This document shows positions 1 through 32,000 of a DNA stretch of 32,000 nt, piece after piece. Where the stretch lies: positions 30,001 through 62,000 of the forward strand of contig JBMYVL010000010.1 in assembly GCA_049606355.1 (NCBI GenBank), written 5' to 3'. Within the stretch, counting starts at the first letter, position 1. Every line of letters starts with the position of its first letter. The DNA is from Opitutales bacterium. GTDB lineage: Bacteria > Verrucomicrobiota > Verrucomicrobiia > Opitutales > Coraliomargaritaceae. Below the pieces are notes generated by a model, which was not told the DNA's origin, made no database searches, and saw only the letters and a list, made by a program, of their open reading frames with translations. The translations under genes were made by a program, and so were the position numbers.

Positions 1-81
1 CCAATCCATAGTCCCAGAGTGTGTGGCAGGGGCTGCGAGATAAAGAATAAAGTCGTGTGGGTCGCGTAGCCCATACGGCAT
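1..81 (-). CDS. 5' end of an unidentified protein-coding gene that runs off the left edge (27 codons visible)
   Basis: A minus-strand ATG at 81..79 opens a stop-free frame to position 1 (MPYGLRDPHDFILYLAAPATHSGTMDW). An in-frame TGA lies upstream at 159..157. Alternative GTG and CTG starts are at 90 and 99. The gene is divergent from rpsA and too short to identify. Confidence 0.3.
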   Translation of the reverse strand, partial: MPYGLRDPHDFILYLAAPATHSGTMDW

Positions 82-280
82 GCCATTCACCGTACGCAGG
101 GTAAATTTGTATTCGTTGAGTCGTTGAATCTGTCGGCAGGATTTAAAGCTTGCAGGTCAAGAAGTTGCACTCACTATGCCGCATTCGCTTTGGGCACTTG
201 GTAGTGCTCAACGGGCATTGCCCACATCAATCGTAACATCAACCCAATCTGTGGCCGCGGTCACAGTGCATGCAAATAAA

Positions 281-1939
281 ATGAGTCATCTCATGGAAGA
301 GCTGCTACAGAGCAGCAATGTCGAGAACCTTAATGAAGGTTCAATTATTAAAGGAACCATCATCGAGATCCGCCCAACTGAGGTGGTCGTGGATATCGGT
401 GGTAAATCCGAAGGTATTATTCATGCCAACGAATTTGTTGACATCAGTGAGCTTCAGGTCGGTTCCGAAATAGAAGTTTTTCTCGAGAAGCTTGAAGACC
501 GAGAAGGCAACCCAGTGGTTTCCTTCGACAAGGCCGAGCAGAAGAAGAATTGGGAGAAGATTGTCGAAAACTGTGAAGAAGGTTCGATCATCCCAGGACG
601 CGTCCGCTCCAAGGTGAAGGGCGGACTCATTGTCAGTATCGGTGTGGATTCCTTCCTGCCGGCTTCTCAGATCGATGTTCAACCTCCCAAGAATCTCGAT
701 CAGTATGTCGGACAGACCTATGACTTTAAGGTCGTTAAGATTAACCTCGATCGTAAGAATATTGTCGTTTCTCGCCGTGAACTCATTGAGGAACAGCGTA
801 TGGAGAAGCGTCGCTCGCTGCTTGAACAGGTCAAACCTGGTGATAAGCGTCGCGGGCAGGTCAAGAACATCACCGACTACGGTGCCTTCGTGGATCTGGA
901 TGGTCTCGACGGCCTGCTGCACATTACCGACATGTCGTGGGGTCGCATTCAGCACCCAAGTGAAATGGTCAAGCAAGGTGAGGAGATTGAGGTCGTCATC
1001 ATTGAGATCGACCGTGAACGCGAGCGTGTATCTCTGGGCCTCAAGCAACTAGCGGACAACCCGTGGGAGAAAATTGAGGAGAAATATCCAATCGGCTCAA
1101 CTGTTGCCGGTAAGGTGGTTAACCTCGTTCCTTACGGTGCCTTCATTGAAATTGAAGAGGGAGTCGAAGGTCTGGTCCACGTGACTGAACTTTCATGGAC
1201 AAAGCGTATCACGAAGCCGGGTGAAGTACTTCGTATCGGCGAGGAGATCCAAGCAGTGGTTCTCGGTATCCAGAAGGAAGAGCAGAAGATTTCGCTCGGT
1301 ACACGCCAATTGGATGCGAATCCTTGGGATATGGCTCGCCACAACTACCCAGTGGGTGCGCGCGTACGTGGCCAAGTTCGTAACCTCACGACCTACGGTG
1401 CCTTCGTTGAGCTTGAAGAAGGGATCGATGGTATGGTGCACGTATCGGACATGTCTTGGACGCGCAAGGTGAACCACCCTTCAGAAGTTGTTAAGAAGGG
1501 TGATGAAGTGGATGCCATCGTTCTGGATGTCGATGCCGACAGTCAGCGCATCTCGCTTGGAATGAAGCAACTCTCAACAGATCCATGGGACGAGATTGAA
1601 ACGCATTACAAGATCGGTGATGTAGTGAAGGGTACGGTCTCCAAGATCACTAGCTATGGTGCCTTCATCGAGTTGGATAATGACATCGATGGCTTGGTAC
1701 ACATATCGCAAATCAGCGAGGAACGTATTGAAACGATTAAAGACGTTCTCGACGAGGGCGCTGAAGTTGAAGCACGTGTGATCAAAATCGACAAGGATGA
1801 GCGTCGTATCGGCCTCTCCGTGAAAGCGGCAAACTACAGCGACGAAGATCTCGCTAAGGAACGCCAAGCTTTCGACAATGTCACTGCGACGGAAGACCTC
1901 ACAAATCTTGGAGATCTTCTGGACGAGGCGACGAAGTAA
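281..1939 (+). CDS. rpsA: 30S ribosomal protein S1 (six tandem S1/OB domains)
   Basis: The ORF 176..1939 contains repeated S1-domain signatures: GQVKNITDYGAFVDL, GKVVNLVPYGAFIEI, GQVRNLTTYGAFVEL, GTVSKITSYGAFIEL. The ATG at 281 gives a canonical N-terminus (MSHLMEELLQSS...). The 35 codons upstream of it look non-coding. Confidence 0.95.
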   Translation: MSHLMEELLQSSNVENLNEGSIIKGTIIEIRPTEVVVDIGGKSEGIIHANEFVDISELQVGSEIEVFLEKLEDREGNPVVSFDKAEQKKNWEKIVENCEEGSIIPGRVRSKVKGGLIVSIGVDSFLPASQIDVQPPKNLDQYVGQTYDFKVVKINLDRKNIVVSRRELIEEQRMEKRRSLLEQVKPGDKRRGQVKNITDYGAFVDLDGLDGLLHITDMSWGRIQHPSEMVKQGEEIEVVIIEIDRERERVSLGLKQLADNPWEKIEEKYPIGSTVAGKVVNLVPYGAFIEIEEGVEGLVHVTELSWTKRITKPGEVLRIGEEIQAVVLGIQKEEQKISLGTRQLDANPWDMARHNYPVGARVRGQVRNLTTYGAFVELEEGIDGMVHVSDMSWTRKVNHPSEVVKKGDEVDAIVLDVDADSQRISLGMKQLSTDPWDEIETHYKIGDVVKGTVSKITSYGAFIELDNDIDGLVHISQISEERIETIKDVLDEGAEVEARVIKIDKDERRIGLSVKAANYSDEDLAKERQAFDNVTATEDLTNLGDLLDEATK

Positions 1940-1964
1940 GTCGATCGGTCCAGAAGTAACTTTC

Positions 1965-1992
1965 AAAGCCCCCGCACGTCGGGGGCTTTTTT
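1965..1992 (+). terminator. Rho-independent terminator of rpsA
   Basis: The sequence is aaaGCCCCCGcacgtCGGGGGCtttttt: a 7-bp GC stem and 5-nt loop followed by six T, 26 nt after the rpsA stop. Confidence 0.85.
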
Positions 1993-2102
1993 ATTGTTTA
2001 CGTCTGATCGCGAGGCGTGCGCTTTTGCGACGTACAATTGAGGTATGCGCTGGATGAGATGTCATTGACATCACAACTCAGCTCTTAAGCCTCGGCGCTC
2101 TC

Positions 2103-5102
2103 ATGAATAAGCCGCCACCTATTTTTGACCGTGCCTTCTGCATCGACTTAGCTGGTGGGCAGGTTTACCGACAGGCGGAAAAACTATTTGAGTCGCAGGC
2201 AGTTCAATCAGCGTCTTGGGACAGCCCCCAATTAACTGGTAGGGTTAAGGGTGCGGCAGCGACTTACGAAGTACGGTTGAACCTTCGTTCGACCGTTTTT
2301 GCAGAAAACCACTGTAATTGTCCAGTTGGTCGTAAAGGTAAAATTTGTGCACACGCAATCGCGGTTGCCCTGCATTATCAAGCCCTCGCTCACGAGCATG
2401 AACTGCAGACTAAAGCGCTGACGCCTGTGGATGGCGACGAGCCGATAGGTCTCAGCGCAAGCGAAGCGATTGCTGCTCCCGATTCGGCGCTACAATCCAT
2501 CCTGCTGTCCGAAGACGGGATGCAATTACGCTTACTGGTCTTTCTTCCGCCGAATCTCAAAGAGGCTGCTGGGCGAGATGCGATTGTAGTGAAAGTGGAT
2601 GCTGCGGTGGGGCGCGAGGTCGTACCGCTGAATCAACTAAATCGCAGTCAGCCGTATCAAGTATGCGCTGCGCAAGAGCGTGCCCTTCGCTTGATTGAAT
2701 CTTGGTGCTCGGGTAAACTGGCCGCACTCTTGCAATTGAGCCGTGTACAATTCGTTCAATTGCTGGAAGCCTTACGCAGTGAGCCAGTAATTTATTGGCT
2801 GAAGCGGCCGTCGGAGCCGATTCGCTGGAAGGGTGACCACTTGGTTGGTGTGCATGAGCAAGTGGAGCTTGCTCCTGATGAAAAACAAGCAGCCGTGGCT
2901 GAGGAGGCCGCGAAGCGCGTCGATAAAAGTCCGCCACCACGCCGCATTGAACTCAAAGCAAGTTTACGAGAGGCATCGAAGCCCAACCCACGTCGACTTG
3001 CTGAGGCGAAGGCGCAGGGGCTCTTTGCGACACGAGCCAGTGATTATCCAAGCGTGCAGTCCAAGGACCCGATGCTGGATTATCCCTTGAACCGTATTGT
3101 CGTTGACGGATCGGCTAACTACATAGCCATACGTTTACCACGCAATGATGATACAATCGGACCCTTGCGAGATCGACTTAAGTCGGAGGGGTTTTTACTG
3201 GAGCCTTCCAACCGAAAGTGGTGGCTCCGTGATCGGCACAAAGCGTTGAATTTCCTGGCAGGGTACCTGCATGATTTAAAGACGCATTGGCGTGCGGTGT
3301 TTACGGATAACTTTGAAGCTAAGCTGGAGCTGCTGCAGATTGCTGATATCGCCATCGAAACTGCGGAAGAAAACGGCAGTTTTAGACTGCAGGTGAGCCT
3401 AAGCCAAAACACAGATGAGGTAAGTTTACGCAAAGCGATCGCAACCGGGCGGAATTATTTTGAGGATGCCGATGGCGCGATCACCTTGCTCGAGCGACAC
3501 TTGGTCGAGCGTTTGCACAAGGTAGAAAAGGCGATTAGCGGTCAGGTGGATCGACCGTTTACGCCAACTTTCAGTAAGCGCCTTGAGTGTGCGGAACTTT
3601 TGGATGTTGAGGACTTGCTGGATGAAATCTGCGAGGGTTGGCAGCCACCGCAAGCATGGCAGGCACGCAGTCAGGCGCTCAAGCAAGTGGGCGCTCTCCA
3701 GCCCCCGCCGATACAATCCTCTCTTGATGCAGCGTTACGAACTTATCAACGGATAGGGGTGGCATGGCTCTGGCACCTCTATCGCCATCAGCTTGGCGGT
3801 ATTTTGGCGGATGAAATGGGGCTTGGTAAGACCTTACAAGCACTTGCCTTGATTGAATGTATCCGTGGTGAGGATACAACCAAGTCTCCAGCTCTGGTTG
3901 TCTGCCCCGCGAGTTTGGTAGAAAATTGGATGCGAGAAGCATCGCGTTTCACGCCTCACTTAAAGTTATTGAAGCACCACGGTTCAAGACGTGCGAAGGA
4001 GTCAGTTGTACTCGAAGATGCCGACCTTGTTATTTCATCATATGGCACGCTTCGCCAAGATGCAGAGTTGATGAGTACCATGGATTGGTGTGTTGTGATC
4101 GGTGACGAAGCGCAGCATATAAAAAATCGCCGCAGCCAAAATGCACGTACGCTCAGTAGCCTTCATTCGAAAGGGCGCTTCTTGCTTACAGGTACACCGG
4201 TTGAAAACTCTTTGGATGATTTACTTTCACTATTTAGTTTTTTGATGCCCGGATACTTACAAAAGGCGGAGGGAAAGCTGTCTCAGGAAGATCGGATCTG
4301 GCACAGTCAGCGACAAACCCAGCGTGCGGCCGCTTATATTTTAAGACGTACCAAAAAGGAAGTTGCACCAGAGTTGCCGGATAAAATTGAGAAAACATTC
4401 TTTTGTGAAATGGGAGCAAAACAGGCGCGTTTTTATCAAGATACTCTGGAAAAAACCCGTAGGGAAATCTTTGAGATGGAAATGGGCGGCGCAAATGGTG
4501 GTCGTGTTCAGTTTGCAGCTTTTAAAGAATTGCTGCGCCTGCGGCAGGCTTGTGTGGACCCACGCATCCTAGACGCCACGTTTGCCGCGAGCGAGTCAGC
4601 CAAGCTCGCAGCCTTTGACGAAGTACTCGATGAATGTCTGGATGTCGGGAGTCGTATGTTGGTCTTTTCGAGCTTTGTGAGTGCGTTGAAATTGTTGGCA
4701 GAGCACCTCAAAGCAAAGGGGCATCGCTTTTGCTATTTGGATGGATCGACGCGCAATCGCTTAGCGATATGTGATACTTTTAATGCAGATGAAGAGATCC
4801 CGGTTTTCCTGATTTCGCTCAAGGCAGGTGGTACCGGTTTAAATTTAACCGGCGCTGATACGGTGATTCACTACGACCCTTGGTGGAATCCAGCTGCCGA
4901 AGCACAAGCGACTGACCGTGCCCACCGCATCGGGCAACAAAAAGTGGTCACGAGTATTAAATTGATAGCCGCCAACACAGTGGAAGAAAAAGTGCTTGAG
5001 TTGCAGGCGAAGAAAGCGGAGTTGCTAACCGAACTCTTTGAGGAGTCCGCTGCAGCAAATGCGACGGTCAATGTCGAGACGATCAAAGAATTACTCGATT
5101 GA
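2103..5102 (+). CDS. SNF2-family ATP-dependent helicase/translocase with an N-terminal SWIM zinc finger
   Basis: A SWIM CxCx(n)CxH motif ([14 protein letters not shown]) spans residues 71-84 (nt 2313-2354). SNF2_N motifs are [10 protein letters not shown] (Walker A), DEAQHIKN (DEAQ box) and [11 protein letters not shown]. The Helicase_C motifs are [43 protein letters not shown]. Confidence 0.9.
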
Positions 5103-5171
5103 ACAGCGGCACTAGACGCTATCAGAAGTCTTGCGTCGCGGCGGTGTCTGCTGTCTGCTGTGGGTACAGAC

Positions 5172-6101
5172 ATGGCAGATTCTTGGGATATTTTGAAACT
5201 ACTTTCAGACTCCACGCGGGTACGAATTCTTTCTTTGTTAGCGCGGGAAGAGTTGTCGGTGGCGGAATTGCAGGAAGTTTTGAGCATGGGTCAGTCTCGT
5301 ATTTCCTCGCACTTGAGTTTGTTGCGTCAAGGTGAGTTAGTGCTGGATCGCCGTGATGGTAAGAAGACTTTTTATACCTTGAGTTGTGAGGGTACACCTT
5401 CAGCTGACGCCCTAATGCGCGCTGCTTGTCAGGCGGTTGCCAAGACCGAGCAGATCGCAGAAGATCAAGCCAACCTGAAGCGCGTCCTCGAAAAAAGGAA
5501 ACGCAAGGCGGAAGAGTATTTTAATTCGGTGGCGGGTCGCTTAGGGAAGAATTATTGCCCTGGACGTAGCTGGGAAGCGATCGGTCATTTTTTACTGCAC
5601 CTAACGCCCAAAATAAAAATTGCCGATCTGGGCGCCGGAGAAGGTTTAATCTCGCAATTATTAGCACGACGCGCCGAACAGGTGACGTGCATTGATAACT
5701 CACCAAAGATGGTCGAGTTTGGTTCGGAATTGGCGAAAAAGAATGGATTTTCCAATCTGAGTTATAAACTTGGAGATATTGAAGCTGTGCCGCTTAAAGA
5801 CAAAAGTGTGGACTTGGCACTTCTGAGCCAAGCCCTTCACCATGCCCCACACCCTCAGCAAGCGGTACAGGAAGCCTTTCGAATTTTAAAGCCGGGTGGG
5901 CAGTTGATTATTTTGGACCTACTGGAGCACCAGTTTGAGAAGGCTCGCGAATTATATGCCGATGAGTGGCTCGGATTCTCCGAAAATAATCTGTATAAAT
6001 TTTTAAAGACAGCCGGCTTTCGCCAGATCGAGGTAAATGTTGTAGCGAAAGAGCGAGAGGCGCCACAGTTCGAGACCGTTTTAGCTTCGGGCGTGAAGTG
6101 A
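5172..6101 (+). CDS. ArsR-family winged-HTH regulator fused to a class I SAM-dependent methyltransferase-like domain (SahR-like architecture)
   Basis: The N-terminus has an ArsR-type HTH (LKLLSDSTRVRILSLLAREELSVAELQEVLSMGQSRISSHLSLLRQGELV). The C-terminal half has methyltransferase motif I (IADLGAGEGLIS) and post-I/II motifs (LKPGGQLIILD). The ORF opens at GTG 5160 and the first ATG is at 5172. Confidence 0.8.
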   Translation: MADSWDILKLLSDSTRVRILSLLAREELSVAELQEVLSMGQSRISSHLSLLRQGELVLDRRDGKKTFYTLSCEGTPSADALMRAACQAVAKTEQIAEDQANLKRVLEKRKRKAEEYFNSVAGRLGKNYCPGRSWEAIGHFLLHLTPKIKIADLGAGEGLISQLLARRAEQVTCIDNSPKMVEFGSELAKKNGFSNLSYKLGDIEAVPLKDKSVDLALLSQALHHAPHPQQAVQEAFRILKPGGQLIILDLLEHQFEKARELYADEWLGFSENNLYKFLKTAGFRQIEVNVVAKEREAPQFETVLASGVK

Positions 6102-6173
6102 ATGCCGACGTTTGAGCTTCGGCGCGGCACCGATCTATATGTCATTCATGAAGGCTGACGGATCGATGGGCCA

Positions 6174-7724
6174 TTATTGGACTGCGAAAGGAAGCTGCTG
6201 AACTTGCTCTCGAAGGCGCTTCATAACCCGGAGCCTAGCTGCGGCATCATAATTGTCGCCAAGATCTAAATAGTCGCGCGCGATAAATCGGTCGATCACG
6301 ACGGCGTGCTTGATGTTAGTGAGCATGCCAATCAAACGACCATTTTTAGTGAAAGCGAAATCTCCTTTGGAGGATGCATAATCGCTGAAGAGTTCTCCGA
6401 GGACAGGTCGTTGTATTTGTAGAAATTGGGCACTCTGAGTCAGACGGCGGAATTCCGCACGGCCGAAATTGCTTTCGTCGCTTTTAATCAGTATCGCTTC
6501 CTCCCAGCGATCCGGTTGTTCGGCGATCGCAAAGCTACGAAGTTCTGTGTCTTCGACCAGTTTCTTTGATAGTGGTATGAGTAAGACTCTTGGATCACTC
6601 TGTAAGAAAGCTATTTGATCGATAGTGTAGTGACGGTTTGCGATACGTATCGTGAGCGACACAGTCTGCAGCTCCACGTTTTTATGGAGCGCGAAGGGCG
6701 AGTTCTGGCTGTGCGTGATCAGATAATAATTTCCGGAGCTATCCTTTAGTAGGACGCTATTAGACGAATATGTCTTTGGGTGGATAAGGCCGAAGAGGCC
6801 TTTTTCGGTACTTTGAAAATCAATACGGACCCGGTTGTTTTGAAAGTGGCTGTAGATCTCACTCATCGTCTGCGGTCGTGACTCGATGATTTCCTTTTGT
6901 ATGTACTGTGACGTAGTTGCCACGGTGCTCATCTCCCTTTCCAGTTCCGATACATTCTGGCCGATCTTTGTGAGGCCTTGTCCCAACTGTTCGGCGCGAG
7001 CGATTGCGGCTTTTTTCTCCTCTTGCTCCTTCACTAAATTTTGCTCAAGGAGGTCACGTGCGGTCTCGGTTACTTCCAGTTGCTTATCCAATGCGTTGCG
7101 CTCTGCGGCTAGGCGTGCTGTTTCGGCTTGTGCCTGTTTAAGTGCCGCGTCGCGCTCAGCGAGGGCGATTTCACGGGCGATGAGTGCCTCTTCGATGTGG
7201 CTGATGCGCGCTTGGCTACGGGCACTTTCTTGCTTCAAGCTACCGAGGGATTGCGCGAGCTCGAATCGTTTTTTTTGAGTGGATTCAAGTTCCATACGTG
7301 TCGCTTCGAGGCGTGCCGCGATGGCTTTTTCAGCTTGCTTGCTCTGCGCCTGCTGTTCTGCCAAGCGCAGTGCTTCGCGCTCACTGGCTGCCTTGGCAGC
7401 CGCCAAATCTTGTGCGATGGCGGTGGCTTCGCTTAGGCTGGCCTGACTTGCTGCCAGTGCGACTTCTTGTTCGGCAAGGATATGTGTCTTGGTCTGTAAC
7501 TGGCGTCGGGTTTCGGCGAGTTTATCGCTGAGGTCTGCACGTGAACTTTCTTCGGCCATGAGTGTGGCTTCCAGCAGACTGACTAGTTCGGCTTCCGCAG
7601 TCGTGGAAACCGCACTCGGATCCAATGTGACCTTCGGTTCAATTTCGGGGGCATCAAAACGTGCCAGAGCCAACATGCTGAGCAGTAAAAAGTCACAAAT
7701 AACAAGCATGAGAGTTTTATTCAT
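6174..7724 (-). CDS. Bitopic membrane protein: ExbD/TolR/MotB-like TM helix with a buried Asp, then a coiled coil of about 225 residues, then a trypsin-fold-like (probably inactive) C-terminal domain
   Basis: The 521-aa ORF opens at TTG 7739 and the first ATG is at 7724 (MNKTLMLVICDFLLLSMLAL). It has a single N-terminal TM helix with Asp16 (nt 7692-7694). Residues ~45-270 are Ala/Glu/Gln/Leu-rich with heptad character. Residues ~290-485 are globular. It lies 40-55 nt downstream of the 585-aa membrane protein on the same strand. Confidence 0.6.
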   Translation of the reverse strand: MNKTLMLVICDFLLLSMLALARFDAPEIEPKVTLDPSAVSTTAEAELVSLLEATLMAEESSRADLSDKLAETRRQLQTKTHILAEQEVALAASQASLSEATAIAQDLAAAKAASEREALRLAEQQAQSKQAEKAIAARLEATRMELESTQKKRFELAQSLGSLKQESARSQARISHIEEALIAREIALAERDAALKQAQAETARLAAERNALDKQLEVTETARDLLEQNLVKEQEEKKAAIARAEQLGQGLTKIGQNVSELEREMSTVATTSQYIQKEIIESRPQTMSEIYSHFQNNRVRIDFQSTEKGLFGLIHPKTYSSNSVLLKDSSGNYYLITHSQNSPFALHKNVELQTVSLTIRIANRHYTIDQIAFLQSDPRVLLIPLSKKLVEDTELRSFAIAEQPDRWEEAILIKSDESNFGRAEFRRLTQSAQFLQIQRPVLGELFSDYASSKGDFAFTKNGRLIGMLTNIKHAVVIDRFIARDYLDLGDNYDAAARLRVMKRLREQVQQLPFAVQ

Positions 7725-7779
7725 AAGCTGTACGGGCAAATTTAATTGCGACTGCTGTAATACCGCTGTTCGGATTGGT

Positions 7780-9537
7780 TCAGTTGCCGTTTTCGGGATG
7801 ACCTACGCTAGGTTGTAGTACTGAGTACGAGGACTCGGCTGCCATGATGAGTTTGCGGCGATAAGGGCGTAGATGGAGCACCTTTAATAACGCGACAAAA
7901 AGAATACCAAAGAGAGTGGAGGCATAGGCTGCCATTAAACTGGCCTCGACAAGACCGATCGCGACCATGATGAGGGACAGCACCGTACCGCCGAGACCAA
8001 CATACAGTCCGAAGTCGAACAGATTGTCTTCATTGTCGAGCAGCTTGAGTTTCAGCTCAGCGTTGAGCTGCTGTTTCTCGATTTCACGCAGCTTTATTAA
8101 ACAAAAGCTGTAAATGACCAATTGAATGATGAAGAAGAGAATGAGCACTAGGAGTGTGACTTGATTGATTTCTTGCATAGCTTTGATTGGAGTTTGCAGG
8201 GATTGCAGGCTGTCAGCGACCGCAAATTCGATACGTGGGCTCGCTCCCGCGCTGCTGCCAAGTTGAGTTTTAAGCAGCTCTGGCTCATGGAGGAACCAAA
8301 CCGTCAATACCAGAGCAAGGCTTAGCAGAGAATCGCGCATCAAAACCGCTGGATTGTGCCGTGACACCGGCTGTGAATAGCGCTGCAAGCGGCTACGCCA
8401 GAGGGCGCCCATTGCCCATGTAAAACAAAACCCGCCCGCCAGTAGCAGCGTGAATTTAAGGAGTCGGCCCCCCATGGCGCTGTGATGCGTGATCTTGACA
8501 AACCACTGCGGCTGATAGGGCGCGGCAACTCGAAGGGCGTGCTTGAACAGCACGGGCGGCCGATAACGTACCTGTCCAGTCTCGAGTAGATATTGAACGG
8601 CGGCGGGTCCATGACTCAGTGCGTAGTTGAGATCCGCTACTGCGGTCGTCGGATGTTTGGCATAATAATCGTAAACGAGTTTGGGGGCCCGACTATGGTA
8701 GAGGGAGCTAAAAATCGTTGTGATGTGTTCCGGATCGGCACGTATGAGGGCGGCGATGGAAGCCCAATCATCAAGGTTTTGTGTGCGTGCCGCGAGTGCG
8801 CTTAGGGAGCGGAAATCCATATGCCCTGCGATGGACAAGGTGGCGATAACCAGATCTTCCATAGCCTTGACAGCGCGCGGTTGGCTATCGTGCGCTTGCT
8901 GTGCAAGGGTGCCAATCTCGCGTGCTAGACTGGGGTTAAAGGCCTCACTTTGCATGAGTAGTGCCAGTGTCAGGACCCCTGAGTCGAAGGGTGCTCCGGC
9001 AGGATGATCGGCCGGGTGCAGGCGTAGCAGACCACGTAAATTGCGGATACGCAGTATATGTACCACATGGCGATGACTGGATGCAGCGAGTTGATCAGCG
9101 AGTAAGGTGCGATTGGCGCGCGGTAGAAGTGCTGAGAGTACCGCATGGCGGTGATGTTCGGTCGGCAGAGGCCACTGGATACGTTCGAGGAACGGCTCAA
9201 ATACAGGTGCGGGCCCACCGCTCAGCCGATAGTGGGGATGGGTGTCATAGAGTGCGTTAATTTGCTGGGTCAGGGCACGACGATCCCGCTCGTTGTTGAG
9301 GCTGGCATCACATAATTTTTGGGCGACGCCGACGTTAGCTGTGGCAAGTGCATCCCATGCGGTCTGTTTGGGGGAGAGGCCTTGTTGCCCCGCATCGGCA
9401 AGCACGCGGGAATCGACCGAATGAATCTGGGCCGGTACGCATAGACCAAGTAGAATGAGTCCGCAGGCGGCGATCCACAAAGCAAGGGTCTTCAGTAGGA
9501 TGAGCATGTTGCGTACTTCACACATAAGCTTACGCAA
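7780..9537 (-). CDS. Six-TM membrane protein: N-terminal anchor, ~330-aa extracytoplasmic His-rich domain, and a C-terminal three-helix module resembling the ExbB/TolQ/MotA proton channel
   Basis: The 585-aa ORF opens at TTG 9537, with ATG alternatives at 9525 and 9507. Hydrophobic segments are at residues ~12-34, ~369-390, ~413-427, 460-481, 510-530 and 532-554. The motif VGLGGTV resembles ExbB/TolQ GLFGTVWG, and AAYASTLFGILFVAL resembles ALLATAIGLVAAI. The positive-inside rule gives an ExbB-like topology for the last three helices. Confidence 0.6.
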   Translation of the reverse strand: MRKLMCEVRNMLILLKTLALWIAACGLILLGLCVPAQIHSVDSRVLADAGQQGLSPKQTAWDALATANVGVAQKLCDASLNNERDRRALTQQINALYDTHPHYRLSGGPAPVFEPFLERIQWPLPTEHHRHAVLSALLPRANRTLLADQLAASSHRHVVHILRIRNLRGLLRLHPADHPAGAPFDSGVLTLALLMQSEAFNPSLAREIGTLAQQAHDSQPRAVKAMEDLVIATLSIAGHMDFRSLSALAARTQNLDDWASIAALIRADPEHITTIFSSLYHSRAPKLVYDYYAKHPTTAVADLNYALSHGPAAVQYLLETGQVRYRPPVLFKHALRVAAPYQPQWFVKITHHSAMGGRLLKFTLLLAGGFCFTWAMGALWRSRLQRYSQPVSRHNPAVLMRDSLLSLALVLTVWFLHEPELLKTQLGSSAGASPRIEFAVADSLQSLQTPIKAMQEINQVTLLVLILFFIIQLVIYSFCLIKLREIEKQQLNAELKLKLLDNEDNLFDFGLYVGLGGTVLSLIMVAIGLVEASLMAAYASTLFGILFVALLKVLHLRPYRRKLIMAAESSYSVLQPSVGHPENGN

Positions 9538-9635
9538 GTACTCGATGAGGGCAAGTGTATGCGTGGAGCGTAGCCGAAAAGTGCTGCGTTAGAAAGGCAT
9601 TGCCAGCCGCGATTCAGGGCCCTTTCTCTACCTGC

Positions 9636-10373
9636 ATGGATGCGGAAAAAGTACGCACTTATTTTGAAGCGGAAACAGTGGTCGAGCAGTATGCCAACGC
9701 AGCTACTCAACTCGGGCTGTGGTTGTCTGAAGAGAAATTATTCACCAAACTTTTTGCGCCGAGTGACTCAATTTTGGAGCTCGGCTGTGGGGCTGGCCGT
9801 ATCGCGATGGGGCTCCATGAGCTCGGTTACCGCAATGTGCTCGGCACCGATTACGCAAAAGCCATGGTGCAGCGGGCGCGGCAATTGGCCAAATTGTTGG
9901 AATATTCGATTCCGTTTCGCATCGCCGATGCCACTCGATTGAAATTCGAGGATAATGTTTTCGATGGCGCTATTTTTGGCTTCAACGGCTTGATGCAGAT
10001 CCCCAAGACCAGTCAGCGGGAGTTGGCTTTGCGTGAGATTTACCGTGTCTTGCGACCGGGGAGCTGGTTTGTGTTTACCACACATGATCGCGACGTATCG
10101 CCCCACCGGAAATTTTGGGCGGATGAGCAGGCACGCTGGCAGGCAGGTGCACAATCAGCGGAATTGGACGATTTTGGAGACCGTGCGGAGGAGACTGCCG
10201 CCGGCCAGCATTATATGCACGTCCCGACAGTGTCTGAAATGAGTGCCTTACTCACTGCAGTCGGCTACCGAATCGAGGCACATGCACTGCGTTCGGCGCT
10301 TGCCGATGAACCTGACGACGTGCGCGAATTCTCGGATGAGTGTCGTTTTTGGGTCGTACAGAAGCCTAGCTGA
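9636..10373 (+). CDS. Class I SAM-dependent methyltransferase, substrate unknown
   Basis: Motif I is [15 protein letters not shown]. The post-I acidic residue is in VLGTDYA, and motifs II/III are in [14 protein letters not shown] ... LRPGSWFVF. The ORF opens at 9555, but the ATG at 9636 ([11 protein letters not shown]) gives a typical length. Confidence 0.8.
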
Positions 10374-10374
10374 T

Positions 10375-10950
10375 TTAAGTTTCGCGGCAGCAGGTGCAGG
10401 TGTAGCAGAAGGCGCGTAATGTTTCCGACCAATGATCTTCAGGTAAATTGGCCTTACGCAGCAGCGCTTTAAAAAATGCCTCCGGGGTCGGTAGCGATTG
10501 CCAAACCGCGGGCAGAAAGGTCGCGTGGTGAGAATTATCTTCAATCAGCAGCCCATCGATTCCAGGTCGTAATTGACTGAGCAAGTCGGCACGATTGCTT
10601 ATGGCGAGGGGTTGGAGTGTATCGAGAATGGATAACTGGAGCCGCGTGTGCCGAAGCTCAGCGACTGTCAGTGGAGCAAAACGCACATCATGAAACGCTG
10701 CGTTACACGCTTGGGTGGCGACGGCTTGTACCAGTGGTTGATTGGCTTCTAGAGTGCCGACGCAGCCACGTAATTGCTGGTCGAGCATTAAAGTGACGAA
10801 ACAGGCACGCTTGCTCTGTAGCTGTTTGGGGTAGAGCGCTGTTTGCACTGCAAGCGGAGTACCTGTTTCGAGGTGATGCAGGATTGATTGACGAGCCAGT
10901 TGTAGGAGCCGTGTCTCGTCTGCCTTGCTGTACTGCTGCGTGGATTCCAT
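10375..10950 (-). CDS. amrA: AmmeMemoRadiSam system protein A (AMMECR1 domain)
   Basis: The AMMECR1 signature LRGCVGTLEANQPL is present. The size is 191 aa. The gene starts 10 nt downstream of the Memo-family gene. Confidence 0.85.
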   Translation of the reverse strand: MESTQQYSKADETRLLQLARQSILHHLETGTPLAVQTALYPKQLQSKRACFVTLMLDQQLRGCVGTLEANQPLVQAVATQACNAAFHDVRFAPLTVAELRHTRLQLSILDTLQPLAISNRADLLSQLRPGIDGLLIEDNSHHATFLPAVWQSLPTPEAFFKALLRKANLPEDHWSETLRAFCYTCTCCRET

Positions 10951-10960
10951 GTGTGTTTTC

Positions 10961-11764
10961 TCAGCCTGCTACGAGGCTCCATGCGCCGTAGCCGACGACA
11001 CGCTGACGGTTGCCTGTGCTGTCTCCCGAATTGCCTAGGTCGAGGGTGTGGACTGTGAGTCGCTGGGACTGTGCCGCTTGCAGCAGACCGTTGAGCGCAT
11101 AGGCGCCACAGGCTTCGTGGGTGCCTATTTGAGTGGAGTTAAGCTGTTCAATTTTACGGCAGGTCGTAGCATCGATCCGGCGTGCGCTGGCATCGTCCAA
11201 ATAGTGGCTCAGGTCAGTACTCAACAGCACGAGGCTATCTTTCGACCATAAGGCCTGAATGACGGCAGCCACACTGGCTGCGGTGGCTACTCCAACGAGC
11301 AGGGGTACAATCGTAAAGGAGTCCAACACGCACTGCAGGAAGGGGAGTTGCACTTCGAGACAATGCTCATGGCTGTGGGCGTGTTCGATCATATGTACTT
11401 GCGGAAATTCGAGAGTTTGCGCAACGGCACTCCGGTCGACCGTCACGTCGCCAAGCGGGCTGCGAAAAACGTGGGCCGTGCTCACCGCAAGTCCGTCGAA
11501 GCAGGAATAATGTGATGGGCCCAGCAAGAGGATTCGGCGGATGGATTTACTGGACTGCTGGAGTCGATGGTAAGCTGCTCCAGCGACGGATCCGGAGTAC
11601 GTGTACCCCGCATGTGGCACAATCAATGCCCGCAGGATGGCGTGATTGGGATGCGGTGCCGCGGTCCTCACGAAATGGAGGACTTGGTCTTTTAATTGAT
11701 CCGCATTGCTGGGGTAAAACAGGCCGGCTACCGCGGGCTGTCGAACGTGCGAGGGATACATCAC
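10961..11764 (-). CDS. amrB: AmmeMemoRadiSam system protein B (MEMO1 family)
   Basis: The Memo signature LIVPHAGYTYSG and His-rich motifs (HAHSHEHCLEVQLPFL) are present. The size is 267 aa. Confidence 0.85.
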   Translation of the reverse strand: MMYPSHVRQPAVAGLFYPSNADQLKDQVLHFVRTAAPHPNHAILRALIVPHAGYTYSGSVAGAAYHRLQQSSKSIRRILLLGPSHYSCFDGLAVSTAHVFRSPLGDVTVDRSAVAQTLEFPQVHMIEHAHSHEHCLEVQLPFLQCVLDSFTIVPLLVGVATAASVAAVIQALWSKDSLVLLSTDLSHYLDDASARRIDATTCRKIEQLNSTQIGTHEACGAYALNGLLQAAQSQRLTVHTLDLGNSGDSTGNRQRVVGYGAWSLVAG

Positions 11765-11849
11765 TTTACGTTAGTTTAACCATGTATGGGGCCCCCTGCA
11801 AGCGAGGTGCATGAATTGACCCACCGGGAATGACGCGTTATTGTAAGCG

Positions 11850-12935
11850 ATGAAAGCCATTCAGCAGTCGCAGTATTCGGCCAGATATTGGGAGCGGTTA
11901 ACTGATGGGCGGATTCGTTGTACGCTGTGCCCTCGTTACTGTAAATTAAAGGATGGTCAGCGTGGCATGTGTTTCGTGCGGCAGCGCCGTGGCGATCGTA
12001 TGATTCTGACCACTTATGGCCGTTCCAGTGGCTTTTGTATCGATCCAATCGAAAAAAAACCTCTCAACCATTTTCTGCCAGGCTCGCCGGTACTTTCCTT
12101 TGGCACCGCAGGGTGTAACTTAGCCTGCAAATTTTGCCAGAATTGGGACATTAGTAAGTCGCGCGAATGGGACACCTTGTGTGATGCAGCCAGTCCGCAA
12201 CAGATCGCAAGGGCCGCACGCAACCAACATTGTCGGAGCGTCGCCTTCACGTACAATGATCCAGTGATCTTCACGGAGTATGCGATGGATGTGGCTCAAG
12301 CCTGCCGCGAGCTCGGGATCAAGGCGGTTGCAGTTTCCGCTGGCTATATGTGTGCGGAGCCGCGCGCCGATTTATATGCACATATAGATGCTGCGAATAT
12401 CGATTTAAAGGCCTTTACTGAGGACTTCTACCGCAAGATGACCGGTGGGCATCTGGAACCAGTACTCGATACGATTCGTTACCTTCACCATGAAACGCCG
12501 GTATGGTTGGAATTGACTACCTTGCTCATTCCCGGACTCAACGATAGCTCGGAAGAAATCGATACTCTAACGCGCTGGGTCGTCGAAGAGTTGAGCGTCG
12601 ATGTCCCCATACATTTTACCGCCTTTCATCCAGACTGGAAGTTGCGTGATCGGCCGCCGACATCCGCTGATACCTTGAGTCGTGCCCGGCGCATTGCCAT
12701 GCAGAATGGGCTGCGTTACGCGTATACCGGAAATGTTCACGACGTCGCCGGCGGGAGTACCTACTGTGCGGGCTGTGGGCACTGCTTGGTGAAGCGTGAT
12801 TGGTATCTGATTCGTGACTACAATTTGACCAATACCGGTTCCTGTCGATTCTGTGGCCTGCAGTGTGCCGGCGTCTATGAAGGATCCTGCGGTACTTGGG
12901 GCGCGAAGCGCCAGTCGCTGCGCATTTCGATTTAA
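11850..12935 (+). CDS. amrS: AmmeMemoRadiSam system radical SAM enzyme
   Basis: The radical-SAM cluster motif is CNLACKFCQNW. There is an N-terminal Cys motif (CTLCPRYCKLKDGQRGMC) and a C-terminal Cys motif (CAGCGHC ... CRFCG), typical of the PflA-like AmrS family. It is divergent from amrB-amrA. Confidence 0.85.
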   Translation: MKAIQQSQYSARYWERLTDGRIRCTLCPRYCKLKDGQRGMCFVRQRRGDRMILTTYGRSSGFCIDPIEKKPLNHFLPGSPVLSFGTAGCNLACKFCQNWDISKSREWDTLCDAASPQQIARAARNQHCRSVAFTYNDPVIFTEYAMDVAQACRELGIKAVAVSAGYMCAEPRADLYAHIDAANIDLKAFTEDFYRKMTGGHLEPVLDTIRYLHHETPVWLELTTLLIPGLNDSSEEIDTLTRWVVEELSVDVPIHFTAFHPDWKLRDRPPTSADTLSRARRIAMQNGLRYAYTGNVHDVAGGSTYCAGCGHCLVKRDWYLIRDYNLTNTGSCRFCGLQCAGVYEGSCGTWGAKRQSLRISI

Positions 12936-13669
12936 AGCAAGCCAGCATCATGGAAGCTATAGTAACCAAGGCCCAATGGATCCTTCGGCTTGTGACCGAG
13001 AATGACATGATCGAGTAATTCGATTTGAATGGTCTGGGCGGCTTCGCGTACTTGGCGTGTGACTTGTAAGTCGGCACGACTGGGCGCTGGGTCACCGCTT
13101 GGGTGGTTGTGGACGAGGATAATTCCGGATGCGCTTTGCTTGATGGCTTCGCGAAAGACTTCGCGTGGATGGACCAAGCTGCTGGTTGCGGTCCCGCTGC
13201 TGCACTCGATGTCGCGAATGAGGCGATTCTTGCGATCGAGCGTGAGTACCCAGCATTTTTCAACAGCTAGGCCTGCAGTGCGTGCCCGAAAATGCTGCGC
13301 CACACGCTCCGGGTGGTCGTAAATGCCTTCGGTGCTGGCGGTATCCCAACGTTCCATGATTCGGCGCGCCAACTCCATAACAGTGAGCAGTTGAGCGGCT
13401 TTGACGGCGCCGATTCCATGCACCTGCAGAAAGTCGGCACGAGTCCAATACATGAGTTTGGCCAGCGAGCCTGCTTGATCCAGCAACTCACCGGTGAGGC
13501 TGATGATGTCGACGCCTTTTTGCCCGCTGCGAAGGATGAGCGCCAGTAATTCGCGGTCGCTCAAGGCCTGTGCCCCGTGCTTTTCCAGTCGCTCTTGCGG
13601 TCGCTCACTCAGAACCATGTCCTGAATGCGGCGGTTGTGATAGGGTTGCCGTTTATCGGATCGCTGCAT
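12932..13669 (-). CDS. radC: RadC-family JAB/MPN-domain protein
   Basis: The N-terminus reads ERPQERLEKHGAQALSDRELLALILRSGQKG, with an HhH region. The JAMM motif is HNHPSGDPAPSRAD. The stop codon overlaps the amrS stop in a convergent TTAA. Confidence 0.9.
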   Translation of the reverse strand: MQRSDKRQPYHNRRIQDMVLSERPQERLEKHGAQALSDRELLALILRSGQKGVDIISLTGELLDQAGSLAKLMYWTRADFLQVHGIGAVKAAQLLTVMELARRIMERWDTASTEGIYDHPERVAQHFRARTAGLAVEKCWVLTLDRKNRLIRDIECSSGTATSSLVHPREVFREAIKQSASGIILVHNHPSGDPAPSRADLQVTRQVREAAQTIQIELLDHVILGHKPKDPLGLGYYSFHDAGLL

Positions 13670-13792
13670 CGCTTTAGATGGATGTGTGGTGCGTTAGCTT
13701 GTGTTCGATTGACAAACGAACCTATAGCGAATGTGTACAAATGTACATCCATAAACTGAAAGCTGCTTCAATCGGGGCAGCCTAGCGAGTTT

Positions 13793-14992
13793 GTGTCGTT
13801 CGTGAGTTTTCTGTTTGTGCGCACTCAACAAGCGCTCACAGTAATTTTCGTGCGATTTACACTGGAGAAACCGAGCCTGTTTGGCGAAACCCTCGAAACC
13901 CTGACCGCTGCGGTGCAAGCGGCAGGCTTCCCAGCGTTTCGAGCCAAACAGTTACTGGAGTGGCTTTACAAGAAGCGGGTGCAGTCTTGGGAGGCGATGA
14001 CCAATCTGCCAAAAAATTTCCGGGAGTGGCTCGCCGACACTTATATTTTGTATCCGACTCAACCGGTGTTGGATAAGCGCTCGGATGATGTTACGCAGAA
14101 GTTTCTTCTCGAACTGGAGGATCGATCACTGATCGAGACAGTACTGATTCGTGCTCCGCAGACAGGTGTCGGGCAGGAGAAGTCACGCAAGACGGTGTGT
14201 GTCTCGATTCAAGTCGGCTGTGCCTATGGCTGTAAGTTTTGTGCTTCGGGTTTGGCTGGGTTTAAGCGTAATTTGCTGGCGGCCGAGGTGGTCTCTCAGT
14301 TGATGCACATTTGCCGGATGGAGGATGCTCATACCGCGCGCGCTAAAGACGAGATCGCGTCTTTCGACAACATCGTGTTCATGGGCATGGGGGAGCCGTT
14401 GGCTAATTACGACACACTGGTTCGTACCATTAAAATTTTGAATGCCGACTGGGGCCTGAATTTTGGTGCGCGACGGATTACTGTTTCGACCTCCGGACTG
14501 GCACCAAAAATTTTGCAACTTGCGGATGAAGGGATTCCCGTGCGTCTAGCTATATCCTTGCATGGGGCGACCAACGAGGTGCGCGAACGGATCATGCCGG
14601 TGAATAAGCGCTACCCTTTGGAGCAACTGATCCCTGCGGCGAAGGCTTTCCAGCAAAAGCACGGGCGGATGCTTACACTCGAGTTTATCTTAATCGAAGA
14701 TGTCAACGACAGTAGGGAGCAGGCGCGTGAGTTAGCGAAAATTGCTCGAGAGCTGCATGCGCATGTCAACTGCATCCCTTACAATAAGGTGGAAGGTCTG
14801 GAGTGGAAGCGTCCCAGTATTCGCCGACAGGACCAGTTTGTCGAACAGCTGCGGCAGGCGGGGGTATCGGTTACGATTCGCCGTGAAAAAGGGCACGACA
14901 TCAATGCAGCCTGCGGCCAGCTGCGTTTGAAGACGGAGAAGGCCATGGCTGAGGCGGAGTCGAAACCGAGCAATCCGTTTCTGAAGCCGTAG
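13793..14992 (+). CDS. rlmN: 23S rRNA (adenine2503-C2)/tRNA methyltransferase RlmN (radical SAM)
   Basis: Motifs present: FRAKQLLEWLY, the radical-SAM motif GCAYGCKFCASG, and the C-terminal INAACGQL. The ORF opens at GTG 13793. By comparison with typical RlmN N-termini, the true start may be the in-frame GTG at 13850. Confidence 0.9.
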   Translation: MSFVSFLFVRTQQALTVIFVRFTLEKPSLFGETLETLTAAVQAAGFPAFRAKQLLEWLYKKRVQSWEAMTNLPKNFREWLADTYILYPTQPVLDKRSDDVTQKFLLELEDRSLIETVLIRAPQTGVGQEKSRKTVCVSIQVGCAYGCKFCASGLAGFKRNLLAAEVVSQLMHICRMEDAHTARAKDEIASFDNIVFMGMGEPLANYDTLVRTIKILNADWGLNFGARRITVSTSGLAPKILQLADEGIPVRLAISLHGATNEVRERIMPVNKRYPLEQLIPAAKAFQQKHGRMLTLEFILIEDVNDSREQARELAKIARELHAHVNCIPYNKVEGLEWKRPSIRRQDQFVEQLRQAGVSVTIRREKGHDINAACGQLRLKTEKAMAEAESKPSNPFLKP

Positions 14993-15023
14993 CCGGGTCC
15001 AGCTGCCAGCTGAGGTGAGTTCG

Positions 15024-16298
15024 CTACGCTTTGATCTGCCCCTCGCCGTGAATCACGTATTTATAGGTACAGAGTTCGTTGAGCCCCATGGGGCCACGGG
15101 CATGCAGACGATCGGTCGAGATGCCGATCTCGGCGCCGAGGCCGAATTCGAAGCCATCGGAGAAGCGTGTGCTTGCGTTATGGAAAACCGCGGCCGAGTC
15201 GACCCCAGCTAGAAACGCCTGCGCTGCGCGGCTGTCGTTTGCCACGATGCTGTCGGTGTGTCCGGATCCATTGGCATTGATCAAATCGATGGCGGCTTGG
15301 GTGTCGGGCACGATCGCGATCGACAGAATCAGATCGGTATACTCCGTAGCAAAGTCTTCAGCACGGGCATCCACCAGTGGCAGTCCGGTACCGGTTAAAA
15401 GTGCTTTGGCGTGTGCATCCACGCGTAGTTCGACGCCTTTGTCGTGCAAGACCTTGGCCAGATGGGGGAGCTGCGCGGCGGCATCCTGGTGGACTAGCAG
15501 ATTTTCGGCAGCATTGCAGACGCTTGGGCGTTGTGTTTTTGAGTTCACGACAATCGCCTCCGCCATATCAGGATCTGCGCTGGCATCCAGATAGACCGAA
15601 CACACGCCTGTATAATGTTTAATCACTGGAATGCGGCTGTTCTCGACGGTGAAGCGTATGAGACTCTCGCCACCCCGGGGGATGATGCAGTGGACCGTAT
15701 CGTCTTGTTTGAGCAGCACATTCAGAGCTGCGCGGTCCGTGGTTGGGATGACTTGCACGGCATCCTCGTGGATACCGTTTGCTTGTAGTGTGGCTTTAAT
15801 AATGTCCGCCAGCTTCATATTCGTGTGGAAGGCTTCCTTCCCGCCACGCAGGATGGAAGCGTTGCCGGACTTTAGACATAGGATTGCACAATCCACCGTG
15901 ACGTTCGGCCGTGATTCATAGATGATTCCGATCACTCCCATCGGGACGCGAATTTTGCGTAGGTCAAAACCGCGCGGCGGCTGCAGGCGCTCGATTTCTG
16001 CGCCCACGGGATCGGCTAAGGCGGCGACTTGCCGCACGCCTTCGGCCATGGCGGCAATTCGTTCCGGTGTGAACGTGAGACGTTCGGTCATTGGGCCAGA
16101 GAGATCCATTTGTTTTGCAGCCTCTAAATCTAGGGCGTTGGCTTGCAAAATGGTTTCAGTCTCGGTCACTAACTGATCCGCAAGTTGATTGAGGAAGCGG
16201 TTTTTTGTATCAGTGGCAAGAGTTGCTAGTTCAAGCGAGGCCGCGCGGGCACGTCGCGCGATGTCGATGACGAGCTGATTGATTTCTTCGGTGTCCAT
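15024..16298 (-). CDS. proA: Gamma-glutamyl phosphate reductase
   Basis: The fold is ALDH-like, with catalytic-Cys motif [10 protein letters not shown] and C-terminus [33 protein letters not shown]. The canonical start MDTEEINQL is the ATG at 16298. The ORF extension to 16427 overlaps the upstream kinase gene. Confidence 0.92.
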
Positions 16299-16329
16299 AC
16301 GTAATAAGGTGGGCTCTGTTTGGGGCTGC

Positions 16330-17310
16330 TTAAATTTGTTGTAGGATCGTTTCCCAGACGGATTCGGGTAGAGTACTGCCATGCTGCTGCACGACTGCAG
16401 CACCGAGAATAGAGCCAATGCGGGCACATTCGCTTAATTCACATTGGCGAGACCAGCCGTAGAGAAATCCTGCTGCCCAAAGATCTCCGGCGCCGGTGGT
16501 ATCAAGGACTTGCTCCACGAATGCTGCCTCCGCTTTATGCACGCTCGATCCGCGTGCCAGATACGATCCACGTGCGCCTACTTTAACCACTGCGATGTCA
16601 CAATGCTCAGCAAGGTGGCAGGCCATTGCCTCATAGTCTTCACCCAGTCCCGTGAATGCATGGCCTTCCTCTTCGTTGGCAAAGACGATGTCGACATAGT
16701 CGCGCAGAATTTGCGGCAAAATAGTTTTGGTAGCATGGACGACTTCGAATGAAGCCAGGTCGAGACTGATACTGCATCCGGCTTCTTTCGCCGCATCGAG
16801 GACGCGCCGCATTAGCGCCTCGTTGAACAGTAGGTAGCCTTCGATATGTGCGTGGTGGCAGCCATCGAAATCGGCTGCGCTGACTTCATCGGGGTGGAGC
16901 GTCATTGCTGCGCCGAGGTGCGTACGCATGGTACGTTCACCATCAGGTGTGACCAGCGAGAGGCATTGACCATTGGCAACTGCGCCGACTTTAAAGCGTG
17001 AACTGTCGCCACCTAGTGCGGCAAAGCGCTGCCGGTAGAATTGACCATTGGCGCAGTTTCCCGTTTTTCCGATGAATGCAGCTGCGGCACCCATACGTGC
17101 AAGTGCGAAGAGTGTGTTGCCCGCAGAGCCACCGGGCGATTTGCGCGCGTGGCTCGGGATTTTTTCCAGTAGGCTATCAATGGTTTCGGCTTCGACCAGC
17201 ACCATGCCCCCTTTTTCGCCCTCTACTTGTTGTAGGAAAGACTCTTCGATTTCAGCGATGGCATCGACGATTGGACTTCCAACGCCGATTATTGTAAAGG
17301 GAGCGGACAT
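16330..17310 (-). CDS. PfkB-family carbohydrate/nucleoside kinase (adenosine-kinase/ribokinase-like)
   Basis: The N-terminus is [10 protein letters not shown], the GG dipeptide is in PGGSAGNT, and the C-terminal motif is [16 protein letters not shown]. The start ATG is at 17310 (MSAPFTIIG). The ORF extension to 17553 overlaps the lipoprotein gene. Confidence 0.85.
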
Positions 17311-17407
17311 AGTGCGTGTATGAGTAAAAGGGACTGCACTGCACAAAATACAAAAAAACCGCCGATCCAAGCTGGAAAGGCAGTTTTGTAGAAAGGTGTG
17401 AGTGTTC

Positions 17408-17812
17408 CTAGAGGGCGTCGCGGATGCTGGCGTAGAGGAATTGCGATTCGGGTAAATTACCCAGGTTGCCGATGCGGATACGCAGCTCGCATAGCCCTGG
17501 TTCCAGTGGTTTGATGCGGACGATGACCTTCTGATCGCCGACTTTACGTGCATAAATCGCTACGTAGGTATTTTTGTGGAGTTCGCCCGTACGGAAGTAG
17601 CCATGTTCGTCGAGCTTGCTGATGGCCGCGCGAAAGATTGTATCCGAATCGGCTTCGAGTGGACCATAAAAATAACCCGCAGTGAAGCGTGCGGTTTGCT
17701 CGACTCCGGTCTGCGGATCGATCGCGACAGGGGTGGTGCAGCCCCCCAGAACTAGCATGAAAAGTGTGAAGAGAGAGAGTAGTGATGCGTTAGCTTTCAT
17801 AATGGCAGGCAT
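17408..17812 (-). CDS. Small lipoprotein of unknown function
   Basis: A signal peptide with lipobox is present: [24 protein letters not shown]|C. An alternative ATG is at 17800. The ORF opens at TTG 17839. The mature part is about 110 aa with no recognisable catalytic motif. Confidence 0.7.
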
Positions 17813-17874
17813 ATGAAACGATTTTTTTGTGGAGTGCAACCAGAAGCTGCCTGCGATCTAGGGTATAAATGAAC

Positions 17875-17901
17875 GGCCCGTCTCCGAGGTGGAGACGGGC
17901 C
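17875..17901. other. Perfect 11-bp GC-rich hairpin in the xseA/lipoprotein spacer
   Basis: The sequence is GGCCCGTCTCCgaggtGGAGACGGGCC. No clean U-tract follows on either strand (the minus strand continues gttcattta). It may be a transcript end or processing structure. Confidence 0.5.
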
Positions 17902-18116
17902 GCCATCACTAACCTTATTAACCCTAACTAACTCACTAAAAAAGAGTACTCATCTGTTTCTGACTGTGTAAGCGGATGAGGGAGTATGTTCCAAACTGAT
18001 AGAAGTCAGCCGATTGATTCCCGAGGCTCCGCTGCCACATGCGGCTGCAAATGGTGGGCAGATGGATGCACAGACTGAGTGAAGTGAACATGGGAATAAC
18101 ATGCCATATAATACCC

Positions 18117-18148
18117 TAAAAAGCTATAGGTAAAAACACCTATAAAGC
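18117..18148 (-). terminator. Weak candidate intrinsic terminator downstream of xseA
   Basis: On the minus strand the sequence reads tataggtGTTTTTacctata followed by gcttttt. The stem is AT-rich and 7 bp long, so support is modest. Confidence 0.35.
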
Positions 18149-18193
18149 TATTTTACCGCTTTTTGACTATCCCGTGTAGCCAAGCCGATACGG

Positions 18194-19540
18194 CTACTTT
18201 TTGACTTCAAGTGTCACCGCACCATCGTGAAATTGAGCCGTTACCATGTTGCTCGCCCGCGTCGCTTGTGCAGAGGTTAACAATCGCCCGTCAGTTTGTT
18301 GTAGAATTGCATAACCCCGCTTCAGGGTTGCGCTTAGACTACTGCTCTCCAGGCGCTGGGCACTATGCCGCAGGCGTTCCCGCTGTTGCCGCAGTGAAAT
18401 TTTAGTGGCCAAGCCAACGCGATCGGCGGCGACCTGTATCGCTTGTTGGGCGAGGTGCAGGCGAGTTCGTGGATGACGCGTTTGCAGACGACCCGCAAGG
18501 CTCATGAGTGCTGCTTGTTGTGCGGCAAGATAGGCTTTCAGCGCGACACAGAGGCGGGTTTCCAGGTCATCGAGGCGCATGCCGGCCAACTCAACTTGTC
18601 GAGCGGGCGCCAAGATTCGCATCCGGGTCTGCAGGTCAGCGAGGTGGCGCTGTTGTTCGATCCATTGGCGCCGCACTCCTTCGGTCAAATTTGCAGCTGC
18701 TTGTTGCAGGCGCTCTCTGCTGGCAAGTTGTTGGGTGGAGATTAACTCAGCAGCGCCTGATGGGGTCTCGGCGCGTTTGTCCGCGGCAAAGTCACTGAGC
18801 ACGGTGTCGATTTCATGGCCGACGGCAGAAATCACTGGAATCGGGCAAGCTGCCACGGCGCGCGCGACGGCTTCTTCGTTAAATGGCCATAGGTCTTCGA
18901 TACTGCCGCCGCCACGGGTAAGGATTACCAGTTCGTAGCTGGGTTGGCTCGCTGCCGCGGCTGTCAGCATTTGAACGATCTCACCCGCGGCTTGCTGCCC
19001 CTGCACGCGGACGGGTAGGACTGTGACCTCACCGCGGAAATCGCGCCGCTGGAGGATTCTGAGGAAATCGCGGACCGCAGCACCGGTCGGTGAGGTGATT
19101 ACCGCAATTCGTTGCGGTAAGGCTGGCATTGGCTGTTTCCGCTCGGTATCAAACAAGCCTTCCTTGGCCAGCAGGCGTTTCATACGCTCATACTGTAGTT
19201 GCAGTCGTCCTTCGCCGCTCTCAATCGCTATTTTAGCGATCAATTGGTAGCGGCCATGCGGTTCGTAGACCGACAGCGCGCCGAATAGGAGCACTTCCAT
19301 GCCATCCGCCAGTTGGAAAGATTGCCGTGCCGCATCGCGCGCAAACAGCACGCAGGGTAACTGACTGTTTGCATCTTTGAGCGAGAAGTAAACATGCCCG
19401 GAACTTTGTCGGCGCAGATTGGAAATTTCACCACGGACCCAGAGCTGCTCAAAACGTCCTTCCAAGAGTGTCTTGATCTGGCGTGTGAGGTCACTGACGG
19501 CCAAGACGTGGTCAGGGTCCGGTTGTAGAAGGTAGTCCAT
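18194..19540 (-). CDS. xseA: Exodeoxyribonuclease VII large subunit
   Basis: The N-terminal OB fold reads VSDLTRQIKTLLEGRFEQLWVRGEISNLRRQSSGHVYFSLKD. The catalytic core includes RGGGSIEDLWPFNEE and VISAVGHEIDT, followed by a long helical C-terminus. No xseB is adjacent. Confidence 0.92.
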   Translation of the reverse strand: MDYLLQPDPDHVLAVSDLTRQIKTLLEGRFEQLWVRGEISNLRRQSSGHVYFSLKDANSQLPCVLFARDAARQSFQLADGMEVLLFGALSVYEPHGRYQLIAKIAIESGEGRLQLQYERMKRLLAKEGLFDTERKQPMPALPQRIAVITSPTGAAVRDFLRILQRRDFRGEVTVLPVRVQGQQAAGEIVQMLTAAAASQPSYELVILTRGGGSIEDLWPFNEEAVARAVAACPIPVISAVGHEIDTVLSDFAADKRAETPSGAAELISTQQLASRERLQQAAANLTEGVRRQWIEQQRHLADLQTRMRILAPARQVELAGMRLDDLETRLCVALKAYLAAQQAALMSLAGRLQTRHPRTRLHLAQQAIQVAADRVGLATKISLRQQRERLRHSAQRLESSSLSATLKRGYAILQQTDGRLLTSAQATRASNMVTAQFHDGAVTLEVKK

Positions 19541-19665
19541 GGTGGATCAGGTGATTGAATCGCGCTTCCGCTGCAGTCCTCTAGTGCAAATCGAGGGATC
19601 GTTCTTGTCTAGGCAAGAAATGATGAATCGGTCAGCGCAGGGAATGGTGTTGTTTAAAGTGACGC

Positions 19666-20304
19666 GTGCCAAGTTTTCGCTTCAATGATCCCAATAACAC
19701 TGGCTTGCCAGCAAAGTTAAATACCCTAGCGTCGCACGACATGGAAGATGAAGTCGACACCTCCTCGGGTAATTTTTTGGCTGTATCGCTGGCACTACTG
19801 GGTATTGCCATGGGTGGTACCGCTTTGTACTTTGGCCTCAATGCCCACCAGCGTATGCTAGCCTTGCAGGAAGCGGTTGAGAGCGGTAGTTCGGAATGGA
19901 GTACCGTCGATCAGCAACTACAAGCCGCCGCGCAGCGGACCGAAGTCTTGGAGAAAAGCCTGAGTCGCTTGCGCGCGTACGGCAATCAACGCGACCAAAG
20001 CCTGAAGGAGATCATTGCAGCTCTAAAGGAGAATAATGCGCAAACGATCGAGTTGGGCAGTCGCTTAAACGAATGGGTGGCGACTTCTGCACCCGCTGCA
20101 GTTAAGCCCAGTGCGACTACCACTGAGTCGGCAGCTCAGGTAGCCACTGCTAAGAAAGGGAGCTACACGATTCAGTCGGGGGATACCTTTGCCAAAATTG
20201 CCCAACAAAACGGCATTGGCTTACAGACTCTATTGAATGCGAACCCTGGTGTTGACCCCCGGCGTTTAGGTATTGGACAAACCATCAATTTACCGACCAA
20301 CTGA
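19666..20304 (+). CDS. Membrane-anchored LysM-domain protein with a short coiled coil
   Basis: The TM helix is [22 protein letters not shown]. The C-terminal LysM domain is [44 protein letters not shown]. The ORF opens at GTG 19666, with an alternative ATG at 19741. Confidence 0.8.
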
Positions 20305-20876
20305 TGGCCAGCGCTGAGGATCCTTCGGAGCCGCCCTGTTGGGATTTACTCGATGATCGACTACTGACACCATGCCGTGTCTGGGAGTTACGCGCACGGC
20401 GTTACCGGCATCCTAAAAATGGTAAAGAGGGCGAGTTCTACTATTTGAATTCGCGTGACTGGGTGATTGTCGTGGCGCGTACAGTCACAGGTGAATTAGT
20501 GATGGTGCGTCAGTTCCGCTGGGGCTTGGATGGCCTGTCGTGGGAATTGGCAGGCGGCATCGTTGACGACGGGGAAGACCCGCTCGAGGCAGGCCTACGC
20601 GAACTTAAAGAGGAGACCGGTTATGAGGCAGAGCGTGGGCGCATTATTGGGCACTGTAGCCCTAATCCGGCAATTCTGAACAACCGCTGCCACATTGTTT
20701 TGGCGGACAACTGCCGTCTGCTTGCTGACGGCACCGCATGGGATGAACACGAGGAAATGGAAGTTCGGGTGGTGCCGGAAGCAGAGGTGCTGCAGTGGGC
20801 CAAGAACTGCGAGATTGATCATGCCCTGGCACTGGTGGGCTTATTGTACTATCAGCTCCACAAAGAGAGCGTATAA
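20304..20876 (+). CDS. NUDIX hydrolase (ADP-ribose pyrophosphatase-like)
   Basis: The Nudix box is [24 protein letters not shown]. The ATG overlaps the upstream TGA by 1 nt (TGATG). Confidence 0.88.
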
Positions 20877-20904
20877 AAAAAGGAGAGGCAGTGGCCTCTC
20901 CTTT
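20875..20904. terminator. Bidirectional intrinsic terminator between the NUDIX gene and the TonB-dependent receptor
   Basis: The sequence is aaaaaaAGGAGAGGCagtgGCCTCTCCTtt: a 9-bp stem flanked by an A-run on one side and a T-run on the other. The U-tract is better on the minus strand, which is the receptor's. Confidence 0.8.
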
Positions 20905-20928
20905 GTCGTTAAAGCTAGCGGTGAGTGA

Positions 20929-23127
20929 CTACCACTCGTAGTTCAGCGTCACACCGAACTGCTGTGGATCGGCTGGATTCTCATAGCGGCGAGTGACGGC
21001 TGCGTAGCCGTCATCTGGATGGTAGTTGTCGAAGTTGAAGATACGTTTTTCGTATGCTTCGTCGAAGAGGTTTTTACCCCAGACTGTGAGGGTCCAACCT
21101 TCGTAGCGATAGCCGATTGCGGCATTGAATATGGCAAACACGTTGCGCTTTTCGTTGTGGCTGTTTGATTCGAAGAACTCGTCGCTGCCAGTTGCTTCGA
21201 AGTTTGCGAAGAAGCCGCAGTCGGATTGGTAGTTCACACGAACGTGGTAGTTGAAGCTCGGAGCATTGGCTAAGTTTCGCGATGGCACGTAGATTCCGAG
21301 TGCTTCGTCGATCTCATCTGCGTCAAGGTCTTTATCAATATCCTCGTCTGATGCTAGCGAAGTGTAGCCGTTGCGGTCTGTATCGAGCAAGCCCAACCCT
21401 GCGCTAACAGTCCAGTTCTTTGATGCATGCCAGGTTGCTTCGGCCTCAAGACCAATATGGTGGGCATCGTTGCCATTAATTGTAAGGTAGCGGAAAAAAC
21501 CACCCGCTCCGGCAGAGTCTCTGAGCTGTGCATTTTGCCGATGTAGGTAGAACCCAGTGATCTGGCTCGAGATCGATCCATCGATCCAATCGCTGCGCAA
21601 TCCTATCTCGAAGTTGTAAAGCGTTTCATCGTCATAGGTTGCCGGGTCAAAATCGAATCCGAAACTCGAGACGTTAGCTCCACCGGCTTTGTAGCCCCTA
21701 GCAGCGCTGGCAAAGAGCATGTGTTCTTCGTTGAGGTCATGCTCGAGGGTAAGTTTCCCTCCCCAGAGGATGCCGTCTTCATTGCTCTTGCCGCTGAGGA
21801 GTCTTCCAGCATACCACCCGGAATCAGTGCCGATACTGGATGTTTCGATGTCGTAATGCTCTAGACGTAGTCCGAGTGTTAAGCGAGTGGCGTTAGAGAA
21901 GTCGTGCGCGATTTGGCCGAATAGAGTGAAACTTTGGTGTTCGTAGTCGGAAACAGCGTCCATTGTGCCGTAATCATCGTCGTAGTCTGCAAGAGATTCC
22001 TCCTCGAGGAAATTATAATAAGCGCCTAAAGTCCAGCGATCGATCCAATCTAATGAATAGTCTTGGTCTTTCGAATCAAGGCGAAGCTCCTGAGAGATGG
22101 TATCGCGTTTCCTGTCGATCTCGAGGAATCCGAGGTAGCCACTGTCGAACGGCGGGGCAACATAGCCAGCACCCCAGTCGTTATCGTAACTGTAAATGGA
22201 GTCTGTATCTGTACCACTTAGGATGTAGGTGACGTTGGCTGTGTTCCAGCCGGTCCAAGTGCCACGGATACTGCCAGCGATCGATTTCTGCTCATCACGG
22301 CCGGGTTCGTCGGAGAAGGTGTCAAAGCGGGTATTGTCCAGCGACCACTCGTCGTAGCCATTGTCGGCATCTGCGTAAAATAGCGTGGCATCCCACTGCC
22401 AATCTTCGTTCGCGATCCAGCGAAGCTTGAGGCGGGTGTTGAGTTCGTCGCGCTCGTTGGTGTCGTCTTTCCCGAGAAATTGATTGTCGCGAAAGCCATC
22501 TTGCTGGAGTTGGTAGGTGGAGAAGCGGAAGGTCAACCGCTCCGGATCGTCCTCAAGTAGAGGGCCACCGATTGCGAACCCTGTTGAAATCAGGTTGTCT
22601 TCACCGATGGTGCCTTCGACTTGTCCGCTCCACTCGGAAGTCGGCTCGTTGGTGACGATCTTGATCACACCCCCCGCTGCGTTGACACCGTAGGCACCCG
22701 CCTGTGGGCCGCGGAGCACTTCGACCTGTTGTACGTCGAAGAGATTGCCGATGCCGCCGAGGCCGGTGAAGTCAAGGTCATCGACGAGAAAGCGGACCGA
22801 GGAGTCGGGTGTTTCACCTTCGAACTGGGAGTTTTCACCGATGCCGCGGATCTGGAAGTAGCGTGGGCGGGAGGTGCCGCCGGTCCAAGTTAGATTGGGG
22901 ATCGCATTGATCAGATCCTCGAAGTGCTGGGTGTCGCCTGCGAGGCGTTCGCTGTCGAAAGCAGTCACGCTGGCGGTCGTGCGAGTGAGGTCGCTCTCCC
23001 ACAAACTACCGGTGACGACAAAGTCGGGCAGTTCGTGGATGTCCTTCGCGCTGGCAGGAGCAGTCGTTTGTGCACTTAGGCCGCTTGCAAGAACGGCGAA
23101 TGCAATTGTGGTTTTGATGTTCGTCAT
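20929..23127 (-). CDS. TonB-dependent outer-membrane receptor, probably for thiamin or a thiamin precursor
   Basis: The signal peptide is MTNIKTTIAFAVLASGLSAQ. Plug-domain motifs are VEVLRGPQAGAYG and GGVIKIVT. The beta-barrel ends in the terminal aromatic motif GVTLNYEW. The ATG is at 23127 and the ORF opens at TTG 23139. A TPP riboswitch precedes the gene. Confidence 0.9.
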   Translation of the reverse strand: MTNIKTTIAFAVLASGLSAQTTAPASAKDIHELPDFVVTGSLWESDLTRTTASVTAFDSERLAGDTQHFEDLINAIPNLTWTGGTSRPRYFQIRGIGENSQFEGETPDSSVRFLVDDLDFTGLGGIGNLFDVQQVEVLRGPQAGAYGVNAAGGVIKIVTNEPTSEWSGQVEGTIGEDNLISTGFAIGGPLLEDDPERLTFRFSTYQLQQDGFRDNQFLGKDDTNERDELNTRLKLRWIANEDWQWDATLFYADADNGYDEWSLDNTRFDTFSDEPGRDEQKSIAGSIRGTWTGWNTANVTYILSGTDTDSIYSYDNDWGAGYVAPPFDSGYLGFLEIDRKRDTISQELRLDSKDQDYSLDWIDRWTLGAYYNFLEEESLADYDDDYGTMDAVSDYEHQSFTLFGQIAHDFSNATRLTLGLRLEHYDIETSSIGTDSGWYAGRLLSGKSNEDGILWGGKLTLEHDLNEEHMLFASAARGYKAGGANVSSFGFDFDPATYDDETLYNFEIGLRSDWIDGSISSQITGFYLHRQNAQLRDSAGAGGFFRYLTINGNDAHHIGLEAEATWHASKNWTVSAGLGLLDTDRNGYTSLASDEDIDKDLDADEIDEALGIYVPSRNLANAPSFNYHVRVNYQSDCGFFANFEATGSDEFFESNSHNEKRNVFAIFNAAIGYRYEGWTLTVWGKNLFDEAYEKRIFNFDNYHPDDGYAAVTRRYENPADPQQFGVTLNYEW

Positions 23128-23130
23128 TTT

Positions 23131-23201
23131 GGATCTCAATTATTGTGTTGTTGAGATCCGGCTTTTGGCGACGGAAGGGTGGAGCACTCACAAAGTGCTC
23201 C
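23131..23201 (-). promoter_or_regulatory. Expression platform of the TPP riboswitch: two hairpins, the second ending 3 nt before the start codon
   Basis: On the minus strand the first hairpin is GGAGCACTttgtgAGTGCTCC (23201..23181). It is followed by acccttcc, which resembles the 5' strand of aptamer P1. The second hairpin is GGATCTCAAcaacacaataaTTGAGATCC (23159..23131), followed by aaaATG. Neither hairpin has a U-tract, which suggests translational occlusion rather than termination. Confidence 0.6.
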
Positions 23202-23202
23202 G

Positions 23203-23310
23203 TTCCTTTCCCTACGCCGGTGTCAACCGGATCAGGTTCGAAGGGACCGTCCTTGTGCTTGCGCAGGAAAACGTCTCAGACCCATGCCAGGTCACCCCTA
23301 AGGAAGGCCA
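23203..23310 (-). promoter_or_regulatory. TPP (THI-box) riboswitch aptamer
   Basis: The minus strand reads ccttccttaGGGGTGacctggcatgggtCTGAGAcg...(variable P3)...gtCCCTTcGAACCTGATCcGGTTgacACCGGCGTAGGGAAagg. This matches the conserved GGGGUG / CUGAGA / ACCCUUUGAACCUGAUCUGGUUAAUACCAGCGUAGGGAA core. Confidence 0.88.
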
Positions 23311-23399
23311 TTAGACAAGTCGCTCCCGCACAAAGTTGTCAATACCGAACCCGTTGCGGGTAGTCGCTCAGCCGCTACAAAGCGGCGTAGGATAGGTGG

Positions 23400-23861
23400 T
23401 TAGCGGGCAATATCGTTCTGGCCAATCACGGTGAGTTGATGGCGCTGCAGTGTGTCGGCCGCGAGATCATTGTCTTCGAGGCGTAGTGCCAATGCGTAGC
23501 GCCCCCGCGGGCGTACCAAAAATGGGTACACGTAGTGAATGTTGATTTCGGCTTGGACGAGCGCAGCTGTCACCCGCTTGAGCTCCGATTCATCATCGAG
23601 TTCCACTGCGATCATTTCGCTCTGTACGAAGGAGAATTGGTGTTCTGCGAGTAACTTCTGAGCTTCTTCGGGATAATCAACAATGAAGCGCACGACTGAG
23701 CTATCGGTGGTGTCGAGAATCGACAAGGCCATGATGTGCACTTCGTGCACGGCCATCAGACCGACGAGTTCATTGAGGCGCCCCACCTTGTTGTCCGCAT
23801 GGATCGAGAATTGTACAACCGGACGGTAGGCGCCAGGGTGGCGTAGCACTTCAGTAGTCAT
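23400..23861 (-). CDS. Small tandem ACT-domain (ligand-binding) protein
   Basis: The 153-aa protein has two beta-alpha-beta-beta-alpha-beta-like halves: [31 protein letters not shown] and [29 protein letters not shown]. No catalytic domain is present. Confidence 0.6.
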
Positions 23862-23949
23862 GACGCGTAAGCTTAGTCCAAGTCTGGACTACATGCACGT
23901 TTTTTTTACACTTCGCGAGCAGTCACTCCCAACAGGCCGTACGCCCCAA

Positions 23950-24831
23950 CTATTCGATGTTTTGCACCTGTTCGCGAATGCGTTCGAGGGCGTTCTTGCC
24001 TTCAATGACGGCGCGGGTGATTTCGATCTGGGTTGATTTGCTACCAGTCGTGTTGAACTCACGATGAATCTCCTGGCAGAGGAAGTCCATTTTTCGACCA
24101 CAGGCCGCATCACTCTTGAGGAACTCACGGAACTGTTCGAAGTGGCTTTTCAGGCGTGTTATTTCTTCGCTGATATCCGAGCGGTCCGCGAACAGTGCGA
24201 TCTCCTTTAGGACGCGTTCATCATTGAGGTCGATTTCGAGGTCGAGTTGGTTAAGCCGTTCCAAAAGCGACTTACTGTAGTTGCCGACTGCCTGCGCTGC
24301 CTGCTGCTCGATTGTTTGACAGAGCGTATCCAGTGTATCGATACGTTCACTTAGATCCTTTGCCAAAGCCTCGCCTTCCTTTTGTCGCATCGAGTCAATG
24401 TCGATTAATGCCTCTTTGAAGGCTTCTTCGATTGTTGCTTCAAGGGTGCGCCAATCGGGTAAGCCTGAGTTGTCTTTTAGCGTTTTGGCTAAGTTGAGTA
24501 GTAAGTGGCTATCGACCGTGAAGGGGATTGCGTGGCTCTCGGCATAGTCGCGCAAGCGTTGCAGTGTTTCATCCATTGCCGTCGCACTGAGACGCAAGCC
24601 CTGCGTCTCGCTGGCGCTCGTCTCTGCTTTGATTTGAATGCTCACCCGGCCCCGTTGGTAGTAAGGCTTGATCCACTCGCTGCAACGCAAGTCGATACCA
24701 TTCCATTCGCGCGGCGCACTCGTAGACACGTCCAAACTCTTGCGGTTAACGGAGCTGATCTCGATCGAGATCTGTAAGCCGTGCTCCCTGTTCGCCACTG
24801 AGCTGCGGCCGAATCCTGTCATACTTTTCAT
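23950..24831 (-). CDS. yicC: YicC/YloC-family stress-induced protein (endoribonuclease family)
   Basis: The N-terminus is the characteristic [10 protein letters not shown]. The C-terminal conserved block is [16 protein letters not shown] ... [21 protein letters not shown]. Confidence 0.88.
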
Positions 24832-24865
24832 AGTCGTGAGCGAGTTGGGGTTGCAGAGTTAAGCG

Positions 24866-25753
24866 TTACGGAGCGATCAGGCTGCCGGATTGATTGATCA
24901 ACAGCAGCATGACTAAGCTAAAGCTGTTGAATAGCGCGTGGAAACTCACCGCAACCCATAAATTTCCTTCCGTTTCATAGACATGAGCGAGCAGAATACC
25001 GACCACGAGCAGTGGGCCGAAGGACATCAGATTGCCATGTAAGAGCGCGAATAAAAGCCCACTCAGCACTTGTGCGAAAGGGATCAGGGTCTGGCTTTTT
25101 AGAAAGCGATAGACGCAACCGCGAAAGATAATTTCTTCGATCGCAGGAGCGAGGGCCACTGCAAACAGTACCAATAGGGCGATAGCGATTGGATCGCCGC
25201 CGGCGCCGAACAATTCAATTAATTCCTGCGGAGGCGTAGCTCCGATCCAGCCAATCTCCTGCAAGGCTTTGAGTAATCCATTCCAAATCAAACTCACGAA
25301 CCAGATGATCGGCAGATAACGTAGAAAAATCGGTAGCGAGCGCAGTAGGGCGGTCCAGATCGGCAAGGGCTCACTGTTCAGCCTACCGGCAAACTGATGG
25401 GGGAAATAGCGCCGGCTCAGATAAAAAACTGCCAGAAGCGGCAATTGGAGGAGTAAAATGGAGACGACCGCCAACCATGGGGTTAATTCAATCGCCCCGC
25501 CATCCTCGGTGGTGGCTTCGCTGGCGAGGAGTCGTGCGCTCAGACTTTGGGCCAGATAAACCGCAACAATCAGCGCGCAGATGAAAATTCCGAAATTTAC
25601 CCAACCGATGGCCCAAGGCGGTACCGGGTTATTTTGCTGAATCGCGCTCCGCGGCATGAGTAGGCGCGCAAACCAAAGCGCCGCACTGCCGCCGAGGGCG
25701 CCTACGATCAGTAACGTGGCAAGGACGGCCGGTAAATCCAGTTCCTGCAGCAT
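24866..25753 (-). CDS. CPBP-family (CAAX/Abi) intramembrane glutamic protease
   Basis: The protein is polytopic and carries the three CPBP motifs: EEIIFRG, FALLHG and FHALFN. Confidence 0.85.
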   Translation of the reverse strand: MLQELDLPAVLATLLIVGALGGSAALWFARLLMPRSAIQQNNPVPPWAIGWVNFGIFICALIVAVYLAQSLSARLLASEATTEDGGAIELTPWLAVVSILLLQLPLLAVFYLSRRYFPHQFAGRLNSEPLPIWTALLRSLPIFLRYLPIIWFVSLIWNGLLKALQEIGWIGATPPQELIELFGAGGDPIAIALLVLFAVALAPAIEEIIFRGCVYRFLKSQTLIPFAQVLSGLLFALLHGNLMSFGPLLVVGILLAHVYETEGNLWVAVSFHALFNSFSLVMLLLINQSGSLIAP

Positions 25754-25756
25754 ACG

Positions 25757-27052
25757 TTATGCGGTGATGGTCGCACCATCAAAGACTTGCTTGCCGCCTA
25801 CATAAGTTCCTTTGACGCGGCCTTTTAAGCTACGCCCTTGCCAAGGACAGTTGCGCGAGCGGCTGAAAAATTGATCGGTATCCACAGTCCATACTTCATC
25901 CGGATCAAACAGGCAGATGTCGGCTGCCGCACCGATACTCAACGTGCCGGCATTGAGTTTGCAAATTTCGGCGCCTTTGTGGCTCATGAGAGCAATGACC
26001 TCACTCAAGGAGAGGCGACCGCTGTGGTAGAGAGTCCCTAAGGTGCTGGCGAGGGAGTTCTCCAGGCCAATAATCCCGAAGGGGGCCTGGTCGAGTTCAC
26101 AATCTTTTTCGGTGGGGGTATGGGGTGCGTGGTCGGTGGCAATACATTCTAAGGTGCCATCACAAAGACCTTCGATCAACGCCGCGCGATCTTCTGCCGT
26201 ACCCAATGGCGGGTTCATTTTGTACATGGGGTCGTAGTCCTGTAAATTGGCATCGGTGAATTCGATATGGTGGGGGCTGGCTTCACCACTCACCGGAATA
26301 CCACGCTTCTTGGCAGCGCGCAGTATGTCGACCGATGCCGCGGAACTGACGTGCTGCATGTGAATGTGCGCACCGGTTAATCGCGCTAAGATGACGTTGC
26401 GCGCGACAATGATATCTTCCGCTGCTTTCGGCCAGCCGCGCAAGCCGAGCTTGAGCGACCACTCACCTTCATTCATCACTGCGCCTTCCGTTAAGCTGGC
26501 ATCTTGGCAGTGATCCATGATCGGTAAGCCGAACATGTGGGCGTACTCTACCGCGCGGCGCATGATTTCATTACTCTGTACGCATTTACCGTCATCAGTA
26601 GCTGCGACAATGCCTGCTTTTTTGAGCTGTCCGGTCGGCGCTAATGCTTCGCCGTTCATCCCCATCGTTAAGCAACCCGTAGGATAAACGCGCACCACAG
26701 CTTCGCGTTCCACCTTATCCATAATTCGCTGGATTGTGCCGGCATTGTCGCATACCGGACTGGTGTTCGGCATGCAGACTACGGTGGTGAAGCCTCCTGC
26801 CGCGGCTGCTTCGGTGCCCGTACGGATATCCTCTTTGTGTGCTTGTCCCGGATAGCGGAAGTGCACATGGATGTCAACGAGGCCGGGTGCGACCACTAAG
26901 CCGCTGGCATCAATTTTATGCGCTGCTTTTTTTTGGGCCTCGCTCAGGCGGTCGACAATAATGCCATCGACTGCATAGAGCTCGCCGACCGCGTCGCGCT
27001 GATTGGCCGGGTCGATAATCCGCCCGCCGGTAATCCAAAGTATGTTGCTCAT
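25757..27052 (-). CDS. pyrC: Dihydroorotase
   Basis: Amidohydrolase motifs are GLVDIHVHFRYPG and ATDHAPH. The canonical start MSNILWITGGRIID is the in-frame ATG at 27052. The ORF extension to 27151 overlaps pyrB. Confidence 0.92.
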   Translation of the reverse strand: MSNILWITGGRIIDPANQRDAVGELYAVDGIIVDRLSEAQKKAAHKIDASGLVVAPGLVDIHVHFRYPGQAHKEDIRTGTEAAAAGGFTTVVCMPNTSPVCDNAGTIQRIMDKVEREAVVRVYPTGCLTMGMNGEALAPTGQLKKAGIVAATDDGKCVQSNEIMRRAVEYAHMFGLPIMDHCQDASLTEGAVMNEGEWSLKLGLRGWPKAAEDIIVARNVILARLTGAHIHMQHVSSAASVDILRAAKKRGIPVSGEASPHHIEFTDANLQDYDPMYKMNPPLGTAEDRAALIEGLCDGTLECIATDHAPHTPTEKDCELDQAPFGIIGLENSLASTLGTLYHSGRLSLSEVIALMSHKGAEICKLNAGTLSIGAAADICLFDPDEVWTVDTDQFFSRSRNCPWQGRSLKGRVKGTYVGGKQVFDGATITA

Positions 27053-27071
27053 GGTTGCTGGTTTGGGTCTT

Positions 27072-28031
27072 TTAAGCCGGTAAATCAATTGCCTTCCCGC
27101 GGTAATAGCTATGGCAGAGGTGCAGGACAGCCATGCGCACGACGACGCCATGGGTCACTTGTTGAAGGATGACCGAGCGCTCGGAGTCTGCGAGGTCCGA
27201 GTCAATTTCCACGCCACGGTTGATTGGGCCGGGGTGCATGATGATCGCATCGGGCTTAAGCCATTTGGCACGCTCCTTATTGAGCCCGAATGAACTGGTG
27301 TATTCCCCGATCGAGGGGAAATGTGTCGAAGTCTGGCGTTCGTGTTGAATCCGTAGCAGCATGACGGCATCGGCATCCTCTAGGGCGAGCTTTAAGTCAT
27401 GGCAAACGCGTGCTCCCATGGCGGCAAAGCCTTCAGGAACCAGCGTACTCGGTCCCGCGATGGTCACTTCAGCCCCCAACTTTTGTAGGCAGAGGATATT
27501 GGAGCGGGCGACACGGCTAAAAAGAATATCACCGAGGATCGTAACTTTTTTTCCGTCCAGGCGGCCCCATTTTTCCATCAGCGTGAAGCAGTCTAGCAGG
27601 GCTTGCGTCGGGTGTGCGTGCGAACCATCGCCGGCATTGATTACTGGGATATCGACCACTCGGCTGAGGTAGTGCGCCGCACCGGATGAAGCGTGCCGCA
27701 AAATGATGACATCCGCGAGCAGGGCCTGCATATTTTGCGCGGTATCGCGGAGTGTCTCGCCTTTGGTGAGGCTGCTGGCGGCCGCCGTCATGGTTAACGT
27801 GTCCGCACTGAGTTGGTTGGCGGCGACCTCGAAGGCAAGACGTGTACGGGTACTCGGCTCCAGGAAAAGATTCACCACGGTGCGGCCGTTGAGATAGGGT
27901 TGCTTTAAGCGATCTGCATCCATGGCCCCCTTGAAGGCACGTGCGGCGGCGAAAATAGTTTCAATCTCCTCTCGAGTGAGAGGCTCGATGGCGATCAGGT
28001 CTTTTCGGTTCCAGGTGAGGGGTGTGCTCAT
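27072..28031 (-). CDS. pyrB: Aspartate carbamoyltransferase catalytic subunit
   Basis: Motifs present: STRTRLAFE, HPTQALLD and HPGPINRGVEI. The size is 319 aa. It lies directly upstream of pyrC. Confidence 0.93.
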   Translation of the reverse strand: MSTPLTWNRKDLIAIEPLTREEIETIFAAARAFKGAMDADRLKQPYLNGRTVVNLFLEPSTRTRLAFEVAANQLSADTLTMTAAASSLTKGETLRDTAQNMQALLADVIILRHASSGAAHYLSRVVDIPVINAGDGSHAHPTQALLDCFTLMEKWGRLDGKKVTILGDILFSRVARSNILCLQKLGAEVTIAGPSTLVPEGFAAMGARVCHDLKLALEDADAVMLLRIQHERQTSTHFPSIGEYTSSFGLNKERAKWLKPDAIIMHPGPINRGVEIDSDLADSERSVILQQVTHGVVVRMAVLHLCHSYYRGKAIDLPA

Positions 28032-28238
28032 GAGTTTTTTTGGGTGAGTTGCTGTTTTGCAGGGCTCGGCTCCAAATGCGTCAATGTGCCCCTGTTATAG
28101 GAAAGCGCAAGGAAATAGGCAGGCATCGAAAAGTCTAGCTACAGGCATAAATAAGCAGGTTAAGCGGTTCGTTCACTGCGCTTCGAGATGGGTTGGATCA
28201 GCGGCTCACTCAACTCGTGCGCTACCGGTTCGTTGAGA

Positions 28239-30599
28239 TCATGCGCCGCCTTGCAGCCAGTTCAGCAGCTCAACATCGCTGCCAATTTTAAGCTCCGTTT
28301 GATATTCGAGGGCGAGTTGTTCGTAATAAGCAGGCTCTGCGTAGCGACGACCGTGCAATAAAATGCGTGCGTGCTGACCGGGTGCGCGCACCAAGCGTCC
28401 GAGTGCTTGATGAATGCGGCGCATCGCTGGCTCGATGTAAACTTGGCGGAAGCGCTCCTCACGCGAGAGGCCAGCCAGACTCTCCATGCGTGCCGCTTGG
28501 ATACAATTGACTTCCGGCAATGCCGGTCCAACCACGATCGCCGATGCGACCTGACCGCCGAGCTGGTCGACCCCTTCGGCATAGCTGGAGCCAAGGATTA
28601 GAAAAAGTGCATCTGCGGACACGAGTCCCTGCTCGATGAATGATTCTTGTTCGGCAAGATCCACCCCTCGTGGTTGGACGCCAATTCTCAACTCGGGGTG
28701 TATGGCACTGAGGTAAGCCTCGATTGTCTGGGCATATTGATAAGAGGGAAAGAAAACGGCTACCGGTACGCCGGGGCTCTGATGAATCATCGAGGCAACC
28801 GTATGGGCCGTGGTTGTATAGGAGTGCTCACGGTGCTTCAGGCGTGTGTCTACGCGTGTATCGATGGCGACTTCGTAGGCCGCTGCTCGCCATGGAGCGT
28901 GGCCAACTGTGAACATGGAATTATTGGTCGTTAGCCCGCAGTCCTCTCGAAAGCGCTGAGATGGTGTCAGTGTAGCGGACATTAAAATACTGCCGCCAAA
29001 TGGCTCCAGACATTCCGAGATCCATTGGCGGGCATCCAAACAGCTAGCGCGCAGGCTTCCGGCAGATGGCGCCCAGTGTAGCCATTGGTGCCGGTTGTTG
29101 GCTAGGCATTGAGCGAGCTGCGGGATGCTCCATAATTTTTCGAGCGCAAACGGTGCAACTGCGGCCCAGTCCAAACGCAGCTGTGTAAGCTGTTGTGCGA
29201 AGTCCTCGCAAAGGTCGAGCAGGGTGTACTGCGTATTGGCTGGGATCGCTTGCTGGCTCGGCAATGCTTCAATGCGCCTGCTCAATTCCTCACCTAAGTT
29301 CAAGAGGCGTCGAGGTGCTCCCGCGAGACGTAATTCTTCGAGAGCAAACAACAGCTCCGCAGCTTGGACTTCAACACTGAGTGCATCGGCCGCGCGTTGC
29401 GGGAGGTTGTGCGCCTCGTCGACGATCAAGAGGGTTTGCGCTGGATCGAAACCAATTGCATCGTTGAAGACGCTTTGTGACTGCGGCGAAAAAATATAGT
29501 TGCTGTCGCCGATCCATACTTCGGCGAAAGGTAAGCAGCATTTACTCAGGGTGTAGGGGCAGATCCCGGTTTCGGCGCCGATTGATTTCGCGCTTTCGAG
29601 GCTGAGTGTGCCATCCATGAAGAGTTGCGGAGGGTGGATGTTGGCTTCGTACCACAGCTGTGCCGAGTCTCGCTCGCACTGTGTCGTTGCCGAGCAACTG
29701 TGTTTAGTCGTGTCGATGCGGTGCTCAGTGCGGTTACGCATCTGCAGGTAGCGCACCCCAGAGCCGATCATGGCGCGTAATTGCTGGATGGTTTGTAGTT
29801 GTCCGGTGGATTTGCTGCTCAAATAGATGCAACGCTGGAAGACGCCCGCTTGCAATTGCTGCAGCGCGTGTTCAAGGACGATGCCAGTTTTTCCAAATCC
29901 AGTCGGAGCTTCCAGAAGTACCGTCTTGGCGCGTAGGGCGGAGCCGTTGAGGCTTGCTTGTAGTTCCGCTTGTCCCTCCCGAAGTTGTTGGAAGGCCGGC
30001 TTGATTTGACAGTTTTCCAGTGTGAGGCGTGCTTCACGCCGATCCTGCAAGAAAGGGAGCAGGGCTTGCAGTTGTTGTTCAAAGCGGGCTGCCTGCTGCG
30101 CATCGAGTGGAATGGTTTGCAGTGTCCCGGTATCGATGTCGATCAGTACTAATTCGGCGCGGAGTGTTTGCTCCGCGAATTCGGCTAACACACCGGCTAG
30201 CCCTAAATAGATGGCGACTTGCGCGAAGTAATCGGGGTAAGCGCTCGCTAAGTCTTCTTCGCTCGCAGGTAGCGAGTGGCGCACCGTTTTGATCTCGCGA
30301 ATTAAACAGCCATCTTCGGTGGGGATCAATTGGTCGATTCGACCACGGATCTTGAATCGCCAGTCCGCGTGTCGCCAGTCGGCGGTCACCGGTATTTCAA
30401 AACGGGCATCCGGATGGTTGGCGCGCGTTTGCTGCGCGGCACTCTGGTGCCAATCGCGCCCGACGGCAGCTCGCCACTGGCCTGTTGGAATGCGTTCGCT
30501 GGCGGGTCGATTGCGGAAGCTGGCAAGTTCGCGTACGCTTAAGGCGACACTCCGCTGATGGGCGTCAATCTGCATCTTAACATGACCGTGCCTGCGCAT
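28239..30599 (-). CDS. Fusion of an N-terminal RecB-type PD-(D/E)XK nuclease domain to an XPD/DinG-family (Rad3-like) Fe-S DNA helicase
   Basis: Nuclease motifs are GRID(89)QL, IRE(102)IK(104)T and Q(127)VAIY. Walker A is EAPTGFGKTG (residues 230-239). Cys302, 308, 347, 354 and 355 lie between Walker A and the DEAH box VDEAHNL (residues 393-399), as in XPD-type 4Fe-4S domains. C-terminal HD2 motifs are SATL and SYAEGVD ... RLVRAPG. An alternative ATG is at 30575. Confidence 0.8.
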   Translation of the reverse strand: MRRHGHVKMQIDAHQRSVALSVRELASFRNRPASERIPTGQWRAAVGRDWHQSAAQQTRANHPDARFEIPVTADWRHADWRFKIRGRIDQLIPTEDGCLIREIKTVRHSLPASEEDLASAYPDYFAQVAIYLGLAGVLAEFAEQTLRAELVLIDIDTGTLQTIPLDAQQAARFEQQLQALLPFLQDRREARLTLENCQIKPAFQQLREGQAELQASLNGSALRAKTVLLEAPTGFGKTGIVLEHALQQLQAGVFQRCIYLSSKSTGQLQTIQQLRAMIGSGVRYLQMRNRTEHRIDTTKHSCSATTQCERDSAQLWYEANIHPPQLFMDGTLSLESAKSIGAETGICPYTLSKCCLPFAEVWIGDSNYIFSPQSQSVFNDAIGFDPAQTLLIVDEAHNLPQRAADALSVEVQAAELLFALEELRLAGAPRRLLNLGEELSRRIEALPSQQAIPANTQYTLLDLCEDFAQQLTQLRLDWAAVAPFALEKLWSIPQLAQCLANNRHQWLHWAPSAGSLRASCLDARQWISECLEPFGGSILMSATLTPSQRFREDCGLTTNNSMFTVGHAPWRAAAYEVAIDTRVDTRLKHREHSYTTTAHTVASMIHQSPGVPVAVFFPSYQYAQTIEAYLSAIHPELRIGVQPRGVDLAEQESFIEQGLVSADALFLILGSSYAEGVDQLGGQVASAIVVGPALPEVNCIQAARMESLAGLSREERFRQVYIEPAMRRIHQALGRLVRAPGQHARILLHGRRYAEPAYYEQLALEYQTELKIGSDVELLNWLQGGA

Positions 30600-30698
30600 C
30601 AGTGGGAGCTTGGCAGGGCAACGACTTTAGGATTTCCATAAACCACACAATAGGCATGCTCGTGAACCGCTGAGCAAACAATAATTCGCTATTATACT

Positions 30699-31630
<932 letters not shown>

Positions 31631-31634
<4 letters not shown>

Positions 31635-32000
31635 GCATTAAGTGCGAGGCGGCGATGGCCACGCGCACATTCGAAAAATACCATTGCTGTAGCGATCAAC
31701 AGCATTCCGGTTAGTGCGACTGCTGTCGGGGTGGATTCCATTAAGATCCAATAACCGATAAAGGGCGCTACGGTACCGCGCAGCCCCGTCAGCGCCATGT
31801 GGATACTCATGTAAGCGGAAGCCGACTCTTCGGGCGCGATTTTTGTCACCCATAATCCCCAGAATATTTTACCGCCTCCCATTGCGATCCCCTGGAAAGC
31901 CATAGCAATACCCAGCACTATAATATGGGTGCTAAAGAAGAACAGCCCCACACTGAGTAAGAAAAACAGGTTGAGCCAATTGCGCGTAGTGACGAAGTGT
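31631..32000 (-). CDS. C-terminal part of a polytopic transporter (MFS-like); the gene continues beyond the right edge
   Basis: The frame stays open upstream of the listed GTG at 31951 (…[22 protein letters not shown]…). Three or four hydrophobic helices are visible. The stop overlaps the UXS stop region in a convergent arrangement. Confidence 0.5.

What the first reader, a model, noticed from the sequence alone, without database searches (positions are those of the whole stretch)
6174..9537. Two-gene module resembling an ExbB/ExbD-TolQ/TolR-MotA/MotB ion-driven stator, with an architecture matching no characterised family I know
Seen in sequence, A-like protein: residues 460-555 of the 585-aa protein (nt 7873-8160) form TM, a 28-aa cytoplasmic loop, TM, TM, and a basic C-terminal tail. 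This is the ExbB/TolQ topology. The segment carries VGLGGTV (compare GLFGTVWG) and AAYASTLFGILFVAL (compare ALLATAIGLVAAI). Both Thr positions that line the proton path in ExbB/TolQ are kept (T518, nt 7984-7986, and T541). Seen in sequence, B-like protein: the next gene lies 40-55 nt downstream on the same strand. Its product starts with a single TM helix containing a buried Asp (LMLVICD16FLLLSMLAL), like ExbD D25, TolR D23 and MotB D32. The A-then-B gene order matches exbBD, tolQR, motAB and zorAB. Unusual features: the A-like protein has three extra N-terminal helices and an extracytoplasmic domain of about 330 aa. The B-like protein has no OmpA/PG-binding domain, ExbD periplasmic fold, or TonB/TolA C-terminal domain. 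It has instead a coiled coil of about 225 residues and a 200-aa globular head. Inference: by the positive-inside rule the coil is periplasmic, and a continuous helix of that length (about 30 nm) could reach the outer membrane. The pair would then be a proton-motive-force transducer that merges ExbD-like and TolA/TonB-like roles in one chain.
Basis: partly seen in the sequence, partly recalled or inferred. Interest (0 to 1): 0.85.

Follow-up and report, generated by a model that had tools for sequence, protein, structure and literature searches.

The report
Probable new ion-driven envelope motor pair
Two adjacent, uncharacterised membrane-protein genes conserved across the Opitutales (Verrucomicrobiota) look like a very divergent relative of the ExbB/ExbD–TolQ/TolR proton-driven motors, with a new build: the axle protein itself carries a roughly 30-nm helical stalk tipped by a dead HtrA-like protease domain.

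Summary
Two minus-strand genes, A (7780-9537, 585 aa) and B (6174-7739, 521 aa), have the described topology, motifs and order. Both belong to large, unannotated families restricted to Verrucomicrobiota, mainly Opitutales. B follows A directly in 67 of 80 genomes, often with a 4-bp overlap.

The stator interpretation is partly supported. Pfam, NCBIfam, PADLOC, PDB-sequence and Foldseek searches all fail to link A to MotA/ExbB. That equals the score of genuine MotA and exceeds all shuffled templates and 129 unrelated multi-TM proteins.

The most conserved parts of the pair are A's TM5/TM6 and B's Asp-bearing TM helix. The Asp is present in 63 of 64 B sequences.

My best reading (confidence about 0.55) is a new, lineage-specific variant of the 5:2 proton-motor theme whose B subunit is also the periplasm-spanning force transducer. 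The closest precedents are GldLM and the TPH-vWA/TolQ-like pairs. Stoichiometry, ion flow and function are untested.

The parts
7780..9537 (-). Gene A: 585-aa (probably 575-aa, starting at M11 = nt 9505-9507) six-TM inner-membrane protein
   Evidence: ORF list. 154 close homologues and 653 representative homologues, all unannotated. AF2 model pLDDT 82.
9433..9498 (-). A TM1 (residues ~14-35), a variable N-terminal membrane anchor
   Evidence: AF2 helix 2-32. Entropy 2.63 bits, as variable as the soluble parts.
8476..9432 (-). A extracytoplasmic all-helical domain (residues 36-354), fold unassigned
   Evidence: AF2 shows an all-alpha domain with pLDDT about 90. No significant PDB Foldseek match. 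No Pfam match. Few invariant positions. The periplasmic side is inferred from the basic loop after TM2.
8278..8475 (-). A TM2, basic cytoplasmic loop and TM3 (residues 355-420)
   Evidence: AF2 helices 354-387 and 396-422. Loop K+R 2.3 against D+E 1.1. Variable sequence, about 2.6 bits.
7870..8157 (-). A C-terminal three-TM module (residues 461-556: TM4, 27-aa cytoplasmic loop, TM5, 4-residue hairpin, TM6); candidate MotA/TolQ/ExbB-like ion-conducting core
   Evidence: hhalign against the TolQ/ExbB profile: P 5.6e-4 (family profile) and 9e-5 (window sequence). MotA control P 7e-4. 0 of 150 shuffled templates reach the observed score. 129 unrelated TM proteins reach at most 25.7 against 30-33.5 observed. 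Reciprocal rank enrichment P 6e-6. This is the most conserved part of A.
7984..7986 (-). T518 in TM5 (motif YVGLGGTV), aligned to TolQ T145 / ExbB T148
   Evidence: T in 135 of 139 and S in 4. T in 81 of 81 genomic loci. Register from hhalign.
7915..7917 (-). T541 in TM6 (motif AAYASTLFG), aligned to TolQ T178 / ExbB T181; G544 aligns to G181
   Evidence: T in 127 of 139, N in 10, S in 2. Register from the hhalign MAC alignment with the broad profile.
8122..8124 (-). Q472, an invariant polar residue in TM4 at about the same membrane depth as T518 and T541
   Evidence: Q in 139 of 139 and 81 of 81. Depth is counted from the flanking charged residues (inference).
7740..7779 (-). A-B intergenic spacer (40 nt to the TTG, 55 nt to the likely ATG at 7722-7724); no terminator-like site
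   Evidence: In relatives the gap runs from -32 to +134 nt and is often a 4-bp overlap.
6174..7739 (-). Gene B: 521-aa (probably 516-aa) bitopic protein, the candidate axle / force-transducer subunit
   Evidence: ORF list. 231 homologues, with adjacent locus tags to A homologues. Directly downstream of A in 67 of 80 loci.
7662..7715 (-). B N-terminal TM helix (residues 9-26, TLMLVICDFLLLSMLALA) with buried Asp16 (nt 7692-7694)
   Evidence: D in 63 of 64. Helix entropy 0.61 bits, conserved on all faces (conservation moment 0.06); this is the most conserved segment of either protein.
7017..7607 (-). B long helix (residues 45-241, 197 residues, about 29 nm if straight), the presumed coiled-coil stalk
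   Evidence: AF2 shows a single helix with pLDDT 80-90. Length changes among homologues come in 7-residue steps. Only coiled-coil-type noise hits such as SMC and JetC.
6933..7016 (-). B heptad-repeat / low-confidence segment (residues 242-269; LGxGVSx-type repeats whose copy number varies between homologues)
   Evidence: Alignment A3 columns 260-300. pLDDT below 50.
6177..6887 (-). B C-terminal head (residues ~285-521): HtrA/DegS-like trypsin-fold domain lacking a conserved catalytic Ser (pseudo-protease)
   Evidence: Foldseek against PDB: the top 22 hits are all HtrA/Deg/trypsin-like, best E 3.4e-4, probability 1.00. The position of the nucleophile is L, F, Y or V and never Ser. His343 is H in only 43 of 64, Asp382 is D in 61 of 64. 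No Pfam Trypsin hit. Sequence-profile similarity to DegS/P/Q is not significant.

Best explanation
A and B form a lineage-specific inner-membrane machine of the MotA/B-ExbB/D-TolQ/R kind.

The last three TM helices of A (TM4-6) would make a ring around the all-face-conserved TM helix of B. B's Asp16 would sit level with a polar belt made of A's T518, T541/S540 and Q472, so that proton (or ion) flow is coupled to movement of B relative to A.

Unlike ExbD, TolR or MotB, B has no peptidoglycan-binding or ExbD fold. It continues into the periplasm as a helical stalk of about 200 residues (about 29 nm) that ends in a catalytically dead HtrA-like domain. That domain is presumably a peptide- or protein-binding head that engages a partner in the cell wall or outer membrane.

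Unlike ExbB, TolQ or MotA, A has almost no cytoplasmic domain. It carries three extra variable TM helices and a 320-aa helical periplasmic domain that may form a collar around the base of the stalk.

Shown here: gene pairing, topology, conservation pattern, remote motif-level similarity, and the fold of the head.

Inferred: ring-and-axle assembly, 5:2 stoichiometry, ion coupling, periplasm spanning, and the ligand of the head.
For: (1) Profile-profile similarity of A residues ~507-555 to TolQ/ExbB TM2-TM3.
- Probability 30%, P 5.6e-4 for the family profile; probability 60%, P 9e-5 over 47 columns for the window sequence.
- With a broader reference profile: 39 columns, with T518~T145, T541~T178 and G544~G181.
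- Genuine MotA scores the same against this profile (probability 26%, P 7e-4).
- 0 of 150 composition-preserving shuffled templates reach the observed scores (null 14 +/- 3, maximum 28).
- 129 unrelated multi-TM proteins from the same genomes reach at most 25.7, while 4 genuine ExbBs score 84-104.
- 117 of 139 family members align over the TolQ GLFGTV motif in the same register.
- In the reciprocal search, TolQ/ExbB proteins rank 1, 6, 8, 10, 11 and 27 of 180 (hypergeometric P 6e-6, Mann-Whitney P 2.5e-4).

(2) The conserved core is exactly what the model needs. Entropy is 0.61 bits for B's TM (all faces), 0.92 for A TM6, 1.24 for TM5 and 1.73 for TM4, against about 2.6 for A TM1-3 and the soluble domains.

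(3) A buried Asp in a single-pass N-terminal helix is present in 63 of 64 B sequences, about 7 residues from the cytoplasmic end. This matches TolR D23, ExbD D25 and MotB D32, read from the fetched E. coli sequences.

(4) Operon-like A-then-B order in 67 of 80 genomes, often with 4-bp overlaps, and no other conserved neighbour.

(5) The topology and charge distribution fit N-in/C-in for A and N-in/C-out for B.

(6) The head has the fold of periplasmic HtrA proteases.

(7) Precedent exists for B-type subunits that are themselves the transducer (TPH-vWA, PMC12204202).
Against: - No HMM-versus-sequence method links A to PF01618 or to any solved stator. This covers Pfam for 30 members, NCBIfam, PADLOC ZorA models, and the A1 and A4 profiles against all PDB sequences at E <= 10.
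- Foldseek of the whole A model finds no ExbB, TolQ or MotA.
- The HH signal rests mostly on one 8-13-residue motif, and its probability is only 23-60%.
- The median family member (score 24) overlaps the top of the background, and MotA is not recovered in the reciprocal test (rank 134 of 180).
- The TM2 proline of MotA/ExbB/TolQ is Leu here. The periplasmic hairpin is 10-15 residues shorter. The cytoplasmic domain is only 27 residues.
- B's TM helix has no detectable similarity to TolR/ExbD.
- HtrA domains are typically trimeric (established knowledge), which sits awkwardly with a dimeric axle.
- About 10 of 80 loci have no B within 10 kb.
- One B homologue has Gly in place of the Asp (L078).
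- B length varies from 440 to 596 aa, which is loose for a fixed periplasm-spanning ruler.
Confidence: 0.55

Rival explanations
1. Passive envelope tether or scaffold. A is a polytopic membrane platform. B is a membrane-anchored coiled-coil spacer whose dead-protease head binds a wall or outer-membrane component. The conserved TM residues, including the Asp, serve only A-B assembly in the membrane, with no ion flow or movement. The resemblance to TolQ TM2/TM3 would be convergent small-and-polar helix-packing motifs.
For: All database-level tests for MotA/ExbB membership are negative. The HH match is short, with probability 23-60%. GxxxG/T-rich helix-packing motifs are common (established knowledge). 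Stalk length is variable. The genomes already carry canonical ExbB-ExbD.
Against: An invariant unpaired Asp in a single-pass helix, with no conserved basic partner in A's TM helices, is costly for pure assembly. The match falls in the correct order, spacing and topology on two consecutive helices, and both functional Thr positions coincide. The background of real TM proteins does not produce such scores. The gene order and the depth of the Asp match known stators.
Confidence: 0.25
2. Envelope-stress or signalling device. B is a DegS-like sensor or (pseudo)protease held on a stalk, and A is its membrane partner, regulator or substrate channel, as in regulated-proteolysis cascades.
For: The head has an HtrA/DegS fold. 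His343 and Asp382 equivalents are kept in the window protein and in many homologues.
Against: No conserved nucleophile: the Ser position is L, F, Y or V, and His is present in only 43 of 64. There is no PDZ domain and no Pfam Trypsin hit. No sigma, anti-sigma or regulator gene is conserved nearby. The strongest constraint is on the TM helices, not the head.
Confidence: 0.08
3. A is an ion channel or transporter in its own right, and B is an unrelated neighbouring coiled-coil protein that is merely co-transcribed.
For: A occurs without an adjacent B in about 10 of 80 loci with all key residues intact. A gives sub-threshold Vpu (viroporin) matches over TM4 plus the following helix in 30 of 30 members.
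Against: 67 of 80 loci keep tight, often overlapping A-B pairing across 30% sequence identity. B's TM helix is the most conserved segment of the pair and is conserved on all faces, which is unlike a lipid-exposed anchor. The Vpu match is below Pfam's threshold and is a TM-plus-amphipathic-helix composition match.
Confidence: 0.07
4. Zorya-like or other anti-phage defence system built on a MotAB-type motor.
For: Zorya also combines a MotA/B-like pair with a very long coiled coil (established knowledge).
Against: PADLOC finds no ZorA or ZorB match. No ZorC/D-like or nuclease genes are conserved nearby. The module is single-copy among housekeeping genes across a whole bacterial class. The coil is on B and is predicted to be periplasmic, not on A and cytoplasmic.
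Confidence: 0.02

Closest known systems
ExbB-ExbD / TolQ-TolR (MotA_ExbB PF01618 + ExbD PF02472) 5:2 proton motors
   Same: A-then-B gene order. A's last three TM helices share ExbB's topology (N-out, C-in). The TM2 motif Y-V/I-G-L-x-G-T-V and the TM3 motif A-x-T-x-x-G fall in the same order, with both lumen Thr positions aligned. B has a single N-terminal TM helix with a near-invariant Asp near the cytoplasmic side.
   Different: No Pfam- or HMM-level membership. The TM2 Pro is replaced by Leu. The periplasmic hairpin is 10-15 residues shorter. The cytoplasmic domain is reduced to 27 residues. A has three extra TM helices and a 320-aa periplasmic domain. B has no ExbD/TolR periplasmic fold, and no separate TonB or TolA partner gene is linked. 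The same genomes also carry ordinary ExbB-ExbD.
TPH-vWA / TolQ-like pairs (Origin and Evolution of Bacterial Periplasmic Force Transducers, MBE 2025, PMC12204202)
   Same: A two-gene motor with no TolR or ExbD. The partner protein has an Asp-bearing 'transpore helix' predicted to sit inside the pentamer and is itself the periplasmic force transducer. These pairs are reported in Verrucomicrobia among other phyla.
   Different: There the A subunit is a recognisable TolQ homologue and the head is a vWA domain, usually in heterologous pairs. Here A is not recognisable by standard HMMs, the B gene is single, and the head is a coiled-coil stalk plus an HtrA-like pseudo-protease.
GldL-GldM / PorL-PorM (type IX secretion / gliding motor)
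   Same: A two-protein 5:2 motor in which the single-TM 'B' subunit extends as an elongated dimer across the periplasm and transmits motion to outer-membrane components (established knowledge; reviewed in PMC9389320 and PMC8986121, listed).
   Different: GldL has two TM helices plus a cytoplasmic domain, and the key charges are a Glu on GldL and an Arg on GldM. GldM's periplasmic part is made of globular domains, not a coiled coil. No sequence similarity was detected (PDB sequence searches).
Zorya ZorA-ZorB
   Same: A MotAB-type core combined with a coiled coil tens of nanometres long.
   Different: In Zorya the coil is a cytoplasmic tail on ZorA, ZorB has a peptidoglycan-binding domain, and the system is a mobile defence island with ZorC/D. 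PADLOC models do not match.
HtrA/DegS/DegP (S1C) periplasmic serine proteases
   Same: B's head has the double-beta-barrel trypsin fold, and its best structural matches are HtrA-family members. Local motifs resemble those around the HtrA His and Asp: YLVTH and DPRxLxIPL (reading of the alignment).
   Different: No conserved Ser nucleophile and a His that is not invariant. No PDZ domain. No significant sequence-profile similarity. The domain is fused to a membrane-anchored stalk.

Membership tests
MotA/TolQ/ExbB proton-channel family (Pfam PF01618) | Match to the family HMM at or above the curated threshold | tested here: not met
   No PF01618 hit even at E <= 10 for the window protein or for 30 family members. 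No NCBIfam hit.
MotA/TolQ/ExbB proton-channel family (Pfam PF01618) | Profile-profile similarity over TM2-TM3 at a level comparable to accepted distant members | tested here: inconclusive
   hhalign probability 23-60%, P 9e-5 to 9e-4, equal to the E. coli MotA control (26%, 7e-4). The score exceeds 150 shuffled templates and 129 unrelated TM proteins. The match is short, and the reciprocal separation is incomplete.
MotA/TolQ/ExbB proton-channel family (Pfam PF01618) | Three-TM core with N-out/C-in topology and a cytoplasmic segment between TM1 and TM2 | tested here: met
   AF2 helices 444-488, 509-526 and 531-573, with the 27-aa loop and the tail rich in K/R. The cytoplasmic segment is far shorter than in any characterised member.
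MotA/TolQ/ExbB proton-channel family (Pfam PF01618) | Conserved Thr in TM2 (GxxGTV) and Thr in TM3 facing the B-subunit Asp | tested here: met
   T518 is T or S in 139 of 139. T541 is T or S in 129 of 139. Both align to TolQ T145 and T178. That they face the Asp is not tested.
MotA/TolQ/ExbB proton-channel family (Pfam PF01618) | Structural similarity to solved ExbB, TolQ or MotA | tested here: not met
MotA/TolQ/ExbB proton-channel family (Pfam PF01618) | Pentamer enclosing a dimer of the B subunit (5:2) | not testable with these tools
   No multimer prediction was available. The only indirect support is that B's TM helix is conserved on all faces.
ExbD/TolR/MotB B-subunits (PF02472 / PF13677+PF00691) | Single N-terminal TM helix with an essential Asp near the cytoplasmic end, encoded directly after the A gene | tested here: met
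   D16 is present in 63 of 64 homologues, 7 residues into the helix. B is directly downstream of A in 67 of 80 loci.
ExbD/TolR/MotB B-subunits (PF02472 / PF13677+PF00691) | ExbD/TolR periplasmic fold or an OmpA-like peptidoglycan-binding domain | tested here: not met
   No Pfam or NCBIfam hit. The model shows a coil plus a trypsin-like head.
ExbD/TolR/MotB B-subunits (PF02472 / PF13677+PF00691) | Sequence-profile similarity of the TM segment | tested here: inconclusive
   B's N-terminus against the TolR/ExbD profile gives P 0.17. The true homologue MotB gives only P 0.045, so the test has no power.
HtrA / S1C serine proteases | Chymotrypsin-like double beta-barrel fold | tested here: met
   The top 22 Foldseek PDB hits are HtrA/Deg/trypsin-like, best E 3.4e-4, probability 1.00, target-normalised TM about 0.45.
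HtrA / S1C serine proteases | Conserved His-Asp-Ser catalytic triad | tested here: not met
   The Ser position is L, F, Y or V (0 of 64 Ser). His343 is H in 43 of 64. Asp382 is D in 61 of 64. The register is supported only by co-linear, non-significant alignment to DegS.
Zorya (ZorAB) defence system | ZorA/ZorB HMM matches, linked ZorC/D-type effectors, and island-like distribution | tested here: not met
   PADLOC gave no ZorA or ZorB match. Only housekeeping neighbours are present. The module is conserved across the class.
TPH-vWA / TolQ-like transducer pairs (PMC12204202) | An Asp-bearing transpore helix on a large periplasmic protein paired with a TolQ-like gene and no TolR | tested here: met
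   Searches show the pairing, the Asp and the absence of a TolR-like gene in the module. This holds as a functional analogy only.
TPH-vWA / TolQ-like transducer pairs (PMC12204202) | vWA C-terminal domain and a recognisable TolQ homologue as partner | tested here: not met
   The head is HtrA-like. A is not recognised by PF01618.

The most novel reading that the evidence does not exclude
A previously unrecognised family of ion-driven ring-and-axle motors, conserved across the class Opitutia. It is so diverged from MotA/ExbB/TolQ that standard HMMs miss it. The axle protein itself is a rotating or pulling coiled-coil shaft of about 30 nm with a dead-protease 'hand' that grips a wall or outer-membrane ligand. 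The ring protein has moved its large soluble domain from the cytoplasm to the periplasm. This would be a lineage-specific way to deliver proton-motive energy to the outer envelope alongside canonical Ton.
Probability: 0.45. Interest if true: 0.8.

Novelty: new variant of a known kind. Interest (0 to 1): 0.68.

Why it matters
Known 5:2-type motors power flagella, TonB-dependent uptake, Tol-Pal envelope constriction, gliding and type IX secretion, and Zorya defence. Each new family has revealed a new way to export proton-motive energy from the inner membrane.

If this reading is right, three points follow:
- A whole bacterial class of abundant marine and soil polysaccharide degraders would have a core envelope machine that nobody has annotated.
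- HMM-based surveys would be shown to undercount stator relatives.
- The known design space would grow to include a periplasmic collar on the A subunit and a coiled-coil shaft with a pseudo-protease head on the B subunit.

The hypothesis gives concrete targets for structure prediction, cryo-EM and genetics in cultivable Coraliomargarita or Lentimonas: D16, T518, T541 and Q472.

If it is wrong, the pair is still a conserved, uncharacterised envelope-spanning complex with an unusual buried Asp.

Tried and rejected
- Single-sequence and per-member Pfam, NCBIfam and PADLOC scans found no stator family. The sub-threshold Vpu matches in 30 of 30 members are a TM-plus-amphipathic-helix composition artefact.
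- Family HMMs (A1, A4) against all PDB sequences at E <= 10 returned only noise: allophycocyanin, SERINC, a pilin.
- hhalign against a 3-sequence TolQ/ExbB/MotA alignment was too weak, at 1-2% probability.
- The last homologue search, meant to deepen that reference, returned only 82-100% identical enterobacterial TolQ and was of little use. I built the reference from 80 metagenomic TolQ loci instead.
- One hhalign run used a wrong flag (global mode) and was discarded.
- B's N-terminus against a TolR/ExbD profile gave no signal, but the MotB control shows the test has no power.
- B's head against a DegS/P/Q profile was not significant by sequence (P 0.067). The fold assignment rests on the structure search only.
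- The exhaustive representative search listed only the top 150 hits, all full-length family members. Any bridging relatives among the 653 hits could not be inspected.
- Cluster look-ups of distant members gave no taxon names.
- The promoter and terminator scan was uninformative.
- Defence-system, active-protease and independent-channel readings were considered and ranked low (see rivals).

Full report
**What is in the window.**
The finding covers two minus-strand ORFs: A at 7780-9537 (585 aa) and B at 6174-7739 (521 aa). Close homologues start at A's M11 and B's M6 (P0001 is 575 aa, P0121 is 516 aa). The real gap between the genes is therefore about 55 nt, with no terminator-like site in it. 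The rest of the window is ordinary core chromosome:
- ribosomal protein S1, an SNF2 helicase, an ArsR-methyltransferase fusion
- an AMMECR1/Memo/radical-SAM trio
- RadC, RlmN, XseA, YicC
- a TonB-dependent receptor

**The families.**
A has 154 close homologues and B has 231. None has an informative annotation or a Pfam domain that bears on function (one B homologue, P0238, carries a precomputed PF16454 tag). All named sources are Verrucomicrobiota: Coraliomargarita, Lentimonas, Puniceicoccaceae and Opitutaceae.
- An exhaustive HMMER search finds 653 A representatives at 50% clustering (290 at E <= 1e-30). The top 150 are all full-length, 520-610 aa.
- A scan of one genome per species finds at least 532 loci. 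Nearly all are labelled Opitutales, Opitutia or Verrucomicrobiota.
- Two contigs labelled Polaribacter and Leisingera are probably mis-binned.

**Synteny.**
- B lies immediately downstream of A on the same strand in 67 of 80 loci. Gaps run from -32 to +134 nt, and many are 4-bp overlaps.
- Two or three of the remaining loci are cut by contig ends.
- About 10 loci, from a divergent subclade, have lpxA- and pdxA-like genes after A and no B within 10 kb. Their A proteins keep every key residue, so B may be encoded elsewhere. I could not test this.
- No third gene is conserved with the pair. The neighbours are def, a methyltransferase, RadC, RlmN and Fur-like genes.

**Anatomy of A.**
The AlphaFold2 model (pLDDT 82, pTM 0.69) is entirely helical. 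Its layout is:
- TM1
- a 320-aa helical domain (residues 36-354)
- TM2, a basic loop, TM3
- a disordered 40-aa loop
- the C-terminal module: TM4 (461-483), a 27-aa charged loop, TM5 (511-530), a 4-residue hairpin and TM6 (533-556)
- an RPYRRK tail

Family-wide K+R counts put the TM2-TM3 loop, the TM4-TM5 loop and the tail inside the cell.

Conservation is concentrated in the C-terminal module. Entropy is 1.73 bits for TM4, 1.24 for TM5 and 0.92 for TM6, against about 2.6 bits for TM1-3 and 2.73 for the big domain. Across 139 representatives only 24-50% identical to the window protein:
- Invariant: F468, Q472, N502, E503, F507, L511, G514, G517, S540, G544, K552, R557
- T518: T in 135, S in 4
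- T541: T in 127, N in 10, S in 2

**Anatomy of B.**
The model shows:
- a TM helix at 3-26
- an acidic disordered linker
- a single helix at 45-241 (197 residues; about 29 nm at 0.15 nm per residue)
- a low-confidence stretch of LGxGVSx heptads whose copy number differs between homologues in 7-residue steps
- a beta-rich head

The TM helix (TLMLVICDFLLLSMLALA) is the most conserved segment of either protein. Its entropy is 0.61 bits, and it is conserved on all helical faces. Asp16 is present in 63 of 64 homologues. The segment after the helix is strongly acidic (D+E 4.7 against K+R 1.5 in 15 residues), which fits an N-in/C-out orientation.

Foldseek places the head in the HtrA/DegS/DegP trypsin fold. 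The top 22 PDB hits are all of that kind, with best E 3.4e-4 and probability 1.00. The nucleophile position is never Ser (L, F, Y or V), and His343 is H in only 43 of 64 sequences. Sequence-level similarity to DegS/P/Q is not significant. The head is therefore a pseudo-protease, most likely a binding module.

**Is A's C-terminus MotA/ExbB-like? Negative results.**
- No PF01618 match for the window protein or for 30 members, even at E <= 10.
- No NCBIfam or PADLOC ZorA match.
- No stator chain when the family HMMs are run against all PDB sequences.
- No stator in Foldseek of the whole model.

**Is A's C-terminus MotA/ExbB-like? Positive results.**
I built a reference profile from E. coli TolQ and ExbB plus 80 metagenomic TolQ homologues of 45-100% identity. 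I compared it with the A family's C-terminal alignment using hhalign.
- The family profile gives probability 30%, P 5.6e-4, score 30.0, on LYVGLGGTVLSLI against PYVGLFGTVWGIM.
- The window sequence alone gives probability 60%, P 9e-5, over 47 columns covering both helices.
- With a broader reference that includes four verrucomicrobial ExbBs and MotA, the alignment spans 39 columns. T518 aligns to TolQ T145, T541 to T178 and G544 to G181, and the hairpin is 10 residues shorter.

**Calibration.**
- E. coli MotA, an accepted family member, scores the same against this profile: probability 26%, P 7e-4, score 30.9.
- None of 150 composition-preserving column shuffles reaches the observed scores (mean 14, sd 2.8, maximum 26-28).
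- Among 133 multi-TM ORFs from the verrucomicrobial loci, four are true ExbBs (scores 84-104). The other 129 reach at most 25.7.
- A-family members have a median of 24.3 and a maximum of 40.1, and 117 of 139 align in the same register.
- In the reverse direction, with the A profile as the model, TolQ/ExbB proteins rank 1, 6, 8, 10, 11 and 27 of 180. MotA ranks 134. The hypergeometric P is 6e-6 and the Mann-Whitney P is 2.5e-4.

The similarity is therefore real and specific to the TolQ/ExbB-type TM2-TM3 hairpin.

**B's TM helix against TolR/ExbD.**
There is no measurable profile similarity (P 0.17). MotB also fails this test (P 0.045), so a 20-residue helix gives it no power. The analogy rests on three things: position (first helix, Asp about 7 residues from the cytoplasmic end, compared with TolR D23, ExbD D25 and MotB D32 in the fetched sequences), invariance, and gene order.

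**Mechanistic reading.**
The parts under the strongest constraint are A's TM4-6 and B's TM helix, and B's helix is conserved all round. That pattern is expected if B's helix is enclosed by A subunits rather than exposed to lipid. Counting from the flanking charges, Q472, T518, T541/S540 and B's D16 lie at similar depths, 7-11 residues from the cytoplasmic face. That is compatible with a shared polar site (inference).

I therefore favour a ring-and-axle, ion-coupled complex. B is also the periplasmic transducer, built from a stalk and a binding head. A's periplasmic domain may form a collar around the base of the stalk. Stoichiometry, ion flow, the state of the stalk (dimer or trimer; HtrA domains are usually trimeric) and the head's ligand are all untested.

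**Comparison with known systems.**
- These genomes also have ordinary exbB-exbD, and the window has a TonB-dependent receptor. A-B is an addition to Ton, not a replacement for it.
- The idea of a B-type subunit that is itself the transducer has precedents. GldM/PorM is one. The other is the TPH-vWA proteins paired with TolQ-like genes and no TolR, predicted to place their Asp inside the Thr ring and reported in Proteobacteria and Verrucomicrobia (PMC12204202).
- A recent MotAB phylogeny classifies non-flagellar relatives by their condensed cytoplasmic domains (PMC12505986). In the passages searched it describes nothing like this architecture.
- I found no paper on this family.

**Verdict.**
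- Observation: confirmed.
- Interpretation: partly supported.
- Family membership in PF01618 and in ExbD: not established, because the defining HMM tests failed.
- 'Works like a stator': plausible, at about 0.55.
- Novelty: a new variant of a known kind.
- Interest: 0.68.

Noticed in passing
L085:5994-6958, L069:3958-4942, L076:6126-7097 (also L080:18732-19424): The loci whose A gene has no adjacent B carry a canonical exbB-exbD pair (188-191 aa and 132-135 aa) about 3 kb upstream of A on the opposite strand. leuD-, lipoprotein- and MFS-like genes lie between them. This may be chance subclade synteny or a hint that A can work with another partner.
   Followed up: partly
L078:10249-11670: One B homologue has Gly instead of the otherwise invariant TM Asp (MNKPLLIVVCGFLIVS), while its A partner keeps Q472, T518 and T541. 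This may be a MAG sequencing error or a naturally inactive variant.
   Followed up: partly
window 6933-7016 (B residues 242-269) and alignment A3 columns 260-300: A run of LGxGVSx-type heptads varies from about 1 to 6 copies between homologues. JGI labels some members 'X-X-X-Leu-X-X-Gly heptad repeat protein'. AF2 gives this stretch pLDDT below 50. It may be a length-adjustable or flexible joint between the stalk and the head.
   Followed up: no
window 10375-12935: An AMMECR1 (10375-10950, -), Memo-like (10961-11764, -) and radical-SAM (11850-12935, +) trio. This is the 'AmmeMemoRadiSam' arrangement, whose function is still unknown.
   Followed up: no
window 2103-5102: A 999-aa SNF2-family helicase. 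Its N-terminus reads like a SWIM zinc finger ([18 protein letters not shown]) by eye. The SWIM motif was not confirmed by Pfam at E <= 1e-5.
   Followed up: partly
window 5160-6101: A fusion of an ArsR-type HTH domain and a SAM-dependent methyltransferase in one 313-aa protein, convergent with the 3' end of gene B.
   Followed up: no
window 20929-23139: A TonB-dependent receptor (Plug plus beta-barrel). The organism therefore uses canonical Ton-type energy transduction as well as the A-B module.
   Followed up: partly
L017 (labelled Polaribacter sp.) and L040 (labelled Leisingera sp.): Contigs assigned to a Bacteroidota MAG and an alphaproteobacterial MAG carry A-B pairs. A in L017 is 52% identical to the window protein and A in L040 is 35% identical. 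These are most likely mis-binned Opitutales contigs rather than horizontal transfer.
   Followed up: no
window 7780-9537, A residues 454-499: All 30 A-family members tested give sub-threshold Pfam matches to HIV Vpu (best E 6e-5, below the gathering score), over TM4 plus the following charged helix. I judged this a compositional match (a TM helix followed by an amphipathic helix), not homology.
   Followed up: partly
window 9555-10373 and L004:9051-9791: A class I SAM methyltransferase is divergently transcribed immediately upstream of A, both in the window and in the closest relatives (19 of 80 loci). In 30 more distant loci the same position holds peptide deformylase. Neither looks functionally linked to the pair.
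   Followed up: partly
window 1-32000: GC skew is positive in every 1-kb bin, so cumulative skew rises monotonically. The window lies within one replichore, with no origin or terminus.
   Followed up: no
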